Positions 1 through 64,000 of a DNA stretch of 64,000 nucleotides are shown here, one piece after another. Origin of the DNA: an uncultured Candidatus Binatia bacterium (GTDB lineage Bacteria; Desulfobacterota; Binatia; UBA9968; JAJDTQ01); contig OZ251459.1 in assembly GCA_965242525.1 (NCBI GenBank), positions 1,184,001 to 1,248,000 on the forward strand, given 5' to 3'. The position numbers and the translations under genes are program-made. Within the stretch, counting starts at the first letter, position 1, and every line of letters begins with the position of its first letter. The notes under the pieces are model-generated. The model saw only the letters and a program-made list of their open reading frames with translations, was not told the origin of the DNA and did no database searches.

Positions 1-1146
1 GTACGCTGGGACGAGATCGACCACGACGACGCGGGGAGCAACGGCAGCAGCCGCGAACCCGTGGAGGTGGGCGACACCGTCCTCGAAGTCGACAACATGC
101 GCAAGTACTACGACGTGAAGGACGGGTCGCTGGCGGCCATCGTCTCCGGCAAGTCCGTGCGCCAGGTCAAGGCCAACGAGAGCCTCAGCTTCCGGGCCGG
201 GGAAGGGGAGACCGTGGCCATCGTGGGCGAGTCGGGGTGCGGCAAGTCCACCTTCGCCAAGGTCCTCATGGGCCTGGAGACCGCCACCGACGGCGAGGTG
301 CGGCTGGACGGCGCCGACCTGGGCAGCATCGCGGTCCACAAGCGCACCCCGGAGCAGTTGGCCTCGCTCCAGATGGTGTTCCAGAACCCCAACGACACCC
401 TCAACCCGTCCCACTCCGTCGGCTACCAGATCGGCCGGGTCATCAAGCGGTTCGGCATCGAGTCCGACCCGGCGAAGATCCGGGAACGGGTCTATCGGTT
501 GCTCGACACGGTGAAGCTGCCGCGGGCCTTCGCCAACCGCAAGCCGCGCCAACTGTCCGGCGGCCAGAAGCAGCGCGTGGGCATCGCCCGGGCCTTCGCC
601 GGCAACCCCAGGACGGTCATCGCGGACGAGCCCATCTCGGCGCTGGACGTGTCGGTGGCCGCGGCGGTGACGGAGCTGCTCATGGACATCCAGCGGGAGC
701 ACCGCACCACGCTGCTGTTCATCAGCCACGACCTGTCCGCTGTGCGTTACCTCTCGGACCGGGTGGTGGTCATGTACCTGGGGCAGATCATGGAGCGGGG
801 CTCCACCGAAGAAGTCTTCGCGCCGCCGTACCATCCCTACACCGAGGCGCTGCTCTCCGCGGTGCCCATCGCCGACCCCGAGGTGGAGAAGCGCCGGATC
901 GTGCTGGAGGGCAACCTCCCGAGCCCCCTGGACCCTCCCCGGGGCTGCCCCTTCTCCACCCGGTGCCAGCGGAAGCTGGGCAGCGTCTGCGAAGAGGAGA
1001 CGCCGCCCATGCAGTTCGAGTCCGAGCACCACGGCATCGCCTGCCACATCCCGCTGGAGGAACTGCGCAAGGTCGAGCCCGTGATCACCATCCCGGACCG
1101 GGACTTGGGCGCGGCGAGCCGGGCGGAGCATCCGCCGCCGGCATGA
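1..1146 (+). CDS. Dipeptide/oligopeptide ABC transporter ATP-binding protein (5'-partial; probably the second domain of a fused double ATPase)
   Basis: Frame open from base 1; Walker A GESGCGKS, signature LSGGQKQRV, Walker B IADEP, HPYTEALL and C-terminal GCPF..RC...C oligo_HPY motifs. Confidence 0.92.
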   Translation, partial: VRWDEIDHDDAGSNGSSREPVEVGDTVLEVDNMRKYYDVKDGSLAAIVSGKSVRQVKANESLSFRAGEGETVAIVGESGCGKSTFAKVLMGLETATDGEVRLDGADLGSIAVHKRTPEQLASLQMVFQNPNDTLNPSHSVGYQIGRVIKRFGIESDPAKIRERVYRLLDTVKLPRAFANRKPRQLSGGQKQRVGIARAFAGNPRTVIADEPISALDVSVAAAVTELLMDIQREHRTTLLFISHDLSAVRYLSDRVVVMYLGQIMERGSTEEVFAPPYHPYTEALLSAVPIADPEVEKRRIVLEGNLPSPLDPPRGCPFSTRCQRKLGSVCEEETPPMQFESEHHGIACHIPLEELRKVEPVITIPDRDLGAASRAEHPPPA

Positions 1147-1321
1147 CGACGGCCGGGGACGCCCGGCGCGGCCTCGGCCGCGTCCGTGGGGGTTCCGTGG
1201 GAGGAGTGCGCGGCGCGGCCCGGGCCCCGCGGGAAACGCAGGCGTTGCATTGGAATCCGGCGCCGAAGGTGGTAATTTTGCAAGGCGTCGAGGCAGCGAA
1301 ATCCATTGAGGGGGAAGCACC

Positions 1322-2344
1322 ATGGGAAAAATCGACTCGGCCGTGACCGTGATCGACGCGGACGCCCACGCCCGGGACAACGACGACTTCATCCGGCCTT
1401 TCCTGGGCGAATCGTTCCGCAACCGGCGCCCGCCCTTCCTTCCACGGGAGACCTACGACCGCAACCTGGGAGGGACCCTGGGACACGCGGGGATCGAGCA
1501 CGAGGAGCGGTTGGCGGCCATGGACACCCAGGAGATCCACACCGCGGTCATGTACCCCACCAGCGGGCTGGGCATCGGGCGCATCCGGGAGCCGGCCTAC
1601 CAAGTCACCCTGTGCCGGGCCTACAACGAGTTCATCGCCGACTACTGCCAGGCGTCGCCCCGCCTCAAGGCGGTGGCGAACCTGCCGGTGAACGATCCCG
1701 CGGCCGCGGCCCGGGAACTGCGCCGCGCGGTGGTGGACCTGGGCTTGGCTGGGGGCATGCTGGCGGCCCAGGGCCATGGCAAGAACTTCGGCGCCCCCGA
1801 GTACTACCCGCTGTACGAAGAGGCCCAGAAGCTCGGGGCTCCGCTGGCGGTCCACGCCTTCGGCGGCGACGAGCCGGGCAGCGAGATCTTCGACCAGTTC
1901 ATCTCCATCCACACCACCGGCCATCCGTTCCCGGTGCTGCGCCAGCTTACGGGCATGGTCTATGGCGGCATCCCCGAGCTCTTTCCCGACCTGAAGCTCG
2001 GGTTCCTGGAGATCGGCTGCGGCTGGATCCCCTACTGGACCGACCGCATGGACGAGGAATGGGAGAAGCGCGGAGCGGTGGAGGCCCCGGAGTGCAAGCA
2101 GGAGCCCAGCCGCTACATCACCGGCAAGAACTTCTACTACGGCTGCGAGCCCGACGAGAAGACCATCGGGTACGTGGTGGGGGAGATCGGCTCCGAGACC
2201 ATCATGTACGCTTCGGACTACCCCCACTGGGACATGAGCTGGCCCGATTCCGGCTCCCTGATCTGGGGACGGACCGACCTGTCCGCGGAAGCGAAGCGGA
2301 ACATCCTGGGCGACAACGCCCGGCGTTTCTACGGACTCGAATGA
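1322..2344 (+). CDS. Amidohydrolase 2 family protein (metal-dependent hydrolase/decarboxylase)
   Basis: IDADAH, AVH, FLEIGCGW, YASDYPHWD, ILGDNARRFYGL motifs; GAGGGG RBS. Confidence 0.9.
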   Translation: MGKIDSAVTVIDADAHARDNDDFIRPFLGESFRNRRPPFLPRETYDRNLGGTLGHAGIEHEERLAAMDTQEIHTAVMYPTSGLGIGRIREPAYQVTLCRAYNEFIADYCQASPRLKAVANLPVNDPAAAARELRRAVVDLGLAGGMLAAQGHGKNFGAPEYYPLYEEAQKLGAPLAVHAFGGDEPGSEIFDQFISIHTTGHPFPVLRQLTGMVYGGIPELFPDLKLGFLEIGCGWIPYWTDRMDEEWEKRGAVEAPECKQEPSRYITGKNFYYGCEPDEKTIGYVVGEIGSETIMYASDYPHWDMSWPDSGSLIWGRTDLSAEAKRNILGDNARRFYGLE

Positions 2345-2507
2345 CGGGCCGGGCAGGGGGCCGCGCCCGGAAGTTGCGTTCCGTGCGGCTTTGGAGTAAC
2401 TAATGCCCTGCGTCCCCGTGGAGGTATCCCGGGACGCAACGCCAACGGCCGCAACGGACCATTTCAACTACTTCAACGAATACCGACGGATCCAGGGAGT
2501 ACCTTCG

Positions 2508-3257
2508 ATGCCACTTTCCGGCGACGCCTTTGTTCGGGAAATCCAGGAGACGGTCCGCGCCAAGCACTCCAAGGACAACCCGTTGATCGGGATGATCGAG
2601 CGGGGGGAGATCGACCGGGCGGCGCTCAAGGGCTTCGTGGGCCAGTTCTACCTGTTCTTCCCCAAACCCTTTCCCAAGCCCATCGCGGCCATGCTGGGGC
2701 GCTGTCCGGAAGACCCGGAACTGGAGAAGATGTGGATCGAGAACGTGGTGGAGGAGGGCACCGGAGAGATCTCCGGCACCGACAGCCACCGCGGCCTGTT
2801 CATCCGCTTCGCCATGGCCTGCGGCTACGAGTCCAGGGAAGAACTGGACTCGGTGCCGCCGCTGCCGGAGACATCCGCGTTCCTGGACTGGCGGGAGCTG
2901 CTCATGTACCAGCGCTCGTGGCTGGAGCTCTACGCATGCCAGGGTTTCTGCCTGGAAGGGACCGCCAGCGAGCGCATGAGCCGGATCGTGACCGGCCTCA
3001 CGACCCACTACGGCTTCGACCGAGACAGCGAGGAGATCCGCTACTGGACCCTCCACATGGGAGTGGACGAGGAACACATGAAGGTGGGCCCCGAAGCGGT
3101 CCGCAAGTACGCGGTGACCGATCCGCAGCAAGAGCAGGTGCGCCAGGCCGTGCGCAAGACCCTGGACCAGTTCTGGCTGGCGTTCGACGGGGTCAAGCGG
3201 GCCTTCGTGGACCGGGACCCGGTTTACGCGAATTGGCGCAACGGCGCGGGCGCCTGA
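2508..3257 (+). CDS. Heme-oxygenase-like diiron enzyme (CADD/PqqC/TenA superfamily)
   Basis: ENVVEE..SH, LEG and YWTLHMGVDEEH match the E/H..E..H..D..H diiron ligand pattern; ATG at 2508 after GGGAG. Confidence 0.8.
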   Translation: MPLSGDAFVREIQETVRAKHSKDNPLIGMIERGEIDRAALKGFVGQFYLFFPKPFPKPIAAMLGRCPEDPELEKMWIENVVEEGTGEISGTDSHRGLFIRFAMACGYESREELDSVPPLPETSAFLDWRELLMYQRSWLELYACQGFCLEGTASERMSRIVTGLTTHYGFDRDSEEIRYWTLHMGVDEEHMKVGPEAVRKYAVTDPQQEQVRQAVRKTLDQFWLAFDGVKRAFVDRDPVYANWRNGAGA

Positions 3258-3292
3258 CGACGAGGAGCGCCAAGCCCGCCGGGAACCACACC

Positions 3293-3946
3293 ATGTCCAT
3301 CATCGACCTCTCGCGCGTCATCTACGACGGCATGCCCAAGATCCCGGTGCTCCCGGACGTGCACGTGCGGCGTTTCTTCGACCTGGAGAAGGGCCACCCC
3401 CTCAACGTCACCGAGATCAACCTGCCGTGCCACGCGGGCACCCACGTGGACGCGCCCGTCCACGTGGTCCCCAACGGCAAGTCCATCGAGGAGCTGCCCC
3501 CGGACGCGTTCGTCGGACCGGGAGCGGTCGTTTCGGTGGAGAAGGGCGGCGGCGAGGAAGTCACCGCGGCGGACCTGGAAGGTTCCGGGGTCCCGGTGGA
3601 CCGGGGCGACATCCTCATGCTGCACACCGGCTGGGACGAGAAGTTCGAAAGCGACGAATACAATATGCACCCCTATCTCTCCGTGGATGCGGCGGAATGG
3701 ATCGTCGAGCGCGGGGTGAAGCTGTTCGGCATCGACTGCATCACCGTGGACCTGCCCACCCCCTTGCGCCCCAAGGGGTTCGACTTCCCGGTGCATCGGA
3801 CCCTCTTGGGCAACGGCGTGCTCATCGCCGAGAACGTCGCCAACCTGGGGGCCATCGCAGGCCGGAAGAACCGCATCATGGCGCTGCCCCTCAAGGTGCA
3901 GGGGAGCGACGCGGCCCACGCCCGGATCGTGGCCGAGCTCCGGTAG
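3293..3946 (+). CDS. Cyclase family metal-dependent hydrolase (kynurenine formamidase-like)
   Basis: MSIIDLS start, HAGTHVDAP motif, GIDC, HRTLLGNGVLIAENV. Confidence 0.9.
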   Translation: MSIIDLSRVIYDGMPKIPVLPDVHVRRFFDLEKGHPLNVTEINLPCHAGTHVDAPVHVVPNGKSIEELPPDAFVGPGAVVSVEKGGGEEVTAADLEGSGVPVDRGDILMLHTGWDEKFESDEYNMHPYLSVDAAEWIVERGVKLFGIDCITVDLPTPLRPKGFDFPVHRTLLGNGVLIAENVANLGAIAGRKNRIMALPLKVQGSDAAHARIVAELR

Positions 3947-4012
3947 GCGAGGGCCGGTCCACGTGTCCGCAACCTGCCGCGGTCGCTGCTGAACCCGAAC
4001 CGAGGTCGTTGG

Positions 4013-4978
4013 ATGTTGGCGAGCCCCATCAAGGGAATCATCGGAGCGGCGCTGACCCCGTTCACGGACGACGGGAAGGTGGACTACGACGCCCTGGGAC
4101 GGGAGATCGAGTTCCTGGTGGCGGACTGCGACGCAATATCCGTGGCCGCGGTGGAAGCGTCGGAATACACGGTCCTCTCCCTCCAGGAGCGCAAGGATGT
4201 CATGCGGCGCGCCACCGAGGTGGTCAACAAGCGCGTCCCCGTCATCCTCGGGGCCTCCAGCCACTCCATCGACACCGTACTGGACCTGGCGGACCACGCG
4301 GCCGCGGTGGGGGGGGACCTCATCCAGGTGCTCATGCCCATCCGTCCGTGGGGCGGACAGCCGACCATCGCCGACCTGGTGCAGTTCTTCACCGAAGTGG
4401 CGTCGGTCAGCCCGCTGCCCATCGTGGCCTACCACAACCCCGGCCCGGGCGCGGACCCGCCGCTGGATGCGTTCGTGCGCCTGAGCGAGCTCCACAAGGT
4501 GGACTACTTCAAGGAGAGCTCCCGCGACATCACCAAGATCACGCGCCTCATCGAGCAGATCCAGCTCGCCGGAAAGGCCAACTACTTCACCACCATGCAG
4601 CCGTTGCTGACGACCCTGACCATGGGCGGGGCAGGCGCCACCATGCCCCCTCCGGGCACGCGCATCGGCGCGCGGGTGGTGCGCGCGTTCCGGGAAGGGG
4701 ACATGGACAAGGCGCGCTACTGGCAACGCTGCTTCACCCTCTTTCCGGGAAAGTGGGGCGCCTACGGGTTGCCGCCGATCATGAAGTCCGCGTTGAAGCA
4801 CTTCGGGGTCGATATCGGCGACCCGTCCCGCCCCTATGCCCCGGTGAGTCCCCGGGACCACGCCCAGATCGGGCAGTTCTTGGGCCAGATCGGCATCCTG
4901 GGCGACGGGGAACCGGACGAGACCGCTTTCGACCGGGCCTCGGTCCAGCTCTCGCAGGACGACACCTTCCTGCGCTAG
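4013..4978 (+). CDS. Dihydrodipicolinate synthase (DapA/NAL)-family aldolase/dehydratase, not canonical DapA
   Basis: LTPFTDDGKVDY, AYHNP, Schiff-base FKESS; GxTGE motif replaced by AVEASE. Confidence 0.85.
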   Translation: MLASPIKGIIGAALTPFTDDGKVDYDALGREIEFLVADCDAISVAAVEASEYTVLSLQERKDVMRRATEVVNKRVPVILGASSHSIDTVLDLADHAAAVGGDLIQVLMPIRPWGGQPTIADLVQFFTEVASVSPLPIVAYHNPGPGADPPLDAFVRLSELHKVDYFKESSRDITKITRLIEQIQLAGKANYFTTMQPLLTTLTMGGAGATMPPPGTRIGARVVRAFREGDMDKARYWQRCFTLFPGKWGAYGLPPIMKSALKHFGVDIGDPSRPYAPVSPRDHAQIGQFLGQIGILGDGEPDETAFDRASVQLSQDDTFLR

Positions 4979-4983
4979 GTCCC

Positions 4984-5190
4984 ATGTCCGGCGGGCTGTT
5001 CACCTGGGTCGCGGAGCAGGTCAAGGCAGGCACCGACTTCCTGGTGCTGCTGCTGGTCCGCGGCACCTCCCGTTTCGAGTCCGAGTTGACCGAGGAAGGG
5101 AGGCAGGAGCAGCGCATGTGGCGGGACCGGCGCATGCGCAGCCTGAAAGGTCTCGCCCTTCGCGCCGGACGGCGGCGCCGGGGAGGTTGA
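4984..5190 (+). CDS. Small hypothetical protein (68 aa)
   Basis: ATG 5 nt after the upstream stop; GC3-rich codons; fills the gap in a co-oriented cluster. Confidence 0.5.
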   Translation: MSGGLFTWVAEQVKAGTDFLVLLLVRGTSRFESELTEEGRQEQRMWRDRRMRSLKGLALRAGRRRRGG

Positions 5191-5233
5191 CGCCGACACG
5201 GCCGCAGGGCGCCCGCGGACACGGGATTCACGG

Positions 5234-6391
5234 ATGCATTACCACAACGGACGGAAGCAGATCGTCGTGCTCGGCGGCGGCAGCGGGGGAGTGGTGGCCG
5301 CCACCAAGCTCGGCCGCGCCCTGGGCGCGGACCACGACGTGACGCTCATCGACCGCCGGGCCGACCACGTGTTCATGCCCGCCTTCCTCTTCCTGATGGT
5401 GGGGCAGCGCCGGCCCGAGGACATCACCCGGAAGCTGAAGCGCCTGGAGAAACGCAACATCCGGGTGCTGCAGGCGGAGATCCTCGGGATCGACCCGGGC
5501 TCCCGGCAGGTCGTACTCGAAAGCACCGCCATCCCCTACGACTACCTCGTGGTCTCCCTGGGCCTGGAGGTGAGGCCCGACCTCCTTCCCGGCTTCGCCG
5601 AAGGCGCCCAGCACGCCTGGGAAATGGACGCCGCCCTGCGTCTCAAGGGGAACCTCGACGTGTTCCGGGAAGGGCGCGTGGCGGTGGGGATACCGCAGGG
5701 CCCGTACCGCTGTCCGCCGGCGCCTTACGAAGCGCAATGGATGCTGGACAGCTACTTCAAGGAACGCAACGTCCGGGACCTGGTGGACCTCCACTACTTC
5801 ACCCGGGAACCCGAGCCGGCCGGCGAGGAGCACATGCCCTCCGTGTGGATGGACGCCCAGAGCAGGAAGCGCCGGGTCACCATCCATTACGACTTCGTGG
5901 CCCAGTCCATCGACCCCGACCGGCAGCGCGTGCTGGGCCTCTACGGCTACGAGATCTCCTACGACCTGCTGCTCATGGTGCCCCCGCACCGGCCGGCCAG
6001 GGTGCTCTACGACTGCGGGCTCGCCGAGACCGAGACCGGCGTGCAGGTGGACTTCGACACACTGGAGACCAAGTGGGAGAACGTCTATGCCATCGGCGAC
6101 TGCGCCAACATGCCCGCCTCCAAGGCGGGCGGCGTGGCGCACCAGGAGGCGGACGTGGTGGCGGACAACCTGGTGGCGGAGATCACCGGGGAAGGGGAGT
6201 TATCGACCCTCCACCTCCACACCATATGACTGCTGTCCTGCGGCGCGGGACGCGCCGCCGCCAACCGGACCACCTATCCCCAGGGTTGGCCGCCCTTCGG
6301 CGCCGCGGATTCGCGCTCGTGGGGTCCCTCCCGGGCCATCTACTGGAGCAAGGTCCTGTTCGAGAAATGGTGGCTATGGCGTTATTTCTGA
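5234..6391 (+). CDS. Sulfide:quinone oxidoreductase (type III/FCSD-like) flavoprotein with predicted selenocysteine U332 (TGA 6227-6229), 385 aa
   Basis: VVLGGGSGG FAD motif, YRC160PPAPYE, VYAIGD, KAGGVAHQEA; read-through of TGA gives TI-U-LLSCGAGRA...YWSKVLFEKWWLWRYF*, the typical C-terminus of this family; SECIS-like hairpin follows the TGA. Confidence 0.85.
6227..6258 (+). promoter_or_regulatory. UGA codon plus candidate bacterial SECIS hairpin
   Basis: Perfect 8-bp stem GCGGCGCG (6240-6247)/CGCGCCGC (6251-6258) with GGA loop; 18 nt separate UGA from the loop, which starts with G. Confidence 0.7.
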
Positions 6392-6448
6392 CAGGGGACG
6401 GGCGGCGCCTCCCCGCGGGGCGCGCCCGCGGTCCATCCTGAGACGGTC

Positions 6449-7498
6449 ATGATCCTGCGCGAGCTCAACGGCGGAAGCTGCAAGACCTACCTGGTGGCGG
6501 ACGAGGGCAGGGGACGCGCGGTGCTCGTGGACCCGCTGTACGCCAACGTGGACCGGTACCTGGCGCTGCTGGGCTACCACCGGCTCACCCTGGACCTGGT
6601 CATCGACACCCATACCCACGCCGACCACCTGAGCGGATGCGCCCAGTTGCGGTTCCTGGTGGGCGCGCCCTTCGCCATGCAGAAATGGGCCCCCAGCCCC
6701 GCGGTGGACCGGCACCTGGAGGACGGCGAGGGTCTCGCCGTGGGGGAGCTGGAGGTGCGCGTGCTCCACACCCCCGGCCATACCCCCGACGGCATGAGCC
6801 TGGTGGTGGCGGGCAACGTGCTCACCGGCGACACCCTCTTCATCGGCGGCTCCGGGCGCACCGACTTCCCCGGAGGGGACGCCGGCGCCCAGTTCGACTC
6901 CATCACCCAAAAGCTGTTCACGCTGCCGGACGAGACCGCGGTCCACCCGGGCCATGACTACCGGGGCGCCGCCGGCTCCACCATCGGCCGGGAAAAGCGC
7001 GCCAACCCCCGCCTGGCCAACCGCACCCGGGAGGACTACGTGGAGCTCATGGACAACCTCCGGCTCGCGCCGCCCCAGAACATCCAGGAGGTCCTCCAGC
7101 CCAACCAGTCGGCCCTGGGAAGCGACCAGGTCAACTTCCCGGACTGGAGCGAGCTCAAGAAGGTGAGGGAAGTGGACGTGGAGGGCCTCGACCTCATGCG
7201 GAGGTCGGACTCGCCGCCGCTGGTGGTGGACGTGCGCGAGCCCGCGGAGTACACGGGGGAGCTCGGCCACCTTCCGGGCAGCGTCCTGATCCCCCTCCGG
7301 GAGCTGATGAACCGCCTCGACGAGATCGAGGGGCACAGGAGCGGCCCGGTGGTGACCGTCTGCCGCGCCGGGATGCGCAGCGCCACGGCCGCGGCCATCC
7401 TCGGCAGGCTCGGCTTCACCGACGTCTCCAACCTGGCGGGGGGGATGCTCGGGTGGCGCCGCGCCGGCCTGCCCGTGGAGCCTCAGCTCGACCCGTGA
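6449..7498 (+). CDS. Persulfide dioxygenase (ETHE1-like MBL fold)-rhodanese fusion
   Basis: DTHTHADH, HTPGHT, GDTLF, GRTDF, PGHDY, NPRL; C-terminal VVDVREPAEY..GHLPG..CRAGMRS rhodanese. Confidence 0.9.
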   Translation: MILRELNGGSCKTYLVADEGRGRAVLVDPLYANVDRYLALLGYHRLTLDLVIDTHTHADHLSGCAQLRFLVGAPFAMQKWAPSPAVDRHLEDGEGLAVGELEVRVLHTPGHTPDGMSLVVAGNVLTGDTLFIGGSGRTDFPGGDAGAQFDSITQKLFTLPDETAVHPGHDYRGAAGSTIGREKRANPRLANRTREDYVELMDNLRLAPPQNIQEVLQPNQSALGSDQVNFPDWSELKKVREVDVEGLDLMRRSDSPPLVVDVREPAEYTGELGHLPGSVLIPLRELMNRLDEIEGHRSGPVVTVCRAGMRSATAAAILGRLGFTDVSNLAGGMLGWRRAGLPVEPQLDP

Positions 7499-7538
7499 CT
7501 TGACGGCTGCCCTGGGACGACCCTCGCGAAATTCCGTC

Positions 7539-7886
7539 ATGCACAAGAAACAACATCGTCCCGACTGGGAGAACACCTGCAACTACTGCCTCTACCTCCA
7601 GTACGCGCCGCGCAGCGCGCGCTCCGGCAACTGCACGCTCCACCGCCAGTGGATCCAGCGGTCCTCCTTCACCACCTGCAGCGACATGAGCGTGCAGCCC
7701 CTGGACGAAGGCATCTACACGCTCACCGCGGCCGCCTACGGCGGCTGGGTCCACCAGCGCCGCCACAAGCGCGTCCGCACCCGTCTGTTCCTGCTGGAGG
7801 GCGGGGCGGCGGACCGCCGCCCCGAAGACCGGAAGAAGGACGACGTCGCCAGGCGCGCCTCGTTCCGAGACAAATACAAAAGTTGA
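7539..7886 (+). CDS. Small hypothetical protein with four Cys (CxxC..C..C), possible Fe-S/Zn binding
   Basis: CNYC-x14-C-x14-C; GC3-rich codons; stop codon lies inside the dif site. Confidence 0.6.
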   Translation: MHKKQHRPDWENTCNYCLYLQYAPRSARSGNCTLHRQWIQRSSFTTCSDMSVQPLDEGIYTLTAAAYGGWVHQRRHKRVRTRLFLLEGGAADRRPEDRKKDDVARRASFRDKYKS

Positions 7887-7908
7887 CATAATATACATTA
7901 TCAGACAT
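7881..7908 (-). other. dif site (XerC/XerD chromosome dimer resolution site)
   Basis: Minus strand reads ATGTCTGATAA-TGTATA-TTATGTCAACT (11-6-11), close to E. coli dif GGTGCGCATAA-TGTATA-TTATGTTAAAT; gene orientation converges here. Confidence 0.88.
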
Positions 7909-8068
7909 TGGGTTGATACGGCGATTTGCGGCTCCAGCGGCCCCGGACCGGGACCTCGGAGCATGAACCGCGGACGAAGCGGCTCCTTCCGCCAGGATAC
8001 GCGGCGCCGCCCCATGCTGCGCGGGGCTGCTCCGAGGCCGGAGATGCGGCCTGCGAGCCGGTTGCGCG

Positions 8069-8107
8069 CGTCCTTCGACTCCGCTTCGCTACGCTCAGGA
8101 CGAACGG
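8069..8107 (+). repeat. REP-like dispersed repeat, family A (CGTCCTTCGACTYCGCTTCGCTACGCTCAGGACGAACGG)
   Basis: Near-identical copies at 11006-11044, 24689-24727, 29650-29688 (rev) and 62032-62070 (rev). Confidence 0.85.
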
Positions 8108-8186
8108 GATAGTTCAGGTTTTCGGGAGATAGTTCAGAGCTGCGGGGGGGTTGTTCAGGGTTTTGGAGTGTGACGCCGCCGACGTG

Positions 8187-8873
8187 CTACGGGGCGGCGT
8201 CCTTGCCGGACAGGCCTTCCAGCTTCTGCATCCGCAGGGCGATCTCGACGGTTTCGCCTTCCGGAAATTCCTTGAGGTATGCGCCATAGGCGGCCAACGC
8301 CTCCTGCGGCTTGCCCAGGCGCATGGCGCAACGGGCCTTGCCGAGCATGGCTTCCTGCCGCAACGGTCCCTGGTGGTCGAGAGCCAGGCTCAGGGACCGG
8401 ACCGCGTCTTCGCAGGAGCCGTTCATCTCCTGGGCCAGACCGAGGGCCACGAGCCTGACTTGGCCCAGGAACCCGCTGCCGGTGTTTCCAGGGCCGGATT
8501 GCAGGGCCGCCACCGCTTCCGCGGGCCGATCCAGGGCCATGTGGCTGTTGGCGAGGTAGAGGTCGGCGAGGGCGTCGTACGGCGGCTCGCCCCGGGCCCG
8601 GAGGCCCTCGAAGGATTCCAGGGCGGCTTCGTACCGCCCTTCCCGATATTCCCGAAGCGCTTTGTCGTAGTCCCGAGCCGCCAAGTCCCGCCGGTAGCCG
8701 CGGTAGTACTGCCAACCCGAGAACGCAGCCGCTGCCACCACTGCCGCGACCGCGACCGCGGTCAATTGCGTTCGGTAAGCCAGGAGCCGGTCCAGGCACT
8801 GCCGGACCAGCAACATGAAACGGTCCGGCTGCCGGAACTCCTTGCGCAGGATGCGTCTTCTCCCCGCGGCCAT
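8187..8873 (-). CDS. Membrane-anchored tetratricopeptide repeat protein (YfgM-like)
   Basis: N-terminal RKEFRQPDRF, single TM helix, TPR-like helices (YEAALESF, ALAAYGAYLKEFP). Confidence 0.75.
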   Translation of the reverse strand: MAAGRRRILRKEFRQPDRFMLLVRQCLDRLLAYRTQLTAVAVAAVVAAAAFSGWQYYRGYRRDLAARDYDKALREYREGRYEAALESFEGLRARGEPPYDALADLYLANSHMALDRPAEAVAALQSGPGNTGSGFLGQVRLVALGLAQEMNGSCEDAVRSLSLALDHQGPLRQEAMLGKARCAMRLGKPQEALAAYGAYLKEFPEGETVEIALRMQKLEGLSGKDAAP

Positions 8874-8903
8874 GGATGCGGTTTCTCCGTTCCTTCCCTG
8901 CAC

Positions 8904-9422
8904 TTACATCTTGTACTTGAAGTCGTCGGGCGACATCTTGTCCAGGATCTCGCCCCACTTCTCCTTGGACACGTTGGCGAAGTCCGGATCCTTCCCCTCT
9001 TCCGTCTGTTGCAGGACGCTCGACTGCTCCAGCACCTCCTTGGCCACGTAGATGGGCGTCTTGCTGCGCAGCGCCATGGCGATGGCGTCGCTCGGACGCG
9101 AGTCCATGGCCACCTCCCGGTCGCCCACCTCCAGGGTGATGACCGCGTAGTAGGTGTTCTCCTTCAACTCGGTGATGGCCACCCTCTTCACCGTGCCGCC
9201 GAGTTCCGACAGCACGTTCTTGAAGAGGTCATGGGTCATGGGGCGCGCCATCCGGATGCCTTCCAGCTCCGTGGCCATGGCCGTGGCCTCCAGCAGCCCG
9301 ATCCAGATGGGTAGCTGGAGCTTGTTCTCGGAGTCCTTCAGGACCACGATGGGGGTCCGGGTCACCTGGTCGAGAGTCAGTCCCGCCACGGTCATCTCAA
9401 TAGCGTCAGGACCCTTCATCAC
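8904..9422 (-). CDS. Bifunctional nuclease family protein (DUF151)
   Basis: LPIWIGLLEA, RPMTHDL, DSRPSDAIAMALR motifs. Confidence 0.92.
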   Translation of the reverse strand: MMKGPDAIEMTVAGLTLDQVTRTPIVVLKDSENKLQLPIWIGLLEATAMATELEGIRMARPMTHDLFKNVLSELGGTVKRVAITELKENTYYAVITLEVGDREVAMDSRPSDAIAMALRSKTPIYVAKEVLEQSSVLQQTEEGKDPDFANVSKEKWGEILDKMSPDDFKYKM

Positions 9423-10753
9423 ATGATCTCCCTTGCTTCCGTCGCCTCCCCCACCAGCGAGTTGGGCGTAGCGTCCACCACGCGCACCCGGGCCATGTCC
9501 CCGGGCGCGGTGGAACCGCGGGGGGCGAAATTGACGATCCGGTTGGTCCTCGTGCGGCCCATGAGCTGGCGCCTGCCCAGCCGGGACGGCCCTTCCACCA
9601 GGACCTCCTGCTCCGTGCCGACCAGGCGCCGGTTCTTCTCCAGGGCTATCCCCTGCTGCAACTCCTGCAACCTCCGATGGCGGCGCTCCTTGACCTCGTC
9701 CGGGACGTCGTCGTCATGGATCCTGGCCGCCACGGTGCGGGGGCGCGGCGAGTAGGTGAACAGGAACATGTCGTCGTACTCGACCTCCCGGACCGCGGCC
9801 AGCGTCTCCTCGAACTCCGCCTCGGTCTCGCCCGGGAACCCCACGATCATGTCCGTGGAGACGGCAACCTCCGGCCTGCGCTTGCGCAACCCTTCGATCC
9901 GGTCCCGGTATTCGCTCAGCCGGTAGCCCCGGCGCATGCGCGCCAACACCGAGTCGGAGCCGGATTGCAGCGGCAGATGGAGATGCTCGCACAGGTTCTC
10001 CAACCGGACGAAGGCTTCCACCAGCTCCTGCGACAGGTCCTGGGGATGCGAGGTGGTGAAGCGGATCCGCCGGATTCCGGGAACCCGGTTGACGCGCTCC
10101 AGCAACTCCGGGAACGACACCTCCCCTTCCACGGTCCGGCCGTAGGAGTTGACGTTCTGGCCCAGGAGCATCACCTCCTTGACGCCCCGGGCCGCGAGCT
10201 CCTCCACGTCTCGAACGACGTTGGCGCTCGGCCGGCTCACCTCGCGACCGCGCACCCGGGGGACGATGCAGAAGCTGCACACCTTGTCGCACCCCTGCAT
10301 GATGGTGACCCGGGCCCTGGCGCCGTCGGTCTCGGGCATCCCCGAGGGGTCCTCCAGGTAGAAGGGGTCGCGGTAGAAGGCGGTTTCCACCGAACGGCGA
10401 GCGGCCTCCCGGGCGTCTGCGACCATCTGCGGCAGCTTGTGCATGTTGTGGGTGCCCAGGACCAGGTCCAGGTGCGGCGCGCGCCGCAGCAACGCCTCCC
10501 CTTCCTGCTGCGCGACGCAGCCGCTCACCCCCAGGACGACGCCCTTCTCTTCCTTCAGCCTGCGCCACCGGCCCAGAGCGCTATAGACCTTCTGCTCGGC
10601 CTTGTCCCGCACGCTGCACGTGTTCAGGATGATGAGGTCGGCGTCCTCGGCGCGGTGGGTGGGCTCGTAGTCCTCGGACTTCATGAGCTGCACGATCCTG
10701 GCCGAGTCGAGCTGGTTCATCTGGCAGCCATAGGTCTGGACGTAGAGCTTCAT
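9419..10753 (-). CDS. miaB: tRNA-2-methylthio-N6-dimethylallyladenosine synthase
   Basis: TYGCQMN, NTCSVRDKAE, radical SAM CDKVCSFC, C-terminal TRAM domain. Confidence 0.96.
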   Translation of the reverse strand: MKLYVQTYGCQMNQLDSARIVQLMKSEDYEPTHRAEDADLIILNTCSVRDKAEQKVYSALGRWRRLKEEKGVVLGVSGCVAQQEGEALLRRAPHLDLVLGTHNMHKLPQMVADAREAARRSVETAFYRDPFYLEDPSGMPETDGARARVTIMQGCDKVCSFCIVPRVRGREVSRPSANVVRDVEELAARGVKEVMLLGQNVNSYGRTVEGEVSFPELLERVNRVPGIRRIRFTTSHPQDLSQELVEAFVRLENLCEHLHLPLQSGSDSVLARMRRGYRLSEYRDRIEGLRKRRPEVAVSTDMIVGFPGETEAEFEETLAAVREVEYDDMFLFTYSPRPRTVAARIHDDDVPDEVKERRHRRLQELQQGIALEKNRRLVGTEQEVLVEGPSRLGRRQLMGRTRTNRIVNFAPRGSTAPGDMARVRVVDATPNSLVGEATEAREIM

Positions 10754-10969
10754 CGGGCGAGCCGTTCCGCGAAGCGACGCCGCACGTTGCGGCGCGACGC
10801 TTTCCATGCAACCACAGTATCCCACATATCCGGGTGTTTCGCTATCGCCTGTTGCCCCCTCCTTCGGGAAGCGTGACTTTTCGTTACCCAACTGACGAAA
10901 AGTCTTGACTTTTCATCAGTTGCCTGAAAAATAGTCGGCCGTATCCCCGTTCGCCAAACACGAACTTCA

Positions 10970-11101
10970 GGAATCTCTGAACAATCGGGACAGGAAGCAT
11001 GAACACGTCCTTCGACTCCGCTTCGCTACGCTCAGTATGAACGGGGATAGGGGTCAGGGTGAGGGAATCCATGCTCCATGTCTCGATTGTTCAGATGTTC
11101 C
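10970..11101. mobile_element. MITE-like element (132 bp) with 23-bp TIRs and 4-bp TSD, carrying a family A REP
   Basis: TIRs GGAATCTCTGAACAATCGGGACA / GGAACATCTGAACAATCGAGACA (20/23); flanking direct repeat TTCA at 10966-10969 and 11102-11105; homologous copy at 29575-29724. Confidence 0.75.
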
Positions 11102-11151
11102 TTCAAGCGGTTCCTCGCCGCGGAAACTGGAGGACCGCGTTGGCGCCCGGG

Positions 11152-11808
11152 TCAACGGGAAGCGTATTCGGAAAGGAGGCTGTCGCAGGACGAGAAGTCG
11201 GTGAGGGTGCGCAGGCAGGCGAAGGTCTCGAAGTCCAGGGGCAGCCTCCGGTCACGCCAGAGCAGCAGCGCGTCCTCGGGGACCTGCCAGGCGAACCCCG
11301 GGGCGCGGACGCGCTCGGGGACCCGGACGAGGAAGAAAACCGTGGTAACGCCGGAAACCGGGTCCAGCCACCTGCAGAACAGGAGCAGGCGGCTCAGGTC
11401 CCGTTGCAGGTCCCGCCGGGCGACGAACCCCGCAAGACCGGCAGCGTCGCCGATGGCCCGCCGCTCCCGGACGGGCACCGTCCTCGAGACGGGAACGCGC
11501 TCGGCGCCCTCCACCGCAAGGAGGACCCCGGTGGCGGCGAGCAGAACCCTGGCTCCCGCGGCCCAGAAACCCAGGGCGCGAGCCGGCGCCATGCCGCGGC
11601 CCAGGCGCCGTTGCGCTTCGCCGCCCGTCAGTCCGCGGCAGCGCTCCAGCACCGAAGCGGAGCGGTCCTCCTCCTCCACACGGCCCTCGGGAAGGAACCC
11701 GCCGCCCTCTTCCGCGTCGGCTGCGACCGCGTCCGACCGCAGCAGCGCCTGGATGCCGAAGCGGCGGCTGTCCCGCACGCACACCAGCGCCGCCCGGTCG
11801 CCGGTCAC
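11152..11808 (-). CDS. NUDIX-fold protein (NUDT19-like) with degenerate Nudix box
   Basis: GTG start overlaps hom stop; FLPEGRVEEED...AAGARVLLAATGVLLA, RW..P, FFL, W..PEDAL resemble NUDT19-like hydrolases but the REuxEE residues are absent. Confidence 0.6.
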   Translation of the reverse strand: MTGDRAALVCVRDSRRFGIQALLRSDAVAADAEEGGGFLPEGRVEEEDRSASVLERCRGLTGGEAQRRLGRGMAPARALGFWAAGARVLLAATGVLLAVEGAERVPVSRTVPVRERRAIGDAAGLAGFVARRDLQRDLSRLLLFCRWLDPVSGVTTVFFLVRVPERVRAPGFAWQVPEDALLLWRDRRLPLDFETFACLRTLTDFSSCDSLLSEYASR

Positions 11809-13184
11809 CCCTCCCATATGGGCAGCCACAGGGGTTCGGTCAGCACGAACTCCTTTTGCACGATCCGTTCCAGGGCCTGCCGCAACTGGCCCATGCGCGC
11901 CTCTTCCAGCGTGATCACGAAGGGAAGGATCTCGTGGGGGCCGGCGTCGTTCCCCGGCGCCGCCGGGCAAAGGCCTTGCAGCTCTTCCCCGGTGTGCGGG
12001 AGTTGCCAGATCTCGGAGACGTTGATTCCCTCCTCGCCGAAGATCCGGCACAACTCGCCGACGATGCCGCTCTCGTCCCGCACCACGAAGCGCACGTAGA
12101 AGCGGGCCCTCAGGTCGTCTTCCGCCCGGACCGAGCGCACGTCGGAGACGATGCTTTCCACCGGCAGGAAGGGCTCGGCCCCGGAGCGGGTCACGAGCTC
12201 GTGGACGTCCCCCAGGACGGCCACCGCGGTGGCCCCTCCCCCGGCCCCCGGGCCCGCGAAGACGTAGTCCCAGTCGCCTCCCTCGGGGGAGCCCCCGTCG
12301 CTGACCTCGCCCTTGAAGAAGACCGCGTTGGTGACCCCGCGGATGTGCGCGAGGAAATGGCTCCCGGGCACCACCATCGGGGTCACCATGGCCTCCAGGA
12401 CGCCGCCGACGCTCCGGGCCAGGGCTACCGACTTGATGGTGCTGTGGCCCTTCCGCGCCGCGTAGAGGAAGTCGATGGCGTGGATGCCCTCGATGCCCTT
12501 GCGGTGGACCGCGCCGACCTCCAGCCGCGCGCCGAAGGTGATGGACGACAGCAGCAGCAGTTTGGCTTCGGCGTCGCGGCCGCTCACGTCCGCGTCGGGG
12601 TCGGCCTCGGCGTAACCCAGGGCCTGGGCCGACGCCAGGGCGTCGCCGTAGGACCTGCCCCGTTGCGCCATCTCCGTCAGTATGTAGTTGCAGGTGCCGT
12701 TGACCAAGCCATAGACGGCCGCGGGCCGCTCGGCGCTGAGCCTCTGGGTCAGCGGGCCGATGACGGGGATGCCGCCGCCCACGCAGGCCTCGAAGCGGAC
12801 GGCTTGGCCGCATTCCCGGGCCGCGGTCCAGATATCCTCCCCGTGGGCCACCAGCAGCGCCTTGTTGGCGGTGACCACCGGCTTGCCGTGGCGCAGGGCT
12901 TCCACCACCCAGTCCTTCTGGGCGCGCAGGTCCTCGGGACCGCCGGCCCCCAGCACCTCCACCACGATGTCCGCGTCCGGGCGGCGGACCACTTCCATGG
13001 GGTCCGCGGTGAAGAGATCCGGCGAGGCCCGATGCCTCTCCTTTCCCTCGGGGGTCCGGGTGAACACCTTGACCACCCGGGCCTCGATGCCGAAACGCGC
13101 CAAGTGGCCGTCCACGATCAGGTCGTGGACCGCGGCGCCGACTGTACCGGCGCCGAGTATGCCGATGCGGACCGGGGACGCCAT
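11805..13184 (-). CDS. hom: Homoserine dehydrogenase with C-terminal ACT domain
   Basis: GILGAGTVG, VVTANKAL, FEACVGGGIP, NGTCNYIL, GYAEADP, GPGAGGGATA. Confidence 0.95.
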   Translation of the reverse strand: MASPVRIGILGAGTVGAAVHDLIVDGHLARFGIEARVVKVFTRTPEGKERHRASPDLFTADPMEVVRRPDADIVVEVLGAGGPEDLRAQKDWVVEALRHGKPVVTANKALLVAHGEDIWTAARECGQAVRFEACVGGGIPVIGPLTQRLSAERPAAVYGLVNGTCNYILTEMAQRGRSYGDALASAQALGYAEADPDADVSGRDAEAKLLLLSSITFGARLEVGAVHRKGIEGIHAIDFLYAARKGHSTIKSVALARSVGGVLEAMVTPMVVPGSHFLAHIRGVTNAVFFKGEVSDGGSPEGGDWDYVFAGPGAGGGATAVAVLGDVHELVTRSGAEPFLPVESIVSDVRSVRAEDDLRARFYVRFVVRDESGIVGELCRIFGEEGINVSEIWQLPHTGEELQGLCPAAPGNDAGPHEILPFVITLEEARMGQLRQALERIVQKEFVLTEPLWLPIWEG

Positions 13185-13191
13185 GGCCACG

Positions 13192-14370
13192 CTATTCCGG
13201 GAGCGCGCCCATGACCTTGCGGATGGTCCGCACCGCCTGCCGGGTACGGTGCTCGTTCTCGATCAGGGCGAAGCGGACGTGCTGGTCGCCGTACTGGCCG
13301 AAGCCGATGCCGGGGGACACCGCCACCTTGGCCTCGTTGAGCAGGAACTTGGAGAACTCCACCGAGCCCATGGAGCGGTAGGGCGCCGGGATCTCGGCCC
13401 AGACGAACATGGTGGCGCGGGGCTTGCGGATCATCCAGTTGACCCGGGAGAGGCCCTCCACCAGCACGTCCCGCCGGCTGCGGTAGGTCTCGCAGATGTC
13501 CCGCACCGGGTCGTCCGGGCCGTTCAGGGCGTGGATGGCCGCGATCTGCACCGGCTGGAAGATGCCGTAGTCCAGGTAGCTCTTCATGCGCGCCAGGGCG
13601 TGGATCATGGTGGCGTTGCCCACCGCGAACCCTACCCGCCAACCCGGCATGCTGTAGCTCTTGGACATGGTGAAGAACTCCACCCCCACGTCCTTGGCCC
13701 CCGGCGCCTGGAGGAAGCTGGGAGGCCGGTAGCCGTCGAACGTCAGGTCGGCGTAGGCCAGGTCGTGGATCACCAGGATATCATGGGCCTTGGCGAAGCT
13801 CACGATGCGCTCGAAGAAATCCAGGTCCACCACCTCGGTGGTGGGGTTGTGGGGGAAGTTCAGGATCAGGAGCTTGGGCCGGGGCCACGTCTGCTTGATG
13901 GCCTCCTCCAGGTGCGTCAGGAACCCCTCGCTGGAGACCAGCGGGATGCTGCGCAGGTCGCCCCCGGCGATGACCACCGAATACTGGTGGATGGGATAGG
14001 TGGGGCTCGGACACAGGACCACGTCCCCGGCATCGATCATGGCCAGCACCAGGTGCGCCAGCCCTTCCTTGGAGCCGATGGTGACGATGGCCTCGTCGTC
14101 CGGGTCGATGGCCACCCCGTACCGCCGCCGGTACCAGTCGGCGATGGCCACCCGCAGCTTGTAGATGCCCCGGGAGACCGAGTACCGATGGTTCTGGGGC
14201 TTCTGCACCGCCTCCAGCAGCTTGTCCACCACGGGCGCCGGCGTCGGCATGTCGGGGTTGCCCATGCCGAAATCGACGATGTCCTCTCCCCTTCTCCGGG
14301 CTTCCTGCTTCAAGTCGTTGATGATGTTGAAGACGTAGGGCGGAAGTCTCTTGATCCGGTTGAACTCCAC
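13192..14370 (-). CDS. alaC: PLP-dependent class I aminotransferase, AlaC-type
   Basis: [53 protein letters not shown]; located upstream of hom. Confidence 0.85.
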
Positions 14371-14480
14371 TGTCGATACCTCTCGTCCCTTCCGGCCCGG
14401 CGTGTCCGCGGGGGGCGTGGGTCGCAGGCTTGCGGGCCGCGGCGTTCCCCTCTCGCCATCGGCGACAGACAGGATGGTTG

Positions 14481-14509
14481 ACTATAAGCCATCGGCCCCG
14501 CCGGTGCAA
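14481..14509 (-). promoter_or_regulatory. Candidate sigma70 promoter of the alaC-hom operon
   Basis: Minus strand TTGCAC-N17-TATAGT about 110 nt upstream of alaC. Confidence 0.6.
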
Positions 14510-14781
14510 ATCCCGGGCAATTTTTCTCTTGACATCAAACTGAACTGCGGGCTACAAGATCGACGCCTGGGACGAGCCATCGACCATTACCCTCATAAAG
14601 CACATCACCGACGAGTTCGGCGCAATCGTGCCCGCCGACGAAACCCTTTCGGTTCGCCATGTCGCCATGATTGCAGCCTGCCTGCTCAGCGACCCCACCG
14701 GCCGTATATGCGGCAAAACCATCGACCTCGGTCGAAACGCGTAAAGTAACCCCGGTCAAGCCGGAGTGTGAGGCTATAACC

Positions 14782-16707
14782 ATGAAACACGTTGCTGCTT
14801 TCTTGCTCTTGATCTTGTGTGCCACAGCCTTTCAGAAGAGCGCTGAGGCGGAAACTGCTGCTACCCATCCGTCTCTTCGCGAGGCGGATCTGCCGCCATT
14901 GATCCAAGCAAAGGAATTCTACACGGGTCATCACAACAGTTACGGACACCAGCTTTCTCCCGACGGGGAGAGGCTTGCCTGGTTTGAAAGGGTCAAGGGC
15001 AAGCACAAACTCCGTGTTCGGGTGCTCAAAAACGGTCATGCGGTCACAATGAATCATCCCACAGCGGTGTTGCAGTTCCACTGGGCTCTCGATAGCAGGC
15101 ACCTGCTATTGTTTGCGATCCGACGACTAGCCCTCCACTTGTTCCTCTCCGATACGGATTCGCCTCAAAGGCAACCCCGCGACCTCATGCCATTCGAAAA
15201 AGTAAATGTCAAATCCATTATCACTCTTCCAGCCAAACCTGATTTGATTTTAGTCCAATCGGATCTGCGCACACGCAACACCTTCGACCTGTATGAGATC
15301 GATCTGAAGACCGGCGTCTACAAGTTGCGGGCGACTGATCCCGGAAGTGTCTGGCGTTGGATCGTCAACGATAAGGGTCACATCCTGGGTCGGCTCCAAC
15401 GTGAGGTCGATGGCGGATGGAGGGTCCGAGCGCCCGCTGGGGCGGCTAGCTGGGCGACAGTGTTAACCGGCGAATTTGCGGACGCCATAAACATCTTCCA
15501 GAGCGCCCCCAATGGAACATCCAAGGTTTATATGCTAACCAGCGGGGAACAAGACAAACGTATTCTTATGACTCTGGACCTCAGCACAAGTGAACAGGAG
15601 GTGATCGCAGAGCGACCAGATGTAGATATTTCCAGTGTTTTTATGGACCCCATAACCTATAAACCTTTGGTGGTTCTGTATGACGACGGTCTTCCCCGCT
15701 ATCATTACTTCGACAGGAAGCTGCAAGAGGATATGGAGCAGATTCTGGGGCCGGAACCGATGCTCTATCATATTTCGAGCGGCAATCGAGACCATATGCG
15801 CCTTACGATCCAGACGGAAACGGATCGATCAGGAAAAACGATCTATATCATCGATCGACGATCCGGAACGAAGGAACTGCTGGAGGCCCATCCGCTTGAA
15901 GGATACGAGGAGATTCTGTCACCCACGCGTCCTATACGTTTCAAGGCGCGAGACGGCCTTTCAATCAGCGGTTACCTGACGATACCGGAAGGCACCGACG
16001 GCAAGCGCTTGCCCATGGTCCTCAAGGTCCACAGCGGTCCTTGGCTGCGAGATTATTGGAGGTTCGATACCGACACACAGTTTCTCGCCAACCGAGGCTA
16101 TGCCGTGCTTGAAGTAAACTTCAGAGGCTCCGGCGGCTTCGGCAAATCCTTCATGGAGAAAGGGTACAGGGAGCTGGGGGGCAAGATGCAGGATGACTTG
16201 ATTGATGCGATGGATTGGGCGGTTGCGGAGGGGTATGTGGACCCCGAGAAGGTCGCCATCTACGGCCACAGCTATGGTGGTTATGCGGCGCTCGTCGGAC
16301 TGACTAAGACACCCGGGAAGTTCGCCGCAGGCATCAGCGTAGCGGGTTTTTCCGATCTGGTCTCTCTGATGAGCGCCCTCCGTAGGAAATCGGCACGGTG
16401 GACCCACTTCGCTGCCGACCCTGACGATTCCGATGGACGCAGAGAGCTCATGGATCGATCTCCCATCACCCACGTCCACCGGGTCGAACGCCCCTTGTTG
16501 ATCGTCCACGGCACCAAGGACATAAGGGTTTCGAAGGAGCACTCGGACCGGTTCGTCGAGAAGCTCCGCGACAAGGACATCCCGGTTGAGTACTTGGTTT
16601 TCCGTGACGAGGGACACCGCATACGCAAGAGCAAGAACCGCATCGAGTTCGCAAGGTGGCTGGAGACCTTCCTCGCCGAACACCTGGGCGGGCGCGTGGG
16701 ACGGTAG
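14782..16707 (+). CDS. Secreted S9 family (prolyl oligopeptidase/acylaminoacyl) peptidase
   Basis: Signal peptide MKHVAAFLLLILCATAF; LANRGYAVLEVNFRGS, GHSYGG nucleophile, HGTKDIRV, DEGH; visibly lower GC than flanks. Confidence 0.92.
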   Translation: MKHVAAFLLLILCATAFQKSAEAETAATHPSLREADLPPLIQAKEFYTGHHNSYGHQLSPDGERLAWFERVKGKHKLRVRVLKNGHAVTMNHPTAVLQFHWALDSRHLLLFAIRRLALHLFLSDTDSPQRQPRDLMPFEKVNVKSIITLPAKPDLILVQSDLRTRNTFDLYEIDLKTGVYKLRATDPGSVWRWIVNDKGHILGRLQREVDGGWRVRAPAGAASWATVLTGEFADAINIFQSAPNGTSKVYMLTSGEQDKRILMTLDLSTSEQEVIAERPDVDISSVFMDPITYKPLVVLYDDGLPRYHYFDRKLQEDMEQILGPEPMLYHISSGNRDHMRLTIQTETDRSGKTIYIIDRRSGTKELLEAHPLEGYEEILSPTRPIRFKARDGLSISGYLTIPEGTDGKRLPMVLKVHSGPWLRDYWRFDTDTQFLANRGYAVLEVNFRGSGGFGKSFMEKGYRELGGKMQDDLIDAMDWAVAEGYVDPEKVAIYGHSYGGYAALVGLTKTPGKFAAGISVAGFSDLVSLMSALRRKSARWTHFAADPDDSDGRRELMDRSPITHVHRVERPLLIVHGTKDIRVSKEHSDRFVEKLRDKDIPVEYLVFRDEGHRIRKSKNRIEFARWLETFLAEHLGGRVGR

Positions 16708-16741
16708 TGTGGAATGGGTGGTCTCTCGACCGAACGGAACG

Positions 16742-17020
16742 CTAGGGAAAGAACACCAGCTTGACCAGCAACGCCAGAATGGCCGGCACGGCGCTGAATA
16801 CCGCCATCTTCAGGGTAGTCAGGTCGTGCCTGAGCACGGTGAGGTCTCCCCGGAGCACGGTGAAGTCTCCCCGGAGCGCGGCGATGTCGTCCTTGAGCAA
16901 GGCAACATCGTCCTTGGTGGCGAGCCACTCGACCACCGGAATCGCTCCGGCCGCGGCCCTGGCCTTCTCCTCGGAGGTCCCGGCTTCGATCAGCGCGTCA
17001 TAGACTTCCGAAACGATCAT
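16742..17020 (-). CDS. Small coiled-coil protein with C-terminal membrane anchor (DUF1640/CCDC90-like), copy 1
   Basis: YDALIEAG..EEKARAAA head, LATKDD neck, heptads, hydrophobic tail; paralog of the adjacent gene. Confidence 0.75.
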   Translation of the reverse strand: MIVSEVYDALIEAGTSEEKARAAAGAIPVVEWLATKDDVALLKDDIAALRGDFTVLRGDLTVLRHDLTTLKMAVFSAVPAILALLVKLVFFP

Positions 17021-17040
17021 GCCATTACGTCCCCGGAACG

Positions 17041-17304
17041 CTAGGGAAAGAAGACCAGCTTGACCAGCAGCCCCAGAAGGGCCGGCACCGAGCTGAATAC
17101 CACCATCTTCAGGGAAGCCAAATCGTGCCGGAGCACGGTGAAGTCTCCCCGGAGCGCGGCGATGTCGTCTTTGAGCAGGGCAACATCGTCCTTGGTGGCG
17201 AGCCACTCGACCACCGGAATCGCGCCGGCCGCGGCCCTGGCCTTCTCCTCGGAGGTCCCGGCTTCGATCAGCGCATCATAGACTTCCGAAACGATCATGC
17301 CCAT
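17041..17304 (-). CDS. Small coiled-coil protein with C-terminal membrane anchor (DUF1640/CCDC90-like), copy 2
   Basis: Near-identical to 16742-17020 but one heptad shorter; GGAGAGG RBS. Confidence 0.78.
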   Translation of the reverse strand: MGMIVSEVYDALIEAGTSEEKARAAAGAIPVVEWLATKDDVALLKDDIAALRGDFTVLRHDLASLKMVVFSSVPALLGLLVKLVFFP

Positions 17305-17466
17305 TACGTCCTCTCCAAAGCTCTTCCAGCCGAAGGCCGTATCCTGGATACATGGCACCAGAAACGATGGTTGTCAAACTCGACCCGCCGGGTCCGAGTC
17401 TCGCAGGAACCGGCGAGTCTCATGGATCCCCTTTATGGATACCTGTCGGACGCAGGAACGAAATCC

Positions 17467-19674
17467 TTAGCCCCGAGGCCGCGGGATGGTCTGGATATCC
17501 GGCCCGTGTACCGTGCCGCGCCCGGGACGACCCGCTCGGTCTGCCCATGCCCCCGACTCCACGCGGTCTCCCCAGCGGCGCCGCAGCACCTCTCGAACGC
17601 GCCGGGAAGCTCCGCTGCGCAGGTCCGGGTCCTGCGCGAGCCAGTCGCGGGCTTCCCGGCGCGCCTCGGCGAGGACCTCGTGGTCCCGCATCAGGTGGGC
17701 CACCCGGAACCCCTGGGCGCCGGCTTGGCGGGCGCCCAGGAGCTCGCCGGCGCCGCGGAACCGGAGGTCGGCCTCGGCCACCTCGAAGCCGTCCGCGGTC
17801 CGCTCCATGACCTCCAACCGCCGTCGGGACTCGTCGTCCCGGGCGCCGTAGTGGATCAGCACGCAGTGGGATTCGCCGCGCCCTCGCCCTACCCTGCCCC
17901 GTAGCTGGTGCAACTGGGCCAAGCCGAACCGCTCGGCGTGCTCGACGACCATCAGGGTGGCGCCGGGCACGTCGATGCCCACCTCGATGACCGAGGTGGC
18001 CACCAACACCCGGACCTCCCCCTGACGGAAACTCCGCATCACCCGGTCCCGCTCGTCCGCGGGCATCCGGCCGTGGAGCAGGCCCAGGCGGATCCCCTTC
18101 AGGACGGTCCGGGACAGCTCCCGCGCCATGCTCTCGGCCGCGGCCAGCGGCAGCTTGTCCGAGTCTTCCACCCGCGGGCAGACCAGGTAGGCCTGGCGTC
18201 CGCCGCTCACCGCGGCGCGCACCCGCTCATAGACCTTCGACCGGCGGGCGGACGACACCACCACCGTGCGCACCGGCGTCCTGCCCGGCGGCGTTTCGTC
18301 CAGCAGCGACGCTTCCAGGTCGCCGGAAAGGGCCATGGCGAGGCTGCGCGGTATGGGGGTGGCGCTCATCAGCAACAGGTCGGGCTCGGCCCCCGGGGCC
18401 CCCGCGTTCCCGAGGGGAAGCCGCGCCAGCGCACTCCGCTGGCTGACCCCGAAGCGGTGCTGCTCGTCCACGATGCCCAACCCCATGCGCGGGGCCGAGA
18501 CGCCTTCCTGGACGAGGGCGTGGGTGCCCACCACGAAATCCACCTGGCCGTCCCGGATGCGCTCCGCGGTCTCGGTCCTGACGCCCGCGGGAAGCGAACC
18601 CGAAAGCAGCGCCGCGCGCACGCCCAAAGCCTCGGCCCAGGGCCGGAGCCGTTGGTGGTGCTGTTCCGCCAGGAGCTCGGTGGGGGCCAGCAACAGCGCC
18701 TGGCGGCCGTTCTCCACCGCCCGGAGGGCGCTGAGCCACGCGACGACGGTCTTGCCCGATCCCACGTCGCCTTGCAGCAGGCGGCGCATGGGGCGGCTCG
18801 ATTCCATGTCTTGGTGGATCTCCGCCAGCACCCGCTCCTGCCCCGGGGTGAGGCGGTACGGCAGCAGGCGCCGCATGCGGTCGGAGAGCGAGCCGGCCCG
18901 GGCCGGCGAGGGCAGGCCGGGGGTATGCAGCCGCTTCCGTTGCCGCAGGGCCAGGGCCAATTGGAAATAGAAGAACTCGTCGAATACGAGGGACCGATGC
19001 GCCGCGTTCCGGGTCTCTTCGAGGACCCGGGGAGGGAGTCCCGGGTCCGGCCGGTGCACCGCTTCCAGGGCCTGCTCCAGGTCCATGAGCCGCTGCCGGT
19101 CGGCCACCTCCGGGGGCAGGAAGCTGGGCAGGAACGCGCCGAACCGGTCCAGGGCCTGGGCCACCCAGGCCCGGAGGCTCGATTGGGACACGTCGCCGGG
19201 CTTGCCGTAGATGGCGCGCACCTCCGGCCGCGGCGCCGCGCCGGCGTCGAGGGTCTCGAAGTCGGGGTGGTGGATGCCGAGCCGGCCGCCCCGGCCCGGC
19301 GCCGCCCTGCCATAGACCCAAAGGCGCTGCCCCGTGCGCAGGGCGTCGAGGACGTATTGGCCGGGGTTGAACCAGACCAGATCCAGGCTGCCGGTGTCGT
19401 CGGTCAACGCGCCGGTGAGCATGCGCCGGCCGCCGCGGACCCGGCCGGCCCGGAGGCCGGTCAGGCGGCCGGCGAAGGCGCCGCTCTCCCCTGCCGCGGC
19501 GTCGCCAATGGCCCCGGCGCCGCGGCGGTCCTCGTAGCGCAGGGGCAGGTGGTAGAGCAGGTCCTCCACCGTGGCGAGACCCCGGCCCGCGAGCTTGGCG
19601 GCGCGCACCGCGCCGACGCCCTTGAGCGCGTCCGGACCAAGCTGCAAGGCTTCGAAGCAGTCGGCCGGGTCCAT
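17467..19674 (-). CDS. recG: ATP-dependent DNA helicase RecG
   Basis: LKGVG, P.RYEDR, LLQGDVGSGKT, DEQHRFG, MSATPIPR, QLHQLRGRVGRG, DGFEVAEADL; start approximate. Confidence 0.95.
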   Translation of the reverse strand: MDPADCFEALQLGPDALKGVGAVRAAKLAGRGLATVEDLLYHLPLRYEDRRGAGAIGDAAAGESGAFAGRLTGLRAGRVRGGRRMLTGALTDDTGSLDLVWFNPGQYVLDALRTGQRLWVYGRAAPGRGGRLGIHHPDFETLDAGAAPRPEVRAIYGKPGDVSQSSLRAWVAQALDRFGAFLPSFLPPEVADRQRLMDLEQALEAVHRPDPGLPPRVLEETRNAAHRSLVFDEFFYFQLALALRQRKRLHTPGLPSPARAGSLSDRMRRLLPYRLTPGQERVLAEIHQDMESSRPMRRLLQGDVGSGKTVVAWLSALRAVENGRQALLLAPTELLAEQHHQRLRPWAEALGVRAALLSGSLPAGVRTETAERIRDGQVDFVVGTHALVQEGVSAPRMGLGIVDEQHRFGVSQRSALARLPLGNAGAPGAEPDLLLMSATPIPRSLAMALSGDLEASLLDETPPGRTPVRTVVVSSARRSKVYERVRAAVSGGRQAYLVCPRVEDSDKLPLAAAESMARELSRTVLKGIRLGLLHGRMPADERDRVMRSFRQGEVRVLVATSVIEVGIDVPGATLMVVEHAERFGLAQLHQLRGRVGRGRGESHCVLIHYGARDDESRRRLEVMERTADGFEVAEADLRFRGAGELLGARQAGAQGFRVAHLMRDHEVLAEARREARDWLAQDPDLRSGASRRVREVLRRRWGDRVESGAWADRAGRPGRGTVHGPDIQTIPRPRG

Positions 19675-19817
19675 GGGGGTGGCGTGGTAGGAACGATTCA
19701 CGACGGGAGAACCGGGCCCGGCGCGCCGGCGGCCGCGGGCGGCGTCAGCCATCGGCTTCGTGGCCGCGGCGCCGGCGGCCGGGACTTTCCTCGGGACACC
19801 GCGGGACCGCCCGGCGG

Positions 19818-23036
<3,219 letters not shown>

Positions 23037-23038
23037 GT

Positions 23039-24151
23039 TCAGGACCCGGCCATCAGGTCGCGGAAGCGGGCGAACAGGTACGCCGCGTCGTGGGGGCCCG
23101 GGGACGCCTCGGGATGGTACTGGACCGAGAAGACCGGGTGCTCCCGGTGCCGCAGCCCTTCCACGGTGCGGTCGTTGAGGTTCACGTGGGTCACCTCCGC
23201 CGCCCCCCGCAACGAGTCCGCGTCCACCGCGAAGCCGTGGTTCTGGGTGGTGATCTCCACCTTTCCGGTGGTGAGGTCCATCACCGGCTGGTTGCCGCCG
23301 TGATGGCCGAACTTGAGCTTGAAGGTCCGCCCCCCCATGGCCAGGCCCAGTATCTGGTGCCCCAGGCAGATGCCGAAGATGGGCCGCCGGCCCACCAGTT
23401 GCCGCACCGTGTCCACCGCGTAGGGCACGGCCGCGGGGTCTCCGGGGCCGTTGGACAGGAAGACGCCGTCGGGGTCGAGCGCCAGTACGTCCTCGGCCGG
23501 CGTGTGGGCGGGCAGCACGGTCACCGCGCAACCCGCCTCCACCAGACCTCGAAGGATGTTGAACTTGATGCCGTAATCGTAGGCCGCCACGTGGAAACGC
23601 GGCTCCGGCGCCGGACGGAATCCGCTCCCCATGCGCCAGCCCCCCTGGTCCCAGGCATAGGGCTCCCGGCAACTCACGTTCCGCACCAGGTCCCTGCCCA
23701 CGAGACCCGGCGCCCGCTGCGCTTTCTCCGCCAGCGCTACGGCTTCGCCGCCCGCCGTGGAGATGATTCCCTGCTGGGCGCCTTCCCGGCGGATGTGGGT
23801 CACCAGGGACCGGGTATCGACTCCCTGGATGCCTACGATGCCGTGCTCCTGCATGTAGTCGTGCAGCGCCCGGGTGGCGCGCCAGTTGCTGGGCACGGAG
23901 CAGTATTCCTTGACGATGAACCCCTTGACGTAGGGCCGGCGCGATTCGTCGTCCTCCGGGTTCACCCCCACGTTGCCGATCTCCGGATAGGTCATGGCCA
24001 CGAGCTGGCCTTCGTAGGACGGATCGGTGAGGATCTCCTGGTATCCCGTCATGCTGGTGTTGAACACCACCTCCCCCGCGGCCTCCCCCTGGCTGCCGAA
24101 GGAGCGGCCCGCGAACGAGGTCCCGTCCGCCAGTGTCAGTGTCGCTTTCAT
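23039..24151 (-). CDS. carA: Carbamoyl-phosphate synthase small subunit
   Basis: [40 protein letters not shown]. Confidence 0.98.
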
Positions 24152-24204
24152 GGGGTCCGATTCCCTCCCCCTCGAAGGGGAGGGTTATCCGGCGGCGCCG
24201 GCCG

Positions 24205-24660
24205 CTACGGGCGCGGCGCGGTTCTCTCGATCAGGACCTTGAGCGCTTCCCCTTGCTCCTTGAGCGCTGCCCCCTGCTGCTTGAGCGCTTCTCCCTGCTG
24301 GTCCATGCCCTTGATGAGGGCTTCGAGGGCGCGCATTGCTTCCCGGTGGCGTTGGTCCTCGCGCTTCTCACGTTGGTCCTCGCGTTTCTCACGTTGGTCC
24401 TCGCGCTTCTCACGTTGGTCCTCGCGCTTCTCTTCTCGCGCGGCGCGGTCCTCGTTGACCCTGACCATCCGGTTGATTCCGTAGATGACGGCGACGATCT
24501 GCCCGGCCCCGACGACGAGGGCGACGAGCGGGATGGCGATAGCGGCCCAAAGCTGCCAGTGCTGCAAGGAAAGCGCGGCGTTCTGGTAGGCAAGCGTGCC
24601 CTGCTGGTAGGCAAGCGTGGCTTGCTGGTAGGCGACCGTTGCGGCTTCGAACTCCGTCAT
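24205..24660 (-). CDS. Hypothetical membrane-anchored protein with three 7-aa tandem repeat arrays
   Basis: AAAGGAG RBS; AYQQxTL x3, one TM helix, REKREDQ x4, QQGxALK x3. Confidence 0.75.
24350..24432. repeat. 21-bp tandem repeat x4 (CGTTGGTCCTCGCGCTTCTCA) inside the CDS
   Basis: Direct reading; further 21-bp arrays at 24238-24300 and about 24583-24640. Confidence 0.9.
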
Positions 24661-24688
24661 GCCGGTTCTCCTTTCCGTGGTGGGAGCG

Positions 24689-24727
24689 CGTCCTCCGATT
24701 TCGCTCCGCTACGCTCGGGACGAACGG
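24689..24727 (+). repeat. REP-like repeat, family A (variant)
   Basis: CGTCCTCCGATTTCGCTCCGCTACGCTCGGGACGAACGG. Confidence 0.8.
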
Positions 24728-24793
24728 GGTTTGCGGTCCCGGTTCTCCTTCCACGTGGTTCCGGGTTTCCTTCCATGGTATCGCCGCGGGAGG

Positions 24794-25494
24794 TCAATGG
24801 ATCAGGCGGCCGATGCGCCACCAGCGCAGCCGGCGGTTCTCCGAATCCCATGACCAGTACTTGACGAAGGCGCGGCCGCGGATGTCCTCGATGGGCACGA
24901 AGCCCCAGAACCGGCTGTCCAGGCTCCGGTCCCGGTTGTCGCCCATGACGAACACGCGCCCCTCGGGGACCTTCGCCGGACCGAAGTTGTCGCGGACGTG
25001 GCCCGCGCCCAGGACCGCGCCCCGGTCCTCGAAGTGGGCGTGGGCGTCCTCCACCGGCTCGCCGTTGATATAGACCTTCTTGTCCCGGATCACGACCTCG
25101 TCCCCGGGCACTGCCACCACCCGCTTGATGAAGTCCTTGCAGCGATCCCGGGGATAGACGAACACCACCACGTCGCCGCGCTCCGGGATGTCCCATTCCA
25201 TGACCTGGGAGCCCCGGGCCAGGTCCACGCACCCGGCGAAGGGCAGCCAGTTGACGTCCGGGAGCCGCACCCCGTAGGATAGCTTGTTGACCAGGATGTG
25301 GTCGCCGATGGCCAGGGTGGGGATCATGGACCCCGACGGGATCTTGAACGCCTGCACCACGAAGGCGCGCAGGAACAGCGCCGCCAGCAGCGCGATGACG
25401 ATGGCTTCGGCGTACTCCCGGACGACGGTCTTTCTGGTTTTCGGCGGTCTGGCCACGGAAGGGGTCCCTGTGGAGGAACTTAACAGTTCATGGG

Positions 25495-25498
<4 letters not shown>
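24794..25498 (-). CDS. lepB: Signal peptidase I
   Basis: [35 protein letters not shown]; follows lepA, TTG start overlapping lepA stop (start uncertain). Confidence 0.95.
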
Positions 25499-27283
<1,785 letters not shown>

Positions 27284-27294
<11 letters not shown>

Positions 27295-28591
27295 GACCCC
27301 GTCCGATGCAATAATAGGTGAAACCGTGCCGCTGCATCACCGCGGGGTCATAGAGGTTGCGGCCGTCGAAGACCACCGGTCGATGCAGCAGCCCCTTCAG
27401 GCGCGCGAAGTCCGGGCTGCGGAACTCGTTCCATTCCGTCAGCACCAGCACGCCATCGGCGCCGTCGGCCGCTTCGTAATTGCTGCGACCGTACTCGATG
27501 CGCTCGCCGTAGCGCTTGCGCGCCTCGGCCATGCCCCCGGGATCGAAGGCCCGCACCCGCGCCCCCCCTTGCAGCAGGCCGTCGATGACCCGGAGCGCCG
27601 GCGACTCCCGCACGTCGTCGGTCCGGGCCTTGAAGGCGAGGCCCCATACCGCCAGCGCGAGCCCGGCCAGCCGGCCGCGGAAATGCGCCCGGACCTTCTC
27701 CAGCAACAGCCCCTTCTGGGTCTCGTTCACCCGGTCCACGGCCCGGAGCAGCGGCATCTCCAGCTCGCGGCCGCCCATGGCGATCATGGCCCGGACGTCC
27801 TTGGGCAGGCAGGAGCCGCCGTAGCCGATGCCGGGAAAGATGAACTGGGGGCCGATGCGCGGGTCCAGGGCCATGATGCGCCGGACCTGCTCCACGTCCG
27901 CCCCCTCCTTCTCGCACAGGCGCGCGGTCTCGTTCATGAAGGAGATCTTCGCGGCCAGTATCCCGTTGGCGGCGTACTTGCTCAACTCGGCGCTCCGGGA
28001 GTCGGTCACGATGATGCGCTCCCCCTTCCTCATGAAAGGCTCGTACAGGCCCTTGAGGCGCTCCAGCGAAACCGCGTCCTCGCCCCCCAGCACCACCCGG
28101 TCGGGCTTCATGAAGTCCTCCACCGCGTTCCCCTCCTTCAGGAACTCGGGGTTCGACACTACCGCCGCCGCGTGTCCCGTGCGCGATTGGATGATCTCCC
28201 TCACCCGGTCCGCGGTGCCCACCGGGACAGTGCTCTTGGTCACCACGATCCGGGGGCCGTCCATGGCCCGGGCGATGTGCTCGGCCGCGGCGAGCACATG
28301 GCTCAGGTCGGCCTCGCCCGAAGCCGCCTGGGGCGTGCCCACCGCGATGAACACGGTCTCCGCCCCTCGCACCGCCTCGGCCAAGTCGGTGGAGAACGAC
28401 AGCCTGCCCTCCCGGGCGTTGCGCCGGATCAGCTCCTCGAGCCCGCGCTCGTAGAACGGCGCCCGTCCCTGCCGGAGCTGCCCGATCTTCTCCCCGTCCA
28501 CGTCCACGCACACCACGTCGTTGCCCATCTCGGCGAAGCAACTCCCGGTCACCAGCCCCACGTAACCCGTACCGACCATTGCGATGTTCAT
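27284..28591 (-). CDS. ugd: UDP-glucose/GDP-mannose dehydrogenase
   Basis: [34 protein letters not shown]. Confidence 0.93.
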
Positions 28592-28613
28592 GCGGCGCCT
28601 GCACGGACCGGGT

Positions 28614-29519
28614 TCAGAGACGGAAGCGGGTCAACTCCACGAAACGCCGGTAACGTTCGTCGATCTCCCCCCGGTCCAGGGCCAGCAGCCGCCGGGGACC
28701 GAAGTCCTCCACCGTGAACGACGCGGTGACGTTGCCATAGACGATGGCGCGCCGGAGGGCGTCCTCGCCGGGGTCCCCGGCCGCGGCCAAGCAACCCATG
28801 AAGGCGCCGGCGAACGAGTCCCCCGCGCCGGTGGGGTCGAGCACTTCCTCCAGCGGGTAGGCCGGCGCCACGAAGGCCGAAGAGTCGGAGAACTGGAAGA
28901 CTCCGTACTCGCCGCGCTTGACGAGCACCGTCCGGGGACCCATCTCCAGTATGGCGCGGGCGGCCCGGACGATGTTGTGACGGCCGCTCAACATGCGCGC
29001 TTCCGAGTCGTTGATGACCACGGTCTCCACCCGTTCCAGGACTTTCGCGAGGTCTCCGGGGCTCTCGCGGATCCAGTGGTCCATGGTGTCGCAGGCCACC
29101 AGCCGCGGCCGCCGCAACCGGGACAGGACCTCCAACTGGACGGCCGGGGCGATGTTGCCGAGGAAGGCGTACTCGGTGTCCCCGTATCCGCCCGGCACCA
29201 GAGGGACGAAGTCCTCGAGCACGTTGAGCCGGACCTCCAGGGTGTCCCGGACGTTCAGGTCCTCGTGGTACCGTCCGCGCCAGACGAAGGTGTCGCCCCG
29301 GGCCCGTTGCAATCCTTCCAGGTCCACCCCGCGGCGCGCCAGCGCGTCCAGGTGGTGGTCCGGGAAGTCCTCGCCCACCACCCCCACCAGCCGCACCGGG
29401 GCGAAGAACGCCGCGGCCGCGGCGAAATACGCGGCCGACCCCCCCAGGACCCGGTCCACACTGCCGTGAGGGGTCTCGATGGAGTCGAAGGCCACCGAAC
29501 CCACCACGAGAACGCTCAT
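28614..29519 (-). CDS. PfkB/ribokinase family sugar or nucleoside kinase
   Basis: VVGSVAFD, GGSAAY, DPTGAGDSFAG. Confidence 0.92.
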   Translation of the reverse strand: MSVLVVGSVAFDSIETPHGSVDRVLGGSAAYFAAAAAFFAPVRLVGVVGEDFPDHHLDALARRGVDLEGLQRARGDTFVWRGRYHEDLNVRDTLEVRLNVLEDFVPLVPGGYGDTEYAFLGNIAPAVQLEVLSRLRRPRLVACDTMDHWIRESPGDLAKVLERVETVVINDSEARMLSGRHNIVRAARAILEMGPRTVLVKRGEYGVFQFSDSSAFVAPAYPLEEVLDPTGAGDSFAGAFMGCLAAAGDPGEDALRRAIVYGNVTASFTVEDFGPRRLLALDRGEIDERYRRFVELTRFRL

Positions 29520-29574
29520 GGTCACCCTCCTCCCGAACGCGACGGCCGCGGTCCCGCGCCCTTCGGAGAATCGG

Positions 29575-29724
29575 GGAACACCCGAAGAATCGAGACATCG
29601 AGGACAGATTCCCTCACCCTGACCCTCCTGTTTCCGTTCGCCACTATCTCCGTTCGTCCTGAGCGTAGCGAAGCGAAGTCGAAGGACGTACCCATCTCCC
29701 CTGTCCCGATCGTCCAGAGGTTCC
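29575..29724. mobile_element. MITE-like element, second copy (inverted, 150 bp), carrying a family A REP
   Basis: Reverse complement is colinear with 10970-11101 (TIRs, REP, GGGTCAGGGTGAGGGAATC); flanks TCGG/TCAG (3/4 match). Confidence 0.7.
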
Positions 29725-30588
29725 TCAGAGATACTTGTCGATCAGCGGCGCCAGCTTCTTCCGGGCGGCCTCGGGGATCACCGACCGGTCCGTGACGATG
29801 GCGACGCTCAGGGCGGTGGCGCAGGGGCAGGCGCGCTCGGGCGCCAGGCGCTCCACCGCGCCCCGGATGATCCTCTTGGCCACGTCCGCGTTCCGCTGCA
29901 GCACCGCGATGATCTCCTCGATCTCCACGTCCCCCGCCTCCTCGTTCCAGCAGTCGTAGTCGGTGGCCAGGGCGATGGTGGCGAAGCAGATCTCCGCCTC
30001 GCGGGCCAGCTTCGCTTCCTGCAGGTTGGTCATGCCGATGACGTCCGCCCCCCAACTCCGGTAGAGGTGCGATTCGGCGCGGGTGGAGAACTGCGGCCCC
30101 TCCATGCAGACGTAGGTGCCCCGGCCGTGCGCCCGTATGTCCTCGGCCCCGGCCGCCTCGGTCACCGCGGCGCGCAGGAGAGCGCAGAAAGGGTCCGCGA
30201 ACTGGACGTGGGCCACCACGCCGTCGCCGAAGAACGTGCTCGGGCGCTTGCTCGTGCGGTCGATGAACTGGTCCGGCACCACCACGTGGCCCGGAGCGAT
30301 CTCCTGCCGGAGGCTGCCCACCGCGCTCACCGACAGCACCCGCTCCACCCCCAGCTTCTTCATGCCGAAGATGTTGGCGCGGTTGTTGACCTCGGTGGGC
30401 AGCAGCCGGTGCCCCTTGCCGTGGCGCGGCAGGAAGACCATCTCCGCCCCGCCGAGGGAACCGGTCACGAAAGGCCCCGAGGGCTCCCCGAAAGGGGTGT
30501 CCACCTCCAGCTCCCGCACGTTGCCCAGCTCCTCCATCTCGTAGAGGCCGGTGCCGCCGATGACGCCCAAAGTCGCTTTCCCTTCCAT
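29725..30588 (-). CDS. mtnP: S-methyl-5'-thioadenosine phosphorylase
   Basis: GVIGGTGLY, FLPRHG, SAVGSL, EGPQFSTRAES, IGMT, TDYDCW. Confidence 0.93.
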   Translation of the reverse strand: MEGKATLGVIGGTGLYEMEELGNVRELEVDTPFGEPSGPFVTGSLGGAEMVFLPRHGKGHRLLPTEVNNRANIFGMKKLGVERVLSVSAVGSLRQEIAPGHVVVPDQFIDRTSKRPSTFFGDGVVAHVQFADPFCALLRAAVTEAAGAEDIRAHGRGTYVCMEGPQFSTRAESHLYRSWGADVIGMTNLQEAKLAREAEICFATIALATDYDCWNEEAGDVEIEEIIAVLQRNADVAKRIIRGAVERLAPERACPCATALSVAIVTDRSVIPEAARKKLAPLIDKYL

Positions 30589-30607
30589 CGTTCGGTCTCC
30601 TGTCCCG

Positions 30608-31852
30608 TCAGGGTTCCCCGGCAAGCCGGCCGCCCGCAGGCGCTCCGGGCTCCACCGGGGGGAAGGCCCGCCCGCCCACCGCGGCCGCGGGTTCCGCGGC
30701 GTGGTGCAACTGCCCGCAGGCCGCCTGGATGTCGTCGCCCCGGGGCCGCCGCACGTGGGCCTGGATCCGGCGGCGGCGCAGCTTTTCCGCGAACCTCTCG
30801 ACGACGCGGTCCGGCGGCCGGCGAAAACCGCTCCCCTCGTGGGGGTTGAAGGGTATGAGGTTCACCTTGCAACGGATGCCGCGCAGCCTGGCCGCCAGCT
30901 CCGCGGCGTCCTCCAGGCTGTCGTTCCGGCCCCGGATCAGCAGGTACTCGAAGGTGATCCGCTTGCGCCGCGGCAGCGGCAGGGACCGGCAGCAGTCGAG
31001 TAGCTGCGACACGGGGTACTTCCGGTTCACGGGCATGAGCTCGGAACGCACCGAGTCGCGCACGGAATGGAGCGAGACTGCGAGGTTGACGGCTGTTTCC
31101 TCCATGAGCCGGCGCATCTGCGGCAACAGCCCCACGGTGGAGACGGTGATCTTCCGGGGCGAGACGCCCATGCCGCTGTGCGCGTCGGTGAGGACGTCCA
31201 GGGCGCCGCGGACGGCGTCGTAGTTGGCCAACGGCTCGCCCATGCCCATGAACACCAGGTTCGAGATGTGCTCGTCCCCGGGGCGCCGGCGCTGCGCCTC
31301 CAGGACCTGTCCCACGATCTCCGCCTGGGTCAGGTTGCGCCGGAGCCCCATGCGCGCGGTGGCGCAGAAGACGCAGCCCAGTCCGCACCCGGCCTGGGTC
31401 GAGACGCACAGCGTCACCCGGTCCTGCTCCGGGATGTGGACCGTCTCCACCGCGGCGCCATCGGACAGGCGGAACAGGTACTTGACCGAACCGTCCCGGG
31501 ACGAGAGGCGCCGCTGCATCACGAGGCTGCCCACCACGAAGTCCCGGGCCAGGGCCTGGCGCAACTCCCCGGATAGGTCGGTCATGCACTCGAAGGACGT
31601 GGCCCGCTTGCGGAAGACCCACCGCCGGATCTGGTGGGCGCGGTAACTCGGGAGTCCCCGGGCGTGCAGCCATGCCTCCAGCTCCGCCCGGGCCAGCCCC
31701 TCGATGGGCCGCCGGGCCCCTGGCGAATCGCTTGCGAGAGGCGTCATGGGCAAACGCGCGGCGCGGCCTTGGAGGACGGGCGCAAGGTCCGTTTGACGTC
31801 CCGGCCCGGGATCCCCGTCCGAGTCCGCGGCGTGGACGCCGGGGCCCGTCAC
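30608..31852 (-). CDS. rlmN: Dual-specificity RNA methyltransferase RlmN
   Basis: [30 protein letters not shown]; start may instead be 31747. Confidence 0.95.
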
Positions 31853-32274
31853 TCCTCCGGGGCCTGGAGCTCGTCCGCGGCGAAGAAGAAGGCGATCTCC
31901 GCGGCCGCGGTCTCGGGGGCGTCGGAACCGTGCACGGCGTTGGCCTCCACGTTCGTGCCCCAGTCCTTGCGGATGGTCCCCGGCGCGGCCCGGGCCGGGT
32001 CGGTGGCGCCCATGATCTCCCGGTTCCTGGCGATGGCGCCGTCGCCCTGGAGGACCGACACGAATATGGGACCCGTGGACATGTAGTCCGTCAGGCTGTC
32101 GAAGAACGGCCGCTCCCGGTGCACCCGGTAGAAGGACTCCGCCCGTTGCTTGTCCAGCCGGGTCAGCTTCGCGGCCGCCACCTTGAGCCCGGCGTGCTCG
32201 AAGCGGCTCAGGATGTCCCCGATGAGGCCCCGGGCCACCGCTTCCGGCTTGATGATCGAAAGTGTTCGCTCCAT
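31849..32274 (-). CDS. ndk: Nucleoside diphosphate kinase
   Basis: [21 protein letters not shown]. Confidence 0.97.
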
Positions 32275-32278
32275 ACGG

Positions 32279-33148
32279 CTATCCCAGCGTCTCCTCCACG
32301 GTCCGGCCGATGTCCGCGGGGGACGGCGCCATCCGCACGCCCGCCCGGCGCAGGGCTTCGACCTTCTCCGCGGCCGTGCCCTTGCCTCCGGCGATGATGG
32401 CCCCGGCGTGGCCCATGCGCCGGCCCGGGGGGGCGGTCTGCCCCACGATGAAACCCGCCACCGGCTTCTTCATGTGCGCCCGGATCCATTCCGCGGCGTC
32501 CTGCTCGGCGCTGCCGCCGATCTCTCCGATGAGCACCGCAGCCTCGGTCTCGGGGTCGTCCTCGAACGCGCGCAGCACGTCGATGAAGTCCAGCCCGCGG
32601 ATGGGGTCGCCGCCGATGCCCACGCAGGTGGACTGGCCCAGGCCGAGGCGCGTGAGCTGGTCCACCGCCTCATAGGTGAGGGTGCCGCTGCGGGAGACCA
32701 CCCCGATGCGGCCCCGGCGGTGGATGTGGCCCGGCATGATCCCGATCTTGCACTCGCCCGGGGTGATGACTCCGGGACAGTTGGGCCCCACCAGCACCGT
32801 GCCCCGGTCCTCCAGGAAGCGCTTCACCCGCATCATGTCCTGGACCGGCACGCCCTCGGTGATGCACACCACCAGCGGCACGCCCGCGTCCGCGGCTTCC
32901 ATGACCGCGTCCGCGGCAAAGGCGGGAGGCACGTAGATGACGCTGGCGTTGGCCCCGGTCTCCCGGACCGCCTCCTCCACGCTGTCGAATATGGGGATGT
33001 CCTCGAAGGAGGCGCCGCCCTTCCCCGGGGTGACCCCCGCCACCATCCGGGCGCCGTACTCTTTGCACGCGCGGGTGTGGAACCGGCCGGTGGCGCCGGT
33101 GATGCCCTGGGTCAGCACCCGGGTGGCGGAATCCACGAGTATGCTCAT
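32279..33148 (-). CDS. sucD: Succinyl-CoA synthetase alpha subunit
   Basis: [27 protein letters not shown]. Confidence 0.98.
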
Positions 33149-34320
33149 GCCCCGGGCCCTTCCGACCCTACCGCGTCCACGATCTTCCGGGCCGCGTCCG
33201 CGATGGTGTCCGCGGGGATGATCCGCAGGTCGGACCGGGAAAGCAGCTCCCGGCCCCGCTCCACGTTGGTGCCCTGCAGCCGCACCACCAGGGGCACGGC
33301 CACGCCGGTCTCCCGGGCCGCGTCGATGATGCCCTCGGCGATGACGTCGCAGTGCATGATGCCGCCGAATATGTTCACCAGCACCCCGCGCACCTTGTGG
33401 TCCGAGAGCAGCAGGCGGAAGGCCTGCCCCACCATCTCTTTGCTCGCCCCGCCGCCCACGTCGAGGAAGTTGGCCGGCGCGCCCCCGTACCGCTGGATGA
33501 TGTCCATGGTGCCCATGGCCAAGCCCGCGCCGTTGACCATGCAGCCGATGTTGCCGTCCAGCGCCACGTAGGAGATGCCCAGTTCGGACGCCTCGACTTC
33601 CCTGGGGTCCTCCTCGGCCACGTCCCGCAAACCCGCGGCCTCAGGCTGGCGGAACAGCGCGTTGTCGTCGAAGCTCATCTTGGCGTCCAGGGCCATGAAC
33701 CGTCCGTCGTCGAGTTGCGCCAGCGGGTTGACCTCCAGCATCAGGCAGTCCGAGTCCAGGAAGGCGCGGTAGAGGTTCCCGAGCACCGCTCCGAAGGCGC
33801 CCGCGTCCTTGCCGGACAACCCCAGGCTCCCGGCCAGGCGGCGGACCTGGAACGGCGCCACCCCCACCACCGGGTCCACCTGCACGGTGACGATCTCCTC
33901 CGGGCTGGCGCTGGCCACCTCCTCGATCTCCATGCCCCCCTGCCGGCTGGCGATGACCCCCGGCCGGCCCGCGGCGGCGTCCAGCACCAGGCCGCAATAG
34001 AACTCCTTCTCGATGCGCGACGCCTCTTCCACCCACACGCGCCTCACCACCCGCCCTTCCGGGCCGGTCTGGTGGGTCACCAGGGGTTTGCCCAACAGAC
34101 CTCCGGCGAAACCCGCGGCCTCGTCCTCGGTGTGGACCACCTTGACGCCGCCGGCCTTGCCCCTGCCCCCGGCGTGTATCTGGGCCTTCACCACGCACGG
34201 GAAACCGACCTCCCGGGCCGCGGCCCGGGCCTCGTCCGCGGTGGACGCGACACGGCCGTCGGGGGTCGGCACGCCGAACCGGGCGAGCCACCGTTTCGCC
34301 TGGTATTCGTGGACGTTCAT
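33145..34320 (-). CDS. sucC: Succinyl-CoA synthetase beta subunit
   Basis: [37 protein letters not shown]. Confidence 0.98.
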
Positions 34321-34362
34321 GGAGTCGAGCTTCCGGGGAGCCGGTGGGAAACGGCAGGGGTT

Positions 34363-35313
34363 CTATGCCTGGGCCAGCACCCTGTCCATGGCGCCCACGA
34401 GCTCCTGCACGCGGGACAGGGAGCGGTCGAACGCGCCCTTCTCGTCGGGGGTCAGGTCGATCTCGATGACCTGCTCCACGCCGCCGGCCCCGATCAGCAC
34501 CGGCACGCAGAAATAGCAGCCCTGAACGCCGTACTCGCCTTCGAGCCAAGCCGCGCAGGGCAGGACTTCCTTCTTGTCCAGCAGGTACGCCTCGGCCATG
34601 CGCACCGCCGCGGACGCCGGCGCGTAGAAGGCGGAGCCGGTCTTCAGCAACCCGACGATCTCCCCGCCGGCCATGCGCACGCGTTGCTCGATCTCGTCCA
34701 GCCGCTCCGACGGGATGAGACGGTCCACCGGCGCCCCTCCCACCCGGCAGGTGCTCCTGACCGGCACCATGTCGTCGCCGTGGCCGCCCAGCACCATGGC
34801 GGTGACGCTCTCCACCGACCGGTCCAGCTCCCGGGCGATGAACGTCCGGTAGCGCGACGAGTCCAGGATGCCCGACTGCCCCACCACCCGGTTCCTGGGG
34901 AAACCGGTCACCCGGCGGCACAGGGTCACCATGGCGTCCAGCGGGTTGGTGATGACGATGACGAAGGCGTCCGGAGCGTACTGCCGGATGCCCTCGGACA
35001 CCTGGGTCATGATCCTGGCGTTGGTGCCCAGGAGGTCGTCCCGGCTCATGCCCGGCTTGCGGGCGATGCCCGCGGTCACGATGCAGACGTCGGCGCCCAC
35101 GATGTCCTCGTACCGGGTGGTGCCGGTGATGTCCGCGTCGAAGCCCTCGATGGGCGCGGACTGGAGCAGGTCCAGCGCCTTGCCCTGGGGCAGGCCGTCC
35201 ACCACGTCGAACAGCACCACGTCTCCCAGCTTCTTGAGGGCGCACAGGTGGGCCATGGTGCCGCCGATGTTGCCGCCCCCGATCAATGCGATCTTGCGTC
35301 TGGAAATGGCCAT
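34363..35313 (-). CDS. mdh: Malate dehydrogenase (LDH-like type)
   Basis: [38 protein letters not shown]. Confidence 0.97.
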
Positions 35314-35325
35314 GATAACAAGGAG

Positions 35326-36588
<1,263 letters not shown>

Positions 36589-36791
36589 GTTTCTCCCCTG
36601 GTCTTCGAGATTGGGCCCGAGGGCCGGTGTCCGGTACCGGAGACCCTGAGTCCGGGCGCGGCTTCGACGCGGCTCCACCCGCCCCGGTCAGGCTGTGAGT
36701 GCAGACGCTTGGCCCCCAGTCATTAACGAATCTCCGATGGCGAGTCAAGCAACGGAATGGGGAATGACGCTGGACAGAGGCCGACTTCCGT

Positions 36792-37136
36792 TCAACCTGC
36801 GGTTTCCCTGCGTCGTTTCCAAGATGCACATCCGGACGAAAGCGAACCTCGATCAAAATCATGATCGGGCGCCAGCTTGAGAGTCGGACGCATCGACAGC
36901 GCGGTCGCGATATCCGCGACCGTACGGAGCGTCAGATTCCTGCCGCCACCGAATACCTGGGATACGTAGCCCGGCGTACGACCCAAACGCCGGGCCAATT
37001 CCTTTCGGGTCACCCCGGCATCGTCAAGAGCCTGCGTCAACGTCTCCGTCACCTCCAGGAGCAGGTCTTCCTGTCGAACCAGACGATCGAAGTCCGCGTC
37101 GTACTCGACCGGCGAATCGTTTACGTACATTGCCAT
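36792..37136 (-). CDS. XRE-family HTH protein, putative HigA-like antitoxin
   Basis: GVTRKELARRLG...VSQV..G..NLTLRT; directly downstream of a toxin-like gene; AAGGAG RBS. Confidence 0.8.
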   Translation of the reverse strand: MAMYVNDSPVEYDADFDRLVRQEDLLLEVTETLTQALDDAGVTRKELARRLGRTPGYVSQVFGGGRNLTLRTVADIATALSMRPTLKLAPDHDFDRGSLSSGCASWKRRRETAG

Positions 37137-37141
37137 GACTG

Positions 37142-37510
37142 CTACTCCTTGAAATGGTTGTCGAGGTTCCTCGCCGCGACTTCCAGGTCACGAATCCTGT
37201 GTTTGTCCCGTTTCTTTCGGAGCCCGTGAGCGACTACAAACTCTTTTCTCGGCGAGAACGTACCGATAAACCGAAGTTGAAAGCTCTTGACCTCCCACAA
37301 CGCCTGTCCGCCGCACTCGCCGAGCTTTTCGAATCGCTCCCGAGACTTCACTTGGCCACGGTCCGCCAATCGCTTGAAGACCGCCTGAATCCTGGCGCGA
37401 TCGCGTTCATCCAATTGCAAAAAGAAATCGCGGGCCGGACTCCTGCCGGACTCGTCGACTGCCCATACGACTCTACCCCACTCACCCGATGCTGCAATCC
37501 GAATCGCCAC
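37142..37510 (-). CDS. RelE/ParE superfamily (HigB/Gp49-like) toxin
   Basis: GRSPARDFF..L, FEKL, LWEVKS..LRF, AHG..KK; toxin-first order with HTH gene. Confidence 0.78.
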   Translation of the reverse strand: MAIRIAASGEWGRVVWAVDESGRSPARDFFLQLDERDRARIQAVFKRLADRGQVKSRERFEKLGECGGQALWEVKSFQLRFIGTFSPRKEFVVAHGLRKKRDKHRIRDLEVAARNLDNHFKE

Positions 37511-37522
37511 ACTGAAGCAGGA

Positions 37523-37551
37523 ACTTTACATATATCTAAACCGAAAGTCAA
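37523..37551 (-). promoter_or_regulatory. Candidate sigma70 promoter and overlapping operator of the TA operon
   Basis: Minus strand TTGACT-N17-TAAAGT just upstream of GTG 37510; imperfect palindrome TTTACATATATCTAAA at 37525-37540. Confidence 0.65.
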
Positions 37552-37669
37552 TCCCCCTACCCAAATCCACTCAAGCTCGCAACGGAAGGAGGCGGCAAGA
37601 GGCCCGCGTTCCCGGGACCCGCGGGCCGGAACCTGCCATTTTCGCGTGAAACCGCTATATTGGCAGCCC

Positions 37670-38401
37670 ATGGTTCGGGATGGGATCTTGACCGTGCGGA
37701 TGGACCGGGTGTCCAAGGCCTATGGCGTCCTCTGGGCGCTCCGGGAGGTGCGCCTGGAGGTGGCGGCCGGGGAACGGGTGGCGCTCCTGGGTCCCAACGG
37801 GGCCGGCAAGACCACACTCCTGAAGCTGCTGGCCGCGTTGACCTACCCCACCGCCGGCGCCGTCGAGGTCTTCGGGCGGAAGCTCCCCTGCGGCAACTCG
37901 CCGCTCCGGGGCGCCATCGGGTTCCTGGCGGGGTCCGGCAACCACCTGTACGACCACCTGACGGTGAGCGAGAACCTGCGGTTCTTCGTCTCCCTCTACC
38001 GGAAGGACGTGGCCCCGGAGGAACGGGAGGAGGCGTTGGACCGGGTGGGGTTGTCCGAGCGGGCCCACGAGTACGCGTCGGCCCTGTCCCTGGGCATGCG
38101 CTGCCGCCTGGCCATGGCCAAATGGAGTCTGGTGAACCCCCGGCTGCTGCTGGCCGACGAGCCTTACGGCGCCCTGGACGCCGAGGGCGCGGACCTGCTG
38201 GACCGATTCCTCGAATCCCTCTGCGCCGCGGGCGGCGTGGTGGTGCTGGCCACCCACGACGTCCCGCGGGCCCTCGAACGATGCTCCCGGGCCGTCATCC
38301 TCGACCGGGGCCGGGTGGTCTTCGACGAGCATCGGCAAGACCCCTGGGACGGCTTCCATGCGGCCTTCGCCGCCCTTTCCCGCCGCGGCGGTGCGCGTTG
38401 A
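37670..38401 (+). CDS. ccmA: Heme ABC exporter ATP-binding protein
   Basis: GPNGAGKTT, LSLGM, LLADEP; first gene of the ccm operon. Confidence 0.9.
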   Translation: MVRDGILTVRMDRVSKAYGVLWALREVRLEVAAGERVALLGPNGAGKTTLLKLLAALTYPTAGAVEVFGRKLPCGNSPLRGAIGFLAGSGNHLYDHLTVSENLRFFVSLYRKDVAPEEREEALDRVGLSERAHEYASALSLGMRCRLAMAKWSLVNPRLLLADEPYGALDAEGADLLDRFLESLCAAGGVVVLATHDVPRALERCSRAVILDRGRVVFDEHRQDPWDGFHAAFAALSRRGGAR

Positions 38402-39078
38402 CCGGCGCCTGGGGACAGCTCTACCGGCTCCTGTGGAAGGACCTCCTGCTGGAGGCGCGCCGCCGCGACAACCTGACGTCGCTGGTGTTCTTCGCCCTCT
38501 CCCTGGTCTTCCTCTTCTCGTTCGCCTTCGAGGTCTCCGACCACAACGCCCCCCGCATGGCCCCCGGACTGTTGTGGCTCGCCTTCATGTTCAGCGGCAC
38601 CCTGGCCCTGGGCCAACTTTTCCAGGGGGACCGCGAGAACGACTGCCTGGACGCTCTCCTGCTGGCGCCCATGGACCGGGGCGCCTACTACCTCGCCAAG
38701 GTCTTCTTCAATTTTTCCTTGATGTTCCTGGTGGAACTCCTTGTTCTATCGTTATTCGGGGTCGTGTTCCGCCTGGACTTCTGGGACTTGCTGCCGAGCC
38801 TCTTGCTCTACACCCTGCTGGGGACCCTCGGCTTCTGCGTGGTGGGGGTGCTCTTCGCCGCGGCGACGCTGCGCGCCCGGGCCCGGGCGCTGCTGCTTCC
38901 CGTGCTGCTCTTCCCCCTGATGATCCCGGTGATCCTCGCCACCGTCCGCACCCTGGAGATCGTCCTGGGGGCAGGCCCCCCCGAGGACCTCACCCCCTGG
39001 TTCCGGCTGCTGGTAGGCTTCGACCTGATCTTCCTCACCGCAGGCTTCCTGCTGCTGGAATGGGTCCTCGACGGATAG
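38398..39078 (+). CDS. ccmB: Heme exporter permease
   Basis: KDLLLEARRR, PGLLW, LLLPVLLFPLMIPV; multi-TM; TTG start overlaps ccmA stop. Confidence 0.92.
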   Translation: MTGAWGQLYRLLWKDLLLEARRRDNLTSLVFFALSLVFLFSFAFEVSDHNAPRMAPGLLWLAFMFSGTLALGQLFQGDRENDCLDALLLAPMDRGAYYLAKVFFNFSLMFLVELLVLSLFGVVFRLDFWDLLPSLLLYTLLGTLGFCVVGVLFAAATLRARARALLLPVLLFPLMIPVILATVRTLEIVLGAGPPEDLTPWFRLLVGFDLIFLTAGFLLLEWVLDG

Positions 39079-39148
39079 GAGACGGGGAGCAAAGGCAAAC
39101 GAGGCGCCCGCGGTGGGAACTGCCGCCCGCCGATGCTATCATTGACGG

Positions 39149-39907
39149 GTGACCACCGTGACGACCGGCGAGAATCCGCCCGGGGCCGCCACCGGCGCCG
39201 ACCCGAGGCCTGCGAACGGAGGCTCCACCGCCCGACGAGTCCTCGGCGCCCTGGCCCTGGTCTTCATCGTCACCGGCCTCTACTGGGGGCTGGTGGAGGC
39301 GCCGCCGGACGCCCGGCAGGGCGAGACCCAGCGCATCATGTACCTCCACATCCCCAGCATACTGGTGGCGTACCTGTCGTTCTTCATCGTGTTCGTGGCG
39401 AGTTGCCTCTACCTGTGGAAAGGCGAGCGCCGGGACGACCTACTCGCCCACTCGGCCGCGGAGATCGGCGTGCTCTTCACCGCCCTGACCATCGTCGAGG
39501 GCTCCATCTGGGGCAAGCCCACCTGGGGCGTCTGGTGGACCGGGGACGCGCGCCTCACCCTCACCGCGGTGCTGTTGCTGATCTTCGTGGCCTACCTGCT
39601 GCTCCGGTCGCTCATCGAGGACCGGCGGCGCGCGGCCGTGTCCAGCGCCGTCCTCGGCATCATCGGCTTCCTGGACATCCCGTTGATCCACATGTCGGTG
39701 TACTGGTGGCGCACCCTGCACCAGCCCCCGTCCATACTGCGCCCGGACAAGGCGCCCTGGGACAACGTCCACGCGTCCATGCTGTGGCCCCTGGGCATCA
39801 ACTTCCTGGCGTTCCTCCTGCTGTTCTTCTACCTGCTGTCGCTGCGCATACGGCTCGGCGAACTGGAGGACCGGGCGGTCCAGGGGAGGCTGTCCGACGC
39901 CCGCTGA
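39149..39907 (+). CDS. ccmC: Heme exporter protein C
   Basis: RIMYLHIP, WWD-type GSIWGKPTWGVWWTGDARLT, WWRTLHQ. Confidence 0.95.
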   Translation: MTTVTTGENPPGAATGADPRPANGGSTARRVLGALALVFIVTGLYWGLVEAPPDARQGETQRIMYLHIPSILVAYLSFFIVFVASCLYLWKGERRDDLLAHSAAEIGVLFTALTIVEGSIWGKPTWGVWWTGDARLTLTAVLLLIFVAYLLLRSLIEDRRRAAVSSAVLGIIGFLDIPLIHMSVYWWRTLHQPPSILRPDKAPWDNVHASMLWPLGINFLAFLLLFFYLLSLRIRLGELEDRAVQGRLSDAR

Positions 39908-39926
39908 CGGGCCGGGAGCGCGAGAT

Positions 39927-40070
39927 ATGGGACACTGGGGCTTCGTCTTGCTGGCCTACGGCATCGTCTGGTGCAGCATCGTCATCTACCTGGCGCTCCT
40001 GAAGCGGCGCATCCGCAGGGCGGCCATGAGGTCCCGGCAGACCCGGACGGACGACCATGGACCGGCGTAA
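39927..40070 (+). CDS. ccmD: Heme exporter protein D (47 aa; absent from the supplied ORF track)
   Basis: MGHWGFVLLAYGIVWCSIVIYLALLKRRIRR...: FVxxAYG TM helix plus basic tail, between ccmC and ccmE. Confidence 0.8.
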   Translation: MGHWGFVLLAYGIVWCSIVIYLALLKRRIRRAAMRSRQTRTDDHGPA

Positions 40071-40494
40071 ACGTTTCCTCGTGGGCGGCCTCGTCATCGC
40101 CGGGGCCCTGGCCTACCTCATCTACGGGGCCATGCAGGAAGCCGTGGTCTATTTCGTCACCCCCACCGAGCTCCGCTCCGAGACCGCGCCGCCGGACCGG
40201 TTCCTCCGGGTCGGAGGCATGGTCCTGCCCGGGTCGCTGCGGAAGGACCTGGACCAACGCACGTTCCGTTTCCGCATCACCGACGGCCAGGAGTCCATGG
40301 CTGTGTTCTTCCAGGGCGTGCCCCCGGACCTCCTGGCCGAGGGCAAGGGCGCGGTGGTGGAGGGAAGGCTCGGGCGGGACGGGGTCTTCCGGGCCTCCAC
40401 GGTCATGGCCAAGCACGCCGAGGAGTACGGCCCGCACCAGGAGGGCGAGGACCCGGCCGGCCAACGAAGCTTCGTGCCCGCGGGCGCTCCGTGA
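40057..40494 (+). CDS. ccmE: Cytochrome c maturation heme chaperone
   Basis: YFVTPTE, RVGGMV, PDL..EG.GAVVEG, MAKHAEEY (HxxxY). Confidence 0.95.
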   Translation: MDRRKRFLVGGLVIAGALAYLIYGAMQEAVVYFVTPTELRSETAPPDRFLRVGGMVLPGSLRKDLDQRTFRFRITDGQESMAVFFQGVPPDLLAEGKGAVVEGRLGRDGVFRASTVMAKHAEEYGPHQEGEDPAGQRSFVPAGAP

Positions 40495-42452
40495 CCGCAA
40501 CCCTGGGACATAGCTGCATCCTGCTGGCGCTGGTCCTCGCGCTGTGGGGCATCGCCGCCCCGGTCCTCCACGCGCGCACCGGCATCGCCGGATTCCACGC
40601 TTCCGCCCGCTACGCGGTAGCGGGCCAGTTCCTCCTCGTCACCGCGGCTGCGGGGGCGCTGATCTACGCGCTGGTGGCCACGGACTTCTCCATCCGGTAC
40701 GTGGCCTTCAACACCACCCGGAACACCCCGGTGTACTACCGGGTCACCGGGCTATGGGGCGCCCTCGAAGGCTCCCTGCTGCTGTGGGAATGGGTCCTGG
40801 TCATCTTCTCGGCCCTGGTGGCGTGGCGCTACCGCAAACGCCTGCAGGAGTTCATGCCCTGGGTCCTGATGGTATTCTCCATCGTCTCGGCCTTCTTCCT
40901 CGCGGTCATCGGCTTCGTCTCCAACCCCTTCGAGACCCTCTTCCCCGCACCCGCGGACGGGCGCGGGCTGAACCCGCTCCTGGAAGACGCCAACATGCTG
41001 AGCCACCCTCCCCTGCTCTACGCGGGCTTCGTGGGGCTCACCGTGCCGTTCGCCTTCGCCATGGCCGCGCTCATCCGGGGCAAGCTGGACCACCTGTGGA
41101 TCGTGGCAACCCGGCGCTGGACCATCGCCGCCTGGCTCTTCCTGACCCTGGGCAACCTGGTGGGCGCCTGGTGGTCGTACCACGTCCTCGGCTGGGGCGG
41201 GTACTGGGCCTGGGACCCGGTGGAGAACGCCGCCTTCATGCCGTGGCTGCCGGCCACCGCGTTCCTGCACTCGGTGCAGGTCCAGGAACGGCGCGACATG
41301 CTCAGGACCTGGAACCTGCTGCTGATCATCCTGGCCTTCAGCCTCACCATCTTCGGCACCTTCCTCACGCGCTCGGGCATACTCTCCTCCATCCACGCCT
41401 TCTCGTCCGGGCCCGTGGGGTTCGTCTTCCTCGGCTTCCTGGCCTTCGTCCTGGTCTCGTCCCTGGGGCTGCTGGCCTGGCGCAGCGACCGGCTCCGGGG
41501 GCAGCCCGAGCTCGACTCGGTGGTGAGCCGGGAATCCGCCTTCGTCCTCAACAACGTGGTGTTCGTGTCCGCGCTGTTCACCATATTCCTGGGCACGGTC
41601 TTTCCGCTGCTGTCCCAGGCCGTGGCCGGGGTCCAGGTGAGCGTCGGCGCCCCCTACTTCAACGCGGTGACCGTGCCCCTGTTCCTGCTGCTGGTGTTCC
41701 TCATGGGGGTCGGCCCGCTCATTGCCTGGCGCCGGGCTTCGTGGGACAACCTCAAGCGGAACTTCACCTGGCCCGCGGCCGCGTCCCTGGCCGTGGCCCT
41801 GGGCCTGTTCGCGGGCGGCGTCCGCTCGTTCCTGTCCCTCCTGGGGTTCACCCTCTGCGCCTTCGCGGTCTGGACCATGGTCTTCGACACCGCCCTCTCC
41901 CTGCGGGCCCGGCGGCGGCATGCGGGAGAGGGGCTGCTGCGGGGCCTCGGCTCCCTGGTCCGGCGCAACCAGCGCCGCTACGGCGGGTTCGTGGTGCACC
42001 TGGGCGTGGTCCTGGTGGTCCTGGGGGTGGCCGGCTCCATGACCTACAGCATCGAGCGGGAGGCGACCCTGGGCGTGGGCGAGTCCCTGGCCGCGGGTCC
42101 CTACCGGGTGGTCTTCGAGGGCTTGCAGGGCTCGCAGCAGCCCACCCACTACCGGGTGGAGGGACGGTTCCGGGTCTCCCGGGACGGGCGCGCCCTCGGA
42201 CGCCTGTCCCCCGCCCTCAAGTTCTTCCCGAACCAGGAGTCGCCCATCGGGCGAGCGGTCTTCCGCAGCACCCTGAAGGAGGACCTCTACCTGATCCTTT
42301 CGGGGTTCAGCGACGTGGACAGGAACCGGGCCACCCTGAAGGCGCTGGTCCGGCCCCTGGTGCTGTGGATCTGGCTCGGCGGCGCGGTCATGGCCATCGG
42401 CACGCTCATGGCCATCCTGCCCCTGGGCCGGCCCGGGGAGAGGGCAAGTTGA
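40491..42452 (+). CDS. ccmF: Cytochrome c heme lyase
   Basis: WGALEGSLLLW, GLNPLL, HPP, LGWGGYWAWDPVENA, TRSG..SIHAF. Confidence 0.97.
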   Translation: MTATLGHSCILLALVLALWGIAAPVLHARTGIAGFHASARYAVAGQFLLVTAAAGALIYALVATDFSIRYVAFNTTRNTPVYYRVTGLWGALEGSLLLWEWVLVIFSALVAWRYRKRLQEFMPWVLMVFSIVSAFFLAVIGFVSNPFETLFPAPADGRGLNPLLEDANMLSHPPLLYAGFVGLTVPFAFAMAALIRGKLDHLWIVATRRWTIAAWLFLTLGNLVGAWWSYHVLGWGGYWAWDPVENAAFMPWLPATAFLHSVQVQERRDMLRTWNLLLIILAFSLTIFGTFLTRSGILSSIHAFSSGPVGFVFLGFLAFVLVSSLGLLAWRSDRLRGQPELDSVVSRESAFVLNNVVFVSALFTIFLGTVFPLLSQAVAGVQVSVGAPYFNAVTVPLFLLLVFLMGVGPLIAWRRASWDNLKRNFTWPAAASLAVALGLFAGGVRSFLSLLGFTLCAFAVWTMVFDTALSLRARRRHAGEGLLRGLGSLVRRNQRRYGGFVVHLGVVLVVLGVAGSMTYSIEREATLGVGESLAAGPYRVVFEGLQGSQQPTHYRVEGRFRVSRDGRALGRLSPALKFFPNQESPIGRAVFRSTLKEDLYLILSGFSDVDRNRATLKALVRPLVLWIWLGGAVMAIGTLMAILPLGRPGERAS

Positions 42453-43018
42453 ACCCGGCCGCTCGAAGGTTGGTCCTGGCCCTCACCTGCGTGGGTCTCC
42501 TCGTGGTCCTCCTCTATTCCGGCGTCGGCCGCGACCCGCGCTACATCCCCTCGCCCCTGCTCGGCCGCGAAGCGCCCGATTTCTCCCTCGAACTGTTCAG
42601 CGGCGAGACCGTGCGCCTGTCGGAGTTTCGGGGCAAGACCGTGCTGGTGGACTTCTGGGCGTCCTGGTGCCTGCCCTGCCGGGAGGAGGCCCGGGACCTG
42701 GAGGCGGCATGGAAGCGGCAAGGGGACCACGTGGCGTTCATCGGCGTCAACGTACAGGACCGGGAGGAAGACGCCCTCGGATTCATCGAGGAGTTCGGGG
42801 TCTCCTTTCCCAACGGCCCGGACCCCGGCGGCAGGATCGCGTTGGACTACGGCGTCTGGGGCGTTCCCGAGGCGTTCTTCATCAGCCCCCGGGGCCGGAT
42901 CACCTACAAGCACGTGGGCCCCATCCCGCCCTCGGTGCTGGCCGCCAAGCTGCGCGAAGCCCGGCGGGACCGGGTCAGCGCCGAAGGCCGCGGGGGCGGA
43001 CACGAGGCCATCCGATGA
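42449..43018 (+). CDS. ccmG: Thiol:disulfide oxidoreductase CcmG/DsbE (TlpA-like)
   Basis: N-terminal TM, IPSPL, FWASWCLPC, YGVWGVPE. Confidence 0.9.
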   Translation: MNPAARRLVLALTCVGLLVVLLYSGVGRDPRYIPSPLLGREAPDFSLELFSGETVRLSEFRGKTVLVDFWASWCLPCREEARDLEAAWKRQGDHVAFIGVNVQDREEDALGFIEEFGVSFPNGPDPGGRIALDYGVWGVPEAFFISPRGRITYKHVGPIPPSVLAAKLREARRDRVSAEGRGGGHEAIR

Positions 43019-44586
43019 GCACGAAAGCGCAAGCAGGCGCCGCGGCCTGGGCGCTGGTCCTCGCACTCTGCTGCAACGTCCACGCGGACCAGGCGCTGGA
43101 AGACCGGGTGCGCGCCATCGCTTCGGAACTGCGCTGCGTGGTGTGCCAGAACCTCTCGGTGGCCGACTCCCCGTCCGAGACCGCGGTGCAGATGCGCGGG
43201 GTCGTGCGCGAGCAACTCCGGGCCGGCAAGACCCCCGACGAGGTCCGGAGCTATTTCGTCTCCCGGTACGGCGAGTGGGTCCTGCTCGCGCCGCCGGCCC
43301 GCGGCTTCAATTGGGCCGTGTGGGTCCTGCCCTTCGCGGCGCTGCTCGGGGGCCTCTACTTCGCCGTCCGGGTGCTGCGCCGATGGAGCGGACGCGCCCG
43401 GGACGAGCCCCGGGATCCCCCGGACCCGGAGCTGCTGCGGCAGGTCCGCGCCGCGGCGGCCGCGGCCGGCGATTTCCGGGAAGGCGAGTCCGAGGATCCA
43501 TCGGACCACCGGCGGACGCGCATCTACCGGGACCTCCGGGAGCTCGACCTCGACCATCGGGAAGGCAGGCTCTCCGCCGGGGACTACCAGGTCCTCAAGC
43601 GCCGCTACGAAGGCCAGGCCGTGCGCCTGCTGGAGGAGGCCGGGGAAGGCGCGCCGCGGCTGCCCGAGTCCGGGACGGGGCCGGGGACCCGCGCCGCGGG
43701 GAGCGGACGGACCTGGGCCCTGGCCGCGGGCGCAGCCCTGCTGCTGGCGGGGGGCGTCACCCTCGGACTGTTGCTGGGCCAGTCGCTGCGGCCCCGCTCC
43801 TCCACCGAGGACAGCATCACCGGCGACTTCCTGACCGGCACGGGACCCGGGGGCATCGGCCGCCCGGGGGCGTCCGACGCGCCCGAGGCGCTGCTGCGCC
43901 AAGGGCGGGACGCCTTGCAGCGGAAAGACTTCCGGGCCGCCATCGAGGCATTCCGGGAGGTGCTGCGCGGCGACCCCGGCCACCCCGAGGCCAACGCCTA
44001 CATGGGCGTCGTGCTGGCCCGGGCCGGGCACACGGAAGCCGCGCTGGCCGCGCTGGACCGGGCGTTGTCCCGGACGCCGGACCTGCCTCTGGCCCTGTGG
44101 GGCAAGGGCATGGTCCTCTACCGGGAAGGGCGCGACTTGGCCGGGGCCAGGGAGCACCTCCGGCGCCTGGAAGGGTTGTTGCCGCCCGGGGAGCAGCGGG
44201 AGGCGGTCCGGGGCATGATCGCGGACATGGACCCCGCGGCCGCGGCGGGCCGGAGCATCGCGGGAACCGTCCGACTGGCGCCCGGACGGACCGCGGAGGC
44301 GGGCGAACGCTCTACGCTCTTCATCGTGGCCCGGAGTCCCGGGGCGGGCCCCGGGGCGCCGCTCGCGGTCAAGCGCATCGTCCGGCCCTCCTTCCCCGTC
44401 TCGTTCACCCTGGGACCCGGCGACGTCATGATACCGGGAACGGCTTTCGACGGACCCGTGGACCTGAGCGCCCGCCTGGACCGGGACGGGGACCCGCTCA
44501 CGCGCGAGCCCGGAGATCCCGCGGGGGTTTACCCGGGGAACCCCGCTGCCCCCGGCGCCCGGAACGTGGCCATCGTCCTGGAGTAA
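43015..44586 (+). CDS. ccmH: CcmH-CcmI fusion (LRCxxC domain, TM segments, TPR, C-terminal Ig-like domain)
   Basis: LRCVVCQN.SVADS, RYGEWVL..P, LRELDLD..EGRLS..DY..L..RY, TPR helices, PLAVKR..FPVSFTL...DVMIPG..ARLDRDG. Confidence 0.9.
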   Translation: MSTKAQAGAAAWALVLALCCNVHADQALEDRVRAIASELRCVVCQNLSVADSPSETAVQMRGVVREQLRAGKTPDEVRSYFVSRYGEWVLLAPPARGFNWAVWVLPFAALLGGLYFAVRVLRRWSGRARDEPRDPPDPELLRQVRAAAAAAGDFREGESEDPSDHRRTRIYRDLRELDLDHREGRLSAGDYQVLKRRYEGQAVRLLEEAGEGAPRLPESGTGPGTRAAGSGRTWALAAGAALLLAGGVTLGLLLGQSLRPRSSTEDSITGDFLTGTGPGGIGRPGASDAPEALLRQGRDALQRKDFRAAIEAFREVLRGDPGHPEANAYMGVVLARAGHTEAALAALDRALSRTPDLPLALWGKGMVLYREGRDLAGAREHLRRLEGLLPPGEQREAVRGMIADMDPAAAAGRSIAGTVRLAPGRTAEAGERSTLFIVARSPGAGPGAPLAVKRIVRPSFPVSFTLGPGDVMIPGTAFDGPVDLSARLDRDGDPLTREPGDPAGVYPGNPAAPGARNVAIVLE

Positions 44587-44684
44587 CCCGCGGGCGCCTC
44601 ATGGGCGGACCGCGGCAAACGCGGAAACTTCCGGGAAGTCGGGCCTTCGCTCTCTCGGGTCGGTTTCGGGAGAAGGAAAGGCAA

Positions 44685-46415
44685 CTAAGGTTCTTCGTAC
44701 TCCGTGCCGAACGCACCGATGATGCGCAGGGCATCGTTCGCGTCCGCAGCGGTGGACCCGGTGAACGTCCCCGCAGCCCAATATACCGTAGAGCCGCCCC
44801 CGAGGATCCGGACGCTCCAGTTGCCGGCCAGGCTGCGATCTCCCGCCGTGCCGCCGGTACTTCCTCGGAAGATCACGTCGCTGCCGGGTATGGTCGCGCC
44901 ATTGTTGTTGTTCAAGTTCAACGTCCAATCGCCGAGGGATTCCCCGTTCTCCATGAAATCGGTGACGCTTCCGCTCATGGAGACGTTGCCGCCGCCGGCG
45001 TTCCTGAGCTGAATGACGGTACTTGCGGTGAAGGAACCGACCTCTGCGCTTTCCAGCATACGATCGCCGCCCGAGCCGCTGTAGCGGGCCGTCGTATAGA
45101 GACCGGTCGCCGGACCTTCGTACCGGGCCGTCAGCGCGAACGTATTGACCCCGAGCCTGGCCCACCGGGTCCATGAGCTGCCGGTCGCGAAGACTCCCAG
45201 GTTGTACTCGGTACTGGCGGCGTCGGGGTCCTCGGGCAACGCCAGCCATGACCCGATGAGCAGGTAGTGGTTTCGGAAGGCAAGAGTCGGGTCAGGCTCC
45301 TTGATGTTCGAATGGACCACCGCGCGCACGGTCTTTCCGCCAGGGACGTCCTTGCCCAGTGCCGCGCCGTTCCAACCGGTTCCAAGGTTGGGGACCCCAC
45401 GGCGACCGTCAACCGGGAGCCGGCCGGGGTCCGCGCCCAATTCACTGGGGTCGAGGCTGCTGAACGCCGTGGTTCCCAACTCCAGCCCCAACGTCGGCGC
45501 GGGGCCGGCGGTCCAGCTTGCGGACGGCGTCACCGACGGCTCGGTGGCCAGAGTGCTGTGCACCTGGACGCCGGCCCTTCCCGCGGAACCCGTGGTGGTG
45601 AGCATGGAGTTGAGGACGCCGCCCGTCAGCAGCCTCCCTTCGAGACCTCTGGCGTGGGCTCCGTCCGAAGTCCCATCGGGACCGTTGTTGGCCTGCCACA
45701 CCAACTCGTTGCTCGTGGTCAGGACATAGAGCATGCCGCCCGTCGCTTCGGCCGTGTCGTACTCCCCAACGGTGACCACGACGCAGTCTTCGCCGTCGAA
45801 CGGGCACACGAGGGCAGAGCTCCTGCCCCTGGAATAGCCCGTTATCTCCAGGCTCTCGCCCGCAGGGATGGTCGTGCCCGCAGTCAGCGTATGGCCGATC
45901 GGCAGGTACAGGGTGGTGTACGTCGCGACCGTGGGCGCGCCGCCCGTGGATTCGGCGCCGTCCGCGGTAAGGGTGACCACGCAGTCTTCGCCGTCGGGCG
46001 GACACGCGACCTCCGTCCTCGTGTCGAAGGTTCGGTGAACCGTCCGTCTCTCGCCCGCCGGGATCGTGCCCGCCATCAGCGTATGACTACTGGGCAGCCC
46101 CTCTATGGGGGTGTAGGTCACGACCGTGGGCGTGCCGCCGGTCGATTGGGCGGCCCCGTCCGGCCCAACGGTGACCACGCAGTCCGGGCCATCGGCCGGG
46201 CACGTGACCTCCGTCCTCGTGCCGTCGGCGTTCCGAACCGTCCTCGTCCTACCCGCAGGGATGGCGCCCGGCTCCAGCATAATGCCCCCGGGCAGTCCCT
46301 CTATGGTCATCGGCGTGGGCGGTGCAACCGTCTTGCCGCCGCCGCAGCCGACGAGGGCCGCGATCACCAGGGCGCTTGCAAGGATCGACACGGAGTGGGC
46401 CATGACTCGTCTCAT
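44685..46415 (-). CDS. Surface lipoprotein with three Cys-containing repeats and a TbpB-like C-terminal beta-barrel
   Basis: Lipobox LVG-C24; GAGAGGAGG RBS; about 66-aa repeats each with CPxDGxDCVV; ARYEGPATGLY, GSFTA, SGSVTDF, GTF, IGAFG. Confidence 0.72.
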   Translation of the reverse strand: MRRVMAHSVSILASALVIAALVGCGGGKTVAPPTPMTIEGLPGGIMLEPGAIPAGRTRTVRNADGTRTEVTCPADGPDCVVTVGPDGAAQSTGGTPTVVTYTPIEGLPSSHTLMAGTIPAGERRTVHRTFDTRTEVACPPDGEDCVVTLTADGAESTGGAPTVATYTTLYLPIGHTLTAGTTIPAGESLEITGYSRGRSSALVCPFDGEDCVVVTVGEYDTAEATGGMLYVLTTSNELVWQANNGPDGTSDGAHARGLEGRLLTGGVLNSMLTTTGSAGRAGVQVHSTLATEPSVTPSASWTAGPAPTLGLELGTTAFSSLDPSELGADPGRLPVDGRRGVPNLGTGWNGAALGKDVPGGKTVRAVVHSNIKEPDPTLAFRNHYLLIGSWLALPEDPDAASTEYNLGVFATGSSWTRWARLGVNTFALTARYEGPATGLYTTARYSGSGGDRMLESAEVGSFTASTVIQLRNAGGGNVSMSGSVTDFMENGESLGDWTLNLNNNNGATIPGSDVIFRGSTGGTAGDRSLAGNWSVRILGGGSTVYWAAGTFTGSTAADANDALRIIGAFGTEYEEP

Positions 46416-46634
46416 GTGAAGCCTCCTCTCAGGTCAACCCGAAGTTCCCTGGGTCGAACGGGAGCATACCTTCCCCAACCCGTCGAGACTTCTACACCAG
46501 GTTCCGGCACGCTGACAAGGTCTGACTTTGGAGCGTTCGCGAGTGTGTGGTTGTCGGCGATTGCATGGCAGCGGGAGGATGAGGAGGGTATCCGCTTCTC
46601 CTTTGGCGGTGGATACGGGGCGCCCGGCAGCGCG

Positions 46635-47111
46635 TCAGTCCTGCCGGGGAAGCCGCTGGTACCGGCCCTTGAAGAAGAGCAGCGGACGGTCCCCCGCGGC
46701 CTGCGCGTGGAGGACCCGACCGAGGTAGATGGTGTGATCGCCGCCGTCGTAGGCATGGCTGACGGCGCACTCGATGTGTCCGATGGTCTCGTCCAGCAGC
46801 GGGATCCCGTTGCCGCTCATGCGCCACGGCGTGTCCTGGAACTTCTCGATGCCCTTGGTGGCGAAGCGGTTGGCCAGGTGCTCCTGGTGCTCGCCGAGCA
46901 GGTTGACGGCGAACACCCGCGAGTCCTCGAAGCAGTCGTAGCAGTTGGCCTTCTTGTCGATGCAGACCAGCACCAGCGGCGGGTCCAGGGACAGGGAGGA
47001 GAACGCGTTGGCGGTGATGCCCGTGGGGACTCCGGCCTTGTCCTTGGTGGTCACGATGGTCACGCCGGTGGCGAAGTGGCCCATCACGTGCCGGATCTCG
47101 CGGGCGTCCAT
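46635..47111 (-). CDS. Flavin reductase family protein
   Basis: MGHFATGVTIVT, SLSLDPPLVL, GGDHTI, PLLFFKGRY. Confidence 0.93.
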   Translation of the reverse strand: MDAREIRHVMGHFATGVTIVTTKDKAGVPTGITANAFSSLSLDPPLVLVCIDKKANCYDCFEDSRVFAVNLLGEHQEHLANRFATKGIEKFQDTPWRMSGNGIPLLDETIGHIECAVSHAYDGGDHTIYLGRVLHAQAAGDRPLLFFKGRYQRLPRQD

Positions 47112-47200
47112 GCTGCACGGGGTAACAGACGAGGCGACGCCGTGTCAATCGCCGCGGAGCGCGGCCGCCCCCAGCCCGGGCGCCGCGGGAAGCACCGTCC

Positions 47201-47641
47201 TCAACCGTCGAGTTCCGGCTTCGGCAGCATCATGTAGGGGACGTCGTCGTCGTCGAGGGCTTCCCGCTCTTCCGCGGTGGCGGTGCCGTAGATGGGCCGC
47301 TGGCGGGCCTCGCCGTCGTGGATCCGGCGCGCCTCGTCCGCGAAACCCACGCCCACGTCGTCGAAGTTCTTGCGGATGTAGTGGTGGGCGCGGATGAGGG
47401 TTTCCTTCAACTGCTCCGGCGTGGGCGCAGCCTGCTTCCGGTCCTGCCGGGCCGGGGGCGCAGGCGCGGCCTCCTTCTTCTTGTGGACCGCGCAGGTGTG
47501 GGGCAGCTTGGTAATCTCGGTGGAGGCGCACACCGGGCAGGCGATCCGGCTCTGGGCCAGTTGCTCCCGATAGTTCTCGGGCCCCGAGAACCACCCCTCG
47601 AAACCGTGGTCGTTGTCACATATGAGATCGTAAATGACCAT
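47201..47641 (-). CDS. DUF1178 family protein
   Basis: YDLIC..DHGFEGWF, CPVC, VG..FADEARRIH.GE...RPIYGTAT. Confidence 0.9.
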   Translation of the reverse strand: MVIYDLICDNDHGFEGWFSGPENYREQLAQSRIACPVCASTEITKLPHTCAVHKKKEAAPAPPARQDRKQAAPTPEQLKETLIRAHHYIRKNFDDVGVGFADEARRIHDGEARQRPIYGTATAEEREALDDDDVPYMMLPKPELDG

Positions 47642-47682
47642 GCGATCACCTGTTTCGAAGGTAACCCCGAGCGACCCCGAAG

Positions 47683-48495
47683 TCAAGCCAGCAGGAAGCG
47701 GGTGACCACCTCCACGAACTCGTCCAGCTCTTCGATCTGCGGTTCATGGGCCGAATGACGGAACCGGTGCACCCGGGATCCCGGCACGATGCGCCGGAGC
47801 CGCTGGTCCCAGTCCGGCTGGTTGAGGGGGTCGTGGTCGCAGGACAGGATGAGCAACGGCGTTTCCACCGAAGACAGCCGCCGCACGAACTCGTCCGTAG
47901 CGTTTACCCTCCGGTATCCGGGCGGTCTCAGCCTGGCCGCGGACAAGGCTTCCCAGTGGCCCGGCATGACCGAGTCGGCGTAGCGCTTCTCCACGGTTTC
48001 CGGGGTGAGCCACTTGGGGTCGTGGAACAGCAGGCCCAGCAGCTTGCGCATGTTCTCCGGGCTCGGCGTGTAGTCTTCCACGTCCGCCTGGGAAGCGCTC
48101 TTGAAGATCCCCGCGTTGCCGCAGACCGTGACCATCTTCTTCATCCGCAGGGGCGGCGGCTCCCGCACCGCGCTCCTCAGCAGGACCCCGCCGCCGGCCG
48201 AATTGCCCACGAAAAAGGCGTCCCCCACGTCCAGCGCCTTCAACAGCGCGGCGATGTGGGCCATGCGGAACCCGGCAGGGTCGGAGAAGCTGTAGATCTT
48301 GGCAGTGCGGCCGTAACCCAACATGTCCGGCGCGACCACGCGGAACCGTTCCGCCAGCCGCGCCATGGCCGGACCCCAGGTCGCTTCCGCGGAGGCGCCG
48401 TACTCGCCCCCGTGGAGCAACACCAGGTCCGGCCCCTCCCCCACTTCCAGGAAGCGGGTCTCGATGCCTTCCACCCGAAGAGTCCTGTGCTGCAT
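47683..48495 (-). CDS. Alpha/beta hydrolase (meta-cleavage product hydrolase-like)
   Basis: LLHGG, PDMLGYG, VGNSAGG nucleophile elbow, SAHEPQIE. Confidence 0.88.
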   Translation of the reverse strand: MQHRTLRVEGIETRFLEVGEGPDLVLLHGGEYGASAEATWGPAMARLAERFRVVAPDMLGYGRTAKIYSFSDPAGFRMAHIAALLKALDVGDAFFVGNSAGGGVLLRSAVREPPPLRMKKMVTVCGNAGIFKSASQADVEDYTPSPENMRKLLGLLFHDPKWLTPETVEKRYADSVMPGHWEALSAARLRPPGYRRVNATDEFVRRLSSVETPLLILSCDHDPLNQPDWDQRLRRIVPGSRVHRFRHSAHEPQIEELDEFVEVVTRFLLA

Positions 48496-48592
48496 GGTTC
48501 CGCTCCCGTCTCCCCTGTCCCTTCAGTCCTCCGTGCGCCCGGGGCGCCGCGGCAGAGCCACCCGGGAAGCAGGCGTCACGGACGCCCCCTCC

Positions 48593-48638
48593 GTCGTTCC
48601 CGCGAAAGCATGTCCCCGCGGAAGCGGGGCGGGAACCC
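48593..48638 (+). repeat. REP-like repeat, family B (GTCRTTCCCGCGAAAGC...GGGAAYCC) with internal insertion
   Basis: Shares the GTCRTTCCCGCGAAAG core with 62616-62690. Confidence 0.65.
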
Positions 48639-48640
48639 GG

Positions 48641-50257
48641 TCACCACCCCAGGGCGTACCCGTCCCTGCGGGGGTCCGCGGCGGCGAGCAACACGCCGGT
48701 GCGGGGGTCCCGGGCGATGAGGGCCGCGCCGCCGAAGGACCAGGGGGCCGCCACCGAGACCGGGTGCCCCCTGTCCCTGAGCCCCTGCACCACCTCCTCC
48801 GGGAAACCGCGTTCCAGGCGCAGCTCTTCCGGGCCGCCGACGTTGGGATGCGTGCCGGGCCGATGGCTCCACCGGGGCGCTTCCAGGGCGCATTGCGGGT
48901 CCATGCCGCGGTCCAGCAGCCGGTGCAGCACCTGTGCGTTGGTCTGGGGCTGGTCGTCGGCCCCGGGGGTGCCGCCCACCGCGAGGAACTCGCCCCGGTG
49001 GAACACCATGTAGGAGTTGAGTGTGTGCGCCGGCCTCTTGCCGGGGACCAGGGCGTTGGCGGCATCGGGGTCCAGCACGCACCCGCACAGGCGGTTGTTC
49101 ATCACCACCCCGGTGTCGCCGGCCACCACCCGGGACCCGAACGCGGCGAAGACGCTCTGGATGAGGGACACCACGTTGCCGTCGCCGTCGGCCACGCACA
49201 GGTAGGTGGTGTCCCCGCCCCGGGACGGCGGCGACGACGCCACCGGCGCGGCGGTGGGCCCGATGAGTCGCCGGCGCCGCTCCGCGTGCTCCTTGCCGAT
49301 GAGCCGCTCCACTTCCGGGTCGTGGAAACGGGGGTCGCCCAGGCGCAGGTTGCGGTCCTCGAAGGCGAGCTTCTTGGCCTCCACCATGACGTGGACCAGC
49401 TCCGGGGGACTCAACTCGGCCCACTCGTACCCTTCCAGCAGGTTCATGATCTCCAGGACCATGAACCCCTGGGACACGGGCGGCTGCTCCAGCAGCTCGT
49501 AGCCCCGGTAGTCGGCGCCCAGGGGCTCCAGCCACTCGAAGAACTCCCCTTGCAGGTCCGCCTCTTCGAGCAGGCCGCCCCGGGCCTGCACGCCCGCGCA
49601 CAGCCGCGCCGCCACCTCCCCGCGGTAGAAGGCGTCGCGTCCGCCCGAGGCAACAGCCTCCAGCGTGCGCGCCAACTCCGGCTGCCGCAGCGTCCGCCCG
49701 GGCCTCAGGTCCTCCAGCGGCCGGCGGAAGCAGTCATGGATGTCGGACCCCGGCGGCCCGTGCTCCTCGATGGAGCCGGCCAGGGCCGGGTAGAGGGGAA
49801 AGCCGTCCCGCGCCAGCGCGACGGCGTCGGCGCAGACTTCCGCCAACTCCAGCACGCCGTAGCGCCGGTGGAGCTCCAGCCAGCCGTCCACCGCCCCGGG
49901 GACCGCGACGCTCAAGGGGCCCGCGGTAGGGATGGCCTCCAGGCCGCGGCCCCGGAAGTAGTCGATGGTGGCCTTGCCCGGGGCCGGTCCGCTGGCGTTG
50001 AGGGCGGCGACCTTCCCTTCCTCCTTCATGTACACCAGCGAGAACAGGTCGCCCCCCAGGCCGCATGCCTCGTGCTTGACCACCGCCAGCACGAACCCCG
50101 CGGCCACCGCGGCGTCCACCGCGTTTCCCCCCCGCCGCAGCATCTCCAGCCCGGAGGCGGAAGCCAGCGCGTGGCCCGAGGCGATGACTCCCCTGCGGCC
50201 CATGACCAGGGGCCGCGCGGCCTTGCCGTAGCGGATCTCGTGTGCGCCGTCTGCCAT
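48641..50257 (-). CDS. ggt: Gamma-glutamyltransferase family (Ntn hydrolase)
   Basis: GGNAVDAAVA, GLGGD, VPGAVDGW, autocleavage GDTTY, KRPAHTL, GTPGAD.QPQ, ADPRRDG. Confidence 0.92.
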   Translation of the reverse strand: MADGAHEIRYGKAARPLVMGRRGVIASGHALASASGLEMLRRGGNAVDAAVAAGFVLAVVKHEACGLGGDLFSLVYMKEEGKVAALNASGPAPGKATIDYFRGRGLEAIPTAGPLSVAVPGAVDGWLELHRRYGVLELAEVCADAVALARDGFPLYPALAGSIEEHGPPGSDIHDCFRRPLEDLRPGRTLRQPELARTLEAVASGGRDAFYRGEVAARLCAGVQARGGLLEEADLQGEFFEWLEPLGADYRGYELLEQPPVSQGFMVLEIMNLLEGYEWAELSPPELVHVMVEAKKLAFEDRNLRLGDPRFHDPEVERLIGKEHAERRRRLIGPTAAPVASSPPSRGGDTTYLCVADGDGNVVSLIQSVFAAFGSRVVAGDTGVVMNNRLCGCVLDPDAANALVPGKRPAHTLNSYMVFHRGEFLAVGGTPGADDQPQTNAQVLHRLLDRGMDPQCALEAPRWSHRPGTHPNVGGPEELRLERGFPEEVVQGLRDRGHPVSVAAPWSFGGAALIARDPRTGVLLAAADPRRDGYALGW

Positions 50258-50316
50258 GACCCATCCTTTCCGACGAAGCTTTCCCGCCAGGGGAAACCCG
50301 GAACGATTCCGGGGCG

Positions 50317-51342
50317 CTACCGGTCGCCGATCCCCAGTATCCGGGCGGCGGTGCCTCCGAGTATCCGCTCCCGGTCCTCCGCGGGCAGCCCCAGTTCGTC
50401 GATGGCCCGGAGGCTGTTCCTGACGAACGCGCACCCGCCCTCGGGGCCGTAGGGGTAGTTGGTGCCGAACACCATTTGTCCGGGGCCGAAGAAGTCCATG
50501 ACGCACCGGAGCGTGCTCGCGGGGTGGTCCGCGGTGTCCACGAAGAAGCGCCGGAAGGAGTCCAGGGGGTTCTCCCTGAGGCCGTAGCGCTCCCGCATCT
50601 CGCGGGTCCTGCCCGTATAGATGTTGACGGCCCGTTGCCCGAAGAAGGCCAGCACCCCGCCCACGTCCGCCACCACGAAGGGCAACGTGGGGAACCGCTC
50701 CAGCACCCGGCCATACACCAGCCGGGTCATGGCCACGGTGCTGTCGAAGGCCCAGCCGTAGATCAGCACGGGCATGATGTCCAGCCCCACCGCCTCGGTG
50801 GCCAGCGGCGCGGTGGGATGGATGTACACGGGCATGCCGTACTCCGCGAGCTTCTCGTAGATGGGGAAGAACCCCTCGTGGTCCAGCGGGCGGCCGTCGA
50901 GGTTGGAGAAACAGCCGAAACCCCGGAGCCCCAGGTCGTTGCGGGCGCGGTCGAGCTCCTCCAGGGACGCCGGAACGGAGGAGGTGGGCAGCGTGGCCAG
51001 CCCCACGAAGCGGTGGGGATGCCGGTTGCACATGCGCGCCAGGGCGTCGTTGGCCACCCGCGCCAAGTGCACGGCGTCGTCCTGGTCGTAGCGGTCGGCG
51101 CCGGGCGCGGGGATGCTCACCACCTGCACGTCCACGCCCTGCCGGTCCATGTGCTCCAGCCGCCGGTCCACGTCCCGGCCCTCGAAGATGGCCGTGTTGA
51201 TGCGGCACGCGAGCTTCCGGTCGTAGAGGTACGACATGCCGCTGTAGGGGTCCGGCGGCTCCAGCACCACGTTCCCGTCCCGCTGGCGCATGGCGTCCAT
51301 GTAGGTCTCGGGAAAGACGTGGCTCTGGAAATCGACGATCAT
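50317..51342 (-). CDS. Amidohydrolase 2 family protein (ACMSD-like decarboxylase/hydratase)
   Basis: VDFQSH, YIHP, RFFVDT, FGTNYPY, ILGGTAARI. Confidence 0.88.
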   Translation of the reverse strand: MIVDFQSHVFPETYMDAMRQRDGNVVLEPPDPYSGMSYLYDRKLACRINTAIFEGRDVDRRLEHMDRQGVDVQVVSIPAPGADRYDQDDAVHLARVANDALARMCNRHPHRFVGLATLPTSSVPASLEELDRARNDLGLRGFGCFSNLDGRPLDHEGFFPIYEKLAEYGMPVYIHPTAPLATEAVGLDIMPVLIYGWAFDSTVAMTRLVYGRVLERFPTLPFVVADVGGVLAFFGQRAVNIYTGRTREMRERYGLRENPLDSFRRFFVDTADHPASTLRCVMDFFGPGQMVFGTNYPYGPEGGCAFVRNSLRAIDELGLPAEDRERILGGTAARILGIGDR

Positions 51343-51542
51343 GGGACGAGGCGCGGAAGGGTTGGGGGGAGCTGCTCCCTGACGGTCTTCGACCCCACCG
51401 AGGCGCCGCAGCGCTGGCAACTGTAGTCGTAGAGGTCGCCGTCGGGGAGGACCAGCAGCAGCCGCTCGCGCACCGGCATGGCCCGACCGCACTTGTCGCA
51501 GTAGAGCAGCGACGCCGAAAGGTGCTCGAAGTTCTTCTCCAT
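51339..51542 (-). CDS. Small zinc-ribbon protein (67 aa)
   Basis: LYCDKC...PVRERLLLVLP.G..YDY.CQRCG; stop overlaps next start. Confidence 0.75.
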   Translation of the reverse strand: MEKNFEHLSASLLYCDKCGRAMPVRERLLLVLPDGDLYDYSCQRCGASVGSKTVREQLPPTLPRLVP

Positions 51543-51582
51543 GACGTCACCGGCCGGGCGGCGCAACCGCTCCCCCGCTCCG

Positions 51583-53670
51583 TCAACCCTCCCCGTCGGC
51601 CGCCCCGGACTTGGCCTCGGCCTGCACCTTCTCCATCAGGTGGGGAGGAAGCTCGTCGTAGTGCGAGAACTCCGACTGGAACTCTCCCCTGCCGCTGGTC
51701 ATGGACCGGAGGTCCGACGCGTACCGGAGCACTTCCGCCATGGGCGCCTGCGCCTTGATGACCTGGACGTTGCCTTTGGCGTCCACGCCCAGGACCTTGC
51801 CGCGCCGGCTGTTCAGGTCTCCGATCACGTCCCCCATGCAGTCGTCGGGCACCGCCACCTCCAGGGACATGACCGGCTCCAGGATCACCGGCTTGGCTTT
51901 CTCCATGGCGTTCTTGAAACCCATGGAGGCGGCGATCTTGAACGCCATGTCGGAGGAGTCCACCGCATGGAACGAGCCGTCGTAGAGGGTGGCGCGCACG
52001 TCCATTATCGGGTATCCGGCCAGGTAACCCCCGGCCATGGTCTCGACGATGCCCTTCTCCACCGCGGGGATGTAGTTGCGCGGGATGGCCCCGCCCACGA
52101 TCTTGTCCACGAACTCGAAGCCCTTGCCCCGCTCCAGGGGCTCGAGCTTGAGCCAGGTGTCGCCGTACTGGCCCCTGCCGCCGGACTGCTTCTTGTATTT
52201 CCCCTGGGCGTTGGAGGAAGCCCGGATGGTCTCCCGGTAGGGCACCTTGGGCGCCTTCAGCTCCACTTCCGCGCCGTACTTGCGCTTGAGTTTGTCCACC
52301 ACCACCTCGATGTGGAGCTGGCCCGTGCCCGACAGTATGAACTCGCGCGTCTGCTCGTCCCGGTGCATCCGGATGGAGGGGTCCTCCTCCATCATCCGCT
52401 GGAGGCCTTGGGGGACCTTGTCCTCGTCCGCCCGGGTCCTGGGGGAAAGCGCAAAGGAGATGGACGGGCTGAACTCCACCGGCCTGGGGTACTCGATGGG
52501 GGCGGCCTCGTCGCACAGGGTGTCCCCCGAGGCCACGTCCTTGAGCTTGGCCGCGGCGACGATCTCGCCCACTCCCGCCTCCGACACTTCCTCGTTCCTG
52601 GGACCCTCCGGTCGAAACAGGTGCGTGACCCTCTCCCTGGCCTCCTTGCCGGGGTTATAGACCGTGCTGTCGGCCCGCATGGAGCCGGACAGGACCCGCA
52701 TGATCGACAGCCGGCCGGCGAACGGATCCACGATGGTCTTGAAGACGAACGCCGAGAAAGGACCGTCCGGGGCCTTGGCGCGGGACTCGGCCTCGCCGGT
52801 CACCGGGTTCTTCCCCCGGGCCTCCGCCTCCTCCAGGGGAGACGGCAGCCATTCCACCACGCCGTCGAGGAGCGCCGGGACCCCCGCGCCCCGGGCGGCC
52901 GAGCCGTAGAGGACCGGGAACAGCGCGCCCTCGCGCACGCCGTCGCGCAGCGCCTGCGACAGCTCCTCCGAGGTCAACTCCTGGCCTTCCAGGTATTTCT
53001 CCAGCAGCTCGTCCCGGGTCTCGGCCACGTTCTCCATGAGCTCGACCCTCATTTCCTCGGCCCGTTCCCGCAACTCCCCGGGGACCTCCTCTTCTTTCTC
53101 CCCGCCGTCGCCGTCCGCGCACACCGCCTTCATGCGGATCAGGTCCACCACCCCCCGGAAGGTCTCCCCGTGGCCGATGGGGAGCTGCACGTGGAGGCCC
53201 TTGACCCCCAGGCTCCCGGCGATGGCGTCCACCGCCTCCACCGCCTCGGTCTCCTCCCGGTCCATGCGGTTGACGAAGAGCAGGCGGGGCATCCGGCGCT
53301 CCGCGGCGTAGCCCCACAGCCGCTCGGTCTCCACCCTCAGCCCGGCCCCGGCGTGGAGCACGAAGACCGCGCCGCCGAACCCCTCCAGCGAATGCACCGT
53401 CTCCGGCAGAAAGGTAGCGAAACCGGGCGTGTCCACGAGCATGCACAAGCTCTTCCTCCATTCGAGGGAATGGAAGGCCGCGGAGATGGAGACCTGCCGC
53501 TGGATCTCTTCGGGCTCGTGGTCGAACGCCGAGGCGCCGTCCTCCACCCGGCCCAGGCGGTTGGTGCGGCCCGCGGCGAACAACATGGCCTCGCCCAGGG
53601 ACGTCTTGCCCACCCCCCGGTGCCCCAGCAACCCCACGTTCCGTAACCGGCCGGCTTCGACTGCTGCCAT
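51583..53670 (-). CDS. fusA: Elongation factor G paralog (EF-G2 type)
   Basis: GHRGVGKT, DTPG, KKQSGGRGQYG, DGSFHAVDSSDMAF; RGITI replaced by RQVSI; not in the rpsL-rpsG-tuf context. Confidence 0.9.
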   Translation of the reverse strand: MAAVEAGRLRNVGLLGHRGVGKTSLGEAMLFAAGRTNRLGRVEDGASAFDHEPEEIQRQVSISAAFHSLEWRKSLCMLVDTPGFATFLPETVHSLEGFGGAVFVLHAGAGLRVETERLWGYAAERRMPRLLFVNRMDREETEAVEAVDAIAGSLGVKGLHVQLPIGHGETFRGVVDLIRMKAVCADGDGGEKEEEVPGELRERAEEMRVELMENVAETRDELLEKYLEGQELTSEELSQALRDGVREGALFPVLYGSAARGAGVPALLDGVVEWLPSPLEEAEARGKNPVTGEAESRAKAPDGPFSAFVFKTIVDPFAGRLSIMRVLSGSMRADSTVYNPGKEARERVTHLFRPEGPRNEEVSEAGVGEIVAAAKLKDVASGDTLCDEAAPIEYPRPVEFSPSISFALSPRTRADEDKVPQGLQRMMEEDPSIRMHRDEQTREFILSGTGQLHIEVVVDKLKRKYGAEVELKAPKVPYRETIRASSNAQGKYKKQSGGRGQYGDTWLKLEPLERGKGFEFVDKIVGGAIPRNYIPAVEKGIVETMAGGYLAGYPIMDVRATLYDGSFHAVDSSDMAFKIAASMGFKNAMEKAKPVILEPVMSLEVAVPDDCMGDVIGDLNSRRGKVLGVDAKGNVQVIKAQAPMAEVLRYASDLRSMTSGRGEFQSEFSHYDELPPHLMEKVQAEAKSGAADGEG

Positions 53671-53749
53671 GGATCTACCTCCCTCGAACCGGCCCGTCGG
53701 GGGTCCCGTCCCGCGCCCACCGCGGGCGCCCCGGCGCAGGGCCGGGCCG

Positions 53750-54541
53750 TCAGGCCCTCCGCTTGCGCGACGACGGAGCCGAGTTCTTCTCGTAAATAAG
53801 CCGTAAACCTTCCAACGTCAAGAATTCGTCCACGTCCTCGATGACGTCCGATTCGTGGGCGATGAGGGACGCCACCCCGCCGGTGGCCACCACCCGCGCC
53901 TGCACCCGGGTCTCCCGCCGGATTCGCTGCACGATGCCGTCCACCAGGCCCACGTAGCCGTAGTAGATGCCCGACTGGATCGACTGGACGGTGGACCTGC
54001 CGATGACGCCGGCGGGGCACAGGACCTCCACCCGGGGGAGCTTGGAGGCGCGCTGGAACAGGGCCTCCACCGCGATGACCAGGCCCGGGGCGATGAGGCC
54101 GCCCAGGTACTCCCCGTTGTCGGACACGCAGTCGAACGTGGTGGCGGTGCCGAAGTCGATGACGATGCAGGCCGCATGGAACCGGTCGTAGGCGGCGACG
54201 CCGTTGGCGATGCGGTCCGCGCCCACGTCCTGGGGGCTGTCGTAGAGGATGGGCATGCCGGTCCTGAGGCCCGGCCCCACCAGCAAGGGCTTCACCCCGA
54301 ACAGCTTGCGCCCGAGATCGTCGATCATGCCCACCATGGGCGGCACCACGCAGGAGACGATGATGGCGTCGATGGCGTCGCCGCCGATGCCCTGGGTGGC
54401 GGCGAGCTGGCCGATGAGGGCGCCGTATTCGTCCACCGTGCGTTCCGGCTGGGTCACCAGGCGCCAGTGGGTCAGGAGCTCCCGGCCCCGATAGACTCCC
54501 AGCACCATGTTGCTGTTCCCGATGTCGATGGCCAGCAGCAC
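53750..54541 (-). CDS. coaX: Type III pantothenate kinase
   Basis: LAIDIGNS, VGADR, IDFGTATT, GGLIAPG, ATGG. Confidence 0.96.
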   Translation of the reverse strand: MLLAIDIGNSNMVLGVYRGRELLTHWRLVTQPERTVDEYGALIGQLAATQGIGGDAIDAIIVSCVVPPMVGMIDDLGRKLFGVKPLLVGPGLRTGMPILYDSPQDVGADRIANGVAAYDRFHAACIVIDFGTATTFDCVSDNGEYLGGLIAPGLVIAVEALFQRASKLPRVEVLCPAGVIGRSTVQSIQSGIYYGYVGLVDGIVQRIRRETRVQARVVATGGVASLIAHESDVIEDVDEFLTLEGLRLIYEKNSAPSSRKRRA

Positions 54542-55378
54542 CTACGACCCTCCGTCCGTCAGGAACACGTCCCCGCTCGTCACCCGCCGGGGCCGGCCGC
54601 CGCCGTCCTCCAGCACCAGGAAGCCATCCCCGTCCAGCCCCCGCACCCGTCCCGCGAGCTCGCCGTCCCCAGTCCGCACGCGCGCCTGCGCCCCTTCCAT
54701 GCGCGCGTAAGCGTTCCAGCTTCGGGCGATGGAGGCGAACCCGCGCTCTTCGAACTCGATATAGCGCTTCTCCATGCAGCGCACCAGGGACCGGGCCGCC
54801 TCCACCCGGACCACCGCGGCCCCGGACTCCTCCATCACAGAGGTGGCGCCCTCGCGGATGTCCGGGGGCATGAGCGCCCGCGGGAAGTTCAGGTTGACGC
54901 CGACGCCCACCACCACGAAGAGCGTGCGGCCGGGTTCGCACGCGAGCTCGCTCAGGATGCCGGCCGCCTTCCGGCCGCGCAGCAGCACGTCGTTGGGCCA
55001 CTTGATCCGGGGCCGGCACGGGACCATCTCACCCAAGGCGTCGGCCACCGCCACCGCCGCCAGCAGAGTGGTCTTGGCCGAGTCCGCAGGCTCCAGGCGC
55101 GGGCGGAGTATGAAGGAGGCGTAGAGGTTGCGGCCCGCGGGAGAGACCCAGCGCCGTCCCATCCTGCCCTGCCCCCGGGTCTGCGCTTCGGCGATGACGA
55201 CGGTCCCCTCCGGCGCCCCGGCCTGGGCCAGCGCATGGGCGGTGCGGTTGGTGGAGGGCAGTTCCGGGTGCACCTCGATGCGGCCGCCGAGCCGCGTGGT
55301 CCCCAGGCCCCGAAGGATGCTTTCCGCGGTGAGCCGGTCGCCGGGAGCCGGAACGGGATGCTGCTTCACGGAAGACAT
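54542..55378 (-). CDS. birA: Biotin--[acetyl-CoA-carboxylase] ligase (no N-terminal HTH)
   Basis: STN, QTRGQGRMGRRW, KWPND, K.AGIL, GVGVN. Confidence 0.95.
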   Translation of the reverse strand: MSSVKQHPVPAPGDRLTAESILRGLGTTRLGGRIEVHPELPSTNRTAHALAQAGAPEGTVVIAEAQTRGQGRMGRRWVSPAGRNLYASFILRPRLEPADSAKTTLLAAVAVADALGEMVPCRPRIKWPNDVLLRGRKAAGILSELACEPGRTLFVVVGVGVNLNFPRALMPPDIREGATSVMEESGAAVVRVEAARSLVRCMEKRYIEFEERGFASIARSWNAYARMEGAQARVRTGDGELAGRVRGLDGDGFLVLEDGGGRPRRVTSGDVFLTDGGS

Positions 55379-55462
55379 GCTCGGATGAGAGGTCTTGGGA
55401 CAGGGAATTCGGGAAAGGGTTTCCGGGGATGCCCGGACCGGGGGCTTCGCCGGCCCGCGCGG

Positions 55463-58216
55463 TCATTGGCCCCGGAGCTCGCGGATCCTCCCCAGGCTCC
55501 GTTCGAGGGCGTCGATCTGTTCTTCCAGTTCCCGGGCCCGTTCCCGCTCGCGCTCCACCACCTCCGCCCGCGCCTTGGCCACGAAGTCCCGGTTGTCGAG
55601 CTTCTTCCGCACCCGGTCCCGCTCGGCTTCGAGCTTGCCCAGGGAGCGGTGCAGCCGGTCGCTTTCCTCCTGCAGGTCCACCGCGCCGTCCAGCGGGACA
55701 TAGACCTCGGTGGTATCGACCATGGCCGTGGCCACCTTCTCCGGCCGGACCCCCTCGGAACGGTACTCCAGGGACTCGGCCCGGGCCAGGGCGCGCACCG
55801 TCTCCTCGTGGGCGCGGACCAGGGAAAGCCGCTCGTCCGTATCGAAGAGCACCACCCGGACCTTCCGGGAAAGCGGCACGTTCATCTCGGTGCGGAGGTT
55901 CCTCACCGCGCGGATGAGGCCGCTCAGGAAGCCCACCTCCGCTTCCGCCTCCGGGTCCGCGGGGAAGTCCGCGGCCGCGGGATAGGGCTGGACCATGACG
56001 TCGTCCCCGGGCGGGGATCCGGCGTCCCGGGCGGTGACCGCCTGCCAGAGCTCTTCTGTGACGAACGGCATCAACGGATGCAGCAGCAGCAGGATGTTCC
56101 GCAGCACCGTGTGCAGCACCCGCTGGGCCGAGGCCGCGCCGTCGCCGTCGAGACGCAGCTTGCTCATCTCGATGTACCAGTCGCAGAACTCGTGCCAAGT
56201 GAACTGGTACAGGTGGTGCGCGAAATCGTTGAAACGGTACGCTTCGATGGCCTCCCGGGAGCGTTCCACCGCGGCCCTCAGGCGCGACAGGATCCAGCGG
56301 TCCGCCAGGTCCGGGGACTCCCCGAGCAACTCCTCCGCGGAGCGGGGCCGCTCCCGCAGCACCGCGTCGTCCAGGTTCAGGAGCACGAAACGCGCGGCGT
56401 TCCAGAGCTTGTTGACGAAGTGCTGGTAGCCGGCGATGCGCTCCTCCGCCAGCTTCACGTCCCGCCCCATGGCGGTCATGGCCACCAGCGTGAACCGGAA
56501 CGGGTCGGCCCCGTAGCGGTTGACCATGATGAGGGGGTCGATGACGTTCCCTTTGGACTTGGACATCTTCTGGCCGTCCTGGTCGCGCACCAGGGCGTGG
56601 ATGTACACGTCCCGGAACGGAACCTGCTCCATGAACCGGAGGCCCATCATCATCATCCGCGCCACCCAGAAGAACAGGATGTCGAAGCCCGTCACCAGCA
56701 CGGAGGTGGGATAGAAGGCCCGGAGGTCCTCGGTGCGGTCGGGCCAGCCCAGGGTGGAAAACGGCCACAGGGCGGACGAGAACCACGTGTCCAGCACGTC
56801 CGGGTCCTGCACGAACCGGGCGCCGCCGCAGGTCCCGCACGAGTCCGGCGCGCTCCTCGCCACCACCGGCGCGCAGCCGGAGGGGATCCTTTCTACGTCG
56901 CCGAACCGCAACGACCCGTTGCAGTCCGCGCAGTACCAGGCCGGGATCTGGTGGCCCCACCAGATCTGCCGGGACACGCACCAGTCCCGGATGTTGTCCA
57001 GCCACGCGAAGTAGGAGTTCTTCCAGGCCTCCGGGACGATGCGGGTGCGGCCCTGCCGCACCGCCTCCGCGGCCGGCTCCGCCAGGGGCCCGGCCTTCAC
57101 GAACCACTGGGGCGTGAGGTAGGGCTCGATGACCGTCTGGCAGCGGTAGCACTTGCCCACCGCGTGGCGGTAGGGCCGGACCTCGGCCAGGAGCCCCAGG
57201 TCCTCCAGCTCCCGGACGATGCGCTGGCGCGCTGCGTAGCGGTCCCGGCCCCGGTAGCGCTCGACCCAGGCCGGCGGCTCCGCTCCCTCCCGGACGAAGG
57301 CCTCCGCCCGCACCGCGGCGTCGTCGTCGAAGACGTTGATCACTTCCAGGCGGTTCCGGACGCCGATCTCGAAGTCGTTGAAATCGTGTCCCGGGGTGAT
57401 CTTGACCGCGCCCGTGCCGAACTCGGGATCCACGAAGGAATCGGCCACCACCGGGATCTCGCGCCCCACCACGGGGAGGCGCGCGCGCCGGCCCACACAG
57501 CCGGCGTGGCGCTGGTCGTCGGGATGCACCGCCACGCCGGTGTCCCCGAGCATGGTCTCGGGCCGGGTGGTGGCCACGGTCAGCTCGCCCCCCTCCACCA
57601 GCGGGTAGCGCACGCGCCACAGGTGGCCGTCCACCTCCTCGTGGGCCACCTCGATGTCGGCGAGGGCGGTCTTGCAGCGCGGGCACCAGTTGATGAGCCG
57701 TTCCGCGCGATAGAGCAGCCCCTCTTCCCACAGGCGGACGAAGGCCTCCCGCACCGCCCGGGAGAGCCCTTCGTCCATGGTGAACCGCTCACGGCTCCAG
57801 TCGCACGACACCCCCAGGGCCCGCAACTGCCGCAGGATGGTGTGGCCGGTCTCCTCGCGCCAGCCCCATACCTTCTCGACGAAGGCCCGCCGGCCCAGGG
57901 CGGTCCGGTGGATCCCCTGCTCGGAGAGCTGGCGCTCCACCACGTTCTGGGTGGCGATGCCCGCGTGGTCCGTCCCCGGCACCCACAGGACGTTGTGTCC
58001 GTCCATGCGCCGGAAGCGGCACAGGACGTCCTGGAGGGTGTTGTTGAGCGCGTGGCCCATGTGGAGCGAGCCGGTGACGTTGGGGGGCGGAATGACCATG
58101 GAGAACGACGGCGCCCCCGGGGCCGACGGAGTGAAGTGCGAGGCTTCGGCCCAGCGCTCGTACCACTTCTTCTCCACGTCCTGGTGGCTGTACGACTTTG
58201 CGATTTCTCGAGGCAT
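55463..58216 (-). CDS. valS: Valine--tRNA ligase
   Basis: PPPNVTGSLHMGH, DHAGIATQ, DTWFSS, KMSKS, C-terminal coiled coil. Confidence 0.98.
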   Translation of the reverse strand: MPREIAKSYSHQDVEKKWYERWAEASHFTPSAPGAPSFSMVIPPPNVTGSLHMGHALNNTLQDVLCRFRRMDGHNVLWVPGTDHAGIATQNVVERQLSEQGIHRTALGRRAFVEKVWGWREETGHTILRQLRALGVSCDWSRERFTMDEGLSRAVREAFVRLWEEGLLYRAERLINWCPRCKTALADIEVAHEEVDGHLWRVRYPLVEGGELTVATTRPETMLGDTGVAVHPDDQRHAGCVGRRARLPVVGREIPVVADSFVDPEFGTGAVKITPGHDFNDFEIGVRNRLEVINVFDDDAAVRAEAFVREGAEPPAWVERYRGRDRYAARQRIVRELEDLGLLAEVRPYRHAVGKCYRCQTVIEPYLTPQWFVKAGPLAEPAAEAVRQGRTRIVPEAWKNSYFAWLDNIRDWCVSRQIWWGHQIPAWYCADCNGSLRFGDVERIPSGCAPVVARSAPDSCGTCGGARFVQDPDVLDTWFSSALWPFSTLGWPDRTEDLRAFYPTSVLVTGFDILFFWVARMMMMGLRFMEQVPFRDVYIHALVRDQDGQKMSKSKGNVIDPLIMVNRYGADPFRFTLVAMTAMGRDVKLAEERIAGYQHFVNKLWNAARFVLLNLDDAVLRERPRSAEELLGESPDLADRWILSRLRAAVERSREAIEAYRFNDFAHHLYQFTWHEFCDWYIEMSKLRLDGDGAASAQRVLHTVLRNILLLLHPLMPFVTEELWQAVTARDAGSPPGDDVMVQPYPAAADFPADPEAEAEVGFLSGLIRAVRNLRTEMNVPLSRKVRVVLFDTDERLSLVRAHEETVRALARAESLEYRSEGVRPEKVATAMVDTTEVYVPLDGAVDLQEESDRLHRSLGKLEAERDRVRKKLDNRDFVAKARAEVVERERERARELEEQIDALERSLGRIRELRGQ

Positions 58217-58222
58217 GGCTCT

Positions 58223-58777
58223 CTACCCTCGACCTGCGCTCCCGGACCCCGGCGTCCCGGGGCCGGTCTCGTCCGCGGCGTCCTCCTCCACCACCTCCGT
58301 CAACTCGATGATCCCGGGTTCGCCGGGGTCGGGCGCGCCGCGCTCCTCCGACGAGCGGGCCGGAGCCGCGGGGTCCGGCCCGCGGTCCTCGGGTCTGGCG
58401 TCCGACGGTTCCTCCCCTGCCGGCCCCCGGGCCGCGGACGGCGGCGGCAACAACGACCGCAGGGCGGCCTCCAGCGCGGCGCGCTCCAGCGGCTTGGACA
58501 CGGTCGCGGTGCGACCGCCGGAGCCGAGGTCCGGCGCCGGCCCCAGGTGGAGCCAGACCCCGGGGATCCCCAGGGACCGAAGCGCCCGGTGGACCTCCGG
58601 GACCTCCGCGCCGCCGTCACCGAGGGACTCCCGATCGACGATGACCAGGTCGCTGCCCCGGACGTCTTCCTCCCCGAGCCAGCGGTCCCGGACCGTGGCT
58701 CGGTGCTCCGGAAACAGGAACTGCCGCAGCGCCTCGCGCAGGATGGGACGTCTCTCGATGACGAATATGCTGCCCAT
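58223..58777 (-). CDS. Hypothetical protein: degenerate receiver-like domain plus acidic low-complexity tail
   Basis: IFVIE.., DLVIVD, SKP motif; IIELTEVVEE tail; 6 nt upstream of valS. Confidence 0.55.
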   Translation of the reverse strand: MGSIFVIERRPILREALRQFLFPEHRATVRDRWLGEEDVRGSDLVIVDRESLGDGGAEVPEVHRALRSLGIPGVWLHLGPAPDLGSGGRTATVSKPLERAALEAALRSLLPPPSAARGPAGEEPSDARPEDRGPDPAAPARSSEERGAPDPGEPGIIELTEVVEEDAADETGPGTPGSGSAGRG

Positions 58778-58942
58778 TTCGATACAACGCTCCCGGGCGT
58801 TCGCATCATGTTAGCAGACAATGGCCTATCCTACGAACCCGTGTCCGGCCACGCGGACGGACTTCCGGTCCCGCCAACTTGACAACCCCGCGTCCGCTGG
58901 TGCATATAGAGGATCATCCCATGCAGGACCTTTCATGTTCGT

Positions 58943-59030
58943 GCGAAAGTGGCGGAATTTGGTAGACGCGCAGGATTCAGGATCCTGTGGGAGCAATCCC
59001 GTGGGGGTTCAATTCCCCCCTTTCGCACCA
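58943..59030 (+). tRNA. tRNA-Leu (anticodon CAG)
   Basis: Acceptor GCGAAAG/CTTTCGC-A-CCA, anticodon stem CAGGA/TCCTG with loop TT-CAG-GA, long variable arm, GGTTCAATT T-loop; TTGACA at 58879 upstream. Confidence 0.96.
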
Positions 59031-59178
59031 CCTTCCAGGGGCGGCCGAGTCCGTCCTCCCTCGGACTCGCCGGGGTTCCGCGCCGCCTGACGTGGAACGC
59101 GCGCCCTCTGCATGCGGAGCAGCACCTCAACCGGAGTCACTTCTGCAACGACAGGACCATGAGAGAGGCGCCCAGGCG

Positions 59179-60174
59179 TTGAAGGACGTTGCGGAGGACT
59201 TCCTGTCCCCGTTCGAGTCGGTGGAGCAGTACGGACCGGTGGCCCGCCAGTTGCGTCTGGTGGAGCAACGGCTCATGGACTGCACGCGCTCGAAGGAGCC
59301 CGAGCTCACCGAGATCGCGTCCGACCTCATCAGGGGCGGGGGCAAGCGCCTCCGGCCCATGCTCACGCTGCTGGTGTTCAACGCCTTCCGGGGCGAGCGG
59401 GAAGACGACGCGGTGGACATCGCCGCGGCCCTGGAGCTGGTGCACGCGGCGACCCTGCTGCACGACGACATCATCGACGGCGCCGGGTTCCGGCGCGGGA
59501 AGGAGTCCGCCTACCAACGCTACGGACTCACGCGCACCCTGGTCACCGGCGACTTCCTCTTCATCAAGGCGTTCGAGTTCGCGGGCAAGTTCGACGACAC
59601 CGTGGTCCAGTGGACCGCGGACGCCTGCACGAGCCTCACCGAGGGGGAGATCCTGCAAGGCGCCTTCCGGCGCAACCGGACGGTGACCGCGGCGGACTAC
59701 CTCCAGATCGTCGAGCGCAAGACCGCCTCGCTCTTCGAGACCGGCGCCAAGCTCGGCGCCTACATCGCCGGCGCGCCGGCCGCACAGGTGGAGACCGCGG
59801 CGAGCTTCGGTCTCAACCTCGGCATCGCCTTCCAGATCATGGACGACGTGCTCGACGTGGTGGGGACCCGGGACCTGCTCGGGAAGTCCACGGGAATGGA
59901 CCTGCGCGACGGCAACCCTTCCCTTCCCATCGTCCTCTCGCTGCTCGACGGACACCGGGCGGTCTCGCGCGTCTTCCAGACCTCGTCTCCCACCGAGAGC
60001 GACATCCGCCAGGCCCTGGACGCCATGGAGAACGGCACGGTGATCGAGCGGGCGAGGAACTTCGCCCGCAAATATACGATCAAGGCCTGCCGGGAGATCG
60101 ACAATCTGCCCGGGTCCGCGGACCGGGACGGCCTCAAGGCGTTGGGCCGCGTGCTCACGGACCGGGACCGCTGA
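59179..60174 (+). CDS. Polyprenyl diphosphate synthase (IspB/HepT-like)
   Basis: GGKRLRP, LLHDDIID..RRG, KTASLF, FQIMDDVLD; TTG start after GAGAGG. Confidence 0.93.
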   Translation: MKDVAEDFLSPFESVEQYGPVARQLRLVEQRLMDCTRSKEPELTEIASDLIRGGGKRLRPMLTLLVFNAFRGEREDDAVDIAAALELVHAATLLHDDIIDGAGFRRGKESAYQRYGLTRTLVTGDFLFIKAFEFAGKFDDTVVQWTADACTSLTEGEILQGAFRRNRTVTAADYLQIVERKTASLFETGAKLGAYIAGAPAAQVETAASFGLNLGIAFQIMDDVLDVVGTRDLLGKSTGMDLRDGNPSLPIVLSLLDGHRAVSRVFQTSSPTESDIRQALDAMENGTVIERARNFARKYTIKACREIDNLPGSADRDGLKALGRVLTDRDR

Positions 60175-60224
60175 CCACCGGACCGGCCCCGCCCGAGACG
60201 CTTCCGGGCCTCCCGGCCATCGCC

Positions 60225-60974
60225 ATGTCCACCCTCCGCGACACCCGGGTCAGGAACATCTTCGACCGGATCGCGCGGCGCTACGACCTGCTCAACCGGA
60301 TCATCAGCTTGCGGCTGGACTCCCTGTGGCGGCGCAAGGCCGTCCGGGCCCTGGGCGTCGCCGGCGAACCCGCCCTGGTCCTGGACCTGGGCACGGGCAC
60401 CGGCGCGCTGGCCCTGGAGGCGTGCAAGGCGCTAGGGCCGGGGGCCCGGGTGGTGGGCGTGGACTTCTCCCGCGCCATGATCGAGCTCGCCAGGGAACGG
60501 ACGGCCCGGGCGGGATACGGCCGCCGGGCCGCCTACGTCCTGGGCCACGCCCTGGCCGCGCCGGTGCGGGACGAGTCCTTCGACGCGGTGATGAGCGCCT
60601 TCGTGCTGCGGAACGTCGGGGACCTGGATGCGTTCTTCCGGGAGTCGTACCGGGTGTTGAAGCCCGGCGGGCGCATGGCGTCCCTGGACATGTTCCCCCC
60701 GTCCCGGGGCCTGTTCTCGCGCTTCTACTGGCTCTACTTCGGAAAGCTCATGCCCTGGGTGGGCCGGGCGGTGAGCGGCGACCCCACCGCGTACCGGTAC
60801 CTGTCGGACTCGGTCCGGTCCTTCGTCTCGCCGGAGTCGGTGGCCTCGACCGTCGCGTCGGCCGGCTTCGGCGAGGCCCGCACCGTGCGTTACCTCCGGG
60901 GCGCCATCTGCCTCCAGGTGGCCACCAAGCCCCGTCGGACCGCCCGAGGCCCCGGGGAGCCGGTGACCCGGTGA
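60225..60974 (+). CDS. ubiE: Demethylmenaquinone/ubiquinone C-methyltransferase (MenG/UbiE)
   Basis: FDRIARRYDLLN, LDLGTGTG, FVLRNV, RVLKPGG, AYRYLSDS. Confidence 0.9.
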   Translation: MSTLRDTRVRNIFDRIARRYDLLNRIISLRLDSLWRRKAVRALGVAGEPALVLDLGTGTGALALEACKALGPGARVVGVDFSRAMIELARERTARAGYGRRAAYVLGHALAAPVRDESFDAVMSAFVLRNVGDLDAFFRESYRVLKPGGRMASLDMFPPSRGLFSRFYWLYFGKLMPWVGRAVSGDPTAYRYLSDSVRSFVSPESVASTVASAGFGEARTVRYLRGAICLQVATKPRRTARGPGEPVTR

Positions 60975-61804
60975 ACCCTTACGCCACCGCGTTCGTGATG
61001 TTCCTCTACCAGTTGTCGGTGGGGGGGCTGGTGGGCCTGTCGGTGACGCCTTTCACCGAGCTGGAGCGCGGCTTCTACAAGTCCACCGCAGGCGTGCTGG
61101 TTGCGGCCGCGGTGCTGGCCCTCTGGGGGCGTCTCGACCTACTGCCGGATACCCCGGGCATCGGAGACATCATAAGCATCGTTCTATTGGGTAGTTTCAC
61201 CGTTTTCCTGATCCTGTACTTCATATCCCTCTGGGGCGAGCGCGCGTTCCTGCGGGCGCGCTTCTTCTCCACCGCGGTACTCACCGGCCTCGCCGGGGTC
61301 ATGGCCGCCTCCTACGGGTTCTCCCATTCCCCGGTGGGGCCGGTGGAAGCCGTGTTCCTTCCGGTCAGCTTCGTGGTCTCGTCGCTGCTCCTGGGGGCGG
61401 TCACCGTGGGCATGCTCATCGGCCACTGGTACCTGATCGAGACCGGCCAGAGCCTGGAGCCGTTCCTCCGGGTGTTCCGGTTCTTCGTCACCATGCTGGT
61501 GGTCCAGACCGGCCTGGAGGCCCTCGGCGCCGCCCTGCTCTACCTGTTCGGCACCGCGCATACCGCGGCCACGGTCCGCGGCCTCTTCGAGGACCACCTG
61601 TTGCTGCTGTCCTCGCGGTTCCTGGTGGCCCAGGCCGCTCCGCTGGCGCTTTCCTGGATGATCTGGAAGACCCTCGCCGACTTCCGCAACACCATGGCGG
61701 CCACGGGCCTCTTCTACATCGCGCTGCTGGGCGTGTTCGTGGGAGAGCTGCTGTCCAGCCAGATCCTGGCCCTGGCCGGCATGGTCGGACGAGGAGCGCC
61801 GTAA
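60971..61804 (+). CDS. Polytopic membrane protein of unknown function
   Basis: GTG overlaps ubiE stop; about 7-8 hydrophobic segments; GMLIGHWYL and AATGLFY motifs. Confidence 0.75.
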   Translation: MNPYATAFVMFLYQLSVGGLVGLSVTPFTELERGFYKSTAGVLVAAAVLALWGRLDLLPDTPGIGDIISIVLLGSFTVFLILYFISLWGERAFLRARFFSTAVLTGLAGVMAASYGFSHSPVGPVEAVFLPVSFVVSSLLLGAVTVGMLIGHWYLIETGQSLEPFLRVFRFFVTMLVVQTGLEALGAALLYLFGTAHTAATVRGLFEDHLLLLSSRFLVAQAAPLALSWMIWKTLADFRNTMAATGLFYIALLGVFVGELLSSQILALAGMVGRGAP

Positions 61805-61881
61805 CCGCCCGCCGGCGGTCGGCCCGGAAGCCCCTCGACCCCGCCCGTCAACCCGCTGTCGGAAACTCCGAACGATCGTCT

Positions 61882-62070
61882 CCGTTCGTCCCGAGCGCAG
61901 GGAAGGGAGGGAGACACGCGGGGGTGGACGTTGTCCTGGGGGCCGTTCGTCCTGAGCGTAGCGAAAGGAGACCGGCATGAAGACGATGGCAAAACGAGCG
62001 TCCCCGTTCTCCTGAGCGCAGGAAAGCCTCTCCGTTCGTCCTGAGCGTAGCGAAGCGAAGTCGAAGGACG
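61882..62070 (-). repeat. Cluster of family A REP-like repeats (3 partial, 1 full)
   Basis: CCGTT(CG)TCCYGAGCG cores at 61882, 61943, 62004 and 62032. Confidence 0.8.
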
Positions 62071-62119
62071 CGCTTTTCCACAGGGAGAGGGAGTCCGAGC
62101 CGGAATTGACCAGACGTCC

Positions 62120-62491
62120 CTATTCCGCGGGCTCTTCGCCGGCCGCCGCCGCCATCGGCGCTTCCCGGGGAGCCGGTTCCGGCCGCCGCCGGTCCTGCTG
62201 GGGATAGGTCTTGATCTTCGTGACCCGGAGCCCGTGCCCGACCCAGCCCAGGTCGTATCCCACCACCATGCCCTCCCTCAGGCCCTTGGGCGAGGCCACC
62301 GGGCCGGACATCAGCACCATCTGGTACGAGAACTTCACCTCCCTGCCGCTCGCGGTGCGGACCACGCCCGTGTTCTTCCGGGGCGAGAGCCGGGTGACGA
62401 TCCCGTGGTAGTACAGGTCCGGCTGCTGCGCGGCGGCCGGGCCTCCGGCGCCCGCGTCAGGAGCCGCAGCCTTGGCGTCGTCTTCAACCAT
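62120..62491 (-). CDS. Hypothetical protein, possible cold-shock/OB-fold
   Basis: YHGIVTRL..RKNTGVVRT..GREVKF...LREGMVVGYD...RVTKI resembles the CSD strand pattern. Confidence 0.6.
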   Translation of the reverse strand: MVEDDAKAAAPDAGAGGPAAAQQPDLYYHGIVTRLSPRKNTGVVRTASGREVKFSYQMVLMSGPVASPKGLREGMVVGYDLGWVGHGLRVTKIKTYPQQDRRRPEPAPREAPMAAAAGEEPAE

Positions 62492-62615
62492 CCGCGGTAC
62501 CCTCGTCGTCGGACCATGCCATGCCCTTCCATCCTACCGCATAAGGGAACGTCTGAACAATCGAGACAAAGGGGGATGGTTCCCGAGAAAGCCCAGCTAC
62601 TCGTCCCAGCTACTC

Positions 62616-62838
62616 GTCATTCCCGCGAAAGCCCCGCCCCGTCATTCCCGCGAAAGTCCCGCCACGTCATTCCCGCGAAAGCGGGAATCCAGACCTTGCG
62701 AGCAAGCCCCATGGGTCTGTATGAGAGGTTTGTACAACGAGCTCAATGAAACTGGATGGATTCCCGCTTTCGCGGGAATGACGGAAGGTGGGGCGTCTGA
62801 GGGAATGACGGAAGGTGAGGCGTCTGCGGGAACGATGG
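62616..62838. repeat. Mirror-symmetric REPIN-like array of family B repeats
   Basis: GTCATTCCCGCGAAAG at 62616, 62641 and 62666 (25-bp period; the last is full length to 62690), inverted full copy at 62758-62782, partial inverted copies at 62801 and 62826. Confidence 0.85.
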
Positions 62839-63022
62839 ACAGGCGTCTGCCGGAAGATATCTCGTTGGCCGGCGACGGAAACGTCGAACGCCGTAACCCG
62901 TTGATATACCTTGCGTTCCTCTAACCGCGGCCCGCCGTCAACGACGCGCGGCCCGCGGCCAACGACGAAATGGTCGAACGCGGCGCGGTCGAATTCATCG
63001 GGATTTCGGTCACTTGGGGAGT

Positions 63023-63038
63023 TGGCACGGAATATGCT
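63023..63038 (+). promoter_or_regulatory. Candidate sigma54 (-24/-12) promoter
   Basis: TGGCACG-GAAT-ATGCT with GG-N10-GC spacing; IHF consensus match (TATCAACGGGTTA, minus strand) at 62894-62906. Confidence 0.6.
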
Positions 63039-63068
63039 TTAAGTTTCCTGTGTTGTGCTACTGTATCG

Positions 63069-63077
63069 TGCTATAAT
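63069..63077 (+). promoter_or_regulatory. Candidate extended -10 promoter element
   Basis: TGCTATAAT in an AT-rich patch upstream of the last gene; no good -35. Confidence 0.5.
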
Positions 63078-63189
63078 CGGTATCATGGGTCCGTACAACG
63101 GCTCGGAGGGATTCCGGCGCAGAACTTCCACCAATTCGGAACGGAATGTGCTACGTTGCGTTCCCCGACGGAGTATGACGAGGTAGCAT

Positions 63190-64000
63190 GTGTCCACGCA
63201 ACTGAAATCCACCGCCAGCGCCGCCAAGGCGCCCTCGCAGGCCGTCCAGCTCGCCGGCATCGCCGACGAGTTCTCCATGGGCGAGTTCTTCTCCGCCACC
63301 GGGATCCACCGGGAACCCGCAGGTTCCTTCTTCATCGTGGACACCAAACGCGGCAAGTTCATCGTCTCCATCGAGGGGTTCAAGAGCGAGAACGAGGTAA
63401 AGCACGACATCGACCTGCTCCTGTTCCTGAGACGCCACGGGTTCCAGTGCCAGCACCCCCTGAAGAGCCGCGGCGGGCAGCACTACCTGAACGCCGAAGG
63501 CAGGTTCATCTCCGCCAGCCGCAACATCGACGGCGTGGAGGTGCCGGTGGGGAACCTTACCCCGACGCAACTCGGAGCCGCGGGGCGCGCGCTCGCCGAC
63601 CTCCACCTCATCGGAAGGGGCTACAAGAAGGGAGGCGAGAACCGCTTCTCCTTTCCCCGGGTGGCCGCCATGTACCACGAGGTCCGAAAGAGCCTGCCCG
63701 CGCACCTCAAGTCCATCGTCCGGGTGCTGGACGACGAGGTCTGCTTTCTCGAAGGTTATCTGGACAACAACCTGCCCAAGGGCATCATCCACGGGAACCT
63801 GTCCTGGGAAAGCATGAAGTTCAAGGGGTCGCGCTTGGTGGGGATCATGAACTTCGACCGGGCCTGCCGCGGCAAGTTCATCTGCGACCTCGCCACCACG
63901 GTCAACGCCGTCTGCTACCACGGAGGACGTTACCGGCTGGAGCGGTTCGAGGATCTGATCCTGGGCTACGAGGGTCTTCGACCCCTTTCCCTGCCCGAGT
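63190..64000 (+). CDS. Type II homoserine kinase/APH-family phosphotransferase-like protein, 3'-partial, catalytic motifs altered (absent from the ORF track)
   Basis: GTG after GAGG; frame open to window end; GRALADLH, LPKGIIHGNL, GIMNFDRAC, DLA. Confidence 0.8.
   Translation, partial: MSTQLKSTASAAKAPSQAVQLAGIADEFSMGEFFSATGIHREPAGSFFIVDTKRGKFIVSIEGFKSENEVKHDIDLLLFLRRHGFQCQHPLKSRGGQHYLNAEGRFISASRNIDGVEVPVGNLTPTQLGAAGRALADLHLIGRGYKKGGENRFSFPRVAAMYHEVRKSLPAHLKSIVRVLDDEVCFLEGYLDNNLPKGIIHGNLSWESMKFKGSRLVGIMNFDRACRGKFICDLATTVNAVCYHGGRYRLERFEDLILGYEGLRPLSLPE

Follow-up and report, generated by a model that had tools for sequence, protein, structure and literature searches.

An in-frame TGA as a probable selenocysteine codon in a sulfide:quinone oxidoreductase-like gene of an uncultured Candidatus Binatia bacterium

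Results

The stretch of DNA analysed here, hereafter the window, comprises 64,000 nucleotides of contig OZ251459.1 from an uncultured Candidatus Binatia bacterium, and its forward strand carries at positions 5234..6391 a gene for a flavoprotein resembling sulfide:quinone oxidoreductases (SQRs), with 385 codons, of which one is a probable selenocysteine (Sec) codon, plus a final TGA stop. From the ATG at 5234 the frame runs through 331 codons to an in-frame TGA at 6227-6229 and continues beyond it for 53 further sense codons (LLSCGAGRAAAN...FEKWWLWRYF) up to a TGA at 6389-6391, and our re-reading returned the same coordinates as the preliminary description of this DNA. The first redox cysteine, Cys160, was reported there as intact and is encoded by TGT at 5711..5713, in the local sequence YRCPPAPYE of the [KR]-C-P-x-A-P-x-E motif; its column is invariant in alignment A2 (43 sequences), has Cys in every row displayed of the family alignment, and pairs with the Cys of the 'PVKCAGAPQE' motif of human SQOR in the alignment to solved structures. 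The internal TGA corresponds to residue 332 (U332) in the context H-T-I-U, and the tail that follows it (6230..6388, 53 codons) would supply the remainder of the U332 strand, two more strands and, in the AlphaFold model, an aromatic-rich C-terminal helix of residues 367-384 (6332..6385, ...YWSKVLFEKWWLWRY). This helix is presumed to be a membrane and quinone-side anchor, by analogy with the C-terminal membrane-binding helix described for human SQOR in a review passage, and the terminal K-x-x-F-E-x-x-W consensus is common to the window protein and its Cys-type homologues. There is no start codon downstream of the TGA from which a separate tail peptide could be made.

On the same strand, 57 nt downstream, a gene at 6449..7498 encodes a fusion of a metallo-beta-lactamase fold with a rhodanese domain (Pfam Lactamase_B, Rhodanese), of the persulfide dioxygenase-sulfurtransferase type, whose best NCBIfam match is bifunc_ST_SDO, under the cut-off of that model. 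The fusion gene adjoins the SQR gene, in the same orientation, in 22 of 23 loci of the genus and lies about 1.4 kb away in the remaining one; it is adjacent and convergent in three of five loci of a second family of the order, and was not found within the locus flanks in a third, the largest family. Upstream, a conserved small ORF of 68 aa (4984..5190, forward strand) sits between a DHDPS-family gene and the SQR gene. By tblastn, 34 of 36 loci have it at this position, with 42-97% identity, the two misses being loci cut at that point; it matched no Pfam family, and its tie to the SQR gene is positional only.

The window protein contains the Pfam domains Pyr_redox_2 and FCSD_central, and SQRs and flavocytochrome c sulfide dehydrogenase-type proteins (FCSD) are its best sequence matches among solved structures. 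The AlphaFold2 model has a mean pLDDT of 93.7, with values of 93, 90, 74, 95, 97 and 96 for successive 10-residue blocks from residue 331, and its tail is made up of strands 329-337, 340-347 and 359-366 and helix 367-384. The top Foldseek matches were the SQRs of Aquifex aeolicus, human and Acidithiobacillus ferrooxidans (TMq 0.85). Chains of type 2 NADH dehydrogenase (NDH-2) ranked below both SQR and FCSD, with E of ~1e-10 over the N-terminal third only and TMq 0.75 vs 0.85. The label 'type III' for the window protein is taken from the nearest NCBIfam model; in the published six-type scheme, reference members of type III include the enzyme of Caldivirga maquilingensis. A passage of PMC10205796 presents type III SQRs as the type about which least is known, quinone reduction having been demonstrated in a few archaea and bacteria.

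Both redox columns of the SQR/FCSD proteins are present, with C160 in one and U332 in the other. Across 69 family rows, the U332 column has Cys in 46, Sec in 15, Asn and Ala in one each and a gap in 6, four of the gap rows being proteins cut at that very column. The earlier proposal that the TGA falls on the second redox cysteine is thus borne out by the family rows and by the alignment of U332 with the 'TSC' motif of human SQOR, that is Ser378-Cys379, Cys379 being part of the Cys201-S-S-S-Cys379 trisulfide cofactor given in the part of PMC12589024 consulted. Beyond the second Cys, most Cys homologues have a Glu (C-F-L-E), and the window's group has Ser or Ala at that position.

The TGA is highly conserved. 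A column-level check of 36 orthologues at 65-97% identity, drawn from 23 other genomes of the genus and from two other families of the order (13 genomes), found TGA at U332 in all 36, and the nucleotide that follows is C in 35 of them; the final stop of the gene differs (TGA in 19, TAG in 11, TAA in 6), while the internal TGA is constant. In the order as a whole, 106 of the 123 genomes searched gave a match, and all 102 rows that cover residue 332, from 101 genomes, contain one TGA; the six rows without a stop all end ahead of residue 332, and the column itself was verified for the 36 orthologues only. The homologue comparison that the preliminary description had proposed therefore came out as TGA in all orthologues checked by column and in all order-wide rows reaching residue 332, with Cys in more distant homologues. 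No Cys form of the gene was found in the order among match rows reaching residue 332 in the 123 genomes searched. A phylum-wide sample of 120 genomes contained no orthologue outside the order, and four Cys homologues at 39-40% identity, which says little about the origin of the gene. The window gene is the sole SQR-like gene that this query found in its genome.

The codons beyond the TGA evolve as a coding sequence: when 34 sequences are compared with the window gene, 33 give a lower dN for the tail than for the body of the gene, and the tail dN/dS is 0.02-0.23, at synonymous sites near saturation, so that the tail is, judged by these substitution patterns, under purifying selection. Contigs of two other studies (X4, X9) and of an RNA library (X19) span 6227-6229, and none of the differences listed for them falls there, in a comparison of contigs, not raw reads, with 8 further differences lying outside that list; the suspicion of an assembly error raised earlier finds no support in them. 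The RNA-library contig X19, which is ~92% identical and comes from a relative, begins within the gene, spans the TGA and reaches the gene that follows; as RNA libraries can contain DNA, this hints only weakly, if at all, at co-transcription.

Downstream of the UGA lies a SECIS-like hairpin at 6240..6258 of the forward strand, within codons C336-A342, with stem 6240-6247/6251-6258 and loop GGA at 6248-6250. The stem is a perfect 8 bp, and the G-initiated loop begins 18 nt past the UGA, as described before; the hairpin as a whole had also been placed at 18 nt, and this holds for the loop only, the stem itself starting 10 nt past the UGA. Bacterial SECIS elements in the bSECISearch model are said to have a UGA-to-loop spacing of about 16-37 nt. 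Folding of 6227-6300 gives the hairpin as the minimum-energy structure, yet with z = -0.52, and 62 of 200 shuffled sequences fold as well, so that in such G+C-rich DNA the fold of a single sequence is no evidence by itself. Rfam, at a permissive threshold on 5000-7600, returned no SECIS family and only chance-level miRNA/sRNA matches.

The comparison across orthologues is more informative. The hairpin is found in all 36, with an invariant GG in the loop 17-18 nt past the UGA, and six core base pairs of the stem form in 33 of 33 distinct sequences, in line with the conservation expected of a functional element in the preliminary description; the outermost and innermost pairs are not universal, being unpaired in 8 and 12 of the 33. 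Overall, 92.4% of stem cells are paired, vs 18-72% when the partner strand is slid. Compensatory double-sided changes were seen in 0 of 8 pairs of the 36-sequence alignment, and since the stem hardly varies we relied on the entropy of synonymous sites instead. In the stem, the third positions of G337 and R340 are C in 36/36, and A341 ends in C in 33 sequences and in T, which is compatible with G-U pairing, in 3; in the loop, third positions are variable, with an entropy of 1.44 for A338 and 0.98 for G339. Among the invariant four-fold-degenerate codons of the tail, frozen third positions occur in the stem only, all others having an entropy of at least 0.98. This freezing of synonymous sites, confined to the stem, points to probable selection on an RNA structure that is suitably spaced from the UGA. 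The G-x-G-R-A motif encoded over the hairpin is also common among Cys homologues, so that part of the conservation is at the protein level. Cys336, encoded in the hairpin region and previously suggested as an extra cysteine of the site, does not hold that role, being Cys in only 28 of 36 orthologues, with Tyr in 4, Phe in 3 and Leu in 1.

The genome that contains the window is 98.96% complete and encodes the full Sec machinery that had been named as a check: a tRNA-Sec with anticodon TCA (78 bits), SelA (577 bits), SelB (371 bits) and SelD (383 bits), all four above curated cut-offs. Its selD gene carries an in-frame TGA of its own and is thus a Sec-containing selD, with a similar hairpin after the UGA (a 9-bp stem and a triloop beginning with G), and 110 of the 123 order-wide genomes have selA.

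The suggestion that no characterized Sec-SQR was known stands as far as experiments go, as our literature search found no assay or labelling of any such enzyme; as a statement about predictions it does not, since a Sec-containing type III SQR family, NCBIfam NF049943, is listed in the consulted section of the review PMC13188914 and was first predicted in 2025 in a passage of PMC12013277. Literature found for selenocysteine together with sulfide quinone oxidoreductase concerned, in the portions retrieved, human SQOR and selenide and not a Sec-containing SQR, and we found none that joins Binatia with selenocysteine. Against the NF049943 model the window protein scores 251.7 bits, short of the cut-off of 525 bits and in the same range as Cys homologues (221-248 bits), compared with 633-668 for true members. 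The two groups share the first Cys motif, Sec in the same column after H-x-x (H-A-T-U in NF049943, H-T-I-U in the window protein; H-x-x-U is the motif listed at the second redox position of the family in the part of PMC13188914 consulted), and an 8-bp hairpin with a G-initiated loop after the UGA. They differ in identity (only ~34% for member P0162), in length (about 411-430 residues vs 385), in the sequence after Sec ([LMI]-V-V-T-G-Y-E-K-G in NF049943 and L-L-x-x-G-A-G-R-A-A-A-N in the window group), and in the hairpin, that of NF049943 having another sequence, a 4-nt loop and other spacing. Sec is also patchy in NF049943, with 42 TGA vs 33 Cys codons among 80 loci (5 unusable), unlike the window's order, with no Cys form found. 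In a tree built by a quick method without a mixture model, a split with support 100* divides the two clades, and forcing them together costs 91 lnL units (AU p = 0.009, for groups that were named after the tree was seen).

Discussion

We consider it probable, at roughly 85%, that the in-frame TGA is a translated Sec codon in a functional flavoprotein of the SQR family; that this enzyme has sulfide:quinone activity specifically is likely, if somewhat less so. The gene product would be a complete 385-residue, membrane-peripheral, FAD-dependent SQR-like enzyme in which the second redox-active cysteine is replaced by U332. The UGA at 6227-6229 would be decoded by SelB and Sec-tRNA(Sec), directed by the G+C-rich hairpin with its GG-containing loop 18 nt downstream. 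Read-through would be obligatory for function, because a product stopped at the UGA lacks a catalytic residue, the last three strands and the C-terminal anchoring helix. Cys160 and Sec332 may then form a redox bridge over the flavin, as a selenenyl-sulfide or a mixed S/Se trisulfide-type bridge, which would take up sulfide, send two electrons via FAD to quinone and pass on sulfane sulfur, the probable recipient being the adjacent persulfide dioxygenase-rhodanese fusion. For the window enzyme we infer selenium incorporation, substrate, quinone acceptor and bridge chemistry alike.

One rival, that the TGA is a real stop and the following codons the decaying remnant of a recent nonsense mutation in a pseudogene for a 331-residue truncated flavoprotein, agrees with public annotation, in which 117 of the best 120 database matches end at the Sec column, and with a hairpin that is statistically unremarkable on a single sequence. 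It is very improbable nonetheless, given that 36/36 orthologues, the most distant at 65% identity, keep the TGA and the in-frame tail, with synonymous sites close to saturation, that the tail dN/dS is 0.02-0.23, and that 102/102 order-wide rows reaching residue 332 have a TGA; a stop here would also delete a conserved catalytic column, three strands and the terminal helix of a confidently modelled fold, with no start codon past the TGA for a separate tail peptide. Even less credit is due to a sequencing or assembly error or a genome-wide reassignment of TGA, each a bare possibility for a single metagenome-derived sequence: the TGA is kept in independent genomes and independent assemblies, and both the SQR gene and its downstream neighbour, like other genes in the window, end in an ordinary TGA stop. 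Pseudogene, assembly error, TGA reassignment and NDH-2 were rejected, on the conserved TGA, the selected tail, the contigs, the ordinary TGA stops and the SQR ranking.

More serious, though still unlikely, is the idea that the UGA is decoded by a suppressor or near-cognate tRNA for Trp, Cys or Arg, or that translation leaks through it independently of a SECIS. UGA-C is a leaky termination context, it is present in 35 of 36 orthologues, and the hairpin has no compensatory covariation; weighing on the side of Sec are the position of the codon exactly at the redox Cys of homologues, a typical Sec signature, the complete Sec machinery of this genome together with selA in 110/123 genomes of the order, the stem-specific freezing of synonymous sites, and another clade of the family that alternates Cys and TGA in the same way, with a hairpin of its own. 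The alternative with most to recommend it, which we regard as a minority prospect, accepts Sec and questions the reaction: the enzyme could be an NDH-2-like NADH:quinone reductase, could reduce polysulfide or (per)sulfide/CoA-persulfide, or could act on selenide. NDH-2 structures fit the model at TMq ~0.75, the window's group has Ser or Ala in place of the Glu found in the C-F-L-E sequence of most Cys homologues, and selenide oxidation is reported for human SQOR in the literature passages retrieved. On the other hand, the protein has both SQR/FCSD redox columns, SQRs top both the sequence and the fold matches, the FCSD_central domain and a sulfur-oxidation neighbour gene are present, and the nearest curated model is an SQR model. 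NDH-2 enzymes, for their part, are not known to carry the SQR-type Cys pair.

Among known systems, the closest in architecture are the Cys-type homologues at 30-40% identity, with the same length and the motifs P-Y-[KR]-C-P-x-A-P-Y-E, G-x-G-x-C and K-x-x-F-E-x-x-W. Solved SQRs, namely those of A. aeolicus (3hyv), human (SQOR, 6oi5/8dhk), A. ferrooxidans (3t31/3sx6) and Acidianus ambivalens (3h8l), share the fold, at TMq 0.83-0.85 except for a second A. ambivalens entry, 3h8i, at 0.72, and have both redox Cys columns (human Cys201/Cys379; A. ferrooxidans Cys160/Cys356, as named in PDB titles) as well as the C-terminal membrane helix; they differ in being only 20-25% identical, all Cys, and bridged by an all-sulfur trisulfide or polysulfide. 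Animal thioredoxin reductase is likewise a flavoprotein of the pyridine-nucleotide-disulfide-oxidoreductase superfamily with a Cys/Sec redox pair, as proposed for the window protein, but there the Sec belongs to a C-terminal G-C-U-G extension, which carries electrons outward, and not to the flavin-proximal active-site pair, and the enzyme depends on a eukaryotic 3'-UTR SECIS.

The different clade and the different hairpin make the window enzyme look like a Sec lineage independent of NF049943, and with separate lineages Sec was most likely recruited more than once at the second redox cysteine. What is new here is a separate Sec-SQR lineage recorded as truncated, the Sec-SQR kind itself having been predicted in 2025 in the passage cited above. 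That Sec replaces one and the same catalytic cysteine in two clades, with a separate hairpin in each, argues for a real catalytic advantage of Sec at this step of sulfide oxidation. A bolder and more tentative reading, to which we give somewhat less than even odds, is that Sec was recruited independently at least twice at the flavin-proximal, sulfane-carrying cysteine and became fixed in the order as part of a mixed Cys-S(-S)-Se-Sec cofactor, a 'selenotrisulfide' analogue of the human SQOR trisulfide. We know of no flavoprotein for which such mixed bridge chemistry has been described. If this is true, these bacteria, most of them associated with sponges, would have a sulfide detoxification step that is superior kinetically or oxidatively.

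The preliminary description expected standard annotation to call the gene truncated, and this is what databases contain: the orthologue group is stored as 329-331-residue 'NAD(P)/FAD-dependent oxidoreductase' or 'sulfide:quinone oxidoreductase' entries, a mis-annotation that reaches 101 genomes of one order and 117 of the best 120 metagenome matches. In metabolic reconstructions of these bacteria, which are associated with sponge metagenomes, the sulfide-oxidation gene would therefore appear broken, and annotation by NF049943, the only curated Sec-SQR model, presumably offers no rescue, as it scores the group far under its cut-off. Nested within the Sec clade is a Cys orthologue (P0007), 68% identical, with Cys at the Sec column, E-P-G-K-A in place of G-A-G-R-A and codons unable to form the stem of the window; the window enzyme and Cys orthologues of this type make up a natural Sec/Cys pair useful for probing the trisulfide-type cofactor of SQRs.

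Conservation of an in-frame TGA and of the sequence beyond it

The SQR-like reading frame starts at ATG 5234 on the forward strand and runs for 331 codons to a TGA (6227-6229), after which the same frame continues for 53 sense codons to a second TGA (6389-6391); these features, together with an 8-bp hairpin, are present as the preliminary description had reported. Only the original frame yields the aromatic C-terminal sequence ...YWSKVLFEKWWLWRYF 3' of the internal TGA, the remaining two giving low-complexity text rich in Arg, Pro and Gly. We read the internal UGA as selenocysteine (Sec), for which comparative sequence support is strong (probability about 0.85-0.9). Searched in six frames with the read-through product, related genomes each yielded one full-length orthologue, and the window's own genome a single SQR-like gene. 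A set of 36 (65-97% identity) combines the window's copy with 22 orthologues of its genus and 13 belonging to two further families of the order; all 36 carry TGA in the column of residue 332 (U332), with L-H-T-I before it in every case and L-L-x-x-G-A-G-R-A-A-A-N-R-T after it. Across the order, 106 of 123 genomes gave a match at E <= 1e-80, and each of the 102 match rows covering residue 332 (101 genomes, including four unpublished ones) contains exactly one TGA, its column position having been verified for the 36; one of these rows carries a TAG besides. The six stop-free rows all finish short of residue 332.

A stop at this position could also stem from faulty assembly or from a nonsense mutation of recent date. 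No difference is listed at 6227-6229 in the contigs that span these positions, drawn from two further studies and an RNA library (contigs, not raw reads, with 8 differences undisplayed), which, together with the conservation of the TGA in orthologues, excludes an assembly error. A recent nonsense mutation is excluded as well, since the internal codon is constant across orthologues while the true terminator varies (TGA 19, TAG 11, TAA 6).

Beyond the TGA, the window gene was compared with 34 orthologues by the Nei-Gojobori method, separately for tail and body; dN was lower in the tail in 33 cases, with dN/dS of 0.02-0.23 in the tail versus 0.03-0.29 in the body, synonymous sites being near saturation in distant pairs. 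An AlphaFold2 model built from a 43-sequence alignment (mean pLDDT 93.7; blocks across the tail 93, 90, 74, 95, 97 and 96) places U332 midway along a strand (329-337), with two more strands (340-347, 359-366) and a helix (367-384) after it, so that in this model a stop at 331 would remove a whole strand-plus-helix element.

Hairpin downstream of the TGA

The SECIS-like hairpin follows directly after the TGA on the forward strand, as a perfect 8-bp G+C stem (6240-6247 / 6251-6258) closed by a GGA loop (6248-6250); the previously stated spacing of 18 nt fits the loop, which begins 18 nt after the UGA. Its motif GGCGC-N-GG-N-C-GCGCC, coding for G-A-G-R-A, is kept in 36/36 orthologues. Pairing is retained in 92.4% of cells, compared with 18-72% when the 3' partner is slid by 1-3 columns, and six core pairs are intact in all 33 distinct sequences. 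In these 33 sequences the pair count showed no double-sided covariation, the sole stem changes being two wobble-compatible C-to-U substitutions, and thus the structure is not proven by compensation. A stronger argument than pairing comes from synonymous sites, examined in tail codons with an invariant, four-fold degenerate amino acid. Third positions in the stem are frozen (G337, C in 36/36; R340, C in 36/36 and always CGC; A341, C in 33 and U in 3), the loop codons vary (entropy 1.44 for A338 and 0.98 for G339), and so do all other such tail codons (0.98 or more), a pattern expected of an RNA stem overlying coding sequence. In the naturally occurring Cys orthologue P0007, a database protein, the stretch reads C-L-L-A-F-E-P-G-K-A, with which this stem is impossible. 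An Rfam search gave no SECIS match for the hairpin region.

Selenocysteine machinery

The window genome, 98.96% complete, holds all four components sought: a tRNA-Sec (78 bits, cut-off 47; called tRNA-SeC with anticodon TCA by ARAGORN), selA (577 bits), selB (371 bits) and selD (383 bits), the three protein genes clustering outside the window (G000:C1:3604834-3609122; loci L009, L010 and L017). Across the order, selA scores above cut-off in 110 of 123 genomes and 27 of 27 genera. The selD gene has an in-frame TGA of its own, in K-A-A-G-U-A-A-K, followed about 33 nt after the UGA by a 9-bp stem with a GUC triloop (G first), a hairpin comparable to that of the window gene. Within the window, a sub-threshold tRNA-Sec match (34.4 bits) at 58943-59030 (+) was rejected, being a tRNA-Leu with anticodon CAG.

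Residue 332 and the proposed redox pair

The preliminary description placed the TGA at the second redox Cys, and the alignments agree. In a 69-row family alignment the U332 column has 46 Cys, 15 Sec, one Asn, one Ala and six gaps, four of the gaps being database proteins that break off exactly here. Cys160 lies within [KR]-C-P-x-A-P-x-E in every printed row and is one of nine invariant columns in the 43-sequence alignment A2. When aligned with human SQOR by phmmer, C160 falls opposite the Cys of P-V-K-C-A-G-A-P-Q-E and U332 opposite that of Y-T-S-C-P-L-V-T-G-Y. A review describes Ser378, Cys379 and a Cys201-S-S-S-Cys379 trisulfide as the human catalytic core (PMC12589024); with numbering assigned through the S-C motif, U332 would therefore be the counterpart of Cys379. 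The Cys160/Sec332 pair would then form a sulfide-accepting bridge over FAD, the bridge chemistry being putative. The 'extra' Cys336 noted earlier does not share this conservation: just 28 of the 36 orthologues have it, and it lies outside the conserved site.

Relation to the catalogued family NF049943

The idea of a Sec-containing SQR is already in print as a computational prediction (PMC12013277), and the NCBIfam subtype NF049943 is listed with the motif HxxU and one Sec in a 2026 review (PMC13188914). The earlier remark that no characterized Sec-SQR is known holds insofar as the literature searched contained no experimental work on one; as a predicted and catalogued family, Sec-SQRs were already known. 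Because that family was catalogued in 2025-2026, the present finding is not a new kind, but a distinct, order-wide and apparently independent lineage.

Membership of the window gene in NF049943 was rejected on score, clade and hairpin. The window protein scores 251.7 bits (cut-off 525), like ordinary Cys homologues (221-248), and read-through products from Desulfobaccales and Syntrophobacterales score 633-668. That family, reached via the truncated protein P0162, reads H-A-T-U-[LMI]-V-V-T-G-Y-E-K-G over 411-430 residues, and its hairpin, CGAGAAGG-GGUC-CCUUCUCG, differs from the window's in sequence, loop and spacing. A 69-row tree has two Sec-bearing clades (99*, 100*) separated by a 100* split and lying among many Cys proteins, and a minimum of six Sec/non-Sec changes; forcing both clades together cost 91 log-likelihood units (AU p = 0.009), in a quick search without a mixture model and with groups named after the tree was seen.

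Among 80 NF049943-family loci, 42 have TGA, 33 Cys codons and 5 were unusable. Several of these genomes (loci L056-L135) combine a TGA paralogue with a Cys one, e.g. L064 and L127 on one chromosome, and L073 and L110 on one contig. The Cys gene L100 retains the hairpin typical of Sec genes, as if it had recently switched. In most Cys-type homologues the second Cys is followed by a Glu (C-F-L-E-T-G) that is missing from both Sec-bearing clades; the window's clade reads U-L-L-[SA]-x-G (window 6230-6241) and the other U-[LMI]-V-V-T-G, a difference that might relate to Sec chemistry or to SECIS constraints.

Two more distant truncated members of the window's clade, P0123 (58% identity) and P0141 (47%), likewise terminate in ...L-H-T-[LI], and the clade encloses the Cys form P0007 and the Asn form P0012. 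This suggests that Sec was ancestral to the clade and later replaced, a direction we infer because the tree is unrooted. P0012, from a metagenome and 63% identical to the window protein, has Asn at the Sec/Cys site (L-H-D-L-N-F-I-S) and C-P-P-A-L-Y-E as its first motif, and may be an SQR-like protein without activity or with a new role.

Public annotation and sample labels

Truncated annotation, anticipated in the preliminary description, is the rule: among the best 120 hits in a 5.8-billion-protein collection, 117 end at the Sec column, 115 in [LI]-H-T-I and two (L-H-A-I and L-H-V-I) as judged by eye, the remaining three being a Cys form, an Asn form and a frameshifted read. Sources name these entries either 'sulfide:quinone oxidoreductase' or 'NAD(P)/FAD-dependent oxidoreductase', and attribute several of them to 'Candidatus Binatia bacterium'. 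The lineage lies beyond the reach of the existing NF049943 model, and public annotation truncates its proteins. Most sequencing runs containing the window's sequence carry the label sponge metagenome.

Enzyme identity and neighbouring genes

SQR function is likely. The protein has the Pfam domains Pyr_redox_2 and FCSD central, sequence comparison with solved structures ranks human SQOR (E = 4e-29) and flavocytochrome c sulfide dehydrogenases first, and the Acidianus and Aquifex SQRs align over its full length. A fold search ranked the SQRs of Aquifex, human and Acidithiobacillus on top (TMq 0.85), with NDH-2 at about 0.75. The product would be a sulfide-oxidising, quinone-reducing flavoprotein, with both substrate and acceptor presumed.

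A fusion of a metallo-beta-lactamase fold with rhodanese, of the persulfide-dioxygenase/sulfurtransferase kind, lies 57 nt 3' of the SQR gene. In 22 of 23 genus loci the two genes are neighbours on one strand; in 3 of the 5 loci of family f2 they are adjacent and convergent, and in the largest family the fusion was not found in the 1.5-kb flanks. In run X19, an RNA library from a sponge metatranscriptome, an 837-nt contig from a relative (~92% identical) over window 5973-6492 spans the inner SQR gene, the TGA, the tail and the start of the dioxygenase-rhodanese gene, with an intergenic stretch of 80 nt versus 50 nt.

Upstream, a small forward-strand ORF of 68 residues (MSGGLFTWVAEQ...RRRRGG; 4984-5190), without a Pfam family, lies between a DHDPS-family gene (4013-4978) and the SQR gene. 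Its location is conserved in 34 of 36 orthologous loci (42-97% identity), and the other two loci are cut on that side. The database protein P0119 carries a similar peptide as an in-frame fusion with SQR.
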